Origin: Bacillota bacterium
GTDB lineage: Bacteria > Bacillota > Ch66 > Ch109
DNA length: 64,000 nucleotides
Direction of reading: 5' to 3'
Assembly: GCA_050952625.1 (NCBI GenBank)
Contig: JBMNLH010000001.1
Location: 800,001-864,000, forward strand
Shown: positions 1 to 64,000 of the stretch, piece by piece
Layout of the letters: every line of letters starts with the position of its first letter
Numbering within the stretch: the stretch's first letter is position 1
Made by a program: the position numbers and the translations under genes
Notes under the pieces: generated by a model
The model's input: the letters and a program-made list of their open reading frames with translations, nothing else
Told to the model about the DNA's origin: nothing
Database searches by the model: none

Positions 1-275
1 CGACTAAGATTAGACTGAAACGAATGGGGGCTAAGAAAAGTCCTTTTTACCGCATTGTCGTGGCAGATTCTCGTTCTCCTCGGGATGGACGGTTTATAGA
101 AGAAATTGGTTACTACAATCCCACTAAAGATCCAATTATGTTAAAGGTGGACGAAGAAAAAGCCATCAAATGGTTGAATAATGGGGCCCAACCCTCAGAA
201 ACAGCCAAGGCTCTGCTCAATAAGGCAGGGGTAATTAAGAAGCTGGCTGAGGTTAGGCAGGGAAGTCAAGCGTAA
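1..275 (+). CDS. rpsP: 30S ribosomal protein S16 (5' end outside window)
   Basis: Frame is open from position 1 ([41 protein letters not shown]), the S16 signature; followed by khpA-rimM-trmD. Confidence 0.97.
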
Positions 276-359
276 TTTTAGGTTAACAGATTCAAAAAAA
301 CGGGTATTCTGTCAGACGGTTTCTTTCTAGTGGAATTACCCGAGGGGGTTATTAAAACA

Positions 360-590
360 ATGAAGGAACTGGTCGCAATCTTGGCTCAATCTCTGGTTGA
401 CCAGCCGGATAAGGTAGAGGTTAATCAGGTAGAGGGAGAAAAGTCAATTATTCTCGAACTCCGGGTTGATGAAGACGATATGGGTAAGGTTATTGGCAAA
501 CAGGGAAAAATCGCCAAAGCTATCCGCACTGTTGTGAAAGCTGCTGCCGCCAAGGAAGGTAAACGGGTGGTCTTGGAGATTTTAAAATAA
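360..590 (+). CDS. khpA: KH-domain RNA-binding protein KhpA (YlqC)
   Basis: MKELV...DMGKVIGKQGKIAKAIRTVV KH motif; ATG at 360 follows GAGGGGG RBS; conserved position after rpsP. Confidence 0.95.
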   Translation: MKELVAILAQSLVDQPDKVEVNQVEGEKSIILELRVDEDDMGKVIGKQGKIAKAIRTVVKAAAAKEGKRVVLEILK

Positions 591-625
591 ATTTCCCAAT
601 ACGTAATCCTGGAGGAACGGAAGAA

Positions 626-1150
626 TTGGGAAACGATAAAGAAAAGTTAATTAGCATTGGCCAGGTCACGACTACTCATGGAGTCTATGGTGAGTTGCGG
701 GTGCTTCCTCTAACCGACTTTCCAGAGCGTTTTAGTCGTTTGCAGCAGGTTGTTGCTAGTCTCAATGGAGAGCAAATCAGTTTAGAGGTTGAGTCAGCAC
801 GTACTTTCAAACAGTTTGTCTTGCTCAAGTTTGTCGGCATTAATGATTGTGAACAGGCGATAAAACTAAAGAATGCTTTGCTTCAGGTACCAAGTTCGGA
901 ATTGATGCCGCTGCCGGAGGGACACTATTACATTTTTCAAATTGTTGGCTTATCTGTATATACAGTTGATGGACGATATTTGGGCCGGATTAAGGAAGTA
1001 TTCCGGACCGGCAGTAATGATGTTTATCAGGTGGTCGGCGAGCAAAGCAAAGAGGTCCTGGTTCCGGCTCTGCGAGAGGTTGTCGAACAAATTGACCTTG
1101 AGCAACAAAGGGTAATCATTCGCCCTTTACCGGGGATGCTGGAAATTTAA
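626..1150 (+). CDS. rimM: 16S rRNA processing protein RimM
   Basis: [27 protein letters not shown] and TGSNDVY motifs; TTG start after GGAGG. Confidence 0.96.
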
Positions 1151-1157
1151 ATGGGGG

Positions 1158-1889
1158 ATGCAGCAGATGCAGGTGGATATCCTGACCCTATTTCCAGAGA
1201 TGTTTTCAGGAGTTTTAAATGCCAGCATTTTAAAACGAGCTCAGGAAAAAGGGGCACTCAAGGTTAACCTGATAAATATCCGTCATTATTCAACAGATAA
1301 ACATAAGACAGTAGATGATTACCCATATGGCGGAGGGCCAGGAATGATTCTTCGGGTAGAGCCGGTGGTCGCAGCAGTCGAAGCTGTTTTGAGTCAGGGG
1401 GAGGGTTATTCAAATGACCTCTCCTTGGGGACGCGAGTAATCCTTCTCTCTCCGCAAGGCCGACCTTTTGTCCAGAAAAAAGCCTGGGAATTGGCTAAAT
1501 ATTCCCGTTTAGTCCTAATTTGCGGCCATTATGAGGGAATTGACGAAAGAGTCCGCGAGTTGTTACGGCCGGAAGAGATTTCGATAGGTGACTATATCTT
1601 GACTGGTGGGGAGTTGCCGGCCATGGTGGTTGTGGATGCTGTAACTCGTCTCCTACCCGGGGTTTTAGGTGAATCAGAAGGTGGAGCGGAGGAGTCATTT
1701 TACACCGGACTATTGGAGTTTCCTCAGTATACTAGACCTCGAAATTTTCGAGGGCTAGAAGTTCCTGAAGTGCTGCTCTCTGGTCATCATGCCCGAATTA
1801 ACCAGTGGCGACAGGAACAGTCGATCCAGCGGACCCGAGAACGGAGACCGGATTTGTTGCGAACCAGCCAGATAGTTGATGGGGAATAG
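1158..1889 (+). CDS. trmD: tRNA (guanine37-N1)-methyltransferase
   Basis: [54 protein letters not shown]. Confidence 0.98.
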
Positions 1890-1973
1890 CTAGCTGAGTG
1901 GTTAGAAACGCAGGGATTTTAACCCGATATTATTTTATTAACCGGGGAAATTGGTGAGAGGTGAAGGGGTTTA

Positions 1974-2636
1974 ATGGTTGGGGAACCAGGAGGAAATGAA
2001 ACGATAACTTTGAAATTCAAGAGTACAATTACTGGTAATTCCCGGGTATTCTTAGCCTTGGTTCATCATCCAGTCTATAATCGAAATTCCCAGGTTATTG
2101 CTACCTCGATAACCAATTTGGATCTGCATGATATTGCACGAATCGCGGCTACCTATAATATCGAACGCTATTTTGTGGTCCATCCTTTATCGGTTCAGCA
2201 GCAATTAGCGACTGAGATTATCAACTATTGGCAACAGGGAGCTGGGGCCGGTTATAATCAGGATCGGCGCAAAGCTTTTGAATGTCTGCAGTTAGCGGTT
2301 TCTTTAGAAGCGGTGATAGAAAATATAACTAGCACCTATGGCCGGAAACCGTTGACCGTCGTTACAGATGCACGGGTTCATCCTAATACCACCAGTTACC
2401 AGTTGCTTCGTCAAAGATTAACCGAGACAAGCGAAAACTATCTCTTGATCTTTGGTACTGGTTGGGGGTTAGAGAAATCGCTGATCGAACAGGCCGATTA
2501 TGTCCTTGAGCCGATTTTTGGCCGGGGTGATTATAATCACCTCTCTGTGCGAAGTGCGGTAGCCATTATCGTTGATCGACTGCTTGGGGAAAATTGGTGG
2601 GCTAACCATTGTAATCATAACTTGAATATGATATAA
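1974..2636 (+). CDS. SPOUT-class SAM-dependent RNA methyltransferase (TrmD-associated family)
   Basis: ALVHHPVYNR, TNLDLHDIAR, FGTGWGL and YNHLSVRSAVAIIVDRL motifs; start codon uncertain (1974 or 2010). Confidence 0.85.
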   Translation: MVGEPGGNETITLKFKSTITGNSRVFLALVHHPVYNRNSQVIATSITNLDLHDIARIAATYNIERYFVVHPLSVQQQLATEIINYWQQGAGAGYNQDRRKAFECLQLAVSLEAVIENITSTYGRKPLTVVTDARVHPNTTSYQLLRQRLTETSENYLLIFGTGWGLEKSLIEQADYVLEPIFGRGDYNHLSVRSAVAIIVDRLLGENWWANHCNHNLNMI

Positions 2637-2637
2637 T
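2609..2637 (+). promoter_or_regulatory. SigA promoter for rplS
   Basis: TTGTAA-N17-TATAAT with extended -10 TG (2629-2630). Confidence 0.75.
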
Positions 2638-2695
2638 TTTTTAGTATTGTGGCACAAGCATATCTTGTGGCAAGGAGAAAGGAGTAAAATATCCT

Positions 2696-3037
2696 GTGGA
2701 TTTGATCCAGGCCATTGAACAAGAGCAAATACGCCAGGATGTGCCTGATTTCCGTCCGGGAGATACCGTAAAGGTTCATGTCAAAGTCGTGGAGGGAAAC
2801 CGGGAAAGAATTCAGGTGTTTGAAGGCGTTGTAATCCGGCGAAAAGGCGGTGGGTTGGGTTCAACCTTTACCGTTCGACGGGTTTCTTATGGTGTGGCAG
2901 TTGAGAGAACGTTCTTATTGCACTCACCTCGTTTGGATAAGATAGAAGTAGTCAGAAGGGGTCGAGTCCGACGCGCTCGTCTCTACTACTTGCGTGAACG
3001 GGTGGGTAAGGCTGCCCGTATTCGAGAAAAGAGATAG
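2696..3037 (+). CDS. rplS: 50S ribosomal protein L19
   Basis: [40 protein letters not shown]. Confidence 0.98.
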
Positions 3038-3044
3038 CACGAGG

Positions 3045-3077
3045 AAGGGACTGGCGATCGGCAGTCCCTTTGGCTTT
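3045..3077 (+). terminator. Hairpin/attenuator after rplS
   Basis: AAGGGACTG-N8-CAGTCCCTT followed by a weak U-tract. Confidence 0.55.
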
Positions 3078-3100
3078 GGGTGGCTTGGTCGGTAAGGTAG

Positions 3101-3979
3101 GTGAGGTTGTTGGAGATCCAGTGGTACCCCGGCCACATGGTGAAAGCCAAGAAGTTGATCCGGCAAAACCTGAGTTTAGTCGATGTGGTTATAGAACTGG
3201 TTGATGCCCGAATACCCCTAAGCAGCCGCAATCCGGATATGCAGACATTACTAAGCAGCCGACCTCGATTGTTGGTCCTGAATAAGGATGATCTGGCGGC
3301 ACCAGATAAGACTAGAGCCTGGTGTGCGTACTTTCGAGATCAGGGAACGCCGGCCATTGCTTTGAATTCTGCGATCGGCAAGGGTATGGGGCAAGTGATT
3401 ACCATTGCCTCTGCTCTGGCCGAAGACAAGATGGAAAACCTACGTTCCAGAGGCCGTCGGGAAAGGGCGATTCGAGCAATGGTAGTAGGCATTCCTAATG
3501 TAGGCAAATCAGCCTTTATCAATAGTTTGACTAAACGTTCGGTCGCCTTGGTGGGCAATAAACCTGGGGTAACCCGGGGTAAGCAGTGGATAAGAATCAG
3601 TAATGAATTTGAATTATTAGATACCCCTGGGATTTTATGGCCCAAGTTTGAGGACCCAGAAGTAGGTTTAAAGCTTGCCGTGACCGGGGCAGTCAGTGAC
3701 CTGGTTTATGATCTGGAGGAGGTAGGGGTCCGGCTCATCAGTTTACTTACCCGGGTAGCTCCAGAAGCTCTTCAATCTCGCTATCAGGTAAACCCGGTGG
3801 CTAGAGATGAGGTCGAGGCCTACGAACTTTTAAAGGAAATTGGCCGGCGTCGGGGCTTTCTTCAAGCTGGCAACCAGGTGAATACAGTTAAAGCGGCTTA
3901 TATGATTATTCAAGAGTTTCGCGATGGTAAGATTGGCCGGATAACACTTGATGAAGTACCATCCAGTAGTCGGCGATAA
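3101..3979 (+). CDS. rbgA: Ribosome biogenesis GTPase RbgA (YlqF)
   Basis: IQWYPGHM, DARIPLSSRNP, GIPNVGKS, LLDTPGILWPK. Confidence 0.97.
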   Translation: MRLLEIQWYPGHMVKAKKLIRQNLSLVDVVIELVDARIPLSSRNPDMQTLLSSRPRLLVLNKDDLAAPDKTRAWCAYFRDQGTPAIALNSAIGKGMGQVITIASALAEDKMENLRSRGRRERAIRAMVVGIPNVGKSAFINSLTKRSVALVGNKPGVTRGKQWIRISNEFELLDTPGILWPKFEDPEVGLKLAVTGAVSDLVYDLEEVGVRLISLLTRVAPEALQSRYQVNPVARDEVEAYELLKEIGRRRGFLQAGNQVNTVKAAYMIIQEFRDGKIGRITLDEVPSSSRR

Positions 3980-4009
3980 ATTTTTAGCACTAAGCAAATT
4001 TTTATAATT

Positions 4010-4046
4010 AAAGATCCCCGAGCATGTCTTTGGGATCTTTGTTTTT
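4010..4046 (+). terminator. Rho-independent terminator
   Basis: AAAGATCCC...GGGATCTTT followed by GTTTTT. Confidence 0.7.
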
Positions 4047-4161
4047 AAGGTTGAAGGAGAAATTGTAAACGGAAAATATTTTAGAAACTGTTCAAAAGCT
4101 TCGATTAAAACTATATAGGGTGTTGTTGACCGTTTTTTGAGATATCAGGAGTGGTAACCGA

Positions 4162-4845
4162 ATGACCAAATTGGAATGGCCGATCCTGGACGAGCCGGAC
4201 GATTTACTTAATAAAGAGTTAGAGCGCTTGCATTGTCTATATCATATGGAGCGCGATCTATGGGGTACCGGATGTCAGCTAATAGCTGGAATCGATGAGG
4301 CGGGAAGAGGCCCTCTGGCTGGGCCCGTCGTAGCTGCTGCGGTTATCCTTCCTGGAGGGATCTGGTTGCCAGGCCTAAACGATTCCAAAAAAGTCCCGCC
4401 AGGACGCCGCCAAAAATTAGCCGATCTGATTAAGGACCAGGCGGTCGCTTGGAGTTTGGCAGTAGTCGATGTTGATTATATTGATCAGTACAATATTCGG
4501 CAAGCCTCTTTAGAAGCAATGCGCCGAGCCGTTAGGAGTCTGGCAGTGTTACCCGAATTTTTATTGGTAGATGGGATGAGCATTCCCGAACTGATGATAG
4601 ACCAGGCCGCGATTATCCACGGGGATTCACGGAGTGCTTCCATTGCCGCTGCCTCTATTTTGGCGAAGGTCAGGCGTGATGAATTGATGGATTCATACGA
4701 TAAACTATATCCGGCCTATGGGTTTTCCCAGCATAAAGGATACGCCACACCGCAACATTTAAAGGCACTGGCCCATTTTGGCCCTTGTCCGATCCACCGC
4801 TGGTCATTTGCCCCGGTTCGAAAGGCAGCGGGCGAGGTGAAGTAA
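4162..4845 (+). CDS. rnhB: Ribonuclease HII
   Basis: AGIDEAGRGPLAGPVVAAAV, LNDSKK, SIAAASILAKVRRD, HKGYAT. Confidence 0.97.
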   Translation: MTKLEWPILDEPDDLLNKELERLHCLYHMERDLWGTGCQLIAGIDEAGRGPLAGPVVAAAVILPGGIWLPGLNDSKKVPPGRRQKLADLIKDQAVAWSLAVVDVDYIDQYNIRQASLEAMRRAVRSLAVLPEFLLVDGMSIPELMIDQAAIIHGDSRSASIAAASILAKVRRDELMDSYDKLYPAYGFSQHKGYATPQHLKALAHFGPCPIHRWSFAPVRKAAGEVK

Positions 4846-4846
4846 A

Positions 4847-6433
4847 ATGGAAATTACCCTTCAAAATCTACCTTTGGCCAAACCACCGGTTGAATCAAAT
4901 AGTCCGGGGACTAGAGGGCTAGATTTAGTTAAGGGACAATTAGTTAATGCCCGAGTGACTGTGGTTAAGCCCGACGGCTTAATGTTATTAAATATCAATG
5001 GCCAACTCGTTGAAGGATACTCGCAAATTGACTTACCCTTAAATCAAGAAGTGAGCCTTCAAGTCCAGGGTAGGTACGAGGGCAAGCTGCACTTTAAACT
5101 CCTCCAACCAGCAGTCGAAGCAATCAATCTTCGGGACCTGGCTGGTTTGTTAAAAAGTGTTGGGGTCCCGAGCAGTGATCAATCTCTGGCTATTGCGGCT
5201 AAACTCTTGGAGTTTCAATTGCCAGTTACCGCAGCCAACGTTGTTGAGGTGCAGCGGCTCTTAGGGTTGCTGGGCGAAACAGGCCGCGACAACCTCAATC
5301 TGGCCGTTTTTTTGCTGAGTGCCGGTCTTAATCAGCACCGGGAAGCAATAGGAATACTCAAAGGTTTTTTTAATAATTCCAATCTGGGGCAACACCTGGT
5401 TTTTTTGCTCCAGCTGTTAGAAAAGGCGATTAGTCCCCGGGAAGGAGGATTATCTTCTTCGGAGACGCGTCTTAATGAAGTAAGCAATCAAAGTGGGAAT
5501 CAGCCGGCAGGGACGGTTCAAGAGAGTTCAGTACCTCACTTGGAAAGCAATCCGCCGGCAGTTTCGCATTTAAACCCGACCCAATCCCAGTCCAGGACAA
5601 GTAGCCCTAATTTGTCTTTTAACCAAGTGCTTAATAATAGTAATCTGCTCGACTTAGTTCAGAAAGAGGCCGGGCCGGTTTTGCGCAGCGAAGCCGGTCT
5701 GTTGGTGAATCAGGAAACCCAGATGGGTAACTTAACTGGGAAAACCGTTGTCTTGGATCAGTTAGTGAGAGAGCTGCGCTTATTATTGGCCGAGATTATT
5801 CCTCCGGGCATCGCGGATCGTCCGGAGGCCTTAACCCGATATCTCCAAGGATGGCCGGCCAACTCTAGAGCTATGGCTGATCTGCTTAAGTTGATAATGT
5901 ACGAATTGCAATACAGCGAACCTAGTCAAAAACGATTAGGAACCCTGGCTCAGATTATTAACCAGAGTACGGAAACCGTGGTTAATGGACTGTACGGTCA
6001 GCAACTGCTCCACACTGTTGATAAGAGTACGCTTCAACAGCCGGACTATTACTATTTTTCTTGGTTAATGCCCCCGCTGGGGAAAGAGGCGCAGGGGGAA
6101 TTACGTGTTTATAAAAGGGATCGCTCACGCCGCCAGCTCAACCTGGAAGAATTGAGAGTAGTTTTTTCCCTGGAAACCCCTCATTTAGGGCGCAACCTTT
6201 TTGATATTCAGTTTCGAAGAAGTCAAGAATTGTATTTTCGGGTTCAGGTTGAGAAAGAGGGGGTGCACCGGTTGGTTGAGGAATATTGGCCGGAGTTGAG
6301 CGAGAGGTTGGGGCGGTTAGGTTACCGCAGTATCCTTCAAGAATGTGTGGTGGGCAAGCCGGAGCCTTTGTGTCCTCGGCCAGAACCAAAGACCAGTCTG
6401 GAGCAGGTCAAGCGAGTTGATATAAAAGTTTGA
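4847..6433 (+). CDS. FliK-like (hook-length control C-terminal domain) protein, YlqG-like
   Basis: N-terminal OB-like GQLVNARV segment, low-complexity middle, C-terminal LETPHLG...L..LGY FliK-C-like domain ending VDIKV; sits next to a FlhB-C-like gene. Confidence 0.65.
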   Translation: MEITLQNLPLAKPPVESNSPGTRGLDLVKGQLVNARVTVVKPDGLMLLNINGQLVEGYSQIDLPLNQEVSLQVQGRYEGKLHFKLLQPAVEAINLRDLAGLLKSVGVPSSDQSLAIAAKLLEFQLPVTAANVVEVQRLLGLLGETGRDNLNLAVFLLSAGLNQHREAIGILKGFFNNSNLGQHLVFLLQLLEKAISPREGGLSSSETRLNEVSNQSGNQPAGTVQESSVPHLESNPPAVSHLNPTQSQSRTSSPNLSFNQVLNNSNLLDLVQKEAGPVLRSEAGLLVNQETQMGNLTGKTVVLDQLVRELRLLLAEIIPPGIADRPEALTRYLQGWPANSRAMADLLKLIMYELQYSEPSQKRLGTLAQIINQSTETVVNGLYGQQLLHTVDKSTLQQPDYYYFSWLMPPLGKEAQGELRVYKRDRSRRQLNLEELRVVFSLETPHLGRNLFDIQFRRSQELYFRVQVEKEGVHRLVEEYWPELSERLGRLGYRSILQECVVGKPEPLCPRPEPKTSLEQVKRVDIKV

Positions 6434-6438
6434 GGTGA

Positions 6439-6801
6439 TTGTTGATGAATCAGCCTTCAAATAGGTCACAACACTCCAGGGTCTTCAATCCCCCCAAAGC
6501 TGTGGCTTTAGGTTATAATCCGGAGCAGGACCAAGCTCCCCGGGTTCTGGCTGTCGGTCAAGGGGAGATAGCGCAGCGAATCCTGAAACTGGCTCAAGAC
6601 TGCGATATACCCATTCATCAAGATGCAGCCTTAGTAGAAAGGTTAGCAATACTGGATTTAAACACGGAAATCCCGCCAGAGTTATACCAAATTGTCGCAG
6701 AATTACTGATTTTTCTTTATCGCCTGGATGACCGCTGGCAGCAAAAAATGATACCGGGACAGGGGGACCGGTTTGCTGTCCCGGTTAAGAAACTAAAATA
6801 A
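6439..6801 (+). CDS. Stand-alone FlhB C-terminal-like protein (EscU/YscU/HrcU switch family, YlqH-like)
   Basis: KAVALGY...APRVLAVGQGEIAQRI...IPPELYQIVAELL aligns with the FlhB C-terminus at 37300-37626. Confidence 0.88.
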   Translation: MLMNQPSNRSQHSRVFNPPKAVALGYNPEQDQAPRVLAVGQGEIAQRILKLAQDCDIPIHQDAALVERLAILDLNTEIPPELYQIVAELLIFLYRLDDRWQQKMIPGQGDRFAVPVKKLK

Positions 6802-6907
6802 TAATTGAGATTACCTTCCGATCAGCGGTCTCCGTTCTCCGATGCAAATCGTCAGTCGCTGACCTCTGTTAAAATACGGCGCGAACCGGAGGATTATTAA
6901 CACGAAG

Positions 6908-7282
6908 ATGAAAGATAAGATGAAAGATAAACGGAAACAAACAGGTCAGTTGGGCGAAGAGATTGCTTTAGCTTATTTGCTTGATCAGGGATATCGGCTG
7001 CTAACCCGTAATTACCAGTGTTCTTTAGGAGAAGTCGATCTGATCGTAGCTCAGCAAGATACGCTAGTCTTTGTCGAAGTAAGAACCCGGCACGGTGTTC
7101 GTTATGGATCACCAGAAGAAAGTGTTAGTCGAACCAAACAAGATCGGGTACGTCGAGTAGCCCAATACTATTTGAAAGGTTATCCAAATAAAGACGTTCC
7201 GATACGTTTTGACGTAGTTGGCATCGCTCTGGGATTACAGAACGAAGTGGTTAAGCTAAACCATATTCAAGGCGCATTTTAA
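6908..7282 (+). CDS. yraN: YraN family (UPF0102) PD-(D/E)xK nuclease
   Basis: GEEIALAYL, GEVDLI, LVFVEVRTR, IRFDVV, HIQGAF. Confidence 0.93.
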   Translation: MKDKMKDKRKQTGQLGEEIALAYLLDQGYRLLTRNYQCSLGEVDLIVAQQDTLVFVEVRTRHGVRYGSPEESVSRTKQDRVRRVAQYYLKGYPNKDVPIRFDVVGIALGLQNEVVKLNHIQGAF

Positions 7283-7347
7283 CCGGGTGGGGTAAGTGTT
7301 AAATTTTTTTCTTAAAGCCCTTTTTTGGGCTAAATTTCGCACTATGT

Positions 7348-7374
7348 GCAGGAAAATCAAGACTTTCGACGAAT
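7348..7374 (+). promoter_or_regulatory. Putative SigH promoter upstream of comM
   Basis: GCAGGAAAA-N11-GACGAAT matches the SigH consensus RNAGGAWWW-N11/12-RNNGAAT. Confidence 0.6.
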
Positions 7375-7415
7375 AACCCTTTGGTATGGAATTACCAGCC
7401 AAGGGGTTGTTTATT

Positions 7416-8972
7416 GTGTTGGCATCAGTTGCTAGTTTAGGCATTTTAGGTTTGGATGGTTATCCAGTATTAGTAGAGGTTGATGTATCAAACGGGCTAC
7501 CGGCCTTTGATCTAGTCGGTTTACCAAGTGCGGCGGTGCGCGAAAGTCGGGAACGGGTTCGGTCAGCCATCCGCAACTCCGGCTTTGATTTTCCTCTGCA
7601 AAGGATAACTGTGAACTTGGCTCCGGCTGATCTGCGTAAAGATGGCCCGGCTTATGATTTGCCAATTGCTTTAGGTATTCTGGCGGCTACCGGCCAGATT
7701 CCAGTGGATAGATTAGAGGCATCGTTTTGGACTGGCGAACTTTCGTTAGATGGTCGGATCCGGGGAATATCCGGTGCCTTAGCGATGGCGGAAACTGTTA
7801 AAAAAGAGACGGTTCGGACCAATTGCTCGCTGTCCCTAATTGTTCCGCTGGAAAATGCGGAAGAAGCAGCCTTGATCGATGGGATTAAAGTTTTTGGAGC
7901 GAGAAACCTTACTGAAGTAGTGGCTGCCTTACGGGACGATTTGCCGCTAACTCAGTTTAATTCTTCCTGGTCCGAACGATTGCAGGAATATTTGAATAAT
8001 AAAACTGCTGGCGTCAATTTTGAGCAGGTTAAGGGGCAGGAGTCAACTAAACGGGCTTTAGAAATTGCGGCTGCCGGTTCTCATAATCTGTTGCTAATAG
8101 GTCCTCCTGGAGCCGGAAAAACCATGTTGATTCGGCGTTTCCCGACGATCTTACCTTCGGTAACGTTCGATGAATCATTGGAGATTACTCGGATCTATAG
8201 TGTCGCTGGTTTGTTGCCCCAGGGTCAACCCGTTATTTTTGAACGCCCATTTCGTTCACCGCATCATACCTGTACCGCTGTTACGTTAGTTGGGGGCGGA
8301 AGAATACCTCGACCGGGAGAAGTTAGCCTAGCTCACCGAGGGGTTCTATTCCTAGATGAGTTACTGGAGTTTAATCGGGAAGTTTTGGAAGCTTTGCGTC
8401 AACCATTGGAAGATGGTCAGATAACAGTTTCCCGCTTAAATACGACTCTTACTTTTCCTAGTCGCTTTGTACTAGTGTCTTCGATGAATCCTTGTCCGTG
8501 CGGGTATTATGGTGACAACCTGCATGAATGCGTTTGTACGCCGCAGCAGATAAAGCGCTATCGACAACGATTGTCCGGGCCCCTCCTTGACCGCTTTGAT
8601 ATCCAGGTGGAGGTTCCTCGGCTAAGCTTTGACGAGTTAGCGACAGAGGCCAAAGGCGAATCATCGGTCATAATCCGACAAAGGGTAGAGGAAGCGCGGT
8701 GCAGGCAAAGGGAACGCCTTGCGAGAAGAGGTCTCACCAATAATGCCGAAATGGGTAGTCAAGAATTAGAGGAGTTTTGTTACCTGGATTCTGAGGGGAG
8801 AAATCTATTGCAAATGGCCTTTGAGCAGTTGGGACTTAGTGCGCGGGCTTATAATCGTATTCTGCGATTAGCCCGCACGATTGCTGACTTGGCCGGGGCT
8901 TCAGATATTATGGCGTCTCACCTGGCAGAAGCTATTCAATACCGTGTGCTTGATCGACCGATTCTGGAATAA
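7416..8972 (+). CDS. comM: ComM/YifB Mg-chelatase-like AAA+ ATPase
   Basis: VGLPSAAVRESRERVRSA, ITVNLAPADLRKDG, GPPGAGKTM, PFRSPHHT, PGEVSLAHRGVLFLDE, NPCPCG; GTG at 7416 chosen from AAGGGG RBS. Confidence 0.95.
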   Translation: MLASVASLGILGLDGYPVLVEVDVSNGLPAFDLVGLPSAAVRESRERVRSAIRNSGFDFPLQRITVNLAPADLRKDGPAYDLPIALGILAATGQIPVDRLEASFWTGELSLDGRIRGISGALAMAETVKKETVRTNCSLSLIVPLENAEEAALIDGIKVFGARNLTEVVAALRDDLPLTQFNSSWSERLQEYLNNKTAGVNFEQVKGQESTKRALEIAAAGSHNLLLIGPPGAGKTMLIRRFPTILPSVTFDESLEITRIYSVAGLLPQGQPVIFERPFRSPHHTCTAVTLVGGGRIPRPGEVSLAHRGVLFLDELLEFNREVLEALRQPLEDGQITVSRLNTTLTFPSRFVLVSSMNPCPCGYYGDNLHECVCTPQQIKRYRQRLSGPLLDRFDIQVEVPRLSFDELATEAKGESSVIIRQRVEEARCRQRERLARRGLTNNAEMGSQELEEFCYLDSEGRNLLQMAFEQLGLSARAYNRILRLARTIADLAGASDIMASHLAEAIQYRVLDRPILE

Positions 8973-9194
8973 TTTTTTGATCAGTTAAGATTGAAAGCCG
9001 CTCATACATATACTATGGATAAGGGAGTCCATCCTTAACATCTATCAATCTATGGTTAATAAAAAATTAGTTTAGCATCGTGTTATTGCTATGAGTTATT
9101 AGTTTATTGTAGTGCGAATTAGTGCATCTAAAAAATATTTTTCATTCTTTAAAGGAATTGGCATCAACGATTTTTTAGGCAGGTGAGATTAACA

Positions 9195-9587
9195 GTGGAA
9201 TCGACTAGCGAGGATAGGATTTTGGCGGCGGTGAGTCACCTGGGGATTTTTTTAAACCTGCTCGGAATTGTTTTGGCTCTCATTATTTATTTACTAAAAC
9301 AGGAGCAGTCCAAGTTTATTGCCCACCACGCCAAACAAGCAGTTGGTTTCCAGCTAGTAGTTGTGATCGCGGGAGCAGTTGCTGGATTCAGTGGTTTTGG
9401 AGTGGCTCTAGGAAGCCTGTTTTTTGGGCCAGGTCCTGGAGTTGTTGGGATTGTCGGGGTGGCGGTATTTTTTTGGCTGACCATTGTTCTTGTAGCTATT
9501 TGCGCAATAGTTGGAGCAGTGCGGGCGTTAATGGGTAAAGACTTTCAGTATCCGCTGGTAGGAGAATTAATCGATCGAATCGTTTAA
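9195..9587 (+). CDS. DUF4870 / Tic20-like membrane protein
   Basis: EDRILAAVSHL...FIAHHAKQAVGFQ...GKDFQYPLVG pattern, hydrophobic segments; start at 9183 or 9195. Confidence 0.8.
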   Translation: MESTSEDRILAAVSHLGIFLNLLGIVLALIIYLLKQEQSKFIAHHAKQAVGFQLVVVIAGAVAGFSGFGVALGSLFFGPGPGVVGIVGVAVFFWLTIVLVAICAIVGAVRALMGKDFQYPLVGELIDRIV

Positions 9588-9609
9588 ACAACTTTGAAAT
9601 CAGGAGGTT

Positions 9610-10746
9610 ATGTTGGATAAGAAGGCTTACTGGATCGGCTTAACGCGGGTTAATGGTCTGGGACCGAAAAGGTTTCAACTCTTAATGAAAAAGTTTGGTG
9701 ATCCGGAGACAGTCTGGAAAGCCAAAGAAAACAGTTTGGCAGAGGTATTGGGGGCCCATTCGCCGGTCCTTAGAAATCTGTTAGAATGTAGGGGCAGTTT
9801 GGATTTAACCAAAGAAATTATTAACCTGGAAAAGAATGAGGTTCAGGTACTAACCTTGGAGGATCCAGATTACCCGGTTAACTTGTTAAATATCCACGAT
9901 CCTCCGCCAGTTTTGTATATTCGAGGTTCCTTACCCGGACCAGATTTCAAGACCATGGCGGTGGTTGGGTCACGCCGGGCAACTCCCTATGGTAAGGCCA
10001 TAGCTGAACAGCTTGGTTACGATCTAACGATAAGCGGTTTTGTGGTAGTGAGTGGCTTAGCTCGAGGGATTGACACCTGTGCTCATCGAGGGGCTTTGAA
10101 AGCGAAAGGACCAACCATCGCGGTATTGGGATGTGGCGTGGATATCGTCTATCCCCGGGAAAACAAGGGAATATTTCAGGAAATAATTGAGAGTGGGGCT
10201 ATTATCAGTGAGTTTCCTTTAGGTGCCCCGCCAGAAGCCAGGAATTTTCCGGCCAGAAATCGGATTATTAGCGGACTATCCCTGGGGGTGGTGGTCGTGG
10301 AAGCGGCAGAAGATGGCGGAGCCTTAATTACAGCTGACTTTGCCTTAGAACAGGGAAGAGATGTTTTTGCGGTCCCTGGTCCGATAACTAGTCGATATAG
10401 CCGGGGAACTAACCGGCTGATCAAGGAAGGGGCAAGGTTAATCGAGGGCGTAGCGGATATTATTGAAGAGTATCCGTTAGTCGGAGAATACTTGCCATCG
10501 AAGCCGACCGAGCAGTTAAGTTGGCCTGTAGAAGAGCCTTTAACAAATCTGATTGCGCTCAGTGAAGAAGAGGGGGTTCTGGTCGAACTCCTGTCTCTAG
10601 ATCCGGTCGCCGTAGATCATCTGATTACTGCCAGTGGGTTGACGGCGTCACGGGTTAACTCTATACTTATGTTCTTAGAAATGAAAGGTTTAGTTCGACA
10701 ACTGCCGGGTCGACGGTATGTTCGGGCGGGAAAAATTAGTTTTTAA
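9610..10746 (+). CDS. dprA: DNA-processing protein DprA
   Basis: DPPPVLYIRG, AVVGSRRATPYG, VSGLARGIDTCAH, NFPARNRIISGLS. Confidence 0.97.
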   Translation: MLDKKAYWIGLTRVNGLGPKRFQLLMKKFGDPETVWKAKENSLAEVLGAHSPVLRNLLECRGSLDLTKEIINLEKNEVQVLTLEDPDYPVNLLNIHDPPPVLYIRGSLPGPDFKTMAVVGSRRATPYGKAIAEQLGYDLTISGFVVVSGLARGIDTCAHRGALKAKGPTIAVLGCGVDIVYPRENKGIFQEIIESGAIISEFPLGAPPEARNFPARNRIISGLSLGVVVVEAAEDGGALITADFALEQGRDVFAVPGPITSRYSRGTNRLIKEGARLIEGVADIIEEYPLVGEYLPSKPTEQLSWPVEEPLTNLIALSEEEGVLVELLSLDPVAVDHLITASGLTASRVNSILMFLEMKGLVRQLPGRRYVRAGKISF

Positions 10747-10831
10747 TTTGGTGTTTAGCTAATGGCATTTAGGAATATCCTATTTCTAGGTAATAATTAA
10801 TTTGATGAAACAGGTATTGGGGTGAGGGTAA

Positions 10832-13057
10832 TTGTCAAAAGTGCTGGTGATTGTGGAGTCTCCAGCTAAGGCTAAAACGATTGAAAAGTTTTTGGGCCGA
10901 CGTTACGCAGTCAAAGCATCAATGGGTCACGTACGGGATCTGCCCAAGAGTCAGTTTGGGGTTGATGTAGAACAGGATTTTGAACCAAAATATATTAACA
11001 TCCGGGGAAAAGGAGATATAATTAAAGAACTGCGGAATGCAGCCAAGGGAGCTTCACGAGTTTTGTTAGCAGCTGACCCGGATCGGGAAGGAGAGGCAAT
11101 TGCCTGGCATCTTCAGCATTTGTTGAATATAAAACCGGATGACAATTGTCGCATCGAATTTAATGAAATAACCAAGAAGGCCATTGAAAACGCGGTCAAA
11201 ACACCTCGGCCGATAGATCATGACCGAGTTGATGCCCAACAGGCACGCCGGATTTTGGATCGAGTAGTGGGTTATAACCTAAGTCCTTTACTCTGGAGAA
11301 AGATCCGACGTGGTTTAAGTGCTGGGCGCGTCCAATCAGTCGCGGTCCGGCTAATCTGCGATCGAGAACAAGAGATACAGGCGTTTGTTCCTGAAGAATA
11401 CTGGACCTTGACCGGTACATTCGGGACGGTAAAAGGCAAAAGTTCTCGCTTTCCCGCTAAACTGCTTAGTCGGGATGGGGAAAAGATAACGGTTTCCGAC
11501 GCAAAAAGCATGCAGCACATTCTGCAGGATCTGGCCAATGCTCAGTACCAGATACGGCAGATTAAAAAACGCGAGACACAACGAAAACCGGCGGCCCCTT
11601 TTACCACTAGTACACTGCAGCAAGAAGCATACCGTAAACTTAATTTTACTGCCCGAAGGACAATGCGGGTAGCCCAGCAGCTTTATGAAGGACTAACTTT
11701 AGGTAAGGAAGGCACAGTTGGCCTAATCAGTTATATTCGAACAGACTCTACCAGGATTTCACCAGAAATCCAGCAGCAGGCTCGCTCATACATTCTTCAG
11801 AAATTCGGGGCTGATTTTGTACCGACCGAGCCTAGGCAATACGCTTCTGGAAAAAAAGCCCAGGATGCCCATGAGGCAATTCGACCGACTGATATCTTAC
11901 GCACCCCTGAAACGATTAAAGACTTGGTCACCGCAGAGCAGTTTAAACTGTACCGGTTGATCTGGGAACGGTTTGTGGCTAGCCAGATGAGTTCAGCTCT
12001 ATTAGAATTAACTCGGGTAGAAATAGAAGCGACCGGTTCCCAGCATGCTTATGGCTTTCGAGCTAATGGATCAATCGTTCGTTTTCCCGGGTTCATGCAG
12101 GTCTATGTTGAGGATCGGGATGGGTCCGGCAAAGAAGGGGAGACTATTCTGCCAGAATTAGCGGAAGGTGAATACTTAAAAGCTTATAAACTCGAGGATA
12201 AACAACACTTTACGCAACCACCGCCGCGCTATGGAGAGGCGAGTCTGGTTAAAACGCTAGAGGAAAAAGGAATCGGTCGGCCAAGTACCTATGCCCCAAC
12301 CATTGAAACAATCGTTTCCCGGGGTTATGTTGCCCGGCAGGACAAACAGTTTATTCCCACAGAACTGGGAATGCTGGTAGTTGAAATGCTAAAGCAGTAT
12401 TTTCCGGATATTATTGACGTTGAGTTTACCGCGGCTCTTGAAGAAAAATTGGATCAGATTGAAGAAGGTTCACTTTCCTGGAAACAGGTGATTCGCGACT
12501 TCTATCATCCTTTTAAAAACACTTTAGATTATGCGGATGAGCAGATTGGTCGAGTCGAACTTACTGATGAAGAAACTGAAGAACCATGCCCCCAGTGCGG
12601 TCGGTTTATGGTCATCAAACACGGTCCTTTTGGTCGATTCTTGGCTTGTCCTGGGTTCCCAGAATGCAAGACAACTCGACCAATTTTAGAAGAGATTGGG
12701 GTTGAGTGCCCTCGCTGTGGAAAACAGATCGTAGTTAGGCACAGCAAAAAGGGACGTAAGTTTTATGGTTGCAGTGGTTTCCCGGAGTGTCATTTTGTCG
12801 CTTGGGATTTGCCGACCAATCAGAAATGTCCCGAATGCGGCAATCTTTTAGCTGAAAAATCCTCCCGGAATAAGGAAAAATATTTGCTTTGCATCGATCG
12901 TGAGTGCGGTTACCGATCGAATGGAGAAGGTAGAGATAAACAGCCTTCAAATAAAAAGACGAAGAAAAAAACTCAAACCTCTGAGACAGAGATAAAATCA
13001 AAAAGTGGCGGTAGTCCTGGAAAAACCAAAAAAACGCCGCAGAAGAAAGCACACTAA
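10832..13057 (+). CDS. topA: DNA topoisomerase I
   Basis: LVIVESPAKAKTI, DPDREGEAIAWH, SAGRVQS, ISYIRTDS, GIGRPSTYA, C-terminal Zn ribbons and Lys-rich tail. Confidence 0.98.
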   Translation: MSKVLVIVESPAKAKTIEKFLGRRYAVKASMGHVRDLPKSQFGVDVEQDFEPKYINIRGKGDIIKELRNAAKGASRVLLAADPDREGEAIAWHLQHLLNIKPDDNCRIEFNEITKKAIENAVKTPRPIDHDRVDAQQARRILDRVVGYNLSPLLWRKIRRGLSAGRVQSVAVRLICDREQEIQAFVPEEYWTLTGTFGTVKGKSSRFPAKLLSRDGEKITVSDAKSMQHILQDLANAQYQIRQIKKRETQRKPAAPFTTSTLQQEAYRKLNFTARRTMRVAQQLYEGLTLGKEGTVGLISYIRTDSTRISPEIQQQARSYILQKFGADFVPTEPRQYASGKKAQDAHEAIRPTDILRTPETIKDLVTAEQFKLYRLIWERFVASQMSSALLELTRVEIEATGSQHAYGFRANGSIVRFPGFMQVYVEDRDGSGKEGETILPELAEGEYLKAYKLEDKQHFTQPPPRYGEASLVKTLEEKGIGRPSTYAPTIETIVSRGYVARQDKQFIPTELGMLVVEMLKQYFPDIIDVEFTAALEEKLDQIEEGSLSWKQVIRDFYHPFKNTLDYADEQIGRVELTDEETEEPCPQCGRFMVIKHGPFGRFLACPGFPECKTTRPILEEIGVECPRCGKQIVVRHSKKGRKFYGCSGFPECHFVAWDLPTNQKCPECGNLLAEKSSRNKEKYLLCIDRECGYRSNGEGRDKQPSNKKTKKKTQTSETEIKSKSGGSPGKTKKTPQKKAH

Positions 13058-13060
13058 AGG

Positions 13061-14383
13061 ATGATGGCTTTGCCTGATCGAGAAAAAGTAGTCAAAGTTG
13101 TTGGTGGTGGTCTGGCCGGGTGCGAGGCTGCCTGGCAGTTAGCCAAACGAGGGGTTCAGGTTAAACTCTGGGAGATGAGACCCGCGGTTTGTACACCGGT
13201 TCATCACTCCGGCTGGCTGGCAGAACTGGTATGCAGCAACTCTTTGCGCTCTAATGAATTAAATAGTGCCCCTGGCCTTTTAAAGGAGGAAATGCGACGC
13301 CTGGGTTCACTGATTATTGCCTGTGCCGATGCCAATCAGGTTCCAGCCGGCGGAGCACTGGCGGTTGATCGCGAAGGTTTTAGCCAGGCCGTGACCGAAG
13401 CAATCGAGGGTCATCCTTTGATTGAACTTTATCGGGAAGAGGTCTCTGAAATCAACCCGACAGAACCAGTTTTAGTAGCGACTGGCCCCCTTACCTCACC
13501 GGCTCTAGCTAAACATCTGCAGAATCTGACTGGTGAAGATTACTTGAGTTTTTATGATGCGGCGGCTCCAATAGTGACCCGGGAATCTTTAGCTGAGGAA
13601 CATGTTTTTTGGGCCTCCAGATACGAAAAAGGAGAACCAGCTTATCTAAACTGTCCGCTTAACGAAGAGGAATATCGCATTTTTTACGAAGCATTGGTCA
13701 CTGCCGAGAGACATTTGGGTAAAGAGTGTGATGATCTGAGGTTTTTTGAGGGCTGTATGCCGGTCGAGGTTATGGCTGATCGGGGATTCGATACTCTGCG
13801 CTTTGGACCGATGAAACCAGTTGGTCTGATCGATCCGCGCACTGGTCGAATTCCTTATGCTGTGGTTCAATTGCGGCAGGATAACCGCGAAGGGACTCTT
13901 TTCAATCTGGTTGGCTTTCAGACTCAGTTAAAGTGGCCGGAGCAAGCCCGAGTTTTCCGTTTGATTCCTGGTTTGCGGGAAGCCGAGTTTGTTCGATTTG
14001 GGGTGATCCATCGCAATTCGTATATTAATAGCCCAGTGTTGTTAAAGCCGACTCTCCAGATGCGGCAATACCCGGCTGTGTTTTTTGCTGGTCAATTAAC
14101 CGGAGTCGAAGGTTATATTGAATCAGCGGCTAGCGGGCTAGTGGCTGGAATTAACTTGGCTCGTTTTGTTTGGGGTCAAGAGCCAGTAGTATTTGCGCCA
14201 GAAACTGCTCACGGGGCCTTGTGTCACTACATTACCTCAGCCATCCCAACCTCATTTCGACCAATGAACATTGCCTTTGGCCTCATGCCAGCCCTGCCTC
14301 GACGGGTTCGAGATCGACGGCAGCGTAACGAACTCTTGACCCAAAGAGCCCTGAAAATAGTAGACAATTATGAGAATTTTTAA
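13061..14383 (+). CDS. trmFO: Folate/FAD-dependent tRNA (uracil54)-methyltransferase TrmFO
   Basis: VGGGLAGCEAAWQLA, ELVCSNSL, FFEGCMPVE, FAGQLTGVEGYIESAA. Confidence 0.97.
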   Translation: MMALPDREKVVKVVGGGLAGCEAAWQLAKRGVQVKLWEMRPAVCTPVHHSGWLAELVCSNSLRSNELNSAPGLLKEEMRRLGSLIIACADANQVPAGGALAVDREGFSQAVTEAIEGHPLIELYREEVSEINPTEPVLVATGPLTSPALAKHLQNLTGEDYLSFYDAAAPIVTRESLAEEHVFWASRYEKGEPAYLNCPLNEEEYRIFYEALVTAERHLGKECDDLRFFEGCMPVEVMADRGFDTLRFGPMKPVGLIDPRTGRIPYAVVQLRQDNREGTLFNLVGFQTQLKWPEQARVFRLIPGLREAEFVRFGVIHRNSYINSPVLLKPTLQMRQYPAVFFAGQLTGVEGYIESAASGLVAGINLARFVWGQEPVVFAPETAHGALCHYITSAIPTSFRPMNIAFGLMPALPRRVRDRRQRNELLTQRALKIVDNYENF

Positions 14384-14392
14384 AAAAATAGC

Positions 14393-14421
14393 TTGTTCCT
14401 AATCCCACTATGTGTTAACAT
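14393..14421 (+). promoter_or_regulatory. Putative SigA promoter of the xerC-hslVU-codY operon
   Basis: TTGTTC-N17-TAACAT with TGTG extended -10. Confidence 0.55.
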
Positions 14422-14509
14422 AAAAAAGATAGAATTTTAGATTGTGGCTACTGGATTTTAGAAAACTTATTAATCTTTTCGATAATTCAGTGTCTTGATG
14501 AGGGCTGCT

Positions 14510-15457
14510 GTGAGCAATCTGTACCAGGTAATAGATGATTTCTTAATGTCCTTAAAGACGGAAAAAAACTTAGCGGAGCTTACTCTGGTTAATTATTCCT
14601 CTGACCTTATCCAGTTTGTGGACTTTGCGGCGGAAACATTCAATCAGCCCGCAGAGACTATTCGTCCGGTTCAAATAACACATCTTATCATTCGCCAATA
14701 CCTAGGACAGTTGCAGAATCTGAAACGCAGCCGGGCAACAATTGCCCGGAAGCTGGCTGCTTTACGGTCCTTGTTTAAGTATTTGCTCCGAGCCGGGGTA
14801 ATCGAAAAAAACCCATTAGATTTAATAAGTACCCCGCGACAAGAAAAACGACTACCTGATTTTCTGGATGAAATGGAAGCAGCTAAATTGGTCGAGAGCC
14901 CGAGCGAAGACGGCCCCTTAGGGCTTAGGGATCGGGCTCTTTTAGAGGTAATTTATGGGTCAGGATTACGGGTTAGTGAACTGGTTGGTTTGAATTTGCT
15001 TGATGTTGACCTGAATACTGGTTATCTGAGAATTTGGGGAAAAGGAGGAAAAGAGCGGATTGTGCCGCTTGGTTCTCAAGCCGCTCAAGCTCTTAAAGCC
15101 TATCTGACTAAGGCTAGACCAGTTCTGCTAAAGAAAAGGAAGGCACCAATTAAAGAAAAGGAAAGATCGGATCAAGATCAGGCAATCTTTTTAAACCACT
15201 TGGGTACACGTTTATCTGCCCGTGGGGTCCGAGATCTGCTCAAAAAATATGCCAGTCAGTCTGCCTTGGGTAAGAAAGTTTTCCCACATATGTTGCGGCA
15301 CTCCTTTGCGACTCATCTTTTGGACCGAGGGGCTGATCTGCGATCTGTGCAGGAGTTATTGGGGCATACCCGCCTTTCTACGACTCAGGTATATACTCAT
15401 GTAACTAGGGAGCAACTTCGTAAAGTATATTTACAGAGCCATCCCCGAGAGAGGTGA
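14510..15457 (+). CDS. xerC: Tyrosine recombinase XerC (CodV)
   Basis: [28 protein letters not shown] and TQVYT catalytic residues; codV-clpQ-clpY-codY synteny; start 14495-14510. Confidence 0.93.
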
Positions 15458-16008
15458 TCAAGATTATTCGAGGTACGACTATTGTCGCAGTTCAAAGGCT
15501 TGGGCAAACTGCTGTAGCTGGAGACGGCCAAGTTACGTTTGGCAATTCAATTGTCATGAAGCATCAGGCTCGCAAGGTCCGCCGCCTCTATCATGGTCAA
15601 GTGATTGCCGGATTTGCCGGCTCAGTAGCCGATGCTTTTACCCTTTTTGAAAAATTTGAAGCAAAATTAGAACAGTATCGAGGGAACTTATCCAGGGCAG
15701 CGGTAGAATTGGCCAAGGAGTGGCGGATGGATAGGGTCCTGCGGCGTTTAGAGGCATTGCTGGTTGTGGCCAATTGCGACAACCTTTTTATTATTTCTGG
15801 TAATGGTGAGGTTATTGAGCCGGATGATGGCGTGGCGACCATTGGATCCGGGGGCCCTTATGCTTTGGCCGCGGCCCGGGCCTTGTGTCAAAATACCGAT
15901 TTGTCCGCCGGGGAAATTGCTCGAGCGGCCATGAAAATAGCCGCTGGGATTTGTGTTTATACAAATGAGAATATAATTGTGGAGGAAATAGGCAAACCCA
16001 TTTCCTGA
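15454..16008 (+). CDS. hslV: ATP-dependent protease subunit HslV (ClpQ)
   Basis: [41 protein letters not shown]. Confidence 0.97.
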
Positions 16009-16027
16009 CGTGAGGAGGAATACTGTT

Positions 16028-17424
16028 TTGGAGAATCTAACCCCTCGTCAGATTGTTGAAGAGTTGGATCGATATATAGTCGGACAGACCGAGGCGAAAC
16101 GGGCGGTCGCCGTTGCTTTAAGGAATCGGTATCGCCGTCAATTATTAAATGAGGAGCTTAAGGATGAGGTTATTCCGAAGAATATCCTGATGATCGGGCC
16201 AACTGGTGTGGGAAAAACAGAGATTGCTCGGCGATTGGCGCGATTGGTCAAAGCCCCCTTCGTCAAGGTAGAAGCAACTAAATTTACTGAGGTTGGCTAT
16301 GTTGGCCGGGATGTTGATTCGATGGTTCGAGATTTGGTAGAAACATCGATTCGTATGGTCCGCCAAGAAAAGATGGCTGAGGTCAGGGATCGGGCAGAAC
16401 AACTGACAGAAGACCGTTTGTTAGACATATTGCTTCCCATCCCCTCGCGTCAGGATAAGACTGCCCGAAACCCTTGGAATTGCTTTTTGGAGGTGCCGCT
16501 GAGTCAAATATAGAACAGGAAGATCAACAAAAATGGAAAAGATTGCAGGACCAGCGCGAAATCATTCGCCAACGCTTAAAAAGACAAGAGTTTGAGGATC
16601 GGTTTATCGAGATTGAAGTAACCGATCAAAATCCGTCGATGGTTGAGGTTTTTTCTGGTTCTGGGGTTGAAGAAATGGGGATCAACCTGCAAGACATGCT
16701 GGGCGGTTTATTTCCGAAAAAAAAGCGGAAACGAAAGGTGACTATTGCTGAAGCTCGCAAGATCCTGCTTAATGAAGAGGCTCAAAAACTGATTGATATG
16801 GACGAAGTCGCTAGCTTGGCGGTCAGTCGGGCTGAACAAGCCGGGATAATTTTTCTGGACGAGATAGATAAGATAGCTGGTCAAGAGGGGGCCTATGGTC
16901 CAGATGTTTCTCGGGGTGGAGTGCAACGAGATATTTTACCCATTGTCGAAGGTTCAACCGTGATGACCAAATATGGACCGGTTAAGACTGACTTTATTCT
17001 ATTTATCGCCGCCGGAGCTTTCCATACAGTTAAACCTTCAGACCTGATTCCTGAATTACAGGGTCGTTTTCCTGTGAGGGTGGAATTAAACAGCCTTACT
17101 CAGGCTGAATTCAAGCAAATTTTAACTGAACCGCGCAACTCTTTAATTAAACAGTATACCGCTTTGCTGGGTACAGAAGGCCTTGAGGTCAGTTTTACTG
17201 AGGATGGTCTGGACGAGTTAGCCGAGGTTGCCTATACCGTCAATAATCAAACAGAAAATATTGGGGCTCGACGGCTCCATACGATTTTAGAAAAGTTATT
17301 GGAGGAGCTTTCCTTCAACGCATCTGAAATGTCAGGTCAGCGTTTTATTATAAATAGGGAGTACGTGGAAGCAAAACTACAAAGTATTGCTCGAAATGAA
17401 GACTTGAGTCGGTACATCTTATAA
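16028..17424 (+). CDS. hslU: ATP-dependent protease ATPase HslU (ClpY), split by a -1 frameshift near 16471 (probable sequencing error or 1-bp deletion)
   Basis: N-part [26 protein letters not shown] (to 16513) and C-part [25 protein letters not shown] (16474-17424) join as NPLELLFGG if one C is added at AAC-CC(C)-TTG. Confidence 0.92.
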
Positions 17425-17440
17425 TTTAGGGGGTAGTATT

Positions 17441-18220
17441 ATGAAGTCAGTGTTAGATAAAACTAGGGCAATCAACCGGTTATTACAGACCACAGCCGGT
17501 AAACCAGTCAGTTTTCGGGAAATGGCGGAGGTACTAAGAGATAACATAGTCTGCAATGTCTACATCATTGGTCGACGCGGCAAAATCTTAGGGCATGCTT
17601 TTATGGAAGATTTTTATTGTGCTACCATGGATAACATGGTAGGAAAAGCGGATTTCCCTGGACACTTTAATACAGATATGCTGGCGATAACCCAAACTCG
17701 AGCCAATATTAGTGAGCATAATCATGACTGCTTCTTTGGCGTTCAGGGGATAATTTGCCCTCAACATTACAAAATGATTACAGTTATTCCAATTATCGGT
17801 GGAGGTGAACGTTTAGGTACTCTGGTATTGGCGAAAACAGAAGGAGAATTTACGGATGGGGATATGGTATTAGGCGAGTATGGGGCAACTGTGGTCGCTG
17901 TCGAAATAGTCCGATCCAATGCTGAAAAAGCGGAAGAAGTGGCTAGGCGTAAAGCAGCGGTCCAAATTGCCCTCGGTACCTTATCCTATTCAGAAAGGGA
18001 AGCCGTAGAACACATTTTTGCCGAACTAGAAGGCAATGAGGGTCTCTTAGTTGCCAGTAAAATTGCCGATCGGGTTGGGATTACTCGGTCAGTTATTGTA
18101 AGTGCTCTGCGTAAGTTTGAAAGTGCCGGTGTTATTGAATCTAAATCTCTGGGAATGAAGGGGACCTTTATTCGGGTACTCAATGAGAACCTGCTCGAGG
18201 AACTCAGCCAGACCAACTAG
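17441..18220 (+). CDS. codY: GTP/BCAA-sensing transcriptional repressor CodY
   Basis: LSYSEREAVEHIF, ASKIADRVGITRSVIVSALRKFESAGVIESKSLGMKGT. Confidence 0.98.
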   Translation: MKSVLDKTRAINRLLQTTAGKPVSFREMAEVLRDNIVCNVYIIGRRGKILGHAFMEDFYCATMDNMVGKADFPGHFNTDMLAITQTRANISEHNHDCFFGVQGIICPQHYKMITVIPIIGGGERLGTLVLAKTEGEFTDGDMVLGEYGATVVAVEIVRSNAEKAEEVARRKAAVQIALGTLSYSEREAVEHIFAELEGNEGLLVASKIADRVGITRSVIVSALRKFESAGVIESKSLGMKGTFIRVLNENLLEELSQTN

Positions 18221-18444
18221 ACCTTGAAAAGTTGATTATCAATTAAATTCTTTTCGCAAGCCATCATTTACCAGAAAACATTATTATCTGTTTTATTAGT
18301 GTTGCCGCTAAAAAGTCCATCTTGACTTTTATGTAAAAAAATGCGAAAATATTGTTGGAATAGGTTTAACTTTGAAGCAATGTTATCCAGTGAAATAAAT
18401 TAGATTTCTTAAAGTTGTTTTTTGATTTTAATAGAATGATTATT

Positions 18445-18530
18445 AAACGATAAAGGCAAACCCAGTGAAAGCTGGGGACGCAAAGCCACGGGCCTAAAGC
18501 TGATAGTTATGGTAGCCGGGTTGCCGAAGA
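18445..18530 (+). ncRNA. Cyclic-di-GMP-I (GEMM) riboswitch aptamer
   Basis: GGCAAACCCAGT-GAAA-GCTGGGGACGCAAAGC...GGGCCTAA...GGTAGCCGGGTTGCCGAA; G20/A47/C92 equivalents (Vc2 numbering) are G/A/C, so c-di-GMP rather than cGAMP type. Confidence 0.93.
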
Positions 18531-18553
18531 AGGTAATTCTGACATATTAATGT

Positions 18554-18587
18554 AAGAGTTCTCTTCGGAGAGCTCTTTTATTTGTTT
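18554..18587 (+). terminator. Riboswitch expression-platform terminator
   Basis: AAGAGTTCTC-TTCG-GAGAGCTCTT followed by TTATTTGTTT. Confidence 0.85.
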
Positions 18588-18626
18588 AATTTTAGAATCA
18601 TTATACTAGCAGAAAATCACGATCGA

Positions 18627-18653
18627 TGTAGAACTATTAAGTATTTTGTCGAA
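18627..18653 (+). promoter_or_regulatory. Two putative Spo0A boxes
   Basis: TGTAGAA (18627-33, one mismatch) and TGTCGAA (18647-53, perfect TGNCGAA), 20 bp apart. Confidence 0.45.
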
Positions 18654-18708
18654 ATAATTAGGTATATAGTTATTTTTCAAGTTATTCCTACAAATATCCT
18701 CAAATAAA

Positions 18709-18735
18709 AGAGGAAATTTTGGGGCGATATAGAAT
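18709..18735 (+). promoter_or_regulatory. Putative SigH promoter upstream of flgB
   Basis: AGAGGAAAT-N11-ATAGAAT matches the SigH consensus. Confidence 0.55.
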
Positions 18736-18767
18736 TATATTAATCATTTTGATTTGGGGAGGATAAC

Positions 18768-19184
18768 GTGATTGACAAATTTTTTCAGTCTCCGGCTGCA
18801 GCTTGGTTAGAAAAAGGATTAGATGCAACTTCCTTAAGACATCGGGTTTTAGCAAATAATCTGGCTAATGTGGAAACTCCTAATTTTAAACGATCAGAAG
18901 TTAGTTTTGAAGCGGAATTAAAGGATCGACTAAGAGAGAAAAACTGTCTGCCTCTGGTACGGACGCATCCTAAACACCGACCTAATATTCAACCAATCAG
19001 TCAAATAGTTCCCAGTATAAAAACAGATGCAAGCCAGACAATGCGGAATGACGGTAATAACGTCGATGTTGAGGCGGAGATGGCTAAACTGTCGATTAAC
19101 ACGATTCAATACAATACTTTGATCCAACAGCTAGGGAGTCACTTTTCCCGCTTGCGTAGTGCGATTAATGAAGGGGGGCGATAA
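18768..19184 (+). CDS. flgB: Flagellar basal-body rod protein FlgB
   Basis: LANNLANVETPNFKR, RNDGNNVDVEAEM. Confidence 0.97.
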   Translation: MIDKFFQSPAAAWLEKGLDATSLRHRVLANNLANVETPNFKRSEVSFEAELKDRLREKNCLPLVRTHPKHRPNIQPISQIVPSIKTDASQTMRNDGNNVDVEAEMAKLSINTIQYNTLIQQLGSHFSRLRSAINEGGR

Positions 19185-19186
19185 AT

Positions 19187-19627
19187 ATGGGATTGTTTGA
19201 CGCTATAAGCATAAGTGCTTCTGGTTTAACTGCTGAACGTCTCCGCATGGATGTAATCTCAAATAATATTGCCAACGCAAATACCACTCGAACCGAGGAG
19301 GGAGGGCCGTACCGTCGTCAGATGGTGATCTTCCAGGCCCGGGAGGGAGAAACATCTTCCTTTTATGATCTGCTGCAGAGAAAAGTTCAACCCGGAACCG
19401 GTGTCAGAGCGGTTAAAATAGTTAAGGATCCCTCACCGTTAAGGCAGGTTTATGATCCAAGCCATCCTGATGCTGATCAACAAGGCTTGGTTAATTTGCC
19501 AAATGTTAATATTGTTGCTGAAATGGTTGACCTGATTGCAGCAACTAGAGCTTACGAGGCGAATGTGACTGCCCTCAATTCAACTAAAACAATGGCAAAC
19601 CGCGCTTTAGAAATAGGACGGAGCTGA
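19187..19627 (+). CDS. flgC: Flagellar basal-body rod protein FlgC
   Basis: ISASGLTAERLRMDVISNNIANANTTR, YDPSHPDAD, PNVNIVAEM. Confidence 0.97.
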   Translation: MGLFDAISISASGLTAERLRMDVISNNIANANTTRTEEGGPYRRQMVIFQAREGETSSFYDLLQRKVQPGTGVRAVKIVKDPSPLRQVYDPSHPDADQQGLVNLPNVNIVAEMVDLIAATRAYEANVTALNSTKTMANRALEIGRS

Positions 19628-19682
19628 TTTGAAGATTAAATATAGTGATTGTTCTAGAAAATAATTTATTGAGGTGGTTAAT

Positions 19683-19982
19683 GTGAAGCTGGAACTTGTT
19701 TCCATACCTCGGTCACCTTCTTTAGTTGAATGGTCTAAACCCGAAATGAGTCAGCCAGAAGGGATAAGTTTTTCTCAGTATTTAGGACAGGCAATACAAG
19801 ATGTTGATTCCATGCAAAAAGAGGCTGATCAGACGGCTTTAAAAGTGGTCACCGGTGAAATTAATGAAATACATCAAGCGACAATCGCTGCGGAAAAAGC
19901 CAGTCTGTCTCTGCAATTAGCTCTTCAGATCCGCAGTAAAGTATTAGAGGCTTATCAAGAGATAATGCGAATGCCGGTTTAG
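19683..19982 (+). CDS. fliE: Hook-basal body complex protein FliE
   Basis: IAAEKASLSLQLALQIRSKVLEAYQEIMRMPV. Confidence 0.95.
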   Translation: MKLELVSIPRSPSLVEWSKPEMSQPEGISFSQYLGQAIQDVDSMQKEADQTALKVVTGEINEIHQATIAAEKASLSLQLALQIRSKVLEAYQEIMRMPV

Positions 19983-20059
19983 TTATGATCAAATCAGTGA
20001 GTTTTAAGTTATAACAATTATAGAAACATAACGTCGGTTTTTATTGAGGTTTAACTAAA

Positions 20060-21616
20060 ATGGCAGAATACTGGAATAACTTTAAGGAAAAATTTTTAAG
20101 TTACTGGAATGCTTGGTCACCGAATCAAAAAGTATTGGCAGCTGGGGGAGTTCTTTTTTTTGTACTAGCATTGATCATGGCAACTTGGGCCCTAACTCGC
20201 TCTGAAGAAATGGAACCTTTGTATACTCGTTTAGAAGCTAATGACGCTGCCGGAATCACTGAAAAATTAAAAGAGATGAAGATTCCTTATGAACTAACGG
20301 ACAGCGGTACGACCATCTTGGTGCCACCTGACTTAAAATATCAAACCCGCCTTGATTTAGCGGCCACTGGGTTGCCACGAGGAACTGTTGGTTTTGAAAG
20401 CCTGGAAGAGACCCGATTTGGAGAAACATCTAGAGATAAAGAAATCAAATTTAACTTAGCTCTTCAGGGTGAATTGGCCAGAACGATTGGACATTTACAG
20501 GGGATTGAGCAGGCCTGGGTCTACCTAACGATCCCGGAGACAGCTCTTTTTACCAAAGATCAGGCAGAACGAACAGCTTCGGTCATGGTAAAAATTAACC
20601 CGGGATTAGAGCTGCAGCCTGAGCAGATCAAAGGAATTGTACATATGGTGGCTAAAGGTGTTGAAGGGTTAAAACCCGAAAATGTAACAGTAATCGATAT
20701 TAATGGTCGGATCCTATCTGAAGATATTGTTAATGCCAATTCACAAATGTTTACTAATAAATTAACCGCTAACCAACTAGAGATTCAAAAACAATTTGAA
20801 AGAGACATTTCGCAAAACATTCAATCAATGCTGGAACGTGTTGTTGGTTATGGCAATGCGGTGGTCCGGGTTCGAGCCGAGCTGGACTTCGATCAAAAGG
20901 AAATTGTCGATGAACAATGGGGCGACCGGGTCCCGCGGAGTACTCAGAATACTGAAGAAATAACTCGGGGTCAAAACGCGCCCATGGAGAATGTTGTCGG
21001 TACGGATGTAAATATTCCGGAATACCCAGCGGTGAATAACCAGAACACTAATTTTGAGCAGCAAAAGACAACTAGTATCGTCAATAATGAGATAAATCGG
21101 ACTGAAACCCACCAGGTGGTTGCTCCAGGGGCCATTCGACGTCTAACCGTGGCTGTGGTCGTCAATGGAGAGCAATTGCCGGCTGAACGTTTGACCGCGA
21201 TTGAGCAGGCGGCTCGAATGGCCGCCGGCATTCAGGATCAACGGGGTGATCAGCTAACAGTCAGTGCCGTGCCGTTTGATACAACCTATTGGGAACGACT
21301 ACAAGCCCAGATAGATGCGGATGCTCGGCAGGCAGCCATCCAGAAGTGGGGGATAATCGGGGGGATTATCCTAGCATTGCTCTTGATTGGAGTCATTGCT
21401 TACATGGCAGTCCGCCGCCGTCGCGCTCCGGTACTCGATACAACGATTGACGAGCCTATCCTAGTTGAGGAGTTGCTGGATATTGAAGAAACAGTCCTTT
21501 CACCGGAAGAACAGGAAAAGTTGAAAATGAGGGAACAGATAGAAAGCCTAGCCAAAGATAAACCGGAAGAAATAGCCAAGTTGCTTCAGGTTTGGTTGGC
21601 CGAAGATCAGAGGTGA
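20060..21616 (+). CDS. fliF: Flagellar M-ring protein FliF
   Basis: Two TM segments, ALQGELARTI, VEGLKPENVTVID, RGDQLTV. Confidence 0.96.
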   Translation: MAEYWNNFKEKFLSYWNAWSPNQKVLAAGGVLFFVLALIMATWALTRSEEMEPLYTRLEANDAAGITEKLKEMKIPYELTDSGTTILVPPDLKYQTRLDLAATGLPRGTVGFESLEETRFGETSRDKEIKFNLALQGELARTIGHLQGIEQAWVYLTIPETALFTKDQAERTASVMVKINPGLELQPEQIKGIVHMVAKGVEGLKPENVTVIDINGRILSEDIVNANSQMFTNKLTANQLEIQKQFERDISQNIQSMLERVVGYGNAVVRVRAELDFDQKEIVDEQWGDRVPRSTQNTEEITRGQNAPMENVVGTDVNIPEYPAVNNQNTNFEQQKTTSIVNNEINRTETHQVVAPGAIRRLTVAVVVNGEQLPAERLTAIEQAARMAAGIQDQRGDQLTVSAVPFDTTYWERLQAQIDADARQAAIQKWGIIGGIILALLLIGVIAYMAVRRRRAPVLDTTIDEPILVEELLDIEETVLSPEEQEKLKMREQIESLAKDKPEEIAKLLQVWLAEDQR

Positions 21617-21621
21617 TAATT

Positions 21622-22638
21622 GTGACAGTAGTAGCCGGCAAGGTCCTGAGTGGTAGGCAAAAAGCAGCCATATTAATGATCTACCTTGGCTCAGATCTAT
21701 CATCGAAGGTCTTTCGTAATTTAGGAGAAGACGATATTGAACAGCTAACTATGGAAATCGCTAATTTGCGAAAAATTACTAGTGACAAAAGGGATGCGGT
21801 TATTGAAGAGTTCTATCAGATGTGCCTGGCGTCAGAGTACCTCTCACAAGGGGGGATAGAGTACGCCAAAGATGTCTTAGAAAGAGCTCTTGGCAACCAA
21901 AAGGCAATGGAGATTCTTCACCGGATTACCGCAACCCTAGCTGTTCGACCCTTTGATTTTGTTCGGAAAACTGACCCGGCCCAGTTACTAAACTTTATCC
22001 AGGGCGAACACCCGCAAACCATTGCTTTGGTTATTGCTTATTTAGATCCGGAGAAGGCAGCGATTGTGCTTTCTGCCTTACCTCAGGATCGGCAGGCAGA
22101 TGTAGCTAGACGGATTGCTGTGATGGACCGAACTTCGCCAGAGATAATAAAAGAGGTAGAAAGGGTTTTAGAACGCAAACTATCTTCGGTAGTTCCTCAA
22201 GAAGTTATGGCTGCCGGTGGAGTACAATCGGTCGTCCAAGTATTGAATCGGGTTGACCGGAGTACCGAGAAAACAATTATGGAAACCCTGGAGATCCAGG
22301 ATCCCGAACTAGCCGAAGAGATTAAAAAGCTAATGTTCGTCTTTGAGGATATTGTGCAACTCGACGATCGGTCAATCCAACGCATTTTACGCGAAATTGA
22401 TAGTCACGATTTGGCCTTGGCTCTGAAGGGTACTGGTGAAGAGGTGGCTGCCAAGATCATGCGGAATATGTCTAAACGTGCTTCGGAAATGTTAAAGGAA
22501 GATATCGACTTTATGGGTCCGGTACGTTTGCGAGATGTAGAAGAAGCTCAGCAGCGGATTGTCGCTAGCATTCGGAGACTTGAAGAGGCCGGCGAGATCA
22601 TCATCGCCCGCGGAGGAGGGGATGAGATCATTGTCTAG
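21622..22638 (+). CDS. fliG: Flagellar motor switch protein FliG
   Basis: LSGRQKAAIL, EHPQTIA, MFVFEDI, GPVRLRDVEEAQQRIV. Confidence 0.97.
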   Translation: MTVVAGKVLSGRQKAAILMIYLGSDLSSKVFRNLGEDDIEQLTMEIANLRKITSDKRDAVIEEFYQMCLASEYLSQGGIEYAKDVLERALGNQKAMEILHRITATLAVRPFDFVRKTDPAQLLNFIQGEHPQTIALVIAYLDPEKAAIVLSALPQDRQADVARRIAVMDRTSPEIIKEVERVLERKLSSVVPQEVMAAGGVQSVVQVLNRVDRSTEKTIMETLEIQDPELAEEIKKLMFVFEDIVQLDDRSIQRILREIDSHDLALALKGTGEEVAAKIMRNMSKRASEMLKEDIDFMGPVRLRDVEEAQQRIVASIRRLEEAGEIIIARGGGDEIIV

Positions 22639-23428
22639 GATTATTAAGGCATCAAGTTTGATCTTCAATGAGACTGTTCGGCTGGCCCTAGTAAAACCGG
22701 CTGCAGTATCTTATCTAAATAAAGAGATCAAATCGGCGGAGGCCGAAATGAGAGAGCCTTCGTTTAATGAAGAAATGGCTAATAAACTCATGAAAGAGAC
22801 AAAAGATAAGGTTCGGGAACTGCTTGATCAGGCCCGTTTGCAAGCCCAAGAGATAGTTGATTCCGCTCGGGCTGAAGCGGAACAGATTAAGCAAGCGGTT
22901 GCAGAAGAGGCTGAAATAATAAAGGGAAAAAGTCGAGAGGAAGGATATCAGGCCGGATTTCAAACGGGTAAACAACAAGCAGTTCAGGAAACTGAGCAGG
23001 CACGCCAGGCGATAATTAGCGAAGCCCAGGCTATCTTGGAAAAGGCCCAAATCGACCGTGAAAAGATGCTGGCTGAAGTCGAGCCGCAAGTCGTACAACT
23101 GGCGATTGAATTGGCCAGAAAGGTGATCTGGCGCGAACTATCAATTAATCCTGAGACGATCCGTGATATAGCTCGAGAAGCACTGGCACGTGCCGGTAGG
23201 ACCGGCGAGCTGGTGATTAAAGTAAGTAAAGATTTCTACGAACCCCTGAATGCCGGACTAAAGGAAATAGTTTCGGAAGAGGAGCGACGGCATTGTCGGG
23301 TAGAAATTGATGATACGGTAGAGCCGGGGGGATGTATTGTTGATACCGGTGCGGGTTATGTCGATGCTCAAATAACCAGTCAGTTAGATAGAATTGTTGG
23401 GGTCTTCAATCAGGTGAATCCTTTATGA
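22631..23428 (+). CDS. fliH: Flagellar assembly protein FliH
   Basis: LSRIIK start, GxxxG repeats (EEGYQAGFQTGKQ), GGCIVDT. Confidence 0.92.
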   Translation: MSRIIKASSLIFNETVRLALVKPAAVSYLNKEIKSAEAEMREPSFNEEMANKLMKETKDKVRELLDQARLQAQEIVDSARAEAEQIKQAVAEEAEIIKGKSREEGYQAGFQTGKQQAVQETEQARQAIISEAQAILEKAQIDREKMLAEVEPQVVQLAIELARKVIWRELSINPETIRDIAREALARAGRTGELVIKVSKDFYEPLNAGLKEIVSEEERRHCRVEIDDTVEPGGCIVDTGAGYVDAQITSQLDRIVGVFNQVNPL

Positions 23429-24741
23429 GTAAGTTAAACCTTGCCCCTTATTTTGAAACGCTTAGACAGGTTGACCCGATTAGTAAAAAAGGTAAGATTG
23501 CTCAGGTAGTCGGTTTATCTATTGAATCGGAAGGTCCTCAGGTCAACCTAGGAGAACTGTGTGAGATCCGGACCCGAGCGGGAAACGGCGGTCTACTGGC
23601 TGAGGTAGTTGGATTCCGGGAAGAACGGACCCTGTTAATGCCTTTAGGAGAGATGGATGGGCTTGGCCCAGGTTGTGCGGTAACTGCCACTGGACAAAGC
23701 TTTCAGATAGCGGTGGGACCAGAATTGGTTGGGAGAATCCTGGATGGTCTGGGTAATCCGATAGATGAAGCTGGTGTTCTGGGATGCAAAGAGTATTATC
23801 CAGTAATGAATAATCCACCCAATCCATTACGACGTAAACGGATTGAACAGCCGCTCTCAGTGGGGGTTAGGGCAATTGATGGGCTGTTGACTTGTGGCAA
23901 AGGCCAACGACTCGGGATTTTTGCGGGAAGTGGGGTTGGTAAGAGTACCTTGTTGGGGATGGTGGCCCGCAATACCAGTGCGGATATTAATGTGATTGCC
24001 TTGATTGGGGAGCGAGGCCGTGAGGTTCGGGAGTTTTTGGAGCGGGATCTTGGACCTGAAGGACAAAAGCGATCAGTGGTTGTGATCGCGACTTCAGAAC
24101 AGCCGGCTTTAGTAAGATTAAAAGGGGCATTTGTGGCCACCACTATTGCTGAGTATTTTCGAGACCAAGGTCTTGATGTCATGCTGATGATGGATTCGGT
24201 TACCCGCTTTGCCATGGCGCAGCGAGAAGTTGGTTTAACAGTTGGTGAACCACCGGCTACCCGAGGGTATACTCCATCTGTATTCGCCTTGCTTCCTAAA
24301 TTACTGGAAAGGTCAGGCACCTCGGAAAAGGGTACGATTACCGGTTTATATACGGTCCTGGTAGATGGTGATGATATGAACGAACCGATTGCTGACGCGG
24401 TACGGGGTATTCTGGATGGGCACATTGTCTTGTCCCGCGAATTAGCCGCTCAAAACCACTATCCGGCAATCGATATTTTAAATAGTGTTAGTCGGGTAAT
24501 GATAGAGATCGTTAATAATGAGCACCGGCAGGCAGCCAATAAGATGCGGAGTGTTATGGCCACTTATCAGGATGCCCGAGATTTAGTCAATATCGGGGCC
24601 TACACCCCTGGTTCCAATCCCAAAATAGATTACGCCTTGGCCTCGATAGATGCTTGTCTTGAATTCTTACAACAGGATATCCATGAACGAACTTCTTATA
24701 AGACAACTCTTAAACATCTGTTGAGATTATTTAATACTTAG
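23425..24741 (+). CDS. fliI: Flagellar export ATPase FliI
   Basis: GIFAGSGVGKSTL, ALIGERGREV, MDSVTRFAMAQRE. Confidence 0.97.
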   Translation: MSKLNLAPYFETLRQVDPISKKGKIAQVVGLSIESEGPQVNLGELCEIRTRAGNGGLLAEVVGFREERTLLMPLGEMDGLGPGCAVTATGQSFQIAVGPELVGRILDGLGNPIDEAGVLGCKEYYPVMNNPPNPLRRKRIEQPLSVGVRAIDGLLTCGKGQRLGIFAGSGVGKSTLLGMVARNTSADINVIALIGERGREVREFLERDLGPEGQKRSVVVIATSEQPALVRLKGAFVATTIAEYFRDQGLDVMLMMDSVTRFAMAQREVGLTVGEPPATRGYTPSVFALLPKLLERSGTSEKGTITGLYTVLVDGDDMNEPIADAVRGILDGHIVLSRELAAQNHYPAIDILNSVSRVMIEIVNNEHRQAANKMRSVMATYQDARDLVNIGAYTPGSNPKIDYALASIDACLEFLQQDIHERTSYKTTLKHLLRLFNT

Positions 24742-24787
24742 TTGGACTAATGTTATGCAAATTTATAAATAAGAGGTGTTTCTAAGA

Positions 24788-25237
24788 ATGCGTCGGTTTA
24801 AATTTCGTCTGCAAACAAGTCTGAATGTGGCCTTAATGCGGGAAGACATCCAGCGCCAAGAACTACACAGTTGTCAAACTGCTTATCAAGAAGGCCTGGC
24901 AATCTTGCAGCAACAACAGAAACAATACGCTCTATTGATGTCGGAACTCCGAAATATTCAACGCCATCGGCTGCAGATTGAAACTGTTCAACTATATCAA
25001 GAGTTTATGCTGACCTTAGACCAGATGATTAAAGAGCAGAACAAAATTGTTAATGAATTGTATCAAGAATTAGAACAATGTCGGATAAAATTGCTCAGGT
25101 TGATGAGGAACCGCAAGGTTCTAGAAAAACTGAAAGAGCGTTACTGGTTCAAATATCAGCGCGAGGTTATGAGTGAAGAACAAAAGCAAAATGATGAATT
25201 GGCCATAATTCGTTTTGCTAGCGGGATTTCGAGCTAA
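24788..25237 (+). CDS. fliJ: Flagellar export protein FliJ
   Basis: MRRFKFRLQ start, coiled coil, LEKLKE...EEQKQNDE. Confidence 0.9.
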   Translation: MRRFKFRLQTSLNVALMREDIQRQELHSCQTAYQEGLAILQQQQKQYALLMSELRNIQRHRLQIETVQLYQEFMLTLDQMIKEQNKIVNELYQELEQCRIKLLRLMRNRKVLEKLKERYWFKYQREVMSEEQKQNDELAIIRFASGISS

Positions 25238-25418
25238 CCCACATTAATCTAAAGTCACTTTCAGACAATGCCAAATTATCATCGCGCACTCATTTTTTAC
25301 TATGGCGGATCGGTGTCAAAATTGATCTCATAGATATATACGTTTCACGCCCGGCCAATAAGCGGGTTAAACAAAACATTTATTTGATTTATTTTATTAT
25401 TCTATTTAGAGATAAAGG

Positions 25419-26102
25419 GTGTTTGTTTTGACAGGAGCAAAGGCTTCCCAAACTACTTCCAATAACAGCTTGAAAACGGGTAGTTCGCCAAGTGTGTCGA
25501 ACAAGGAAGTTGAAGAGGATATATTGCCGGAACGTCGTTCAATATGGTCGGTTAAGCTCGTAGTTTTATCACTGCTGATCGTGGCGGCTGGTTTGTTGGT
25601 AGGAGCCCAGCTAGCCGGTTGGATAGATCTGCGTCAATTGGCTGCCCGGATTCCCGGCGTAGAAAGGTTTAATAGTTCAAGCGGAACCGACTCGACTCCG
25701 GTAGTAACCGGCGTCAGTCTGATGGAAAAAGAAAACCTGGAACTCAAAAGAAAAATCCAGGAACAAGAAGACTTGCTGCAGGGAATTTTGGGGGAGAAAC
25801 AGGCTTTAGAAGAAAATAAACTGGCCTTGGAGCAAAAGATTCAAGATTTGGAAAAGAAAGTAACTCTCATGAACAGTGAACAGTCATCGGAGGAGGATGT
25901 AGATTATCAGCAATTAGCCGATTATTATGCAGAGATGAAACCAGCAGCAGTGGTGGCGATTATGGATAATTTGGATGACGAAACAGTGCTTGGTATTTTA
26001 AAAGAAATGGAATTCGATCAGGTAGCCAAGATTTTAACCGCAATGCAGCCTGATCGGGCCGCTCGGCTGTCAACCATGTTTACCACCAAGACTTCGCCAT
26101 AA
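25419..26102 (+). CDS. MotE/YlxF-like flagellar protein (TM, coiled coil, MgtE-N-like domain)
   Basis: LADYYAEMKPAAVVAIM...AKILTAMQPDRAA repeats; located between fliJ and fliK. Confidence 0.8.
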   Translation: MFVLTGAKASQTTSNNSLKTGSSPSVSNKEVEEDILPERRSIWSVKLVVLSLLIVAAGLLVGAQLAGWIDLRQLAARIPGVERFNSSSGTDSTPVVTGVSLMEKENLELKRKIQEQEDLLQGILGEKQALEENKLALEQKIQDLEKKVTLMNSEQSSEEDVDYQQLADYYAEMKPAAVVAIMDNLDDETVLGILKEMEFDQVAKILTAMQPDRAARLSTMFTTKTSP

Positions 26103-26130
26103 AGCTTGGCTTTTGAAAGGAGGTGATAAG

Positions 26131-27720
26131 GTGAATTATCTGCCATTTAATTTAGAAACAGCTATCTCAACCAAGAAAAATAGTTTTCTCGGGGGAAATA
26201 GAAAAACCAACTGGGGCGGCATAGATAAAAAATCTTTTAAGCAAATGCTTGTATCCCAGCTTGATCAAACGAGTGATCCGAAGAAGGTTTCCTTACCTGA
26301 TAAGCAAAAAGTGAGATTCAATTCATCTGCTAAGAAGCCCGAGTCGGTTAGGGAACAGAATGCAAAAATGACCACAGATGATGTTTCCCCAAAAACTCCT
26401 GCATCTCCAACGCCAGATGAAAAGCACGACGCAAGTTTGAAACCTGAGAAAACGATAGTCAATCCTAACAGCCAGGAAACAAAGAAGATAGATAAGAAGG
26501 ACCCGGAGATCAGGGCGGATATCCCAACAGATTTGCTGCTCCTTGGGACACTAATTGGGCGAATTTCCGGTCATAATCAGATGGATAATCAAATTGCTGA
26601 AATCATTGGTTTCAAGGAGCAAGGAGGGGTTTTGCTCAATCAGGTTAAGCCGGTGGAACAGATACTCAAAGAAAACAGTGCCTGGCAGCAATTATTAAAG
26701 CAAGTGGGTATTAACCCGGAAGGGTTTTCTCCGGACCAGCTTAAACAGGTGTTTAACGGGAATGACCCCAAATGGCAACTACTGCAGCCGGCAGGGATTA
26801 AGCCAGTTGAGTTTTCTCGAAGTTCGCCGGTTGACTTGAGCCAGGTCACAGCTACAGAGGAAAAATCTGGGGCCTCTATCAATAAAGAGATATTATCAAG
26901 CAACTTGAGATTGATCCAGTCCTTAGACAGCAATCAAGTTGCCGGTTCTAACCTAGCAAACAATCCAGAGGATATATCCGCTGGACCACCTGCCTTAACT
27001 AAAGATGGGATGGTACATTTACATTTAATACAACCGAAAGAGGGTCACCCACAGTCAAACCAAAGTAGCTCAGCAGAAGAAACTACAGGCCCTGATAGCT
27101 TACTTTCGAAGGTTAAGGCTGCATTCTTGAAGCCCAATACCAGTATGGATGAGGGAGTCGCTGGTTTAGAGGAGGATGAATTAGCTTACTTGCAACCGTC
27201 GCCGACTAAGGCCGACCTGATTGACTCTAAGACCTCGGCGTTGACCAGAAGTCAAAAAACTATTCGCCCTCAGCAACTTTTCCAGCAGCTTGTTCAGAAG
27301 GCTCAGGTGATGGTTAAAGAAGGCCTGTCCGAATTACAAATTCAGTTAAAACCGGAGTTTCTTGGCCGGCTCAACTTGCACTTAGCCGTTGAAAATGGGT
27401 TGATTACCGCGCGGTTTATGGCGGAAAATCTTCAGGTCAAGCAGATTATCGAGTCCAATCTCAATCAGCTTAAACAATCGCTAGGGGAACAAGGTTTGCA
27501 AGTTGATCGGCTCGAGGTTTCCGTCGGCGGTGGCTCAACTAACCAACAGTTTAGCCAACACCAGGCTTATTATTCGCCTAACCAGGGTGAATCTAATTAT
27601 GGTCAGTTCAATCGGGGAGCGTACTTGGAATCAGCCGCTGATGAGATTAAGGAATATGCAAGTGAAATGTCCTCTCATTGGGATACATGGTTAAATGAAG
27701 GAATCAATTACCTGGCGTAA
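26131..27720 (+). CDS. fliK: Flagellar hook-length control protein FliK
   Basis: Low-complexity N-part, C-terminal IQLKPEFLGRL...VKQIIESNLNQLKQSL..QGL, ends INYLA. Confidence 0.9.
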   Translation: MNYLPFNLETAISTKKNSFLGGNRKTNWGGIDKKSFKQMLVSQLDQTSDPKKVSLPDKQKVRFNSSAKKPESVREQNAKMTTDDVSPKTPASPTPDEKHDASLKPEKTIVNPNSQETKKIDKKDPEIRADIPTDLLLLGTLIGRISGHNQMDNQIAEIIGFKEQGGVLLNQVKPVEQILKENSAWQQLLKQVGINPEGFSPDQLKQVFNGNDPKWQLLQPAGIKPVEFSRSSPVDLSQVTATEEKSGASINKEILSSNLRLIQSLDSNQVAGSNLANNPEDISAGPPALTKDGMVHLHLIQPKEGHPQSNQSSSAEETTGPDSLLSKVKAAFLKPNTSMDEGVAGLEEDELAYLQPSPTKADLIDSKTSALTRSQKTIRPQQLFQQLVQKAQVMVKEGLSELQIQLKPEFLGRLNLHLAVENGLITARFMAENLQVKQIIESNLNQLKQSLGEQGLQVDRLEVSVGGGSTNQQFSQHQAYYSPNQGESNYGQFNRGAYLESAADEIKEYASEMSSHWDTWLNEGINYLA

Positions 27721-27732
27721 GGAGGAAATAGC

Positions 27733-28293
27733 ATGAGCATTGAAGCAACCGGCAGTGGAGTGCCGCCTTGGCTGATTAATTCTAATTCAAGTACCGCAAA
27801 CACCGAGAAAACCGGAACTGAACAGGCGGTAATGGGAAAAGATGCCTTCCTTAAAATTCTGCTAACTCAATTAAGGTATCAAAACCCATTAGAGCCAGTT
27901 AAAGATACTGATTTTATCGCTCAGATGGCTCAATTTAGTTCTTTGGAACAGATGCAGAATATGAACAAAAACCTGGAAGCTGCTTTGCAAACCTTGAGTT
28001 TGTGGCAGGAAAACTCCTTTCTGAATTCACAAATTAGTTGTGCCCTTGATTTGGTTGGCCGTGAAATTGAGTATCGTTCTGGTGAGGAATACAAGACCGG
28101 TACAGTTGAGGCAATTAGGGTAAACGGGGGAATTCCCCGATTAGTGGTTAATGATGAGGAAGTATATCTAGAAATGGTTGCCGGTATTAAACAGGCGGAA
28201 ATTCAGGCGGAAATTAAAGAGGGAGCAACGGAGGATGAACAATCGGATTCTTTACCCACAACCGATCCAACCGATCCAACCGAAGCCGCTTAA
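27733..28293 (+). CDS. flgD: Flagellar hook capping protein FlgD
   Basis: GKDAFLKILLTQLRYQNPLEP, FIAQMAQFSSLEQM. Confidence 0.95.
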   Translation: MSIEATGSGVPPWLINSNSSTANTEKTGTEQAVMGKDAFLKILLTQLRYQNPLEPVKDTDFIAQMAQFSSLEQMQNMNKNLEAALQTLSLWQENSFLNSQISCALDLVGREIEYRSGEEYKTGTVEAIRVNGGIPRLVVNDEEVYLEMVAGIKQAEIQAEIKEGATEDEQSDSLPTTDPTDPTEAA

Positions 28294-28630
28294 CCAGCCG
28301 GTAAAGGGTCAGAATGAGAATACGCATGGAACCGCTCCTAGTAATTCGTTTCAAAATGTGCTCAATGATCAACTCAGGACAATCAAGTTTTCCCATCATG
28401 CACGGCAGCGGTTGCAAGCCCGTAAAATCTCGCTGAGTGGGGCTGAACTTAAACGGCTGGAGGAAGGAGTAGCCAAAGCGGCCCAGAAAGGAGCAAGAGA
28501 CTCTCTGGTGTTAATGGATAAATTAGCCCTGGTAGTCAGTGTCAAAAATCGGACCGTGATCACGGCGGTGGATGAAACTAGCCTGAAGGAAAATGTGTTT
28601 ACCAATATTGATAGTGCGGTAATTGTCTGA
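28235..28630 (+). CDS. Flagellar operon protein, TIGR02530 / DUF3766-type
   Basis: IKFSHHARQRL..R.I, AAQKGARDSLVL, VVSVKNRTVITA, ENVFTNIDSAVI; located between flgD and flgE. Confidence 0.88.
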   Translation: MNNRILYPQPIQPIQPKPLNQPVKGQNENTHGTAPSNSFQNVLNDQLRTIKFSHHARQRLQARKISLSGAELKRLEEGVAKAAQKGARDSLVLMDKLALVVSVKNRTVITAVDETSLKENVFTNIDSAVIV

Positions 28631-28677
28631 AGTTTAGCGGATGTTTCGAAGTATTAGTAGTATTAGTAGTTAGAAAT

Positions 28678-28730
28678 GGGCTGGACCTCTAGGAGGGGGC
28701 CCCTAAGCCGCGGAACAACTGAGGCGGCTT
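28678..28730 (+). ncRNA. Two-hairpin structured element in the flgE 5' region (function unknown)
   Basis: Hairpin 1: GGGCT-GGA-CCTC-TAG-GAGG-G-GGCCC. Hairpin 2: AAGCCGC-GGAACAACTGAG-GCGGCTT. GC-rich island in an AT-rich spacer, no U-tract. Confidence 0.6.
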
Positions 28731-28761
28731 GAATTTGGCGATAAAGGAGGTCGATTGATAG

Positions 28762-30315
28762 ATGATGCGTTCCATGTTTGCCGGAGTCACCGGCCTGCGA
28801 AATCACCAACTCCGGCTGGACGTAATCGGGGCAAATATTGCCAACGTGAATACCACGGGTTATAAACGGAGCCGGGTCACTTTTCAGGATGCGTTGTATC
28901 AGCAAATACGGGGTGCCTCCCGGCCGCAGGATAACCGGGGCGGGACCAACTCGATGCAGGTCGGGTTAGGGATGAACGTGGGGACCGTCGATATCATTCA
29001 TACCGGCGGCAGTTCGCAGCCGACCGATAAGATTACCGATCTGTGTATCCAGGGCGAGGGTTTTTTTATTACCAATGATGGGGGACGTAATGTCTATACC
29101 CGGGCCGGCACTTTTGATTTTGACGTCAGCGGGAATTATTATAATACCGCTAACGGTCAGCGGGTCATGGGATACATGGCCGATGTGGAAACCGGGGAGA
29201 TTAATTACTCGACCTTAGTGCCGATTGACATCTCCGGACATAGAAGTGTTCCACCCAAAGCCACGGCAAATGTTGAACTGACTGGCAATGTCGATTTAAG
29301 TCACCCGGTCAACCAGTTACCCAAATCAATCACCAAAACGGTCTTTGACTCGCTGGGAGCAGAACACGAATTAAAATTTGATTTTGATAAGGATAATGTG
29401 AATCTAACGGGTAATCTGGATAGAACAACCGGTGACCCTGCTCAGGTATCTGTACCTGTTTGGAATTCTGCGGGTGTTGACGAATCCGTAACCATTGACT
29501 TCGCACTGGTGGGGGGATCAGACAGCCAATGGGTCGCAACTATAACATATCCTGACTCAACGACAACAAATATCACTATTGATTTCAACAACCTGGAGCG
29601 ATTTAGCCTCCCAGTTGAAGTTAGTGGTGAGACGGTTAACGTCACCTTTGACCCAACTAACCTTACCCAGACTATCAGTGGCGGTACCAGTAGCGTAACC
29701 GGATCGGAACACCATGGCCCGGGGGTCTGGAATATTACGACGTACTTTGATGGAGTTGCCCCGGCAGCCCCGACATCCTCTAACCCGATCCAGTTTGACA
29801 GCAAAGGCCAAATAATTGATCCCTTAAATATTACGGTGCAGGCCACTGGTTTAGCCAACAAAGCGGATGATATGAACATTGCAGTTGATTTAAGCCAACT
29901 GACCCAGTACGAAGCGGAATGGACCGCCTGGCCGGAGACTCAGGATGGTTACGCATCGGGAGATCTGCGGAGTTTTACAATCGATATTACCGGGACAATC
30001 ATGGGGAGCTACTCCAATGGGGAGACCAAAGCCCTGGGCCAGGTAGCCTTAGCCACTTTTCAAAATCCAGCCGGCCTGTTGCCGTTAGGGCAAAACCAAT
30101 TTGATGAATCAGCTAACTCAGGCCCCCCGGATATTGGCGAACCTGGAGTAAAAGCGCGCGGGACGATTATTCCCAGTTCTTTAGAGATGTCCAATGTCGA
30201 TCTTTCGCAGGAGTTTACCGACATGATTACCACGCAGCGGGGATTCCAAGCCAATTCCCGGATCATTACGGCCTCAGATGAGATGTTGCAGGAATTAGTT
30301 AATTTAAAACGTTGA
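28762..30315 (+). CDS. flgE: Flagellar hook protein FlgE
   Basis: MMRSMFAGVTGL...IGANIANVNTTGYK, YTRAGTF, LEMSNVDLSQEFTDMITTQRGFQANSRII. Confidence 0.96.
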   Translation: MMRSMFAGVTGLRNHQLRLDVIGANIANVNTTGYKRSRVTFQDALYQQIRGASRPQDNRGGTNSMQVGLGMNVGTVDIIHTGGSSQPTDKITDLCIQGEGFFITNDGGRNVYTRAGTFDFDVSGNYYNTANGQRVMGYMADVETGEINYSTLVPIDISGHRSVPPKATANVELTGNVDLSHPVNQLPKSITKTVFDSLGAEHELKFDFDKDNVNLTGNLDRTTGDPAQVSVPVWNSAGVDESVTIDFALVGGSDSQWVATITYPDSTTTNITIDFNNLERFSLPVEVSGETVNVTFDPTNLTQTISGGTSSVTGSEHHGPGVWNITTYFDGVAPAAPTSSNPIQFDSKGQIIDPLNITVQATGLANKADDMNIAVDLSQLTQYEAEWTAWPETQDGYASGDLRSFTIDITGTIMGSYSNGETKALGQVALATFQNPAGLLPLGQNQFDESANSGPPDIGEPGVKARGTIIPSSLEMSNVDLSQEFTDMITTQRGFQANSRIITASDEMLQELVNLKR

Positions 30316-30370
30316 TTTAGTCTTTATTCTATCTAACTAAAAGCATATAAGCTAGGAAGCGCATAACGGC

Positions 30371-30410
30371 GATGAGCCGTGGCGGTCCAGCTCGACCGGC
30401 ATGGCTCATC
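30371..30410 (+). other. Long GC-rich hairpin between flgE and flbD (no U-tract)
   Basis: GATGAGCCGTG-G-CGGTC-CAGCTC-GACCG-G-CATGGCTCATC: 16 bp with one G.G mismatch. Confidence 0.7.
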
Positions 30411-30435
30411 ACCCCACACGAGTGGAGGAGTATTC

Positions 30436-30633
30436 TTGATCAAGGTAACTAGGCTGAATGGTACTGAATTGGTGATAAATAGTGATTTAATTGAGTCAAT
30501 GGAGCAAACGCCAGACACGGTGATTACCTTGACTAATGGGCATAGGCTGGTGGTTAAGGAAAGCGTTGACGAGTTGATCAATCGGGTTGTTCAATTTAGG
30601 CAGGCTTGTTTGAAACATGTGTTAATTCGGTAA
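30436..30633 (+). CDS. flbD: Flagellar protein FlbD (SwrD family)
   Basis: MIKVTRLNG...INSDLIESMEQTPDTVITLTNG; TTG after GGAGGAG. Confidence 0.92.
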   Translation: MIKVTRLNGTELVINSDLIESMEQTPDTVITLTNGHRLVVKESVDELINRVVQFRQACLKHVLIR

Positions 30634-30720
30634 TTTGGAGTCTTGATTCAGGTAAAAATGGCTATTGGCGAGATAGGTTGGAACCGGCAAGACATTGAGG
30701 AAATTGAGGAGGAGTAAAGG

Positions 30721-31185
30721 TTGGCCGAGGAGCAGGTGAAAAAGAGTGGACTATTTGATCTAAAATTGGTAGCATTAGGTTTAGTGCTATTCATTTTAGG
30801 TGGTGCTCTGACTTTTGGGCTATCAGTTATTCTTTTTGGGGACGATTCAACTCTAGCTAATAAAGGGCCTGAAGAGGTTATCCATGGACCTCTGGTTGAG
30901 GTGGGAGAGTTTACCGTCAATATTGCGAATCCTGAAGGAAAACGCTTCTTAAAAACCGAGATCCATCTGGAAGTTAAGAACGCGGAAGTTCAAAAGTTAA
31001 TCGAGCCGAAAAAGCCAATTATTCGGGATAAGATTTTAACGGTTTTATCCAGCAAAACCATTACTGATCTCGAAGTTTATAATCGGGATAATTTAAAACA
31101 AGAATTACTCAATCAAGTGAACAGCGTTTTGGGGGGAGAAAAACCAGTTCAAAACATTTATTTTGATACATTTATCATGCAATAA
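30721..31185 (+). CDS. fliL: Flagellar basal-body associated protein FliL
   Basis: N-terminal TM, EFTVNI, IRDKILTVLSSKT, IYFDTFIMQ. Confidence 0.93.
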   Translation: MAEEQVKKSGLFDLKLVALGLVLFILGGALTFGLSVILFGDDSTLANKGPEEVIHGPLVEVGEFTVNIANPEGKRFLKTEIHLEVKNAEVQKLIEPKKPIIRDKILTVLSSKTITDLEVYNRDNLKQELLNQVNSVLGGEKPVQNIYFDTFIMQ

Positions 31186-31393
31186 CAATTTTAATACAAT
31201 TTTAGTAAAATCATACGGCTTAAAACCTATCTATACCACACCATGCTAGTAGGAACGTTTTGCCAAAACTAATTATCGGCAAGGATTTATATTTAATTAA
31301 TTTTTATAGGAAAACAACAAAAGTATCTGATAAATTCTTTGCAGTCGAGCAAAAAGGAATTTAACGTTTTTGTTTATAAGAGGGGGTAGGCGG

Positions 31394-32395
31394 TTGAGTG
31401 AGGTCTTATCACAATCAGAAATAGATGCATTACTGGCTGCCTTGACTTCTGGATCGGTCAATGTAGAAGATCTAAAAGAAGAGGAAAAAAAGAAAAAGGT
31501 TCGGGTTTATGACTTTAAGCGGCCAAATAAGTTTTCTAAAGATCAGTTAAATACCTTAAGTAATATCTATGAAAACTACTGTCGGGCCTTAAATACACAT
31601 TTATCAGCTTTACTCCGAACAATAGTTCAGGTAAATCTTATGTCTGTCGAACAGTTAACCTATGATGAATTTACCCGCTCAATCCCCGATCCATCGATCA
31701 TTAATATTATTAGCTTAAATCCCCTGCCAGGGAACGCAATCATGGAGATTAATCCTAATATTAGTTTTATTATGCTTGATCGATTATTAGGGGGAATAGG
31801 GCAGGGACTTGAAAGCCTTCGAACATTAACGGAAATTGAGCGGACAGTTATGGAATTGCTCGGTCAAAAAATGGTGAATTTGTTTCGTGAGGCTTGGTCA
31901 ACCATTATTTCTTTATCCCCACGGATTGAGTTTATAGAAAATAACCCGCAGTTCGCGCAAATAACCTCAGCGACTGAAATGGTAGTCTTAATTTCTCTCG
32001 AAACGAGGATTTTTGAAAGAGTCGGGATGATTAATATCTGTATTCCATATATAACTTTAGAGCCTATTATATCTAAGTTGAGTGTCCAGTTCTGGTACTC
32101 AAGTGCGCGAAAGGAGCAGACCCCGGAAAATTTTATTGGATTGCGCAAACGGATAGAAACAGCTCTTGTCCCGGTTAAGGTAGTATTAGGCCGTACCAGA
32201 GTTACTTTAGCCGAATTATTAGAACTACAGCTAGGCGATGTAATTGCTCTGGATACCCGGGTTGATCAGGAACTGGAGGTGGTAGTTGGCCCTCAGACCA
32301 AGTTTACTGGTCGTCCCGGTTTAATCGGTAATAGACTGGGAGTTCAAATAACGTCCCAAGTCCGGAATGATGATGGGGAGGACGAAAATGAGTAG
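31394..32395 (+). CDS. fliM: Flagellar motor switch protein FliM
   Basis: EVLSQSEIDALL, VYDFKRPNKFSKDQL, GMINICIPY. Confidence 0.96.
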   Translation: MSEVLSQSEIDALLAALTSGSVNVEDLKEEEKKKKVRVYDFKRPNKFSKDQLNTLSNIYENYCRALNTHLSALLRTIVQVNLMSVEQLTYDEFTRSIPDPSIINIISLNPLPGNAIMEINPNISFIMLDRLLGGIGQGLESLRTLTEIERTVMELLGQKMVNLFREAWSTIISLSPRIEFIENNPQFAQITSATEMVVLISLETRIFERVGMINICIPYITLEPIISKLSVQFWYSSARKEQTPENFIGLRKRIETALVPVKVVLGRTRVTLAELLELQLGDVIALDTRVDQELEVVVGPQTKFTGRPGLIGNRLGVQITSQVRNDDGEDENE

Positions 32396-33572
32396 TGGAA
32401 TTTTATCTCAAGAAGAGATCGATGCCTTATTACGAGGCGAACCAGCATCGATAAATAAAGAATCTGATTCAGAGGACTTAGATGAAAAATTATCAGACAT
32501 GGAAATAGATGCTATTGGGGAAATAAGCAATATTGGGATGGGTACTGCGGCAACCACCCTCTCGACACTTTTGGGCAAGCGGGTGTCGATCACCACGCCT
32601 AGGGTAAAGCAGATTACCCGGCATCAATTGATAACGGAGCACGTTGTTCCCTATGTGATCATAACTGTTCGATACACTCAGGGGGTTGAAGGTGCTAATC
32701 TCCTAGTCATGAAGGTTGTGGATGCTGCGGTTATAGCTGATTTGATGATGGGTAATGATGGTGCTAATCCACCCGCTGAACTGGATGAAATAATGCTCAG
32801 TGCCGTAGGAGAAGCCATGAATCAAATGATGGGTTCAACTACTACATCGCTATCGACCATGTTTAATAAACGAATTGACATCTCTCCACCTAGCTTAGAA
32901 GTTATTCAATTCTCAGATACTCGTTTCAATAGCCAAATGGACGAGCCCTTTGACAATCTGATCAAGATATCCTTCCGGATGGTGATAGAAGATTTAGTCG
33001 ATAGTGAAATAATGCAGCTTATTCCAGTGATTTACGCTAAAGACATGGTTGAAACCTTACTTGGTAAAATGAATGAAGAAATTGTATCAGCTGATCCAGG
33101 CCCCATCCCTGAAAGGCCTGAACCATCCGGAGCTGCTGAAACCGGCCCTCTGCCGACGGCTTCTACTGTACCGGTTACTCCGGCCAAAGAGATTCCAGTG
33201 GCTCCACCTTCTTTACAGCCTAGTGTTATGGAACAAGTGTCGTCTAAACCAAGTGTACCAGTTCAACCGGTACAGTTTGCTCCCTTAACTCCGAATATCG
33301 AGAGTAAGGAAATGGGTAATATCAGTTTACTAATGGATGTTCCATTAGAGATATCTGTGGAACTGGGCCGGACCCGCAAAACAATTAAGCAAATTTTAGA
33401 TTTAGGTCAAGGTTCAATAATTCAGCTTGATCGATTAGCTGGTGAACCGGTAGATCTTTTGGTAAATGGAAAATTAGTAGCTAAAGGTGAAGTTGTAGTA
33501 ATAGATGAAAATTTTGGCATCAGAGTTACGTCTATTGTTAGTCGAGTTGAACGGTTAGGCAATCTACAATAA
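32388..33572 (+). CDS. fliY: Flagellar switch phosphatase FliY (CheC-like plus FliN domains)
   Basis: LSQEEIDALL, EISNIGMG and EAMNQMMG phosphatase motifs, C-terminal DVPLEISVELGR...GEVVVIDENFG. Confidence 0.95.
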   Translation: MSSGILSQEEIDALLRGEPASINKESDSEDLDEKLSDMEIDAIGEISNIGMGTAATTLSTLLGKRVSITTPRVKQITRHQLITEHVVPYVIITVRYTQGVEGANLLVMKVVDAAVIADLMMGNDGANPPAELDEIMLSAVGEAMNQMMGSTTTSLSTMFNKRIDISPPSLEVIQFSDTRFNSQMDEPFDNLIKISFRMVIEDLVDSEIMQLIPVIYAKDMVETLLGKMNEEIVSADPGPIPERPEPSGAAETGPLPTASTVPVTPAKEIPVAPPSLQPSVMEQVSSKPSVPVQPVQFAPLTPNIESKEMGNISLLMDVPLEISVELGRTRKTIKQILDLGQGSIIQLDRLAGEPVDLLVNGKLVAKGEVVVIDENFGIRVTSIVSRVERLGNLQ

Positions 33573-33592
33573 CTTGAAGGAGAGATACTTGA

Positions 33593-33955
33593 ATGGGAAA
33601 AAGAATATTAGTCGTGGACGATGCAGCCTTCATGCGAATGATGATTAAAGATATTTTAACTAAAAACGGTTATACGATAGTCGGGGAAGCAGAGAATGGC
33701 CTGGTGGCGATAGAACGTTTTCTGGAACTGCGTCCTGACCTGGTAACAATGGATATCACCATGCCTGAACTTGATGGAATTAGTGCTGTTCGTGAGATCA
33801 GAAAGATTGATCCCCAAGCCAAAATAATTATCTGTAGTGCGATGGGTCAGCAAGCAATGGTTATTGATGCCATCCAAGCGGGTGCGCGTGATTTTGTCGT
33901 TAAACCATTTCAACCCGAACGGGTTTTAGAGGCTATCGGTAAGGCACTGGGTTAA
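33593..33955 (+). CDS. cheY: Chemotaxis response regulator CheY
   Basis: VDDAAFMRMM, DLVTMDITMP, CSAMGQ, KPF. Confidence 0.96.
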   Translation: MGKRILVVDDAAFMRMMIKDILTKNGYTIVGEAENGLVAIERFLELRPDLVTMDITMPELDGISAVREIRKIDPQAKIIICSAMGQQAMVIDAIQAGARDFVVKPFQPERVLEAIGKALG

Positions 33956-34599
33956 TGGAAGGCTGTCCAATGATCAGTAACTCTATTCGAATTCATTGGC
34001 TAAGATTTTTGCTTGTTAGCGTTATACTAGCCGGAGCATTAATAATCGGATTGGTGAATGCTGCTCAAGCAACATCAACTGATGAGAATCAGATAATTAA
34101 TTTGCCAGAATATCAAGAGCCTCAGGTGCAAGAACCCCCAGGTGTCGGGGGTCTCCTATTTAAAATACTGGTCAGCGTCTTAGTTATAGTCATACTTAGT
34201 TATGGTTTGATTCGTTTTTTTGGTAAAGGCTTCAAATTGCAAGGAGGAACTTGGATTAATATTCTTGATCATGTGTCATTAGGGCCAAACCGAGGGATTT
34301 ATTTGGTTGATATTGGGGGTAAAGTTTTGGTGCTGGGGATAACTGATCATAATATGGTAAAGATAATGGAAATCGAAGATGATGTAACAATTGCCGAAAT
34401 GAGACTATACCAGAGCAACTTAGATGATTCGGCGGTTAGGAAATGGAAACGACGGATAAACCGTTTTCGTTCATCGTCTAACAATCACCCAAGCATTGAC
34501 ACTCAAGATCAGCTTAAACAACGACTCGATTTTCATTCCGCCATCGAAGAACAGTTGAATCGGATGCAGGGTCTCTATAAGGATGATCGGCATGAATAA
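33955..34599 (+). CDS. fliO: Flagellar biosynthesis protein FliO/FliZ
   Basis: TM segments followed by LGPNRGIYLVDIGGKVLVLGIT; located between cheY and fliP. Confidence 0.85.
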   Translation: MEGCPMISNSIRIHWLRFLLVSVILAGALIIGLVNAAQATSTDENQIINLPEYQEPQVQEPPGVGGLLFKILVSVLVIVILSYGLIRFFGKGFKLQGGTWINILDHVSLGPNRGIYLVDIGGKVLVLGITDHNMVKIMEIEDDVTIAEMRLYQSNLDDSAVRKWKRRINRFRSSSNNHPSIDTQDQLKQRLDFHSAIEEQLNRMQGLYKDDRHE

Positions 34600-35362
34600 G
34601 GTACCTAAGAAACGTTGCGTGCTTGTGCTCTTTGTGGTAACAGTTGTTAGTTTATTTGGGCTAGTTCATCCGGTTCAGGCTGAACCGTTTCCTTTTCCTC
34701 AGATTAGTCTGGGGATTGAAGGAGCGGAAGAACCTCTTGAAGTAGCGCAGAGTCTCCAGATCCTGTTTATACTGACCATACTTTCCTTGGCCCCGGCAAT
34801 TCTGGTGATGATGACTTCTTTTACGCGCATTATTGTGGTATTGTCATTTGTGCGCAGTGCCTTGGGAATTCAGCAGATGCCTCCCAATCAAATACTGATT
34901 GGGTTAGCTTTGTTTTTAACTTTGTTTGTTATGGCCCCTACCTGGCAAGAGATTAATCAAGAAGCTTTACAACCTTATTTAGCCGGCAACATGAGTCAAA
35001 CTAATTTTCTGCAGAAAGGCATGGAACCAGTTAGAAGCTTTATGTTTAAGCAGACTAGGGAGAAGGATCTAGCCCTTTTCGTTAATCTAGCTCAATTACC
35101 TAGACCTCAAACTTACTCAGATATTCCAAACCATGTCCTTATTCCAGCTTTTATAATTAGCGAACTCAAAACTGCTTTCCAAATCGGTTTTATTATTTTT
35201 ATACCCTTCCTAGTAATCGATATGGTAGTTGCTAGTGCCTTGATGTCAATGGGGATGTTAATGCTTCCGCCCATGATGATATCACTGCCCTTCAAAATTC
35301 TCTTGTTTGTTCTGGTAGATGGCTGGAATCTGTTGGTACGATCATTGGTTCTTAGTTTTTAA
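34592..35362 (+). CDS. fliP: Flagellar export pore protein FliP
   Basis: MTSFTRIIVVL, PPNQILIGLALFLT, PAFIISELKTAF, LPFKILLFVLVDGW. Confidence 0.97.
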   Translation: MNKVPKKRCVLVLFVVTVVSLFGLVHPVQAEPFPFPQISLGIEGAEEPLEVAQSLQILFILTILSLAPAILVMMTSFTRIIVVLSFVRSALGIQQMPPNQILIGLALFLTLFVMAPTWQEINQEALQPYLAGNMSQTNFLQKGMEPVRSFMFKQTREKDLALFVNLAQLPRPQTYSDIPNHVLIPAFIISELKTAFQIGFIIFIPFLVIDMVVASALMSMGMLMLPPMMISLPFKILLFVLVDGWNLLVRSLVLSF

Positions 35363-35420
35363 TCGGGCAGCCTTAAGAATCCGACTGGTCAATAAGGTTT
35401 TTCATTAAGGGGGAACCGAA

Positions 35421-35696
35421 GTGGCAGAGGAATTTATCATGTATCTAACCAAAGAAGCCCTTTACACCACCTTATTGTTGGCTGCTCCAATCCTTATCGG
35501 CAGTTTGTTGGTGGGTCTGCTGTTTAGTATTTTTCAGGCAACCACTCAGATTCAAGAGCAGACCTTGGCCTTTGTTCCCAAAATTATTGCGGTGATGATC
35601 ATAATAGTTTTTTTTGGGCCGTGGATGCTTAAAATACTAAATATCTTTGCGACAAATCTGTTTGCCAATTTACATAACTACACTTTTATTCATTAG
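35421..35696 (+). CDS. fliQ: Flagellar export protein FliQ
   Basis: FQATTQIQEQTLAFVPKI. Confidence 0.97.
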   Translation: MAEEFIMYLTKEALYTTLLLAAPILIGSLLVGLLFSIFQATTQIQEQTLAFVPKIIAVMIIIVFFGPWMLKILNIFATNLFANLHNYTFIH

Positions 35697-35699
35697 GCT

Positions 35700-36488
35700 T
35701 TGACTATGGATGCTATTGGACTTTTTCTTAGCAAACTTGACTTATTTCTATTGGTATTGGCCCGAGTCAGCGGTGTATTTCAGATGGCCCCAGTTTTTTC
35801 AGGACAGAGGACCCCTCTTACTATACGGGCTGGTCTGGCGGCACTGGTCTCTATATTGGTAGTTATGGTCCTGCCCATAGCTTCAGATCAGATCCCACGT
35901 GACTTGCCTTCTTTTGTGATTAGCTTGGCTGGTGAGTTTATTCTAGGTTTTGCAATTGGTTACATAATTCATTTGGTTTTTGTAGCAGTGCAGGTAGCCG
36001 GTCAGTTCATTGATATGCAGATGGGTTTTGGCATTGTTAATGTTATGGATCCTCAAAGCGGCATTCAGATGCCGTTGCTAGGTAATTTTTTGTACATAAT
36101 TGCTTTGTTAGTCTTTTTGGGTATGAACGGACATCATTTAATCCTCTCGGCACTAGTTAATAGTTACGATTTTGTGCCTATTTTTGGTGTAGTTTATACA
36201 GGAGAAGTAACGGCCTTAATTGTCTCTCTTTTTTGTGGCATGTTTTTTACAGCGATGAAAATTGCCGTTCCGCTGGTGACCACTTTATTTGTGACTGACG
36301 TTGCTTTAGGTTTGGTAGCGCGAACCGTGCCCCAAATGAATGTGTTTATTGTTGGTCTTCCTTTAAAAATATTAGTTGGGCTGGCTATTTTAACTACAAT
36401 AATGACACTTTATGTCTGGATGTTAGGAGTATTGTTTACCCAAATCTTTGAAAATGTAGATCTGTTTTTGAGAATCCTGGCCAATTAA
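35700..36488 (+). CDS. fliR: Flagellar export protein FliR
   Basis: AGQFIDMQMGF, DP, NGHHL, RTVPQMNVFIVGLP. Confidence 0.96.
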   Translation: MTMDAIGLFLSKLDLFLLVLARVSGVFQMAPVFSGQRTPLTIRAGLAALVSILVVMVLPIASDQIPRDLPSFVISLAGEFILGFAIGYIIHLVFVAVQVAGQFIDMQMGFGIVNVMDPQSGIQMPLLGNFLYIIALLVFLGMNGHHLILSALVNSYDFVPIFGVVYTGEVTALIVSLFCGMFFTAMKIAVPLVTTLFVTDVALGLVARTVPQMNVFIVGLPLKILVGLAILTTIMTLYVWMLGVLFTQIFENVDLFLRILAN

Positions 36489-36510
36489 AAGATGCCTGAT
36501 TCCAGTTAAG

Positions 36511-37626
36511 GTGAAGAGAATGCCTGATTTTTTGACTTGGGGTAACTCGCGTCCCCTGAATTTACAGATGTTTGCCGGGGAGAAGACGGAAAAGGCTACC
36601 CCACGCAAACGACAGGAAGCCCGGAAAAAGGGTCAAGTATTAAAGAGTACTGAACTTAACTCAGCCTTGATACTTTTATTAACCTTCTTAGCTGTGTATT
36701 TATACCTGCCTTATATGTGGCAGGCAATTATAGATTTTACCGAGAAAGCCTATTTTGAGTATACCCGGGTAAGTCTGACGCCGGAATTCTTATCCAGCCT
36801 TATTGTTGAGTGCATTTTGCTAATCCTCCGGATGGTTTTACCGGTTGTCGCGGTTGCCATGATAGCCGGGATTACTGCTAATTATATCCAAGTAGGCTTT
36901 TTATTTACAACTGAAACCTTAAAAATTAAATTTGATCGTCTTAATCCACTAGAAGGATTTAAAAGGATATTTTCAAAACGAGCAATAGTAGAGTTGCTTA
37001 AATCCCTCTGGAAAGTTACTGCAGTTGGGTTTGTGACCTACTCAGTGGTATCGAATCATCTGAACCTTTTTCCGCAGTTAATTGACGCTGAACTATTCGG
37101 AGTTATCAGTTTTTTAAACAATCTGATTTTTAGTATTGCATGGCGAGTAGGCCTATTATTATTTGTCCTGGCCATTATTGATTACAGTTTCCAGTGGTGG
37201 GAGCATGAAAAAAATTTAAAAATGAGTAAACAAGAAATTAAGGATGAATACAAACAAATAGAGGGGGACCCTCAGGTCAGAGCTAGAATTAAAGAAAGGC
37301 AAAGACAGATGGCGATGCGACGCATGATGAGTCAGGTTCCGCAAGCGGATGTGGTGATCACTAACCCGACCCATTTTGCAGTCGCCTTAATCTATAAATC
37401 AGCTGAGATGACTTCACCAATCGTGGTGGCTAAGGGCCAGGATCTGATTGCGAAAAGAATACGAGAAATTGCTCAGGAACATGGGGTTGTAATTGTCGAA
37501 AACAAACCCCTGGCCCAGACTCTCTATCGGTCAGTGGAAATTGGACAGCAAATTCCCGCCGAGTTATATCAGGCAGTAGCCGAGGTACTGGCTTATGTAT
37601 ATCGTCTTAGACGCAGAGCATTTTAA
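36511..37626 (+). CDS. flhB: Flagellar export switch protein FlhB
   Basis: EKTEKATPRKRQEARKKGQV, EGDPQV, NPTH autocleavage motif. Confidence 0.97.
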   Translation: MKRMPDFLTWGNSRPLNLQMFAGEKTEKATPRKRQEARKKGQVLKSTELNSALILLLTFLAVYLYLPYMWQAIIDFTEKAYFEYTRVSLTPEFLSSLIVECILLILRMVLPVVAVAMIAGITANYIQVGFLFTTETLKIKFDRLNPLEGFKRIFSKRAIVELLKSLWKVTAVGFVTYSVVSNHLNLFPQLIDAELFGVISFLNNLIFSIAWRVGLLLFVLAIIDYSFQWWEHEKNLKMSKQEIKDEYKQIEGDPQVRARIKERQRQMAMRRMMSQVPQADVVITNPTHFAVALIYKSAEMTSPIVVAKGQDLIAKRIREIAQEHGVVIVENKPLAQTLYRSVEIGQQIPAELYQAVAEVLAYVYRLRRRAF

Positions 37627-37656
37627 TTTTATTAGTTATAAAGGAGGCCTGGAGGT

Positions 37657-39726
37657 ATGCCGGCTAAGGGTGCGACCTTGGCTGAGACAAGGATCGGTCG
37701 TTATAGTGACTTATTATTAGCCCTAGTGATCATTGGGGCAGTAATGCTAATGGTTATTAAGTTACCCCCGGTATTTCTGGATTTTTCACTAGTTTTCAAT
37801 ATTTCGTTTTCCCTAGTAATTTTACTAGTCGCCTTATTGACTTTGCATCCCTTGGAGTTTTCTATTTTCCCGTCCCTTCTATTAATTATGACCTTGTTGC
37901 GTCTGTCGTTGAATGTGGCTTCAACACGATTGATTTTGTCCGAAGCCAATGCGGGTGAAGTGATTAAAGCTTTTGGCAGTTTTGTTATTGGCGGAAATCC
38001 AGTGGTCGGCTTTATCATGTTTTGTATTTTAGTGGTTATTCAGTTCATTGTTATTACTAAGGGTGCTGAACGGGTCTCTGAGGTAGCAGCCCGGTTTACC
38101 TTGGATGCAATGCCCGGCAAACAAATGAGTATTGATGCGGATTTAAATGCTGGTTTAATTGATGATAAACAGGCTCGGCAACGGCGAGAAAATATTCAAA
38201 AACAAGCCGACTTTTATGGGGCAATGGATGGAGCGACCAAGTTTGTTAAAGGAGACGCCATTGCTGGGATCGTAATTCTGTTAATCAATATCCTGGGCGG
38301 TTTTGTTATTGGTGTGGTGCAACGAAATATGGAAATGACGGAGGCTCTGCATACATATACCATTTTAACTGTCGGGGATGGCTTGGTTACCCAGATTCCG
38401 GCTCTCTTAATTTCAACTGCTGCCGGTATTGTCGTTACGCGGGCTACTTCGGAATCACATCTGGGACAGGAATTGCTTGGTCAGATCTTAACCCGTCCGC
38501 AGGTCTTAATTATCGCTGCTGCTGTATTGGTATTAATGGGGTTAATCGGGCTGCCGGCCTTACCGTTGTTTGTCATGGCTGGTTTCTTAACTGTCATCTC
38601 GCTAAGTTATCAGCGGGTGCTTAAGCACTCGGTAGTTCAAGAAGCAGCAAAGGAAAAAGAACAGGAGATCGAAGAGATTAAAAAACCGGAAAATGTAATT
38701 TCTTTACTTCAGGTAGATCCAATGGAGTTAGAAATGGGTTATGCTCTAATTCCTCTGGTAGATGCCAATCAAGGCGGTGACTTATTGGATAGAGTAGTTA
38801 TGATCCGGCGTCAATGTGCTCTGGAGTTAGGTTTGGTAGTCCCTCCTATTCGAATCAGGGATAATATGCAGTTGCGACCCAATAGTTATATTATTAAGAT
38901 CAAAGGCGTTCAGGTGGCTCAGGGGGAAATAATGATTGACCATTACCTGGCTATGAGTCCCGGGATTGAGGACCCAGGCATTCAAGGGATTAATACCAAA
39001 GAGCCAGCTTTTGGCTTACCAGCCAAATGGATTAACTCGGGAATGCGCGAAAAAGCAGAACTATCCGGCTATACGGTGGTAGATCCTCCGTCCGTGGTGG
39101 CGACTCATTTAACTGAAGTGATCAAGAGTCATGCTCACGAGATCCTCGGACGGCAGGATGTTCAAACTTTACTGGATAATGTGAAGCAGAATTATCCAGC
39201 AGTGGTTAACGAATTAATTCCAGATATGCTATCAGTCGGTGAGGTTCAAAAAGTATTAGCCAATTTATTACGAGAGCGGGTCCCGATTAGAGATTTGGTA
39301 ACCATCTTAGAGACTCTGGCTGACTATGCTCGAATAACTAAGGATATTGATGTTTTAACTGAGTATGTTCGTCAGGCACTGGGAAGACACATTAGTAAGC
39401 TTTTTGCGAATGAGGATAATACCTTGTCGGTGATCACCTTGGATCCGGAAATTGAACAACTGATTCGCGATTCATTGCAAACCTCTGATTATGGAACCTT
39501 TGCTGCCTTGGAACCCCAACAGGCCCAGAAGTTAATCCAGCGGATCAGTCAACAGGTTGAACAGGCTGTGCAGCACGGACATCAACCAATAGTATTATGC
39601 GCCCCGGTTATCCGTTTGTATCTTCGTCGTCTAATTGAACGAGTTATCCCAAATTTAACTGTACTTTCCTATAATGAGTTGGACGCTCAAATCGAAGTTC
39701 AATCTATTGGGATGGTGACGCTCTAA
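37657..39726 (+). CDS. flhA: Flagellar export gate protein FlhA
   Basis: KGAERVSEVAARFTLDAMPGKQMSIDADL, FYGAMDGA. Confidence 0.98.
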   Translation: MPAKGATLAETRIGRYSDLLLALVIIGAVMLMVIKLPPVFLDFSLVFNISFSLVILLVALLTLHPLEFSIFPSLLLIMTLLRLSLNVASTRLILSEANAGEVIKAFGSFVIGGNPVVGFIMFCILVVIQFIVITKGAERVSEVAARFTLDAMPGKQMSIDADLNAGLIDDKQARQRRENIQKQADFYGAMDGATKFVKGDAIAGIVILLINILGGFVIGVVQRNMEMTEALHTYTILTVGDGLVTQIPALLISTAAGIVVTRATSESHLGQELLGQILTRPQVLIIAAAVLVLMGLIGLPALPLFVMAGFLTVISLSYQRVLKHSVVQEAAKEKEQEIEEIKKPENVISLLQVDPMELEMGYALIPLVDANQGGDLLDRVVMIRRQCALELGLVVPPIRIRDNMQLRPNSYIIKIKGVQVAQGEIMIDHYLAMSPGIEDPGIQGINTKEPAFGLPAKWINSGMREKAELSGYTVVDPPSVVATHLTEVIKSHAHEILGRQDVQTLLDNVKQNYPAVVNELIPDMLSVGEVQKVLANLLRERVPIRDLVTILETLADYARITKDIDVLTEYVRQALGRHISKLFANEDNTLSVITLDPEIEQLIRDSLQTSDYGTFAALEPQQAQKLIQRISQQVEQAVQHGHQPIVLCAPVIRLYLRRLIERVIPNLTVLSYNELDAQIEVQSIGMVTL

Positions 39727-39727
39727 T

Positions 39728-40939
39728 ATGCAAGTTAAACGTTTTGTAGCCAGCACTCTTCAAGAGGCGATATTAAAAGTAAAAAAAGAAATGGGTAAAG
39801 ATGCGGTCATTTTACATACGCGTAAGTTTAAAGAGGGAGGAATTTTCGGCTTTTTTTCCAAGGAAATGGTGGAAGTGACCGCAGCCTTGGATAATTCACC
39901 ACTCACAGTTATTGAACCAAAATTACCATCCAGACCTGAAATAACCACCCCAAACCCGAGTTCACCTAGGCAACAACAGAAGGACGAGGCATCGGTGAAC
40001 GATCAAGTCGGTCACATCAATGACTATAAGGAATTATCTTTAGTTCGAGAAGAACTTCGAGATATGAAACATTTAATGAATCGGGTACTAAAGGGAGTAG
40101 AGTTCAGGCAGCGGAATGGCTTAGAGAATTACCCTCCCGGCTTTGGGCAGATCTTTGATTATCTTTGCAGTCGCGATATAGAAGAAGAATTGGCTAGACG
40201 TTTAGTAAAGGCAATGGCGAACCAATTGCTTGCCAGTGACCTTGACAATAAACCCAAAATACAGGAATGCTTGGATAAATTAGTTTGTGATCTCTTTCAA
40301 GAACCTCTCCCTATTCAACTATCTTCGCGGGAGAGACCCCAGGTCGTTTCTTTAGTTGGCCCTACCGGTGTTGGAAAGACCACGACAATTGCCAAATTGG
40401 CGGCACGTTATTCCTTAATCGAGAAAAAACGACTTGCCTTAATCACTATAGATACTTACCGCATTGCCGCGATTGAGCAATTAAAAACCTACGGTAAAAT
40501 CATGGATATTCCAGTAGAAGTTGTTTTTACCCCGGAAATCCTTCGCGAGACAATCGAGCAATTTAAAGATAAGGAATTGATTTTACTTGATACAGCCGGT
40601 CGTAGTCCGCAAAATGATACCCATATGAAAGAATTAAACATCTTTTTAAACCAAAAAAATATCTCAGAAAACTACTTGGTAATCAGTGCCGGTACGCGTT
40701 ACCGGGATATGCTCAATATCTACAAGAGTTTTAGTAATGTGGTTTCGATTGATAAACTGATATTTACTAAACTAGATGAAACAGAATATTTAGGACCTTT
40801 GTTAAGTTTGGTTACCTATACCCGAAAGAACCTCTCATATGTTACTACCGGGCAAAATGTTCCTGATGACATTGAAGTACCCAGCCCACGGAGACTAGCC
40901 AGGATGATTGTTGGGGAGATAGGAGAGAACAAAATATGA
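39728..40939 (+). CDS. flhF: SRP-family GTPase FlhF
   Basis: [45 protein letters not shown]. Confidence 0.96.
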   Translation: MQVKRFVASTLQEAILKVKKEMGKDAVILHTRKFKEGGIFGFFSKEMVEVTAALDNSPLTVIEPKLPSRPEITTPNPSSPRQQQKDEASVNDQVGHINDYKELSLVREELRDMKHLMNRVLKGVEFRQRNGLENYPPGFGQIFDYLCSRDIEEELARRLVKAMANQLLASDLDNKPKIQECLDKLVCDLFQEPLPIQLSSRERPQVVSLVGPTGVGKTTTIAKLAARYSLIEKKRLALITIDTYRIAAIEQLKTYGKIMDIPVEVVFTPEILRETIEQFKDKELILLDTAGRSPQNDTHMKELNIFLNQKNISENYLVISAGTRYRDMLNIYKSFSNVVSIDKLIFTKLDETEYLGPLLSLVTYTRKNLSYVTTGQNVPDDIEVPSPRRLARMIVGEIGENKI

Positions 40940-41820
40940 ATGATCAGGCAGAAAGGCTTCGTTGGTTAGCTAAGAGTCTGAAGGAACAAGTGAATGCTGA
41001 GATAAAAGGGAATTCTGTTTCCTCAAGGATTTTTGCCGTAACTAGCGGAAAAGGGGGGGTTGGGAAAACAAACTTATCCCTTAATCTAGCCTTGGCTATG
41101 ATTGAATATGGCAAGAAAGTCGTTCTAATGGATGCAGATATGGGCACGGCGAACATAGACGTAATTCTCGGCGTTTTTCCCCAATACAACTTATTTCATG
41201 TGGCTGAAGGGAGCAGAAAACTGAACGAAATAATTCTGGAAGGGCCCAGAGGGCTCCGCATCATACCCGGCGTCTCGGGCATAAGGAACCTGGCCAATTT
41301 ATCAACTCAGCGATTTGAGCAACTGATGGCAGAACTGCGGGAATTCGAGCAAAACACGGAATTAATGATTATTGATACCGGCGCAGGGATTTCTGATAAT
41401 GTCATCAAATTCCTCCTGGCAGCAGATGAGGTTGTTGTCGTCACCACTCCTGAGCCGACCTCTTTAACTGATGCCTATGCGCTCATTAAAATTGTCGCTC
41501 AAGAAAACAATAATCCGACAATCAGTTTGATTATCAACCGGGTCAACAATGAAAAGGAAGGTTTATTTGTCGCTAATAAACTAAAACAGGCTACCCAGAG
41601 ATTTTTAAATCTCGATATAAATACTTTAGGTTATGTAGTTAATGATTCCGCAGTTGTTGAATCGGTTAAGAAGCAACAACCATTTTTACTAACCTACCCA
41701 AAAGCGCCTGCTACTACCTGCGTCTATCATATAGCTGCTCAGCTTTGTCAACAAAATTGCTTTAAGCCTAAGGCATCGGGCGGTTTCTTTAATAGGGTAA
41801 TGAGATTACTAAGACGATAG
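40936..41820 (+). CDS. flhG: MinD-like ATPase FlhG (YlxH)
   Basis: DQAERLR N-terminus, SGKGGVGKT, TTPEPTSLTDAYALIK. Confidence 0.94.
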   Translation: MNDQAERLRWLAKSLKEQVNAEIKGNSVSSRIFAVTSGKGGVGKTNLSLNLALAMIEYGKKVVLMDADMGTANIDVILGVFPQYNLFHVAEGSRKLNEIILEGPRGLRIIPGVSGIRNLANLSTQRFEQLMAELREFEQNTELMIIDTGAGISDNVIKFLLAADEVVVVTTPEPTSLTDAYALIKIVAQENNNPTISLIINRVNNEKEGLFVANKLKQATQRFLNLDINTLGYVVNDSAVVESVKKQQPFLLTYPKAPATTCVYHIAAQLCQQNCFKPKASGGFFNRVMRLLRR

Positions 41821-41852
41821 AAATATATCCTTTGGGAGGATTGTTATATAGA

Positions 41853-42551
41853 ATGGTGGGTAAGAAATTTATTCCTTTAACACCCGATGATTTCAAGTTA
41901 AATCAATTAGCAGAAATCATTGTTAATGAGGATGGGTATAAAGGAGTTTATGCTAGTCGAATTGAAGAAGTAAACGATACCACGCTTACTCTTGCCATGC
42001 CTTTTTATCGAGGACAAATAGTACCTTTACGACCGGGCCTTAATATCAAGGTGAGTTTTTCCAAAGAGAGAATCGTGTATTCATTTGAAACTACAATTCT
42101 TAAACGAGTGCGGACCCCTCTTCCCCTACTAATTGTGAAAAAGCCAGTCGAGGCAGAACGCCGGCAGCGCCGGGCGTGGGTGCGGATTGAGCTTAGCATT
42201 CCAGTCAAGTATCGACGCTGGAAACTGGGAGACAGCCTGCAATCGAATAGCGATAGTACCGCCGATTTTACAGAAACCAGTTCCATTGATATAAGCGGGG
42301 GCGGAATGATGTTTACAACCAATGAGAAACTGCAACAAGGGGATTTATTGTTCGTATCCTTGGAAATTCCCGATTTTGGGCCTCTAAATGTAAAGTCTCG
42401 AATTACTCGCATTAGCCGGACTCCCCCGGCAGCTAAAGCAAAATACTTTGTGGGAGTAGAATTTTTGGATTTACGGGAAAATGACCAGGACCGGATAGTT
42501 AAAATTGTTTTTGATCGCCAGCGTGAGTTAATTAAGAAGGGGCTTTTATAA
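41853..42551 (+). CDS. YcgR/PilZ-domain c-di-GMP-binding flagellar brake
   Basis: YcgR-N domain followed by QRRAWVR (RxxxR) and DISGGG (DxSxxG) PilZ motifs. Confidence 0.92.
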   Translation: MVGKKFIPLTPDDFKLNQLAEIIVNEDGYKGVYASRIEEVNDTTLTLAMPFYRGQIVPLRPGLNIKVSFSKERIVYSFETTILKRVRTPLPLLIVKKPVEAERRQRRAWVRIELSIPVKYRRWKLGDSLQSNSDSTADFTETSSIDISGGGMMFTTNEKLQQGDLLFVSLEIPDFGPLNVKSRITRISRTPPAAKAKYFVGVEFLDLRENDQDRIVKIVFDRQRELIKKGLL

Positions 42552-42605
42552 AGTTGGGTTATGCTGGCTATGGGGGTTATTCAGTATTACTAGGGAGGCA
42601 AAAGG

Positions 42606-43811
42606 GTGACAAAAGTTCGGGTTTTAGTTGTAGATGATTCGGCATTTATGCGCAAGGTTATATCCGATATTATTACGTCCGACTCCCAAATGAAAGTCGT
42701 CGGGTTGGCCCGTAATGGTCAAGAAGCAATTCAAAAGGTTCAGGAATTAAGGCCAGATGTGATAACGCTGGACATTGAAATGCCGATAATGGATGGACTT
42801 ACTGCTTTGGAACAAATAATGAAAGTAAGGCCGACCCCAGTCGTGATGTTATCCAGTTTAACTCAAGCCGGGGCGGAGGCTACATTGGGGGCTTTGCAAC
42901 GAGGGGCTGTCGATTTTATTGCTAAACCGTCTGGATCTATTTCTTTGGATCTTGCCAAATTACAGGACGAGATAAGGCTGAAGATCAAAATAGCCGCTAT
43001 TGCCCGGATTTCCCGAATTCCCTTGCCGACCTCTAACACCAAAAACTCTCTGCCGATAAGAGATGCCGAGAGGTCAAGAACTGTTGGGACCAAGGCGAAT
43101 TTAATGCTTTCCCAATCAATGCCCAACTTCGATGAAGCAAAAGTTGAAGCACGAATTCAGGCAGATGTAGGAACGAAAAGTAATTCTGCTGGAATACCCT
43201 TTGAAGCTAATTCAGACTCAAAAGGCTCTCTAAATCGTTTAGTGTTAATCGGTACCTCAACTGGAGGCCCTAAAGCACTTAATGAAATAGTGCCGGCTTT
43301 ACCGCTAAATCGGGGGATGGCAGTCTTAATTGTCCAACATATGCCACCCGGCTTTACTAAATCTCTTGCCGAACGGTTAGACAGCGTTTCTGCTTTGCAC
43401 GTTAAAGAGGCAGTCGATGGAGAAGAAATCGTAGGAGGAACTGCTTACATTGCCCCAGGTGATTACCACTTGATGGTAAGGGTTGGTCGGGCTGGCTCAT
43501 CGCCCCGACTTTATGTAAGGTTAACCCGTGAGCCTCAGGTCTCAGGGCATCGACCTTCGGTGGATGTCATGCTGACCTCGGTTGCCGAAAATTTTTGGGG
43601 ACATATGGTGGCAGTGATTCTAACCGGGATGGGACAGGATGGGACCAAGGGGATGAAAGCGTTGAAATTAAAACAGTGTCGAACTATCGCTGAAGATGAG
43701 TCTACTTGCGTGGTGTTTGGTATGCCTAAATCGGCAATTGAGGCGGGAGTAGTGGACCGGGTTGTCCCATTACATCGGGTGGCTGCTGAAATAAAGAAGA
43801 TGTTATATTAA
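42606..43811 (+). CDS. cheB: Chemotaxis methylesterase CheB
   Basis: REC domain, IGTSTGGP, QHMP, HRPSVD, LTGMGQDG. Confidence 0.97.
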   Translation: MTKVRVLVVDDSAFMRKVISDIITSDSQMKVVGLARNGQEAIQKVQELRPDVITLDIEMPIMDGLTALEQIMKVRPTPVVMLSSLTQAGAEATLGALQRGAVDFIAKPSGSISLDLAKLQDEIRLKIKIAAIARISRIPLPTSNTKNSLPIRDAERSRTVGTKANLMLSQSMPNFDEAKVEARIQADVGTKSNSAGIPFEANSDSKGSLNRLVLIGTSTGGPKALNEIVPALPLNRGMAVLIVQHMPPGFTKSLAERLDSVSALHVKEAVDGEEIVGGTAYIAPGDYHLMVRVGRAGSSPRLYVRLTREPQVSGHRPSVDVMLTSVAENFWGHMVAVILTGMGQDGTKGMKALKLKQCRTIAEDESTCVVFGMPKSAIEAGVVDRVVPLHRVAAEIKKMLY

Positions 43812-43851
43812 GTTGATCGCTATACGGACGTGGTAAGGGAGGTAGGAAAAG

Positions 43852-45852
43852 ATGGATTTATCTCAGTATATGGATATTTTCTTGATCGAGTCTAAAGAAC
43901 ACTTATTGAACCTTAATCAATCTTTGCTAGAATTGGAATCAAACCCACAGAATAAAGTAATCTTGGATGAAATTTTTCGAGCAGCCCATACCCTGAAAGG
44001 GATGGCGTCCACTATGGGATTTGAGAATGTGGCAGACCTTACGCATGTGATGGAAAACGTTCTCTCTGGTTTGCGCAATCAAGAAGTCACTATAAGCAAT
44101 CAACTCATTGACCTATTGTTTCAATGCCTGGATTCCTTACAAAATATGATTGAGTCTATCGAGGCTGGAAAGAATGACAACCTTCCGGTAAATCAACTGA
44201 TTCAGCTATTACAAGATGCAGCTAATGGTCTGAATATAAATGAGCAACCAGAGACAGAAGCTAATCCCATTAAACTGGTGGCTCATGAGTTGGAGCTCAA
44301 TGATTATGATGTTAATATGATTGTCGAGGCCTATCAAAAAGGGTTCAGGGCTTATCATATTGGAATTGAGGTCGCTTCTGATTCACTGATGAAATCAGTC
44401 CGGGCTTTTATGGTGTTCAGGAACCTGGAAGAAGTGGGGGAAATCATAAAATGCAACCCTCCAGCGCAAGTGCTTGAAGAGGGTAATTTTGAAAATGGGT
44501 TTGATCTTATTCTGATAACTAAAGAAGGAGCCGCATCAATTACCGAACGGGTACACACGATTTCTGAGATTAAACTGGCGAAGTGTGCTTTACTTGAATT
44601 GCCGCCTGAAGAGCTAGGACAGGAAAATAATGACGTCCAGTCCGACCAGGCTAGACAAAATATGGATTTGACCGAAGACCAGCCTAATTCGTTACGACAG
44701 CCGGCCAAAGTCCGTCAGACAGTTAGAGTAGATATTGAGCGACTGGATAAATTAATGAATCTAGTTGGGGAATTAGTAATCAACAAAACCCGCCTGCAAC
44801 AGATTGGGCAAGCCAATAATTTGATCGAGCTTAATGAAACTGTGGAACAGTTTGATCGAATATCTACTGATTTACAGAGTCTAGTGATGAAGGTTCGCAT
44901 GGTTCCGGTAGAGCAGGTATTTAATCGATTTCCGCGGATGGTTAGAGACTTGGCTAAAGATCTGGGCAAAGAAATTAGATTTGTTATTGAAGGAAAAGAA
45001 ACTGAACTTGATCGGACCGTTATCGACGAAATTGGCGATCCGCTGGTCCATTTATTAAGAAATTCAATCGACCATGGAATAGAAGGTTCCGATGCCCGGA
45101 AAGCAGCTGGTAAAAGTAGTGAGGGATTTGTTCGCTTGGTGGCCCGGCATGAGGGTAATAATGTAATCATTGAGGTAGAAGATGATGGTCGAGGGATTGA
45201 CCCTGAACGGGTTCGGGCCCGCGCAGTCTCTTTAGGACTACTTAATAAAGATTCCGATCTAGCGGATGACAGTTCCATTCTTAATTTTATTTTTCAGCCG
45301 GGGTTTAGTACCGCTGAGCAAATAACTGAATTATCAGGCCGAGGTGTCGGGTTGGATGTGGTCCGCTCCAAAATTGAAGCCCTCAGTGGAACAGTTACCG
45401 TAGAAAGCAAACTTGGAGCCGGGGCTAAGTTTAAGGTGCGCTTACCATTAACCTTGGCGATTATTCAGGCATTATTAATTAATGTTGCGCAAGAAACCTA
45501 TGCGATTCCTTTAAGCGCGGTTGATGAGACAGTGGCTATTACCCTAGAGAATATCAAACAAGTCCAAAATCAGGAAGTAGTCGTGCTGCGAGGGAAAGTC
45601 CTGCCAGTTATTCGCCTGCACAATCTACTAAATATAGCAGATCGTATTAATGGAGAGCGAGTCTTTCATGTTGTTATTGTACGAAAAGGTGATAAACAAG
45701 CCGGCTTAATTGTTGACTCGCTGATCGGCCAACAGGAGATTGTCATAAAATCTCTGGGCAAATTATTAACCGGTATACCTGGACTAGCTGGAGCAACTAT
45801 TCTAGGCAACGGAGAGGTTTCTTTAATACTCGACGTGGGAACCTTGTTTTAG
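43852..45852 (+). CDS. cheA: Chemotaxis histidine kinase CheA
   Basis: FRAAHTLKG, HLLRNSIDHG, DDGRG, SGRGVGLDVV, CheW-like C-terminus. Confidence 0.98.
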   Translation: MDLSQYMDIFLIESKEHLLNLNQSLLELESNPQNKVILDEIFRAAHTLKGMASTMGFENVADLTHVMENVLSGLRNQEVTISNQLIDLLFQCLDSLQNMIESIEAGKNDNLPVNQLIQLLQDAANGLNINEQPETEANPIKLVAHELELNDYDVNMIVEAYQKGFRAYHIGIEVASDSLMKSVRAFMVFRNLEEVGEIIKCNPPAQVLEEGNFENGFDLILITKEGAASITERVHTISEIKLAKCALLELPPEELGQENNDVQSDQARQNMDLTEDQPNSLRQPAKVRQTVRVDIERLDKLMNLVGELVINKTRLQQIGQANNLIELNETVEQFDRISTDLQSLVMKVRMVPVEQVFNRFPRMVRDLAKDLGKEIRFVIEGKETELDRTVIDEIGDPLVHLLRNSIDHGIEGSDARKAAGKSSEGFVRLVARHEGNNVIIEVEDDGRGIDPERVRARAVSLGLLNKDSDLADDSSILNFIFQPGFSTAEQITELSGRGVGLDVVRSKIEALSGTVTVESKLGAGAKFKVRLPLTLAIIQALLINVAQETYAIPLSAVDETVAITLENIKQVQNQEVVVLRGKVLPVIRLHNLLNIADRINGERVFHVVIVRKGDKQAGLIVDSLIGQQEIVIKSLGKLLTGIPGLAGATILGNGEVSLILDVGTLF

Positions 45853-45864
45853 GAGGGATTTAGG

Positions 45865-46326
45865 GTGAGTAATGATCAAGCCGGATTCAGTAATGAACTA
45901 CAACTGGTATCCTTTATCTTAGGCCAGGAAGAGTATGCTCTCGATATTTTGTTGGTTCAAGAAATTATCCGCATGTTGCGAATTACCCGGGTACCCAGGG
46001 CACCGCATTATATTGAGGGTGTGGTTAATCTGCGCGGAAATGTGATCCCGGTTTTTGATTTGCACCGGCGTTTTGGCCTGTCAGAACGAGTAAATAGTGA
46101 GCGGACCCGGATCATCGTGGTTAAAGTGCAGGAAATTACTGCTGGTTTAGTTGTCGACGGAGTATCCGAGGTACTCCGTTTACCCCAGGCCGCGGTTGAG
46201 CCCGTTTCTTCGCTGGTAACTGCTGTAGACACAGATTATATCCAGGGAATCGGCAAAAAAGATAATCGGCTTTTAATCATGTTAAACATTAACCGTGTAT
46301 TAGGGATTGAGGGCTTAGATTATTAA
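45865..46326 (+). CDS. cheW: Chemotaxis adaptor CheW
   Basis: GVVNLRGNVIPVFDL, GLVVDGVSEV. Confidence 0.96.
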   Translation: MSNDQAGFSNELQLVSFILGQEEYALDILLVQEIIRMLRITRVPRAPHYIEGVVNLRGNVIPVFDLHRRFGLSERVNSERTRIIVVKVQEITAGLVVDGVSEVLRLPQAAVEPVSSLVTAVDTDYIQGIGKKDNRLLIMLNINRVLGIEGLDY

Positions 46327-46358
46327 TTATCTTAGCGGGCGAATGAGGTGCTTAATCA

Positions 46359-46979
46359 ATGATTGATGAGTTTACTCAATTATCCGATTTTCAACTGGAT
46401 GCTCTAAGGGAGATTGGCAATATAGGTGCCGGTAATGCCGCTACATCTTTATCCATGATGATTAATCGTCGGATTGAAATGAGCGTACCTCAATTGACCG
46501 TACTGCCTTTTTCTGAACTGTCTTACGCAATCGGAGGACCTGAAACGCTGGTAGTCGGAGTGTATTTACAGGTACAGGGAATGTCTCCTTGCGGTATTTT
46601 GTTTCTACTTCCTCATGATAGTTCCCTAAAATTAGCGGAAATGTTATTGGATAAACCATCTGGTTCTATTAAAGTAATGGGAGAGATGGAACATTCTGCT
46701 TTAATGGAATTGGGGAATATTTTAGCTGGAGCCTATCTGAATGCGCTGGCCATGTTTACTGACTTGGAACTTTTTCCTTCGGTCCCTTCATTAGCTACTG
46801 ATATGTCTGGGGCGATTTTAAGTGCGGTTGTCTTTTCTCTGGGGGAGGTTGCTGATCATGCTCTACTAATCGAAACTAAGTTTACAGAGGATAACCAACA
46901 AGTTGTGGGGCATTTTCTTTTATTACCCGAACCAGGGTCACTTGATATAATCCTGGAACGGCTTGGAGTGAATATTTAA
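46359..46979 (+). CDS. cheC: Chemotaxis phosphatase CheC
   Basis: DALREIGNIGAGNAATSLS, SALMELGNIL. Confidence 0.95.
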   Translation: MIDEFTQLSDFQLDALREIGNIGAGNAATSLSMMINRRIEMSVPQLTVLPFSELSYAIGGPETLVVGVYLQVQGMSPCGILFLLPHDSSLKLAEMLLDKPSGSIKVMGEMEHSALMELGNILAGAYLNALAMFTDLELFPSVPSLATDMSGAILSAVVFSLGEVADHALLIETKFTEDNQQVVGHFLLLPEPGSLDIILERLGVNI

Positions 46980-47464
46980 TGGCTAGAGTAGTTCAGGTAG
47001 GTATGGCAGATTATAAGGTAACGGTTAGTCCGAATACCTTAATGACTGCCGGGCTAGGTTCTTGCGTTGGGGTATGTTTATGGGATCCGGTAACGAGAAT
47101 TGGTGGATTAGCCCACATAATGCTGCCCTCAAGCGTTCAGGCGCGAAGAACTGATAGTAAAGGCAAATTTGCTGATACAGCCATTCTGGCGGTAATCCAG
47201 GAGATGAGTCGTTTGGGAGCTAACCCAACTCGTTTGGTAGCTAAAATCGCTGGCGGAGCCCAGATGTTTAATTTCGGTGGTACTACGGATATTATGCGAA
47301 TCGGCGATCGTAATGCACAGGCTGTTCAACAGGTATTGAAAAATGAAAAAATAAAGATCCTGTTTTCCGATACCGGCGGCAGTCATGGACGAACCATTTA
47401 TTTTATGACGGAAAATGGTAAACTCACTATTCGAACAATAGAGCATGGTGAGAGGGTTGTGTAA
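46979..47464 (+). CDS. cheD: Chemoreceptor glutamine deamidase CheD
   Basis: GLGSCVGVCL, HIMLP, KIAGGAQMF, DTGGSHGRTI. Confidence 0.96.
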   Translation: MARVVQVGMADYKVTVSPNTLMTAGLGSCVGVCLWDPVTRIGGLAHIMLPSSVQARRTDSKGKFADTAILAVIQEMSRLGANPTRLVAKIAGGAQMFNFGGTTDIMRIGDRNAQAVQQVLKNEKIKILFSDTGGSHGRTIYFMTENGKLTIRTIEHGERVV

Positions 47465-47466
47465 TT

Positions 47467-48243
47467 ATGGCTGAACCTAAAATAAAACAACCCTGGCTTC
47501 GGTATAAACAGCAGGGGGATATTTCGGCAAGAGATAACCTGATTACCCAATATGTTTATTTGGTCAGGCAGGTAGCTGGTCGGTTAAGCATGGGACTTTC
47601 ATCCCAGGTTGAGCTGGATGATCTAATCGGGAACGGAGTTTTTGGATTATTGGATGCGATCGAAAAGTTCGATCCAACTAGAGGAGTAAAATTCGAAACT
47701 TACGCCGTTACCCGGATTAGGGGAGCAATATTAGACGGTCTGCGTGCTATGGATTGGGTCCCTCAATCAGTGCGCCAGAAAAGCAGAATGTTAGAGAAAA
47801 CATATCAAAAGCTGGAACAAGAATTAGCCAGGCCAGCGAGTGACCAGGAAGTTGCGCAAGCTTTAGGTCTAAACGATTTAGAATTTGATCGATTATTAGT
47901 GGAAGTGAGTCATACATCCTTATTCTACCTTGAGGATATGTGGCTCGGGGAGTCGAGCGACGATGATTCCCTCCGTATTATCGATACCCTGGAGGATCCA
48001 ACTATTGAAGAACCTACGGCCCGTTTAGAACATGAGGAGCTAAAAAATCTCCTGGCAGAAGCAATAGATAAACTGCCAGACCGAGAGAGACTAGTCATCT
48101 CACTATACTACTACGAAGCCCTAACCCTCAAAGAAATCGGAGCAGTCCTCGGATTATCCGAATCCCGCATATCTCAACTACATACCAAAGCCATCCTAAG
48201 ACTACGCGGCCGCCTAAGCCGACAAAAAAAACGGATATTCTAG
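47467..48243 (+). CDS. sigD: Flagellar sigma factor SigD/FliA
   Basis: KFETYAVTRIRGAILDGLRAMDWVP, LYYYEALTLKEIGAVLGLSESRISQLH. Confidence 0.96.
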   Translation: MAEPKIKQPWLRYKQQGDISARDNLITQYVYLVRQVAGRLSMGLSSQVELDDLIGNGVFGLLDAIEKFDPTRGVKFETYAVTRIRGAILDGLRAMDWVPQSVRQKSRMLEKTYQKLEQELARPASDQEVAQALGLNDLEFDRLLVEVSHTSLFYLEDMWLGESSDDDSLRIIDTLEDPTIEEPTARLEHEELKNLLAEAIDKLPDRERLVISLYYYEALTLKEIGAVLGLSESRISQLHTKAILRLRGRLSRQKKRIF

Positions 48244-48363
48244 GAGCACCGTATCTAAAAGTCAGGAAAGAACTGTACAAACAGAAGTAGAACTTTAGCA
48301 CCGCAGAAACTGTGCGAAAAGCAAGAGGTGCGACTATTAAAATAAAAGGAGCACCGTATCTAA
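48242..48363 (+). repeat. 17-bp direct repeat pair enclosing an 88-nt structured spacer
   Basis: AGGAGCACCGTATCTAA at 48242-48258 and 48347-48363 (exact); partial AGCACCG at 48297-48303. Confidence 0.85.
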
Positions 48364-48409
48364 CTATTTTTATTAAGGATAAAGTAACTGCCGGTAGGAG
48401 GTGGGCATA

Positions 48410-49810
48410 ATGAAGAAACCCTATATTGGCGTATCAATTGAACAAGACAGCATGGCAGCTTACTTACAGGTTGAGAACGATGATGAAGATAATTATAAGG
48501 GTGATATTCAGGAACTATTCGAAATGGCTTTAGAGCGTCTTCAAGAGAAAGGGGTAAAGTATGGGATTGATGAAGCGGCAGTGCGAGATGCGGTTTCTGT
48601 ACGACGTGGAGAAAAGATGCTAGTAGCGGTGGGCAAACCCGTTGAGGAAGGTAAAGATGCGAGTATTACTTTTCATTACTTATCCGATAAAGAAAAAGCA
48701 GGACGACCGCAGGAGCGAGAAGATGGAACTGTTAATTTTTGGGATTTAAACTTGATTAACAATGTTCGGGCCGGTGATATTTTGGCGACCAAAACACCAT
48801 CGGTTTCCGGAAGTCCAGGAATTACGGTTACTGGCCAGATTATAAAACCGAAGCCAGTTAAAAACGCGACTCTCCGTCGGGGCAAAAACACATCTTTGGA
48901 GAACAATGGTTTAAAGTTGATTGCTACCCGAGACGGACACGTGGTAACAACGGCCGATGGAGTAATTAGTGTTTTGCCTGTTTTAACCGTTAACGGAAAT
49001 GTGGATGTGGCTACTGGCAATATATCATTTATCGGTGATGTAGTAATCCAGGGTAGCGTAAAACCCGGTTTTGCGGTCCGGGCTGAGAAAAATATAGAAG
49101 TCATTGGCAATGTTGAAGGGGGTTCACTTTTAGCTGGTGAATCTATTACGGTTAAAGGAGGCATCATAGGGCAAGGAAAGCACCGTGTCGTGGCTGGTGG
49201 CAGCCTGAAGGCGCGATTTATCGAAAATGGTATGGTTCAGGCAAGAGGCGATATTTTAATTAATGACGCTATACTAAATAGTACAGTCATCGCTGGAGGA
49301 CGGATCCAAGTGGAGGGCCGGCGAGGAACAATTGTCGGGGGCGAGACGCGAGCCACCTTTGAAATAAAAGCGAAAAATATCGGGTCACCCTTAACGCCTT
49401 TGACTCAGCTTGAAGTTGGTGTTAAGCCTGAATGGAAGGAAGAATTAAAGAAGATACTGGCAGAATTAAAATCAAAAACCAAAAACTTGGAAAAAAGTCG
49501 ACAAGTATCCAATATGTTGGTTCAATTAAAAAAGAACAAAGGCGAGCTGCCGAAAGATAAGCGGGAAACCCTGGAACGCCTGCAGTTCACCGAACAGCAG
49601 TTAGAACAAGAGATTGCAGAAGGGCAGAAGCGTAAACGAAAGTTGGAAGAAAAACTGTCCATGCTCACAACCGGTAAGATTAAAGTTCAGGGAACAATCT
49701 ATCCTGGAGTAACCGTTGTTATTGGAAATATAACGATGAGTATCAATGATCCGCTCCAATATTGTCAATTAGTAATAGAAAATGACGAAATCAAAATCCG
49801 TCCTTATTGA
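48410..49810 (+). CDS. FapA / DUF342 family flagellar assembly protein
   Basis: GVKYGIDE, PQEREDGTVNF, VNGNVDVATGNISFIGDVVIQG beta-helix repeats, IYPGVTVVIG. Confidence 0.9.
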   Translation: MKKPYIGVSIEQDSMAAYLQVENDDEDNYKGDIQELFEMALERLQEKGVKYGIDEAAVRDAVSVRRGEKMLVAVGKPVEEGKDASITFHYLSDKEKAGRPQEREDGTVNFWDLNLINNVRAGDILATKTPSVSGSPGITVTGQIIKPKPVKNATLRRGKNTSLENNGLKLIATRDGHVVTTADGVISVLPVLTVNGNVDVATGNISFIGDVVIQGSVKPGFAVRAEKNIEVIGNVEGGSLLAGESITVKGGIIGQGKHRVVAGGSLKARFIENGMVQARGDILINDAILNSTVIAGGRIQVEGRRGTIVGGETRATFEIKAKNIGSPLTPLTQLEVGVKPEWKEELKKILAELKSKTKNLEKSRQVSNMLVQLKKNKGELPKDKRETLERLQFTEQQLEQEIAEGQKRKRKLEEKLSMLTTGKIKVQGTIYPGVTVVIGNITMSINDPLQYCQLVIENDEIKIRPY

Positions 49811-49868
49811 ATGATTCTTGAAGGTAGCGAAATCTTGTTGGTTAGGTATTTCAAAGGGGGTGTTGGTT

Positions 49869-50183
49869 TTGTCAGTTAAAATGGTGGATATGCAGGTTCT
49901 TATACCGAAAGTACAAGAGGTGGCGAAAACTCAGCAAATCCAGCAGCAGGGGCTACCGAACCAGCAAGCGAGCTTAGCGGCTCAGTTACGTCAAGAAGCA
50001 GCCCATAAGCAAAGTAGTGTTCAAGAAACTCCCCAAAGTGAAGAGAGTAAGATTCTTGATCAGGAAAAGGAGCGAAAGAATCGGGATGAGCCAAGAAACC
50101 GGAAAAAGAAAGATGAGAAACAACGGCTAGCTAGTTCATCTAAAGATCCTCGTTTGGGTAATAAAGTAGATATAATAATATGA
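49869..50183 (+). CDS. Conserved hypothetical protein downstream of fapA
   Basis: VDMQVLIPKVQEVAKTQQ N-terminus, charged middle, ends GNKVDIII; TTG after AAGGGGG. Confidence 0.7.
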   Translation: MSVKMVDMQVLIPKVQEVAKTQQIQQQGLPNQQASLAAQLRQEAAHKQSSVQETPQSEESKILDQEKERKNRDEPRNRKKKDEKQRLASSSKDPRLGNKVDIII

Positions 50184-50241
50184 ATTAATGCGGTTTAACA
50201 ATTATCATATCATTTTAAGAGTGGCTACAGGGGGGCTTGGT

Positions 50242-51039
50242 ATGGTTTGGGCTTTATTAGTATTAGGCCTAGGCGGGGTTTTGTTAGCAATGATGTATAA
50301 GAATAAATCGGCTGCGCCAGAATCTCTGTCTCCAGAATTAAAAAGTCGGAAACTTAAAGATTTGGATCAATTGCTTGAAGAAAGTGTCTTAGTTAAGGAA
50401 GACCTGGAGAGACTTTTGGTTGAGGCGACCAGAGTCTCCAGTAAGATCCAAAATGAGCTTTCCAGACAGATTGAATTTCTACGGCAATTGGCAATTGATG
50501 AAACAAGACCGTTATCATGGTCAGAATCACATGATCAAGAAAATAGCGCACACAAAAATGTTGCTAGGGCAAAACGAAACCGGACTAGCCAGAGTCACAT
50601 GGAGCCCGGACAGAATTGCCTTAAACCAATGGAAGCTAACAGAGGTCGGGTGGTGGTTAAGTCGGTTCAATGGGCACCTTTTGAAAACCCCGAGACCGAC
50701 TATGCTCAGATGGATGAAAACAAGACGATTGCCGGTTCCCAAAGGATAGATCCTGATTTGATTAGACCGGGTACTTTAGAAGGAATGAGGCAAAAGAGAA
50801 CTGAGGAGAGAGAAAAAAATCCAGCAAACTCAGTCATCCATCTCTATCCGGCAGCAAAGACCCAGACTAGTCGGAGCAGTAGTTATGATCAAATCTGTAG
50901 AATGGCTAATGAAGGTTATTCAGCATTAAGGATTGCGGAAACAACTGGGATAGGTCTGGGAGAAGTTCAACTGGTTTTAGATATATATCGCAAGAATAGA
51001 GTGCCGGCAGGGATACCAGAAAGTTTTTCTACGATTTAG
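50242..51039 (+). CDS. SwrB/YlxL-like (DUF6115-type) membrane-anchored protein with C-terminal HTH
   Basis: N-terminal TM, coiled coil, C-terminal YDQICRMANEGYSALRIAETTGIGLGEVQLVL; last gene before rpsB, as in Bacillus. Confidence 0.7.
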   Translation: MVWALLVLGLGGVLLAMMYKNKSAAPESLSPELKSRKLKDLDQLLEESVLVKEDLERLLVEATRVSSKIQNELSRQIEFLRQLAIDETRPLSWSESHDQENSAHKNVARAKRNRTSQSHMEPGQNCLKPMEANRGRVVVKSVQWAPFENPETDYAQMDENKTIAGSQRIDPDLIRPGTLEGMRQKRTEEREKNPANSVIHLYPAAKTQTSRSSSYDQICRMANEGYSALRIAETTGIGLGEVQLVLDIYRKNRVPAGIPESFSTI

Positions 51040-51064
51040 TAAGATGGATAAGCATTTTAATTGT

Positions 51065-51093
51065 TTGCTTTCAAATATCTCATATGATAAACT
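51065..51093 (+). promoter_or_regulatory. SigA promoter of rpsB
   Basis: TTGCTT-N17-TAAACT with TG extension. Confidence 0.65.
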
Positions 51094-51099
51094 AATAAA

Positions 51100-51192
51100 T
51101 GGTGCAAAAATACACACGTTGCCCAATCCTAGATCTGGTGCTTTTGTTTTTCAAAAGTAAGTCGGGAAATGCGGGGACGGAGGCAAAACCAG
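51100..51192 (+). ncRNA. rpsB leader RNA (S2 autoregulatory leader)
   Basis: TACACACG...GGTGC...CGGAGGCAAAACC pattern typical of Firmicute rpsB leaders, directly upstream of the rpsB RBS. Confidence 0.65.
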
Positions 51193-51210
51193 GAAGGAGG
51201 TGTGATCATC

Positions 51211-51924
51211 ATGGCAGTTATTTCAATGAAACAGCTTCTGGAAGCGGGAGTACACTTTGGCCATCAGACTAGACGCTGGAATCCAAAAATGGCCCCCTTT
51301 ATTTTCACCGAACGTAACGGGATTTACATTATTGACTTGCAAAAAACCGTTCGTAAGGTGGATGAGGCCTACGCTTTTATTCGCGATGTAATTGCCCAAA
51401 AGAAATCCGTCCTTTTTGTCGGGACAAAGAAACAGGCTCAGGAGGCAGTTCGCGAAGAAGCCCAGCGTTGTGAACAGTTTTATGTTAATGAACGTTGGTT
51501 GGGTGGTATGCTAACTAACTTTCATACTATTCAGAAGCGAATCCAGCGACTGAGGGAATTAGAGCGGATGGAGCAAGATGGAACTTTTGAGGTTCTTCCG
51601 AAAAAAGAAGTGTCTCGGTTGATGGGGGAAAAGGAAAAACTCGACCGATTCTTAGGCGGCATCAAGGACATGAAAGAATTACCCGGGGCTATGTTTGTGA
51701 TTGATCCGCGAAAAGAACGGATTGCAGTGGCAGAAGCTCGTCGGCTGGGCATCCCAATAGTGGCAATTGTCGATACTAATTGTGATCCAGATGAAATTGA
51801 TTACGTTATCCCAGGTAATGATGACGCAATCAGGGCAGTTAAACTGCTGACTGGAAAAATGGCTGAGGCGGTTCTCGAGTCCAAGCAAGGACAGCAGATG
51901 ACCGTGGAGGAGCAAACTGAATAA
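51211..51924 (+). CDS. rpsB: 30S ribosomal protein S2
   Basis: [38 protein letters not shown]. Confidence 0.98.
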
Positions 51925-51931
51925 GGTAATG

Positions 51932-51987
51932 AGTAGGGGTAGGGGTGACCGAGGGGAAAGATTTCCCTAACTCTTATCCCTACTTTT
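51932..51987 (+). terminator. Attenuator-like hairpin between rpsB and tsf
   Basis: AGTAGGGGTAGGGGT pairs with ACTCTTATCCCTACT, followed by TTT. Confidence 0.6.
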
Positions 51988-52043
51988 ATGTATAAGCCGA
52001 CGTTTTCAAACGTTTATTGATAAAGCCGGAGGTGGATAGTTCA

Positions 52044-53452
<1,409 letters not shown>

Positions 53453-53456
53453 AGAA

Positions 53457-54014
53457 ATGGCTGATGAATATCTTAAAGATGCGGAAGATAGAATGCAAAA
53501 GAGTGTCGAAAACCTCAAGCGGGAATTTGCTTCACTAAGAGCCGGCAGGGCTAATCCAGCTCTGCTAGAACGGGTGTTAGTGGATTATTATGGTACACCC
53601 ACTCCAATTAATCAGGTAGGAAATATCGGCGTTCCTGAGCCTCGATTGCTAGTTATCCAGCCCTGGGACCGCAGTCTAATTCCGGTTATTGAAAAGGCTA
53701 TTCTCAAGTCCGATCTTGGTATTACTCCGAGCAGTGATGGTAATGTAGTCCGGATCGCCATTCCCCAGTTAACCCAGGAACGACGTAAGGAATTAGTCAA
53801 AGTGATCAAAAAAAGGGCTGAGGAAGCACGGGTAGCAGTCCGGAACATTCGACGCGATGCGATGGATCAATTAAAGGCGCGGGAAAAAAAGGGAGAGATC
53901 TCTGAAGACATTATGCGCCGAGAACAGGATTCCCTGCAGAAGGTTACCGATAATACCATCAAAGTCATTGATAAACTAGCTGAGTCCAAAGAACAGGAAG
54001 TCATGGAAGTATAA
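53457..54014 (+). CDS. frr: Ribosome recycling factor
   Basis: [36 protein letters not shown]. Confidence 0.98.
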
Positions 54015-54015
54015 T

Positions 54016-54243
54016 ATGGACCGCGATCAACCCGATTTATTGGTACCGGATATAGTGGCCTGGGAAATTGAAGATGCAATACAAATATTAAAAGAAAGTG
54101 GCTTTAAGGTGCAACAGATAAAAGTTAATCCCGATAAAACTAATTCGGATGAATTCGATAACTGGCGAGTTTTACGTCAGAAACGACTATCTGATGAGGT
54201 TTTTCAACTTGTTGTAGCCCCATTTAAGAGTCTTAAGCCATAA
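54016..54243 (+). CDS. Small stand-alone PASTA-like domain protein
   Basis: VPDIVAWEIEDAIQILKESGF...VLRQK...LVVA matches the PASTA pattern; ATG 1 nt after the frr stop. Confidence 0.65.
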   Translation: MDRDQPDLLVPDIVAWEIEDAIQILKESGFKVQQIKVNPDKTNSDEFDNWRVLRQKRLSDEVFQLVVAPFKSLKP

Positions 54244-54273
54244 TAATCTAGGGTTGTACATTTATTATCAACA

Positions 54274-54302
54274 TAAACCCCCTCAATTATTTGGGGGTTT
54301 TA
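54274..54302 (+). terminator. Hairpin/terminator before uppS
   Basis: AAACCCCC-N10-GGGGGTTT, followed by TT. Confidence 0.55.
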
Positions 54303-54362
54303 TCCTTGGTCTGTATATTTCCTTTGTCCGGTTAATCCTGTCTGAACTGGAGGGGGGTTAAG

Positions 54363-55142
54363 GTGGCGGGTTTTGATTCTTTTCTTAATCGTAAGTTTCG
54401 GGTAAAACGAGCAAAAGATAAATGGGAGTCACAAATTGATCATAATCATTTGCCACAACACATTGCTGTAATAATGGATGGAAATGGTCGTTGGGCTACT
54501 TTACGAGGTCTTCCCCGATATGCTGGTCATCGAGCTGGCATGTCAGCTTTGAAAGAATTAGTCACGATCTGCGGCGAGCTAGGAATTCAAGTGCTGACGG
54601 TGTATGCTTTTTCCACCGAAAATTGGAAGAGGCCGGCAGAAGAAGTTAGTTTTTTGATGAATCTGTTAGTGGAATATATGGAAAGGGAACTAGCAGAGCT
54701 TCACCACAAAGGAGTACAGGTGCGAGCTTTGGGTGAGCTTGCCGAGTTACCGCTGTTAGCTCAGCAAGCTTTGAATAAGGCCGAAAATGTTACCCACGGC
54801 AATCAAGGCATGAAATTTAATATTGCCTTGAACTATGGGGGGCGACGAGAAATTTTAAAGGCGGTCCACCAGATAGCCCAACAAGTACTGGCCGGAGAGA
54901 TTAAACTAGAACAGATTAATGAGGAACTAGTAAGTTGTTTTCTTTATACCAGGGACTTACCTGACCCAGATCTAGTTATTCGACCATCCGGCGAGCAACG
55001 TTTGAGCAATTTCCTGCTATGGCAGAGTGCTTACTCCGAGTTTTGGACCAGTTCAGTACTTTGGCCTGATTTTCGAAAACATCATTTGTTCGAAGCCATT
55101 GTCGATTATCAAAAGCGTCATCGTCGTTATGGCGGTTTATAA
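54363..55142 (+). CDS. uppS: Undecaprenyl diphosphate synthase
   Basis: HIAVIMDGNGRWA, YAFSTENWKRP, ALNYGGR, RPSGEQRLSNFLLWQ. Confidence 0.97.
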   Translation: MAGFDSFLNRKFRVKRAKDKWESQIDHNHLPQHIAVIMDGNGRWATLRGLPRYAGHRAGMSALKELVTICGELGIQVLTVYAFSTENWKRPAEEVSFLMNLLVEYMERELAELHHKGVQVRALGELAELPLLAQQALNKAENVTHGNQGMKFNIALNYGGRREILKAVHQIAQQVLAGEIKLEQINEELVSCFLYTRDLPDPDLVIRPSGEQRLSNFLLWQSAYSEFWTSSVLWPDFRKHHLFEAIVDYQKRHRRYGGL

Positions 55143-55165
55143 CTGAAAAGACAGAGGGAACTCAT

Positions 55166-55999
55166 ATGTTGAAACTACGGATATTAAGCGCAATTTTTGG
55201 CGTCCCCTTATTGCTTTTTATAGTTTGGACCGGGGGCTGGCTATTAGTCGCCGGCGTTGTTGTTCTGGCAGGTTTAGGGTGGAAAGAATTTATAGGTTTG
55301 ATAGAAAATGTTGGCTTAAGAGCAAGGGGAGGGCTAGGATGGCTAGTCCTATTATTTCCAATTGTTGCATATCTTGATTGTAGTGGATTTATCCCTGGCG
55401 GTTTTAGTTATTTACCGGTCGGCATTTTGTTAGCAACTGCATTCGGATTTATTATAAGTTATCCGGAGCGGAAATTGGCCGATGTAGCTGTAACCTTATG
55501 GGGCATTTTATATCTTGGAATGTTGTTTAGTTTTTGGGTCCTAGTCAGGGAATTAAACCAGGGCTGTTTCTGGATCGTACTGGCCTTAATCCTTACCTGG
55601 GCTAGTGATACCGGTGCCTATTTTATTGGCAGGAACTGGGGAAAACGGAAGCCTTGGCCACGTTTAAGTCCTGGCAAGACCCTTGAAGGTGCTCTAGGCG
55701 GGTTGTTTTTTTGCATTGTTACTTCATTAGCATTAACTAGTACTAGTGGGTTTTTTCGATGGGGTGGACCGGATTTGGGGTTAACCGGCTCAATTGTCTT
55801 AGGTTTAGTGGTTAGCGCAATGGCGCAGGCTGGAGATTTAGTTGAATCAGGCTTAAAACGTTCTGCCGGGGTTAAAGATTCAGGCTGTTTAATTCCCGGT
55901 CACGGTGGAATTCTCGATCGTTTTGACAGTTTATTATTCGTCATGCCTACAGTGTACTTCTTTGTTCAAATATATGCGAAATATGAGTTTTTTCAATAA
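55166..55999 (+). CDS. cdsA: Phosphatidate cytidylyltransferase
   Basis: WASDTGAYFIG, SPGKTLEG, GDLVESGLKR, KDSGCLIPGHGGILDRFDS. Confidence 0.97.
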   Translation: MLKLRILSAIFGVPLLLFIVWTGGWLLVAGVVVLAGLGWKEFIGLIENVGLRARGGLGWLVLLFPIVAYLDCSGFIPGGFSYLPVGILLATAFGFIISYPERKLADVAVTLWGILYLGMLFSFWVLVRELNQGCFWIVLALILTWASDTGAYFIGRNWGKRKPWPRLSPGKTLEGALGGLFFCIVTSLALTSTSGFFRWGGPDLGLTGSIVLGLVVSAMAQAGDLVESGLKRSAGVKDSGCLIPGHGGILDRFDSLLFVMPTVYFFVQIYAKYEFFQ

Positions 56000-56081
56000 T
56001 TTTAGAAAATAGATAAATTTGTTGGCCGTAAGTATTATAATAGTCTTAATTTGAGCAAATTGGGGGTAAGAGGTGAAATAG

Positions 56082-57200
56082 ATGGACCCAACCCTCTTAA
56101 AACATGTCATAATCCTGGTCCGTTTTAGCATCATTACAGTTGGTCTGGTGGCTGGCTACCTGGCTTTATATTACGTTGTACCTTATATTTTTCACCTCAT
56201 AACTCAGATCCCAGTTTATTTTTCACCCTTTATTTTAGCATTGGTCATGTCATTATTGATTGAGCCTATAGTAAGGAGACTTCAGTTAAAGTTTAAATTA
56301 TCCCGGGGAATTGCTGTTTTATTTGCCCTGGTGGTTGTTTGGGGTACCGTAGCCTTAGTTCTGGCCGGTGTAGTAAGTCGCCTGGTACAAGAATTAATTG
56401 AGTTATACCGATTACTATCTTCCTCATCGGCCAGTCTGAGTCAGAGTATCGTCAGCCTAGTTGAGAATTGGCAAACCTTTTATCTTCGACTACCAATTCC
56501 ACCTCAAGTTGCAGAAACCCTGCAACAAAACGCGGGAAGTTTGGTGGAGGGAGTTCAAACCCTGGTTCAGGAGATTATGAATGCCCTTATTGGGTTTTTG
56601 GGGGCCTTGCCCGGTTTCTTTACCATTTTCTTAATTGCCACGATTTCGACTTTTTTTATTAGCCGAGATCGGGAACTAATTTACCAAACGCTTTTTGGTT
56701 GGGTTTCCTCGGATTGGTTCGACCGTGGACGAATCGTGATTAGAGATTTGGGTGGTGCTTTAGTCGGTTTTTTTAGAGCTCAACTGATCTTAATTTCTAT
56801 AACCGGAGTTGTAACGGTTATTGGTTTAAGGATCCTGGGAGTTGAGTACGCACTTACTATTGGTCTAGTTGGCGGACTGCTGGATATCTTGCCGATTATA
56901 GGTCCCGGAACTATATTCATTCCTTGGTCACTTTGGACAATTGCTATAGGAAATGTTAGCTTTGGTTGTAAACTGATGTTTCTTTATGCTATTATTTCGA
57001 TAGTACGCCAGTTATTAGAGCCAAAAATCGTCGCGAATAATATTGGGTTACATCCCTTAGCCACTTTGGTCGGCCTTTTTGTTGGACTAAAAGCCGGTGG
57101 TATTTTGGGTATGATTCTAGGACCAGTAACCCTTGTTGTTTTTCAGGCTTTGCGGCGGGCTGGAATAATTGCCAATTGGTCAACGAAAAATCATTGCTAA
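56082..57200 (+). CDS. ytvI: YtvI-like AI-2E family sporulation membrane protein
   Basis: Multiple TM segments, PFILAL..EP, DILPIIGPG, RQLLEPKIV..NIGLHPLATL. Confidence 0.85.
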   Translation: MDPTLLKHVIILVRFSIITVGLVAGYLALYYVVPYIFHLITQIPVYFSPFILALVMSLLIEPIVRRLQLKFKLSRGIAVLFALVVVWGTVALVLAGVVSRLVQELIELYRLLSSSSASLSQSIVSLVENWQTFYLRLPIPPQVAETLQQNAGSLVEGVQTLVQEIMNALIGFLGALPGFFTIFLIATISTFFISRDRELIYQTLFGWVSSDWFDRGRIVIRDLGGALVGFFRAQLILISITGVVTVIGLRILGVEYALTIGLVGGLLDILPIIGPGTIFIPWSLWTIAIGNVSFGCKLMFLYAIISIVRQLLEPKIVANNIGLHPLATLVGLFVGLKAGGILGMILGPVTLVVFQALRRAGIIANWSTKNHC

Positions 57201-57315
57201 TTAGTCAGACAGTAATAATTTTTTCTACTGCAGGGCTATTCGGACAAGATTCTATACACCACTTAAAATGACAGCGAAGTATTAGGTTTATCAATTAGTG
57301 TTGTAGGAGTTTTCA

Positions 57316-58467
57316 ATGCGAAACGTGAAAAGGATTGTCATATTAGGTTCAACTGGTTCAATTGGCCGTCAAACTTTGGAAGTAGTTGAAGCCCATTCAG
57401 ATACTTTAAAGGTAATTGGTTTAGGAGCCGGCAGCAATTATCAATTGCTGGAGCAGCAGGTCAGGAGGTTTTGTCCCAGCTTTGCGGCTTTGGCTGATGT
57501 TGAGGCGGCTCAGATAGCGGCCAGCCATCTCCAAGATGAGACGGTTCAAGTATTAAGCGGTTTACAAGGGATAACCGATTTGGTGGAACTACCCAACGTT
57601 GATCTAGTGGTCAACGCCTTGAGCGGTTTTGCTGGACTTGAGCCGACTATCAAAGCAATTCGGCGTGGTATTCCAGTGGCGATAGCCAATAAGGAGCCAT
57701 TGGTAGTAGCCGGACATCTGATAATGGAAGAGTCTCGGCGTTGGGGTTCACCAATTCTGCCGATTGATAGTGAGCCTTCGGCTATTTTTCAATGCTTACG
57801 CGATGAAAAACGTTTTTTAAGTAAGTTGATTATAACTGCTTCAGGCGGTCCTTTTCGGGGTTGGACACAGGACCGATTGTCCAGTGTCACCCCTGAGTTA
57901 GCTCTGCGCCACCCTAATTGGTCAATGGGCCAAAAGATAACAGTTGATTCGGCTAACTTAATGAACAAGGGGCTTGAAGTAATTGAGGCGCATTGGTTAT
58001 TTAATGTTGATTACTCCCAGATTGAGGTGGTAGTTCACCCCCAATCCATAGTTCATTCTCTAATAGAGTTTATGGATGGTTCAATCCTGGCTCATTTGGG
58101 TCAACCAGATATGCGAGTACCGATTCAATACGCCTTATCCTATCCGGAACGCTGGGGAAGTCCCTGGCCGCGCCTAAGTTTGGTTGAGGCCGGGCAGTTA
58201 ACTTTTCAAGCACCGGATTTGATAAATTTCCCCTGTTTGGAACTAGCCTTACTTGCCGGAAAAAAGGGGGGTTCCATGCCCACTGTGCTCAGCGGGGCTG
58301 ACGAAGAAGCGGTTGATTTATTCCTCAAAGAAAAAATAGGTTTTTTGGATATACCCCGCCTCATAGAGGGAGCACTTGCTAGTCACCATCGGATTGATAA
58401 CCCTGACTTGGACACTCTTCAGGCAGTTGATCACTGGGCCCGTCGTTGGGTTCGCGAACACATTTAG
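57316..58467 (+). CDS. dxr: 1-deoxy-D-xylulose-5-phosphate reductoisomerase
   Basis: ILGSTGSIG, ANKE, PIDSE, TASGGPF, HPNWSMGQKITVDSA, NKGLEVIEA. Confidence 0.97.
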   Translation: MRNVKRIVILGSTGSIGRQTLEVVEAHSDTLKVIGLGAGSNYQLLEQQVRRFCPSFAALADVEAAQIAASHLQDETVQVLSGLQGITDLVELPNVDLVVNALSGFAGLEPTIKAIRRGIPVAIANKEPLVVAGHLIMEESRRWGSPILPIDSEPSAIFQCLRDEKRFLSKLIITASGGPFRGWTQDRLSSVTPELALRHPNWSMGQKITVDSANLMNKGLEVIEAHWLFNVDYSQIEVVVHPQSIVHSLIEFMDGSILAHLGQPDMRVPIQYALSYPERWGSPWPRLSLVEAGQLTFQAPDLINFPCLELALLAGKKGGSMPTVLSGADEEAVDLFLKEKIGFLDIPRLIEGALASHHRIDNPDLDTLQAVDHWARRWVREHI

Positions 58468-58478
58468 GGGGAGATTTT

Positions 58479-59513
58479 TTGATAACCTTTATCGCGGTTG
58501 TATTTGTTTTTGGACTGCTAGTGATGGTCCATGAAGCTGGGCATCTGGTAGCCGCCAAACGGGTTGGTATTGCAGTATATGAATTTAGTATGGGATTCGG
58601 GCCTAAATTGTTTGCTTTCACCCGGGGGGGAACCCTCTATTCAGTAAGAGCATTGCCATTGGGCGGGTATGTCAGGATGGCCGGCAGCGACGAGGGAGAA
58701 GCTGATCTTGAAGCTGCTTACCAGAATAAAACAGTCGGTCAGCGAGCGATTGTGGCAGCGGCCGGGTCAACCATGAATCTTGTTCTGGCGGTAGTTTTGT
58801 TTATCATAGTATTTTCAATCCTCGGTATTCCTTTTGCAACTGGGTCAAATGTGATTGGATCAACCTTACCGGGTTCTCCAGCCGCGGCTAACCTCCTCCC
58901 AGGGGACCAGGTAGTAGCGATTGATAATCAGCCAGTCCAAACTTGGGAGGAAATGGTTAAGATAATTCAGAGTTATCAACCGACTAAGGGACCGCTCAAT
59001 TTTCAGGTTGTACGGACTGGTGAGTCGTTGGAATTTGCCATAGTCCCCGAAATCAACCAACAGACAGCGATCGTTGGCATTCGACCGGAAATCGGGTACC
59101 ACCGGGTTGGTTTGATTACTGGTATCGGTATGGGATTTTCGCAAACAGTTGAATTAACTTGGGCAATGCTTCAAGGACTGGGCCAGATGTTTACTAAGGG
59201 TGTTGAACCGGGCGATTTGGCTGGTCCAGTCGGGATAGTTCAAATGATTGGCGAAGCGTCTCAGGGGGGATTAGCGAACCTTTTGTATTTCGCAGCTATT
59301 CTAAGTATTAATCTGGCGATCTTAAATCTTTTACCCATACCGGCATTAGATGGCAGTAAACTGGTTTTTCTGGCTGTCGAAAAGGTTCGTGGCCGTGGGG
59401 TTGAACCAGAAAGGGAGGGTTTCATCAACTTAATCGGTTTTGCTTTATTAATAACCTTGGTCTTGATACTTACTTATCAAGACGTTATGAGAATATTTGT
59501 TCAGAAAGGATAA
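58479..59513 (+). CDS. rseP: RIP metalloprotease RseP (RasP)
   Basis: HEAGH, GFGPKL, PLGGYV, PDZ domain, NLLPIPALDG. Confidence 0.95.
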   Translation: MITFIAVVFVFGLLVMVHEAGHLVAAKRVGIAVYEFSMGFGPKLFAFTRGGTLYSVRALPLGGYVRMAGSDEGEADLEAAYQNKTVGQRAIVAAAGSTMNLVLAVVLFIIVFSILGIPFATGSNVIGSTLPGSPAAANLLPGDQVVAIDNQPVQTWEEMVKIIQSYQPTKGPLNFQVVRTGESLEFAIVPEINQQTAIVGIRPEIGYHRVGLITGIGMGFSQTVELTWAMLQGLGQMFTKGVEPGDLAGPVGIVQMIGEASQGGLANLLYFAAILSINLAILNLLPIPALDGSKLVFLAVEKVRGRGVEPEREGFINLIGFALLITLVLILTYQDVMRIFVQKG

Positions 59514-59557
59514 TTACTCTAAAACAAAACTTTTATAAACTGTCTGGAGGCAGGGCA

Positions 59558-60628
59558 ATGTCGGTTATTCCTCGCTGCTCTACTCGTCCTTTAAAGGTTG
59601 GTAGGGTGGTCATCGGTGGTGGTTCGCCGATTTCGGTTCAATCAATGACTAAGACGGATACCCGAGATGTGAAAGCAACGGTTAGACAAATATGTGAGCT
59701 AGAAGAGGCGGGCTGTGAAATTGTTCGTCTGGCGGTAGTCGATACTGAGGCGGCAGAGGCAATAAAAAAAATTCGACAGCACACTCAGCTTCCCTTAATT
59801 GCCGATATTCATTTTGATTACCGTTTAGCCTTAGAGTGTATCGAAAACGGTATTGATGGCTTGCGGATTAACCCCGGGAATATCGGTGATCGCAGTCGGG
59901 TTGAAATGATTACCCAACGAGCTTTAGATAAAAGGATTCCAGTTAGGATTGGAGTAAATGCTGGTTCGCTGGAAAGGCCTTTGCTTGACCGATATGGCGG
60001 GGTAACCGCTGAAGCCTTAGTTGAAAGTGCTTTGGGTCATATTCGGATTTTGGAGAGTCTGAGGTTTTATGATATCAAAGTATCCATCAAGGCTTCTGAT
60101 GTTCCGCTGATGCTGCAAGCTTATCGTCAACTGTCTCGAACCGTAAACTATCCTCTTCACCTTGGAGTAACAGAGGCCGGTACCCGTTATACCGGGACGA
60201 TAAAATCAGCCATTGGTATTGGCACCTTGCTAGCGGAAGGAATAGGCGACACCATCAGAGTATCTTTGACTGGTCCGCCAACGGAAGAAGTCCGCGTTGG
60301 TTTTGAGATCCTAAAAGCATTGGGTTTGCGCAGAAAGGGCGTTGAAATAGTCTCCTGTCCTACGTGTGGACGATGCCAGATTGACTTGTTGCCAGTTGTG
60401 GAAAAAATTGAGCAAGAGGTCTCAAGCATTAAAACCCCTCTCAAGGTCGCAATTATGGGTTGTGTGGTTAACGGTCCTGGCGAAGCCAGACAAGCAGATG
60501 TTGGTGTAGCCGGCGGCAAGGGGGTAGCTTTGCTTTTTAAGGAAGGAAAACCCCTTAAGAAGATTAAACAATCCGAAATGGCCGACGCTTTATTAGCAGA
60601 AATAAAAAATATGGACTTGCAGACATAG
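59558..60628 (+). CDS. ispG: HMBPP synthase IspG
   Basis: ISVQSMT, ADIHFDY, RINPGNIG, SCPTCGRC, MGCVVNGPGEA. Confidence 0.97.
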   Translation: MSVIPRCSTRPLKVGRVVIGGGSPISVQSMTKTDTRDVKATVRQICELEEAGCEIVRLAVVDTEAAEAIKKIRQHTQLPLIADIHFDYRLALECIENGIDGLRINPGNIGDRSRVEMITQRALDKRIPVRIGVNAGSLERPLLDRYGGVTAEALVESALGHIRILESLRFYDIKVSIKASDVPLMLQAYRQLSRTVNYPLHLGVTEAGTRYTGTIKSAIGIGTLLAEGIGDTIRVSLTGPPTEEVRVGFEILKALGLRRKGVEIVSCPTCGRCQIDLLPVVEKIEQEVSSIKTPLKVAIMGCVVNGPGEARQADVGVAGGKGVALLFKEGKPLKKIKQSEMADALLAEIKNMDLQT

Positions 60629-60713
60629 TTATTATACCTTAGGCGTTGGATTATTGATGATGGAAATATTATGAATCGTATGGGTTAATTATCTTTCGAA
60701 GGAGGAATACGCG

Positions 60714-62442
60714 GTGCGAACCTCTCAATTATTAGCACCTACGTTGAGGGAAGAACCAGCAGAAGCCGAAGTAATTAGTCATCGCTTAATGCTTCGGGCT
60801 GGGATGATTCGAAAAACTACTTCTGGTGTCTATACCTACCTCCCTCTTGCCCAGAGAGTGTTGTTTAAAATCGCAACAATTATTCGCGAAGAAATGAATA
60901 GAGCTGGTGGACAAGAGGTAGCACTGCCCATTATTCAGCCGGCCGAACTTTGGCAGGAAAGCGGTCGGTGGGCGGTATATGGGGATGAATTGTTTCGTCT
61001 GCAAGACCGTCATGACCGTGATTTTTGCTTAGGGCCTACCCATGAGGAGATTATTACTGATCTAGTAAGAGGAGAAGTTCATTCCTACAAGCAACTTCCT
61101 CAGCTTTTGTATCAAATCCAAAATAAATACCGAGATGAAAGAAGACCACGTTTTGGGTTAATGCGGGCCAGAGAATTCATTATGAAGGACTTATACTCTT
61201 TTGATCGGGATGCAGCTGGCTTAGAAATAAGCTATCAAAAAATGTATGAAGCTTATACGCGGGTATTCCAACGCTGTGGGTTAAAGTTTCGGGCGGTTGA
61301 GGCTGACCCGGGAGCCATTGGCGGCAATGCTAGTCACGAGTTTATGGTGTTGGCTGGTTCGGGTGAAGCGGTGGTCGTCTACTGCAGTGAATGCGGTTAT
61401 GCTGCTAATGTGGAAAAAGCTGAGGCTCAGCCAGAGTTATCGCAGGAAGACCTGGGGCCCTAGCGTTCTTGAACTGGTTTCCACGCCAGGGGTCCGGACC
61501 GTGGAGGATGGAACTGCTTTTTTTGGGATTACTCCAAAAGAGATCATTAAAACCCTTTTTTATGAAGTTGAATACGAGACCGGTCGAGAATTGGTAGCGG
61601 TGGTTATCCGGGGTGACCGGTCGATTAATGAGGTTAAATTATTAAACCGATTAGGGTGCTTAAGGGTAGAAATGGCCTCGGAGGCGAGGATTAAGGAAGC
61701 GACTGGGGCAAATCCCGGCTTTGTCGGACCAATAGGTTTACAAGGAATTCGCGTATTAGCTGATGCGGAAATACCCTTGATGGTGCAGGGAGTAGTTGGG
61801 GCTAATCAGGACAATTATCATTATCGGGGAGTTAACCCGGGCCGGGATTTCCCTTTGGATGACGTTGCTGATCTGCGGATAGTTGAAGCTGGCGAACCAT
61901 GCCCGAAATGTGGCCACCCTTTGGCAGAATCTTACGGAATTGAAGTCGGTCATATTTTTAAATTGGGAACAAAATATAGCTCCGCCATGAACGCTTACTA
62001 TTTAGATGATAAAGGACAGAAACAGTTAATGGTCATGGGTTGTTACGGTATTGGAGTTAGCCGAACTATGGCGGCAGCCATTGAACAAAATTATGACGCT
62101 AACGGGATTAAATGGCCGGTGGCTATTGCCCCTTTTCAGGTGATTGTTGTCCCGGTGAGTTATCAGGATGACCAACAAAGGCAAGTAGCTGAAATGTTAT
62201 ATGAACAATTACTCAACTTAGGAGTAGAGGTAATTCTTGACGATCGACTAGAGCGAGCAGGGGTTAAATTTAAAGATGCTGATTTGATTGGTTATCCTTA
62301 TCGCATTACGATTGGACCAAAAGCATTAAAGGAAGGTCAAATTGAAATTAGTTGTCGTTTCGCTGATCAATGTTCCCAGGTTAAAGTCGAAGAGGCTGCT
62401 GAATGGGTGGCAAATGAGATTCGCCAACAACTCCATTCTTAG
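60714..62442 (+). CDS. proS: Prolyl-tRNA synthetase, split by a +1 frameshift at 61454-61463
   Basis: N-part ([34 protein letters not shown]) stops at CCC-TAG 61458-63; the +1 frame continues with the INS domain (TPGVRTV, IKTLFY), [21 protein letters not shown] and the anticodon domain. Confidence 0.93.
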
Positions 62443-62650
62443 AGTAGCCTCTCATGCTTCTGGACAGCACTATTCAAAAGATGAAAACTATGACCGCGCC
62501 GTGTTTTTAAGAAGGTCAGCGATTGACGAATTTGCATCACACTTTAATTTGATTATTTTCAGAGTAGACCCTCATGCCGCGTTGCGGCACAATTGGTGCT
62601 ATTCTAGATAACTTGCAAGGTAAAACGCAGGGGAATAGGGGGGATGGGCT

Positions 62651-63313
62651 GTGAGTGAATATGATATGGTTATTAGACTGGCACTTGCCTGTTTCCTGGG
62701 TGCATTGATTGGCTTAGAACGAGAGAGTTTAGCCCGTCCAGCCGGTTTAAGAACCTATACTTTGGTGTGTATGGGGTCAGCCCTAGCGATGATTGTCTCT
62801 CAGGAGATGTATTTTAAATATCATAATACAGTCACCGCTGATCCAGGAAGAATTGCTGCTCAGGTAATAAGCGGTATTGGTTTTCTTGGAGCCGGTACCA
62901 TTATGCGCGAAGGAGCCAACATTACTGGGTTAACTACCGCTGCCGGCTTATGGGTAGTAGCCTGTGTCGGTTTGGCCTGCGGAGCTGGATTGTACTTAGC
63001 GGCCGTTGCGACTACCGGTTTCATTCTGCTGGTTCTGGTCTACTTTTTTAAAGTAGAAGAGAAATTTAGCGGGATGCGGGAATACAAGCACTTTAAGGTT
63101 ATAGTCCATGACCGGCCCGGGGCTATTGGAAAAGTGGGTACTGCTTTAGGCGAAGATGGGGTGCATATTAAAAACCTTACCCTAAGTCACGCCGAAGGGG
63201 AACAGTTAGTACTGGATTTAATGCTGCGTATCCCACCCTTTATTAAACCCAAGTTAGTCGCGGACAAGCTATACGGTGTGCCTGGTGTTTTTAAAGTGGA
63301 ACACCAAGACTAG
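62651..63313 (+). CDS. MgtC/SapB family membrane protein with C-terminal ACT domain
   Basis: IGLERE..RPAGLRTY, DPGRIAAQVISGIGFLGAG, GLTTAA, DRPGAIGKVG. Confidence 0.93.
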   Translation: MSEYDMVIRLALACFLGALIGLERESLARPAGLRTYTLVCMGSALAMIVSQEMYFKYHNTVTADPGRIAAQVISGIGFLGAGTIMREGANITGLTTAAGLWVVACVGLACGAGLYLAAVATTGFILLVLVYFFKVEEKFSGMREYKHFKVIVHDRPGAIGKVGTALGEDGVHIKNLTLSHAEGEQLVLDLMLRIPPFIKPKLVADKLYGVPGVFKVEHQD

Positions 63314-63423
63314 ATTTTGCCAATTAGACTTTGGACGTTAAATCTCTACCACTTATAAACCCTACTAGATAAATCTTAGCTAATGTTTAAAACTAGTACC
63401 TAAAATGAGGGAGGGACTGGTTA

Positions 63424-64000
63424 ATGACCAGAAGTGGTCCTCAACCCCAGACAGAAGCCAGGGACGAAAGTCACTGGCTTAACAATTCATCTCTACCCAT
63501 TTCAATTCGGGAAGCTCTTGAAAAAAGCGAAGTAGACCAGGTTGAGGTGGATAGGAGGGCTCGAAGCTGGGCAGTACACTTGCTCTTACCGGGACCGATC
63601 GATGCGAGACATCTGCAACAGATAGTTGAGATCTGGCAGAAGCGAATTCCAGATCTCCAGCAGGTTCAGTGGAAAATACATTATCAGTATTCGCCGGACC
63701 GGGTAGTTAACTTATTAAGCAGAGATTGGCCGGGCTTTGTGAATCAGATTATAAAAGATATTCCTTCATTAAAAGGTTGGCTGGAAAATTCCTCTTGTCA
63801 TGTGACAGACAATAACCGGCTGGTAGTGGTGTTGTTTAGCCGATTAGCCTATCAGTGGTTGGAGGGTAAAGGTGCCCGGGGGTTGCTGACGAATTGGTTT
63901 CAGCGGCATTTGGGGTGGTCTCCCCAGGTATTCTGGGATGTCGATGAGACCGGTGTCCAACAACTACGAGAGACCGCAGAAGCTGATCAGCGTTATGTAG
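63424..64000 (+). CDS. polC: Probable PolC-type DNA polymerase III, N-terminal part (runs off window)
   Basis: ORF open from ATG 63424 (GAGGGAGGG RBS) to the window end; VDQVEVDRRARSWAVHL resembles the PolC N-terminal domain; proS-polC synteny. Confidence 0.7.
   Translation, partial: MTRSGPQPQTEARDESHWLNNSSLPISIREALEKSEVDQVEVDRRARSWAVHLLLPGPIDARHLQQIVEIWQKRIPDLQQVQWKIHYQYSPDRVVNLLSRDWPGFVNQIIKDIPSLKGWLENSSCHVTDNNRLVVVLFSRLAYQWLEGKGARGLLTNWFQRHLGWSPQVFWDVDETGVQQLRETAEADQRYV

Follow-up and report, generated by a model that had tools for sequence, protein, structure and literature searches.

The closest known systems come from several sources. The Termite-flg motif lies upstream of flagellar genes. 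Flagellin leaders controlled by FliW and CsrA are exemplified by B. subtilis hag and C. jejuni flaA, the B. subtilis details being general knowledge. In polycistronic mRNAs, intercistronic stabilising hairpins are found in the malE-malF REP sequence and in Rhodobacter puf. At the protein level, flagellar export substrates have disordered N-termini.

Termite-flg is a structured RNA candidate without an assigned mechanism. It is listed as Rfam RF01729, with the termite hind gut as its habitat (Weinberg et al., 2010; PMC2864571). It is established that CsrA binds GGA motifs in mRNAs of flagellar genes, and the FliW-CsrA leaders control an axial subunit post-transcriptionally via GGA hairpins near the ribosome-binding site (PMC4894983). 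Among toxins, DUF4258 has been assigned to the RelE/ParE (BECR) superfamily; the string “flagell” does not occur in the available parts of the two papers concerned (PMC11980606; preprint 10.64898/2026.08.28.747851). The flagellar family TIGR02530 (PF12611, “Flagellar_put”) is still given as “function unknown” in a 2026 preprint on flagellar gene content (PMC13277936), and flbC has table entries marked “not found” in PMC3188533. Our literature search, whose scope stopped short of the supplements to bioRxiv preprints, returned no functional study of a TIGR02530/PF12611 protein and no description of a two-hairpin RNA at flgE.

Here we analyse a 64,000-nucleotide stretch of a Bacillota genome (the window), in which a TIGR02530 gene is followed by such an RNA and then by flgE. 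Like Termite-flg, this RNA is a structured candidate without an assigned mechanism. Unlike it, it is not seen by the RF01729 model (106 positions), which stays at chance level in the window's own genome (best 16.5 bits, E 3.1) and matches none of the three motif copies there; RF01729 is also absent from Rfam scans of the window region and of 16 loci. No other Rfam family takes its place, as an Rfam 15 scan of the window region gave nothing over the motif at E <= 10, and the scan of the 16 loci gave nothing there at E <= 1. The RNA shares with the FliW-CsrA leaders a GGA hairpin near the ribosome-binding site of an axial-subunit gene, but it differs in its targets (flgE and flgG), in its fixed two-hairpin architecture with a GA...GA loop, and in a distribution that follows TIGR02530 and not CsrA.

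The TIGR02530 protein and its possible likeness to RNA-cutting toxins

The TIGR02530 gene sits between flgD and flgE and overlaps the 3' end of flgD by 59 nt (Table 1); this position in the flagellar operon is part of the description of the family. The His/Arg motif and the beta-meander behind it, which the initial annotation had pointed out in the 131-aa product, are present in the translated ORF as IKFSHHARQRLQARKI and the strands SLVL, LVVSV and RTVITA. The protein is a member on both profiles (TIGR02530, flg_new: 120.5 bits, cut-off 83.2; PF12611: 50.4 bits, cut-off 21.1), and the family has 1987 representatives at 50% identity with E <= 0.001. In 51 of its sequences, H55, A56, K85, T110, T123, I125 and D126 are invariant, R59 and R63 are invariant or almost so, and N105 is also conserved. 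The core has a pI above 8 in 37 of the 51 members and is acidic (pI < 6.5) in 13. The AlphaFold2 model (pLDDT 87.1) predicts that residues 1-36 are disordered and that three helices, a three-strand meander, a further helix and a strand follow one another in the core (about 45-131). Such a disordered N-terminus would also suit a flagellar export substrate.

Table 1. Features of the flgD-flbD region, in window coordinates
Feature	Position	Strand	Basis or detail
flgD (hook cap protein)	27733..28293	+	ORF; PF03963 78.8 bits
TIGR02530/PF12611 “Flagellar_put” gene	28235..28630	+	131 aa; TIGR02530 and PF12611 profile matches
GTATTAG-like short tandem repeats, stop codon to RNA motif	28643..28672	+	by eye, approximate coordinates
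Covariance model R1, full match	28675..28736	+	67.3 bits, E 1.9e-14 in own genome
RNA motif hairpin 1	28678..28702	+	fold; conservation; covariation
RNA motif hairpin 2	28704..28731	+	fold; conservation; covariation
flgE Shine-Dalgarno region (AAGGAGGU)	28744..28751	+	sequence; 10 nt upstream of ATG
flgE (hook protein), 517 aa	28762..30315	+	PF06429, PF07559, PF00460, PF22692
Strong hairpin after flgE	30368..30413 (core 30371-30410, 11+5 bp)	+	z -3.79; 0/200 shuffles as good
Small 4-bp hairpin	30414..30425	+	fold; 3' arm extends into flbD ribosome-binding site
flbD, TTG start, 65 aa	30436..30633	+	PF06289 103.2 bits

The same motif had been read as the pattern of colicin E5/DUF4258-like ribonucleases, a reading supported for the motif. 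The N-terminal F-S-x-H-A-x-x-R-L-x-x-R-x-I of TIGR02530 aligns to the DUF4258 alignment (hhalign 93.2%, E 3e-7) over a stretch of 29 columns only (query 43-71), and the strand-helix motif F/W-S/T-x-H-x-x-x-R-L-x-x-R-x-I is common to both groups. Against the Pfam domain itself (PF14076), however, the window's protein reaches 12.6 bits, under the cut-off of 25, within residues 52-67 only, and 24 of the 51 family members give weak matches (best E 0.0017). As to the proposed BECR fold, the closest structural neighbours of the model are all toxins of the RelE/ParE superfamily, with which it has in common a set of helices and, behind them, a three-strand meander that closes with V-I-T-A, but the match lies under the level that the structure-comparison tool itself calls distinctive, and Foldseek against the PDB gave nothing at E <= 0.001. 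A sequence search of the PDB gave best matches no better than E 0.4, and a search of the ESM Atlas with residues 40-131 (PF12611 skipped) gave no usable match. From the model, the core appears to be RelE/ParE-like (BECR-like) and to bear some resemblance in shape to the RNA-cutting toxins.

The differences from these toxins are in both sequence and context. In sequence, TIGR02530 carries a disordered extension at its N-terminus and a C-terminal signature of its own, the conserved VFTNIDSAVI (PF12611). In context, its gene has no antitoxin partner and a fixed place between flgD and flgE: in the window no small antitoxin gene of a type II system adjoins it, its neighbours being flgD and flgE, and in the loci of relatives the gene is followed by the RNA motif and then by flgE. 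A complex prediction for the core with FlgE scored 0.00, which is uninformative either way.

Two-hairpin leader and the hairpin behind flgE

The two-hairpin RNA that the initial annotation placed after the TIGR02530 stop codon is real, and relatives carry the same motif 3' of the gene. Hairpin 1 consists of an outer stem GGGC(U)/GGCCC, an asymmetric internal loop in which a conserved GGA(C) faces one or two purines, and an inner stem CCUC/GAGG. In the alignment of 20 sequences, G14 and G15 are invariant, A16 is kept in at least 90%, and the facing purines are A or G about equally often. The outer stem covaries in both the 20- and the 71-sequence alignments; the inner stem is invariant in the copies at flgE and covaries away from CCUC/GAGG in those at flgG. 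Hairpin 2 is a covarying stem, with 5/5 pairs changed on both sides, that carries a 12-nt loop N-GA-NN-R-A-NN-GA-N (GGAACAACUGAG in the window). In the 20 sequences, G39, A40, A44, G47 and A48 are invariant (numbered on the first sequence), and GGA is frequent in the loop.

Two further readings of this anatomy were considered and rejected. A K-turn or K-loop reading of the GA...GA loop and of the GGA internal loop was dropped, since the near-equal use of A and G opposite GGA is a misfit to the standard K-turn. Sequestration of the Shine-Dalgarno (SD) sequence by hairpin 1 is seen in the minimum free energy fold of the spacer, which pairs GACCUCU with the flgE SD, but not in the centroid, and as a general mechanism it was rejected, the flgG copies having other inner stems.

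Folded as a single sequence, the two-hairpin RNA is modest (z -2.0; 8/200 shuffles equal or better), as is the whole spacer between the TIGR02530 gene and flgE (z -1.2). It is nevertheless judged real because of the comparative covariation. In the alignment of 20 sequences, 89.9% of cells are paired versus 78.0% in shuffles, both sides have changed in 10/14 pairs, and the covariation score is reached by 0/500 shuffles. Compensatory changes occur in all three helices across alignments of 20, 71 and 22 sequences, with scores again matched by 0/500 shuffles each, although those of 71 and 22 sequences were built by fitting to the covariance model and so lean towards it. All 67 gene-adjacent matches are on the gene's own strand, and this single orientation, together with G-U pairs, fits an RNA element and not a DNA site. 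In 32 of these 67 loci, hairpin 1 begins inside the upstream stop codon or directly at it, and in a further 5 it begins 1-5 nt past it. No T-run follows the 5' motif; GGAGGU(C/U) recurs upstream of flgE in relatives, and the spacer is longer in a same-genus relative (L004) than in the window (179 vs 131 nt). Judged by its covariation, the two-hairpin RNA is a conserved structured RNA, a putative cis leader class without an Rfam counterpart, in several phyla.

The 16-bp hairpin without a U-tract, which had also been claimed behind flgE, proves to be both real and recurrent. A hairpin is found here at z <= -2 in 27/32 loci, and at -20 kcal/mol or lower in 23/32, versus 6/32 control windows inside flgE; its position and strength are conserved, its sequence is not. 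As to intrinsic termination, the stem is present and the U-tract absent: no T-run follows the window's hairpin, which does not appear in the list from the terminator scan, and only 1 of the 23 strong hairpins has at least 6 U in the next 10 nt. Like the intercistronic stabilising hairpins, it is a strong hairpin without a U-tract directly 3' of the most needed cistron; a stabilising role is putative here.

Distribution of the RNA

The RNA lies directly 3' of the gene in 67 of 80 named TIGR02530 loci (E <= 0.017), which belong, as labelled, to Bacillota, Desulfuromonadales, some Armatimonadota, and MAGs labelled Ignavibacteriota or Bacteroidota. Among the remaining 13 loci, inspection by eye shows a hairpin-1-like element retained in 7. 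Across 302 genomes from two phyla, the RNA is found in 104 of the 110 with the TIGR02530 gene and in 1 of the 192 without it; in this sole RNA-only genome (G035), flgE is cut by a contig end (assembly gap). The window's phylum (151 genomes) has the RNA in 100, the gene in 105 and both in 99, while in the second phylum (also 151) RNA and gene occur in the same 5. When filters are switched off, four of the six gene-only genomes yield a weaker adjacent match (15-26 bits), one hairpin 2 only, and one nothing convincing. Among 88 genomes with a FlgE_D2 match and without TIGR02530, 87 (11 + 76) have no RNA at E <= 0.001, and the 88th is G035. In two genomes (G059, G091), the RNA match that reaches E <= 0.001 lies elsewhere than next to the gene. 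Over the genomes searched, the distribution of the RNA follows that of the TIGR02530 gene. Because the two adjoin and are inherited with the flagellar cluster, this co-distribution represents few independent gains or losses, namely about seven gene-less families in the first phylum and probably one gene-bearing clade in the second.

The RNA is not bound to the flgE site, a point absent from the initial annotation: it is also seen upstream of flgG, and once upstream of a flagellin gene. The extra copy usually lies between flgF and flgG. The window's genome has three motif copies, the third of which is outside the window (contig C1, 571169-571231, minus strand), 19 nt upstream of flgG (FlgG profile 321 bits). 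Among 22 copies away from the gene, 17 lie ahead of a rod-protein ORF (recognised by N-terminal likeness, with an HMM check for 2), 17 lie behind one, and 1 lies ahead of a flagellin-like ORF. Such copies are seen only in genomes with the gene, and three flagellate genomes without it have 32-46 nt between flgF and flgG, which leaves no room for the motif. The absence of a second copy from gene-less lineages is modest evidence only, since just 39 of the 100 RNA-positive genomes in the window's phylum have one. Two sets of weaker R1 matches were taken as chance: a fourth in the window's genome (18.2 bits), within a 565-aa ORF read as RecN-like, and matches of 11-13 bits at two flgE loci without TIGR02530, within the flgE coding sequence.

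A candidate protein-RNA pair and its alternatives

Since the RNA adjoins the TIGR02530 gene and lies ahead of hook and rod genes, protein and RNA probably set the amount of hook and rod protein together. We tentatively prefer the reading that they are a dedicated pair controlling flgE and flgG after transcription, and give it slightly less than an even chance. The RNA would act in cis as a leader, placed immediately ahead of the ribosome-binding site of flgE, in many genomes also of flgG, and rarely of a flagellin gene. The small, mostly basic protein, with its BECR-like core and DUF4258-type His/Arg motif, would recognise the unpaired parts of the RNA, namely the GGAC internal loop and the GA...GA loop. 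Once bound, it would cut or protect the polycistronic mRNA there, or tune translation initiation of the downstream gene. At flgE, the 3' hairpin without a U-tract would add a barrier, and the flgE segment would then outlast its neighbours. Beyond the observed anatomy, conservation, covariation, strand specificity and co-distribution of the pair, we infer both the contact between protein and RNA and the direction and chemistry of its effect. Metatranscriptome contigs share 5-9% of words with the region; being short and mostly pieces from relatives, they cannot show transcript ends. The interpretation of the initial annotation, in which a toxin-like protein acts on the adjacent RNA and releases a stabilised flgE message, is overall partly supported.

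It is somewhat doubtful that the RNA is instead self-sufficient, serving as a translation enhancer, standby site or 5' stabiliser with the ribosome or general RNases, and that TIGR02530 is a separate assembly helper, exported or structural in hook and rod, which travels with the RNA only because they share the flagellar cluster. The disordered first 36 residues, the place of the gene between those for hook cap and hook, and the weak evidence for an RNase-like fold all agree with a helper of this kind. With hairpin 1 right next to the upstream stop codon in 37/67 loci, terminating ribosomes must open it, which suits a translation-coupled element without a special protein; in the flgE copies, moreover, the inner stem resembles an anti-SD and an SD. 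This stem departs from CCUC/GAGG in the flgG copies, however, and its covariation there means that SD mimicry is not general. The flgG-linked copies are remote from the gene and yet are found only in gene-bearing genomes, and the invariance of the unpaired GGAC and GA...GA speaks for a specific partner and against bare structure.

We consider it quite improbable that CsrA targets this leader as it does flagellin leaders, with the GGA of hairpin 1, the hairpin 2 loop and the Shine-Dalgarno as sites at which translation of flgE and flgG is repressed. The GGA of hairpin 1 is indeed invariant and near the GGAGG ribosome-binding site, and CsrA is encoded in the window's genome (2 matches of 89.2 and 43.6 bits), but this GGA is in an internal loop and not apical. 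CsrA also occurs in 2 of 4 tested flagellate genomes that lack both TIGR02530 and the motif (G042, G096), and a control search found it in three species without a TIGR02530 match (B. subtilis, E. coli and T. maritima). B. subtilis gave no match to the RNA in the control searches either. As CsrA is present without the motif, the motif's distribution follows TIGR02530 and not CsrA in this small sample. That the hairpins are transcriptional attenuators or partial terminators reducing read-through into or past flgE is very improbable: a strong recurrent hairpin behind flgE could pause or partly stop RNA polymerase, and partial termination fits the lower need for downstream products, but the U-tract is missing, the 5' motif, with its conserved loops, lacks a T-run as well, and it would make little sense to terminate ahead of the gene in greatest demand.

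The reading as a dedicated pair can be taken further, to TIGR02530 as a domesticated BECR-fold protein acting on the mRNA at the conserved leader, which we regard as unlikely in either of its two versions. In the cleavage version, the protein would resemble RelE in cutting where a ribosome has paused at the upstream stop codon. This would give the flgE or flgG message a protective hairpin at its 5' end, the flgE message would also end in the 3' hairpin, and more hook and distal-rod subunits would be made from within the long operon. In the repressor version, it would bind the leader and repress translation until the flagellar export gate removes it by way of its disordered N-terminus. The synthesis of hook and rod subunits would thereby be coupled to assembly, as the export of FlgM couples that of the late genes. 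If either version were true, TIGR02530 would be the first case of a protein with a toxin fold being turned into a dedicated regulator of flagellar mRNA, complete with an RNA motif of its own.

Should the fold likeness hold, a toxin-type RNase fold would have a housekeeping role. The leader itself adds a structured RNA class, undescribed so far, in several phyla. It marks precisely those axial genes whose products are needed in high copy, flgE and flgG, and links them to the widespread TIGR02530 gene, and it bears on how one very long flagellar operon yields about 100 hook subunits yet few neighbour products.

An RNA structure behind the TIGR02530 gene

In the long flagellar operon of the window, the gene order is fliI, fliJ, a gene with an MgtE_N domain, fliK, flgD, the 131-aa gene, flgE, flbD, fliL, fliM, and onward. 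The 131-aa protein belongs to the TIGR02530 family and has PF12611, a 24-residue Pfam signature, at its C-terminus. The first 59 nt of its gene (28235-28293) lie within the 3' end of flgD in a different frame and are preceded by a AGAGGGAG ribosome-binding site, which together suggest translational coupling to flgD. With 1987 representatives (50% identity, E ≤ 0.001), the family is known by name only, and a 2026 preprint describes it as “function unknown” (PMC13277936). Across 51 diverse members, H55, A56, K85, T110, T123, I125, and D126 are invariant, and conservation is 90% or higher at F52, S53, R59, R63, G86, N105, T107, and further positions. The protein motifs picked out in the initial annotation are thus features of the family rather than chance.

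The same annotation placed a two-hairpin RNA after the TIGR02530 stop codon. Folded alone, positions 28674-28736 form two hairpins (−25 kcal/mol, z −2.0), but a single-sequence fold would by itself prove little, and comparison with relatives is decisive. The same architecture is present 3' of the stop codon in 20 loci of relatives. Hairpin 1 keeps an outer stem, an asymmetric internal loop with an invariant GGA(C) opposite 1-2 purines, and an inner stem, while hairpin 2 keeps a 12-nt loop of the form N-GA-NN-R-A-NN-GA-N. In the MAFFT alignment of these loci, 89.9% of cells are paired as compared to 78.0% in shuffles, both sides change in 10 of the 14 pairs, and the observed covariation score is reached by none of 500 shuffles; pairing falls to 34-51% when the partners are slid. 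This establishes the RNA as a conserved structure.

R1, the covariance model built from this alignment, matches directly 3' of 67 of 80 named TIGR02530 genes (E ≤ 0.017), in every case on the gene's strand. As labelled, these loci come from Bacillota (many classes), Desulfuromonadales, some Armatimonadota, and MAGs assigned to Ignavibacteriota or Bacteroidota. The 13 loci without a match are mostly from Armatimonadota, with one Sericytochromatia-labelled MAG; seven of them, judged by eye and unscored, keep a stem-GGA(C/U)-stem element resembling hairpin 1 and differ in the second hairpin. Rfam 15 gave no match to the RNA in the window region at E ≤ 10 or in 16 loci at E ≤ 1, and its Termite-flg model yielded only chance-level matches in the window's own genome, away from the RNA. 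No description of it was found in Rfam 15 or in the literature searched.

The bracketing of flgE by RNA structures also proved general. The window's hairpin after flgE (30368-30413) has a z of −3.8 and no T-run behind it. Among the window and 31 named loci with a readable flgE end plus 100 nt beyond, 27 of 32 have a hairpin there at z ≤ −2 versus shuffles. In folds of 50 nt, 23 reach −20 kcal/mol or below, compared with 6 of 32 controls taken from within flgE. Six or more U follow the strong hairpin in only one of the 23. These hairpins are alike in where they lie and how strong they are, but not in sequence.

Principal features, with residue numbers for the AlphaFold2 model
Feature	Location	Strand	Score or source
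TIGR02530 member, 131-aa ORF	28235-28630	+	120.5 bits (cut-off 83.2)
R1 copy 1	window, before flgE	+	67.3 bits
R1 copy 2	contig C6, between second TIGR02530 gene and second flgE		56.5 bits
R1 copy 3	contig C1, 571169-571231, outside window	-	40.8 bits
Helix	37-48		AlphaFold2 model
Short strand	at F-S motif		AlphaFold2 model
Helix H-A-x-x-R-L-x-x-R	54-62		AlphaFold2 model
Helix	69-84		AlphaFold2 model
Strands	89-94, 97-102, 107-113		AlphaFold2 model
Helix	114-119		AlphaFold2 model
Strand	127-130		AlphaFold2 model

Further copies and shared distribution

The RNA is not confined to the spot before flgE, as the three strong R1 matches in the window's own genome make clear. The C1 copy has no TIGR02530 gene nearby and lies 19 nt upstream of a gene scoring 321 bits against the FlgG equivalog (cut-off 252.75). 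About 0.6 kb away, at about 571.8 kb (locus L024, 2121-2252, +), is a SAM riboswitch (84.8 bits) before a gene read as homocysteine-methyltransferase-like. Near the flgG copy of another locus, L163, is a T-box leader (114.3 bits). On contig C6, a second TIGR02530 gene (2435-2791, locus L021/L023; 104 bits) precedes the second RNA copy, behind which lies another flgE-like gene that starts with GTG. Either the genome has two flagellar hook loci, or this stretch is foreign to it (estimated contamination of the assembly, 2.56%).

We collected 22 copies not adjacent to a TIGR02530 gene: 20 from other genomes, the C1 copy, and one from genome G035. A rod-protein ORF is downstream in 17 (by N-terminal likeness, HMM-confirmed for two), and because a different rod-protein ORF lies immediately upstream in 17, flgF-RNA-flgG is the usual arrangement. 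One copy precedes a flagellin-like ORF, cut short, whose best match is “flagellin Hag” (185 bits, under its cut-off), and no flagellar ORF lies in the 150 nt downstream of the other four. In loci L173 and L157 the RNA follows a rod-protein gene with no flagellar gene next, so the element can also be located at a 3' end; the next feature in L157 is a terminator-like hairpin with a T-run. When the 22 copies are fitted to R1, the inner stem of hairpin 1 covaries (UA 12/CG 9; GC 15/CG 4/UA 2) and GGAC is kept. In flgE copies this stem (28690-28697 in the window) is an almost invariant CCUC/GAGG, anti-SD/SD-like, and the flgE ribosome-binding site (28745-28751) is often GGAGGUC. The flgE copies are under an extra constraint, absent from the freely covarying flgG copies.

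The initial annotation proposed checking whether gene and RNA co-occur, and the distribution of the RNA does follow the gene. In the window's phylum, 151 genomes were sampled: 100 have the RNA (E ≤ 0.001; two or more matches in 39), 105 the gene, and 99 both. With filters off, four of the six gene-only genomes show a weaker RNA immediately 3' of the gene (25.8, 24.7, 22.1, and 15.1 bits), a fifth has hairpin 2 alone (12.7 bits), and the sixth has nothing convincing (8.1 bits). In the sole RNA-only genome, G035, flgE is cut by the contig start and the RNA detected is the one between flgF and flgG. Of twelve genomes with a FlgE_D2 match and no TIGR02530, 11 lack an RNA match. In five stretches taken from such genomes, flgD and flgE overlap or are at most 29 nt apart, and in three of these genomes the flgF-flgG gap is 32-46 nt. 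In a second phylum, chosen via a Geobacteraceae locus, RNA and gene occur in the same 5 of 151 genomes, and 76 of the 78 genomes with a FlgE_D2 match lack both. Combined, the RNA is in 104 of 110 gene-bearing genomes against 1 of 192 gene-less ones, counts that represent few independent events because the gene and the RNA sit side by side and pass down together with the flagellar cluster. For the first phylum the events come to roughly seven families lacking the gene, and for the second probably to a single clade carrying it.

Fold of the TIGR02530 protein

The AlphaFold2 model has a mean pLDDT of 87.1, about 97 over residues 50-131, with residues 1-36 lacking secondary structure. A profile-profile comparison with 31 DUF4258 proteins gave 93.2% probability (E 3e-7), spanning only 29 columns at the N-terminal motif, and 24 of the 51 members match Pfam DUF4258 weakly (best E 0.0017), the window's protein staying under the cut-off (12.6 bits against 25). 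Foldseek against the PDB returned nothing at E ≤ 0.001, its best match being a RelE (E 0.47). One paper counts DUF4258, with activity unknown, among the families of the RelE/ParE BECR superfamily (PMC11980606), and a 2026 preprint puts it in the Colicin-like branch (10.64898/2026.08.28.747851); flagella are mentioned in neither. On this evidence we call the protein BECR-like, short of a demonstrated member. No antitoxin gene adjoins the TIGR02530 gene. The core is basic in 37 of the 51 members and acidic in 13, and that of the window's protein has a pI of 9.99. A genuine DUF4258 gene directly follows one of two flgE copies in genome G121, which lacks TIGR02530 (L147, 1413-1706, −); it lies near a serine-recombinase-like ORF and is probably a mobile toxin-antitoxin remnant.

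Possible roles at flgE and flgG

In 32 of the 67 loci the start of hairpin 1 overlaps or directly abuts the TIGR02530 stop codon, and in five more the hairpin begins 1-5 nt further on; most flgF-linked copies are equally close to their upstream stop codon. The window differs, with a 47-nt spacer of GTATTAG-like repeats between the two. These short tandem repeats (28643-28672) are more numerous in a same-genus relative (spacer 179 vs. 131 nt), whereas most other species have hairpin 1 directly against the stop codon. Since hairpin 1 starts at or near the stop codon, a ribosome terminating upstream must usually melt it. Such proximity would fit a translation-coupled mechanism, and also a RelE-like cut at the stop codon leaving a 5'-terminal hairpin. 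Contigs from four metatranscriptomes matched only small fragments.

We tentatively favour a dedicated protein-RNA pair, in which the TIGR02530 protein would recognise unpaired nucleotides that are conserved in the leader, and this recognition would alter how stable the flgE and flgG segments are or how they are translated. It is rather unlikely, though conceivable, that the RNA is a self-sufficient cis element and the protein an exported assembly helper. Binding of the leader by CsrA is improbable: CsrA is encoded in the window's own genome, but also in two of four tested flagellate genomes lacking both RNA and gene. Transcriptional attenuation seems very improbable.

It is already known that mRNA leaders can control how flagellar subunits are made. 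The pairing of TIGR02530 with its RNA would be leader-based flagellar control with new players.

Follow-up and report, generated by a model that had tools for sequence, protein, structure and literature searches.

The last 60 codons of the sigD gene (48061-48240, + strand, in the window of 64,000 nucleotides of Bacillota DNA that was analysed as a whole, GCA_050952625.1 JBMNLH010000001.1:800001-864000) end almost exclusively in A or C, and a similar one-sided rewriting of the silent sites was found in each of the four genes of this genome that run into a complete, sense-oriented array of a tandem repeat, named here E107. The skew accompanies the complete sense-oriented arrays of one genus, and it does not accompany hairpins or repeats generally.

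The third positions of the sigD tract comprise 31 A, 23 C, 3 G and 3 T, giving 54 of 60 codons ending in A or C, and among the remaining sigD codons 95 of 198 are A/C-ending. From the genome codon usage, with the amino acids given, 28.4 A/C-ending codons were expected, and the Poisson-binomial probability of 54 or more is 1.9e-12. The genome (2.9 Mb in 9 contigs) was represented by non-overlapping ORFs no shorter than 120 amino acids, 2272 in all, and the sigD tract comes first in amino-acid-conditioned z (6.71) among their 630,339 sliding windows of 60 codons. It also contains the longest run of A/C-ending codons in this ORF set, 28 in succession, the next ones being of 23 and 18 codons. A frame-agnostic scan of 5.8 million windows returned three loci with at least 54/60, namely the sigD tract and two low-complexity repeat proteins. 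Counted in tens from the stop codon upstream, A/C endings number 9, 9, 9, 10, 10 and 7, followed by 5, 5 and 4, and the plateau starts at about 48076. The initial annotation had reported the 54/60 count, the run of 28 codons and the block counts within sigD, and all of these were reproduced on recounting. It had also given 7 of 11 leucine codons as CTA; the seven CTA codons are present and the leucine total has to be corrected to 12 (CTA x7, CTC x3, CTG x1, TTA x1). Its value of 25/60 for the first 60 codons of the downstream fapA gene varies with the start chosen and was recounted as 26/60 (z -0.29), the absence of skew there being retained.

The sigD gene occupies 47467-48243 on the + strand (ORF of 258 codons and a TAG stop at 48241-48243), with cheC and cheD on its 5' side and fapA, for flagellar assembly protein A, on its 3' side (48410-49810, +, with the probable start ATG 48410 behind AGGAGG), as recognised by Pfam matches to CheC, CheD and FapA. 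The sigD product belongs to the sigma-70 family, Pfam Sigma70 regions 2 and 4 being above the cut-off and region 3 weak, and it is probably of the FliA/SigD subgroup, judging by the flagellar and chemotaxis operon context and not by a subgroup model. Orthologues of sigD were found in 41/41 genomes. The last 60 SigD residues are 85-90% identical to those of three other genera, which is the same level as among those genera, and in these three the stop codon lies 2-3 codons further along. The protein is a normal member of its family, the earlier note having called it canonical with respect to region 4, and amino-acid divergence is not elevated in the tracts.

The skew was said to end at a 17-mer overlapping the stop codon, and this is the case, as the first copy of the 17-mer (48242-48258, +) takes the AG of the sigD TAG as its first two bases. 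The 17-mer proved to be the start of a repeat unit, E107, of about 107 nt, whose copies follow each other head to tail in arrays, each closed by an extra 17-mer. Behind sigD there is one unit of 105 nt (48242-48346, +), delimited by BLAST and covariance-model matches to other arrays, and the closing 17-mer copy, found by sequence match, lies at 48347-48363 (+). A small internal hairpin with a 4-bp stem and an AAA loop (48303-48313, +) is present in all 13 aligned units; its helix is paired in 100% of cells, with one-sided variation only (G-C/G-U). A larger hairpin (48327-48355, +) brings together GGTGC (48327-48331) and GCACC (48351-48355), that is, a five-base segment near the unit end pairs with the 17-mer, and compensatory changes were observed in 3/5 of these pairs across the 13 units. 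Its loop is A-rich, 19 nt long at sigD and 19-22 nt overall, with a Shine-Dalgarno-like AAGGA/AAGGAG inside, and the repeat itself begins with AGGAG at the stop codon. REP elements are known for effects on translation, and Shine-Dalgarno-type sequences for stabilising mRNA. In composition the E107 unit is purine-rich and T-poor (A 0.43-0.44, T 0.16).

A covariance model made from the 13 units gave 13 matches at seven loci of the genome. Four of them are sense arrays: the pheS-pheT array has five units, the one following a fakA-like (DAK2/FakA) gene has one and a half, the sigD-fapA array has one and the rpsF-ssb array has two. The other loci are a single antisense copy between thrS and infC, a partial copy on contig 4 and a relic of 40 nt on contig 3. 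The element was found in 4/7 genomes of the class that were searched with the covariance model and in 3/61 relatives by BLAST. A homologous unit, about 62% identical and sharing the hairpin, occurs in another genus of the same family (here g2; genomes G002 and G005), where the hairpin helix is spelled otherwise (GATGC/GCATC, GACGC/GCGTC). In a comparison with g2, made to see if T>C and G>A had acted on the array as well, the units of the present genus were T-poor and A-rich, the two sets differing by several types of change. No match to Rfam covariance models was obtained between 46000 and 50000 at E <= 1, and a 20-base unit motif had no match in metagenome contigs. When genome contigs were scanned with the motif of the present genus, the relevant matches came only from one Syntrophomonadaceae MAG, apparently the sister species described below, and with a looser hairpin motif nearly all hits, among the matches listed, were due to chance.

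Wherever a complete sense-oriented E107 array stands at a gene end, the upstream gene is skewed (4/4). Besides the 54/60 of sigD, A/C third positions number 45/60 in pheS (z 5.47), 39/50 in the fakA-like gene (z 4.55) and 27/40 in rpsF (z 2.55). Three of these genes, sigD, pheS and fakA-like, have the length required for the ORF set, and when all its members are ordered by z over the final 40 codons they hold ranks 1, 2 and 5 of 2272. In these three the TAG stop shares the first two bases of the 17-mer, and the rpsF stop lies four bases ahead of it. The profile in all four genes is a plateau that extends over 40-60 codons, breaks off sharply upstream and shows no decay with distance, and in 3/4 of them the skew is slightly lower in the 10 codons nearest to the array. 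The polar, repeat-anchored skew over about 200 bp described in the initial annotation is supported, with an extent of about 120-180 bp on the 5' side of the array. Behind the array, the next candidate start follows after 22-40 nt at 3/4 loci, and at the pheS locus 23 nt separate the array from the pheT ATG. A sister species (G001), with about 96% DNA identity, carries arrays at all four of these junctions, with A/C counts of 54/60, 40/58, 37/50 and 29/39 in sigD, pheS, the fakA-like gene and rpsF, respectively.

Orthologues lacking the element had been expected to be unskewed, and this was borne out. In the array-free sigD orthologues of other genera the counts are 16-38/60 in 28/28, and in the pheS orthologues outside the genus they are 19-37/60 in 13/13 genomes; the nearest genera have a plain pheS-pheT spacer of 20-35 nt. 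This control took in sigD and pheS, two of the four genes. On the other side of the arrays, the four downstream genes are unskewed over their first 60 codons as well (z -0.75 to 1.14). The initial annotation had set adjacent skew at other copies of the motif as a test, and the outcome is positive for every complete sense-oriented copy of the element at a gene end (4/4), copies of other kinds being without it. The thrS gene, ending 25 nt from the antisense E107 copy, has a z of -1.39, the non-coding DNA 5' of the antisense and partial copies shows no skew, and the gene (C3:172625-173404) entering the 40-nt relic, a truncated sense copy, gives 21/40. In g2, five genes end 13-50 nt before an array and all five are unskewed (27-38 of about 60), including one whose stop touches a half-copy of the motif. 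The motif alone is therefore insufficient, because the g2 repeat, the truncated sense copy and the two antisense or partial copies are without adjacent skew.

A general effect of hairpins at stop codons was rejected, as mean z is 0.06 for 100 genes in which a strong hairpin begins no more than 8 nt from the stop, vs 0.04 for 1511 hairpin-free genes. Two other REP-like families of the genome, nine stop-touching copies included, show no systematic skew; two single genes entering copies of one of these repeats (family A) have z above 4. It is because of the absence of skew in these controls that the skew is tied to complete sense E107 arrays of one genus.

On the coding strand, the shift is from keto (G, T) to amino (A, C) bases, with T>C the most pronounced change, followed by G>A. 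With the amino acids taken as given, all four tracts are depleted of T and enriched in C (z 4.6, 6.1, 2.0 and 2.1), three are depleted of G and two are enriched in A. The sum A+C was found to be the most consistent measure, with tail probabilities of 0.0000, 0.0001, 0.0002 and 0.034 in the four tracts. Pyrimidine content and A+T are unaltered, save for a mild shift in pheS, G+C is little altered, and the encoded proteins are conserved. First-position synonymous sites have moved too, leucine in the tracts being encoded by 22 CTN vs 4 TTR codons, when TTR makes up 43% in the genome. The four-fold sites of the tracts consist of 29 A, 49 C, 11 G and 5 T, and C is above the transition-only expectation, under which 38.6 A would be expected (z -2.23). 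The C/G ratio is about 1.8, 1.3, 1.25 and 0.96 in the tracts vs 0.5-0.85 in the remainder of the genes. In sign the shift is opposite to the usual coding- and leading-strand bias (third positions of the genome are 55% G/T; local GC skew). The codon-adaptation index is 0.59-0.72 in the tracts vs 0.71-0.78 in the gene remainders, and the pattern tracks base identity, not codon rarity.

The pure strand asymmetry, the preserved base classes, the inconsistent RNA properties of the tracts and the weakness of selection on silent sites together favour a bias at the DNA level. We therefore lean towards a strand-asymmetric, transition-type bias, anchored at the array, with purifying selection on the proteins filtering its outcome, and hold this explanation at somewhat less than even confidence. 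In its simplest version, the template strand would be resynthesised repeatedly from one side or repaired with a bias, the coding strand serving as template. The G.T-type mispairs of such synthesis would then appear in the coding strand as G>A and T>C. The process may belong to the same class as the one behind GRINS-type skew islands. The skewed state is common to two species, so that it must be old and predate their split.

The silent-site divergence between the two species restricts this explanation. Third positions differ at 17/209 sites in the tracts and at 91/982 in the remainder of the same genes, the ratio being 0.87. Relative to background, a two-state equilibrium under biased mutation predicts about 1.8x, weak selection about 0.6-0.7 and a bias that is inactive about 1.0 to 1.1. 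The mutation-bias equilibrium is excluded (P ~0.0003 by a simple binomial, and ~0.01 with amino/keto changes only, hand-counted), the unraised divergence argues against ongoing hypermutation, and the error-biased process suggested in the initial annotation, taken as ongoing and at equilibrium, is weakened accordingly. The divergence data accord alike with weak selection and with a bias that has ceased to act. Several results have to be counted against the favoured bias, namely this lack of raised divergence at silent sites and likewise at amino acids, the plateau in place of a decay with distance, the C excess at four-fold sites, the unskewed g2 repeat and the failure to find a candidate enzyme. 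Given the present divergence, a high mutation rate is not driving the skew currently, which points to a bias that would be past or episodic, or else to a fixation-like bias instead of raw mutation. A single burst is impossible, because one hypermutation event could not have spared the non-synonymous sites.

A more specific form of the favoured DNA-level bias, which we consider rather unlikely, takes the E107 arrays as fixed sites where one-sided DNA synthesis would start or stall, with each tract recording the patch length and the error signature of that synthesis, and with GRINS-type islands arising likewise. In one variant, the hairpin would direct priming on the lagging-strand template and the first 150-180 nt would be made by DnaE. 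The DnaE of Firmicutes is a proofreading-poor polymerase, which contributes patches on Okazaki fragments. In the other variant, the template strand would be resynthesised behind RNA polymerases stalled at the array, transcription-coupled resynthesis being an existing mechanistic idea. The leading strand carries each of the four skewed tracts, with the array top strand as template for lagging-strand synthesis, and the two unskewed copies, antisense or partial, are oppositely oriented; orientation is confounded with gene context here, and with this proviso the arrangement is consistent with one-sided synthesis.

The participation of a HUH/REP-associated enzyme had also been proposed, with a reverse transcriptase named among the genes to look for, and no candidate enzyme of these kinds linked to E107 was found in the genome. 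The two matches to PF01797 (Y1), at C5:74509-74841 and C1:1584141-1584493, do not adjoin E107. The RAYT-like gene on C5, the only one in the genome, sits among members of another REP family, whose core is GGGGACGGTT. A reverse transcriptase as driver was rejected, as the reverse-transcriptase genes of this genome are frameshifted or interrupted.

A serious rival, possible though on the unlikely side, is selection on the transcript, in which the last 120-180 nt would be kept C-rich and G/U-poor for the sake of the array. They might act, for example, as a Rho loading (rut-type) zone before hairpins that have no U-tract, giving partial termination or attenuation, or as a site for another factor binding single-stranded RNA. 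This explanation is to be taken seriously because of the plateau, the lack of excess divergence, the four-fold C excess beyond the transition-only expectation and the silence of the g2 repeat, though the last, coming from a homologous repeat, also speaks against it. The skew follows the sense orientation and the gene 3' end, its plateau with a sharp edge is module-like, and the divergence ratio of 0.87 fits weak purifying selection. C is enriched in 4/4 tracts with G depleted in 3/4, and C/G is raised in comparison to the gene remainders. Rho is encoded in this genome and in four relatives (5/5 genomes searched), and a terminator scan of 47400-48700 predicted no intrinsic terminator at the sigD array. 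A preprint, in its available part, deals with Rho aiding weak hairpin terminators (10.1101/2022.07.21.500918). The composition itself argues in the other direction, as C-G fits the four tracts less well than A+C does. T shows the deepest depletion of all bases and four-fold sites have gained A, neither of which would be expected of a rut site. Moreover, CTA and ATA codons give no YC dimers, rpsF is without an excess of C over G, and attenuation would be hard to justify within pheS-pheT and rpsF-ssb. Codon-level selection is almost absent in this genome, even in ribosomal-protein genes, the codon usage of 31 ribosomal-protein and elongation-factor genes being equal to the genome average; since these highly expressed genes match genome usage, there is little translational codon selection to invoke.

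According to another explanation, already raised in the initial annotation, third-position bases that do not pair would keep the mRNA or single-stranded DNA by the hairpins free of structure, A and C being the one pair of bases usable at synonymous third positions that are unable to pair with one another. The folding of the sigD tract (-25.7 vs -42.8 +/- 5.2 kcal/mol for synonymous versions drawn from genome codon usage) and of the fakA-like tract (-25.8 vs -34.8 +/- 4.7 kcal/mol) is indeed much weaker than that of the synonymous versions. The pheS tract (-48.2 vs -47.1) and the rpsF tract (-24.5 vs -22.6) are however no less structured than their synonymous controls, permutation of synonymous codons within a tract does not change the folding outcome, and none of the four tracts shows reduced pairing with the first unit, as judged by predicted energy. 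As ordinary stop-touching hairpins also lack such a tract, this explanation is regarded as improbable.

It is similarly doubtful that recombination brought in each array along with a gene tail that was foreign or already recoded. The end of sigD 2-3 codons before the stop of the other genera does place the junction inside the old gene end, as an imported tail would. Against it, the 22-40 nt behind the arrays are too short to hold an orphaned native end, the tract proteins and the gene remainders share their nearest relatives, and a donor with four A/C-only gene ends would need the same explanation over again.

There is little probability, too, that codons were selected at the level of translation, with A/C-ending codons (Watson-Crick pairing with GNN/UNN anticodons) or less-used, slower codons tuning the decoding ahead of a stop that has a Shine-Dalgarno-like repeat behind it. 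The lower codon-adaptation index of the tracts and the AGGAG at the stop codon would agree with such tuning, whereas the 31 highly expressed genes with average codon usage, the fact that the pattern follows the nucleotide, and the stop-touching g2 repeat without effect do not. Chance or an assembly artefact is next to negligible in view of the P of 1.9e-12, the first place among all the windows, the repetition in four genes, the presence of the skew in a second, independently assembled species, and its presence in contigs spanning 48042-48347 from three metatranscriptome runs.

Among published systems, GRINS is the closest analogue, and the tracts are outside its definition. In the available part of the report (PMC8256042), GRINS are described with correlated G+T and C+A skews that are maximal at third positions and change abruptly on a scale of 150 nt, the cause being unexplained; error-prone synthesis is proposed by the authors and single-copy skewed regions are also mentioned. 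The same text (PMC8256042) defines them as duplicated regions of more than 500 bp with over 80% identity to another copy, and links them to gene conversion. As far as this text goes, the likeness lies in the one-strand skew of G+T vs C+A, its third-position maximum, the abruptness over 100-200 nt and a functional protein, and third-position skew with the protein kept is a feature of the E107-linked tracts. These differ in being 120-180 bp of four different genes, always with A/C on the coding strand and always at the 5' edge of an array, and since they are of this size they are too short for the duplication criterion on length alone. Against the GRINS threshold of 0.15, the GC skew and TA skew are -0.29 and -0.33 in sigD, so that both pass, and -0.12 and -0.05 in pheS, where neither does; in the fakA-like tract (-0.12 and -0.27) and in rpsF (0.02 and -0.30) one of the two passes.

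In comparison to REP, BIME and REPIN elements, E107 is alike in being a hairpin-forming intergenic repeat within operons, placed just behind stop codons, clustered and in one orientation. It differs in its length of about 107 nt, its strictly tandem arrangement, the 5-bp stem with a loop of 19-22 nt and its presence at only seven loci, and, in contrast to REP/REPIN-RAYT systems, no RAYT gene is flanked by it or linked to it. No description of codon recoding beside intergenic repeats or REPs was found in the literature searched. The resemblance to rut sites consists of a C-rich, G-poor stretch of at least 80 nt upstream of a possible polymerase pause. C exceeds G over about 80 nt in 3/4 tracts, rpsF being the exception, and low secondary structure is found in sigD and the fakA-like gene and not in pheS and rpsF; T depletion and A gain are further differences, and the tracts lie within translated codons, between genes that need co-expression. 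With the strand skews produced by replication and transcription the keto-vs-amino axis is common, but the sign is opposite, the strength is far above that of genome-scale skews and the extent is confined to less than 200 bp.

Silent sites are usually seen as near-neutral and as moulded by forces acting genome-wide, and here a small repeat is tied to a near-complete, strand-specific rewriting of about 150 bp in adjoining essential genes, sharply bounded and with the proteins unaltered. If a mutational or repair cause is true, the tracts would be a natural read-out of localised DNA synthesis or repair and a tractable, anchored model for GRINS-type skews. If the cause is selective, an intergenic RNA element would place a new kind of requirement on the preceding coding sequence. 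Either way, tests of horizontal transfer, measures of codon bias and estimates of dS can be misled by such local codon usage.

A promoter scan of 47400-48700 gave two promoter-like sites vs 2.3 expected. One antisense promoter-like site (48265 to 48237) lies on the sigD junction, and none comparable was seen by eye at the other junctions. In metatranscriptomes, four runs yielded short contigs of low depth, uninformative as to strand, transcript ends and abundance, which match parts of 47444-49500 and include one that extends across 48118-48347.

The end of sigD (48238-48243 in the window) comes 2-3 codons ahead of that in three other genera, and its TAG stop codon arises where the gene meets the E107 repeat; the array was therefore inserted within the former end of the gene. 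The skewed tract also holds a run of eight A residues (48224-48231), spread over Gln-Lys-Lys codons 10 nt upstream of the stop, a potential slippery run.

Comparison of the genome under study (G000) with its sister species (G001) has shown unequal unit counts in the other arrays. The fakA array has 1.5 units in G000 against 2.5 in G001 (stretches L046 and L038), the rpsF array has 2 against 1 (L048 and L045), and the pheS-pheT array has 5 against at least 2, contig ends interrupting the array (L157, L034 and L043). The arrays have therefore grown or shrunk since the two species separated.

A 40-nt relic of E107 is present on the minus strand of contig C3 (C3:172584-172624; 1501-1541 of stretch L182), between a thiolase-like gene and an ORF called enoyl-CoA-hydratase-like on its C-terminal residues alone. 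The relic abuts a TAA stop codon, and the A/C skew is absent in the gene upstream of it.

The next most A/C-skewed gene ends of G000 are C5:80008-80709, C4:46547-47392 and C4:318692-319345 (z, the amino-acid-conditioned score of A/C-ending codons, 4.6-4.9). In all three the stop codon directly meets a repeat or inverted repeat, and in the last a 23-codon A/C run lies within a tail rich in Glu, Pro and Thr. All three may be milder cases of the E107-type effect. Two reverse-transcriptase gene fragments, one frameshifted and the other with a stop, lie at C1:515360-515981 and C1:1279082-1279402; the ORFs that contain or neighbour them rank with the genome's more A/C-rich windows (z 4.2-4.8).

Two further families of REP-like hairpins occur genome-wide, one with the core GGGGACGGTT and numbering about 39-47 copies, the other with the core GGGACAGGT and about 30-68; copies often begin exactly at stop codons. 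Example sites are C5:71026, C5:75016 and C4:46539. Amid copies of the GGGGACGGTT family sits a gene for a RAYT-like Y1 transposase, with a frame of 279 aa (C5:74509-74841).

This organism has almost no codon bias linked to expression; codon usage of the ribosomal-protein and elongation-factor cluster (C7:8844-29341) is almost identical to the genome average. In pheT of G000, which lies just outside the window, one extra base appears to be present near codon 26 when the gene is compared with that of G001 (C1 ~536585-536665; L157 ~3100-3180). It breaks the frame, and reflects either a mistake in the assembly or a genuine frameshift in an essential gene.
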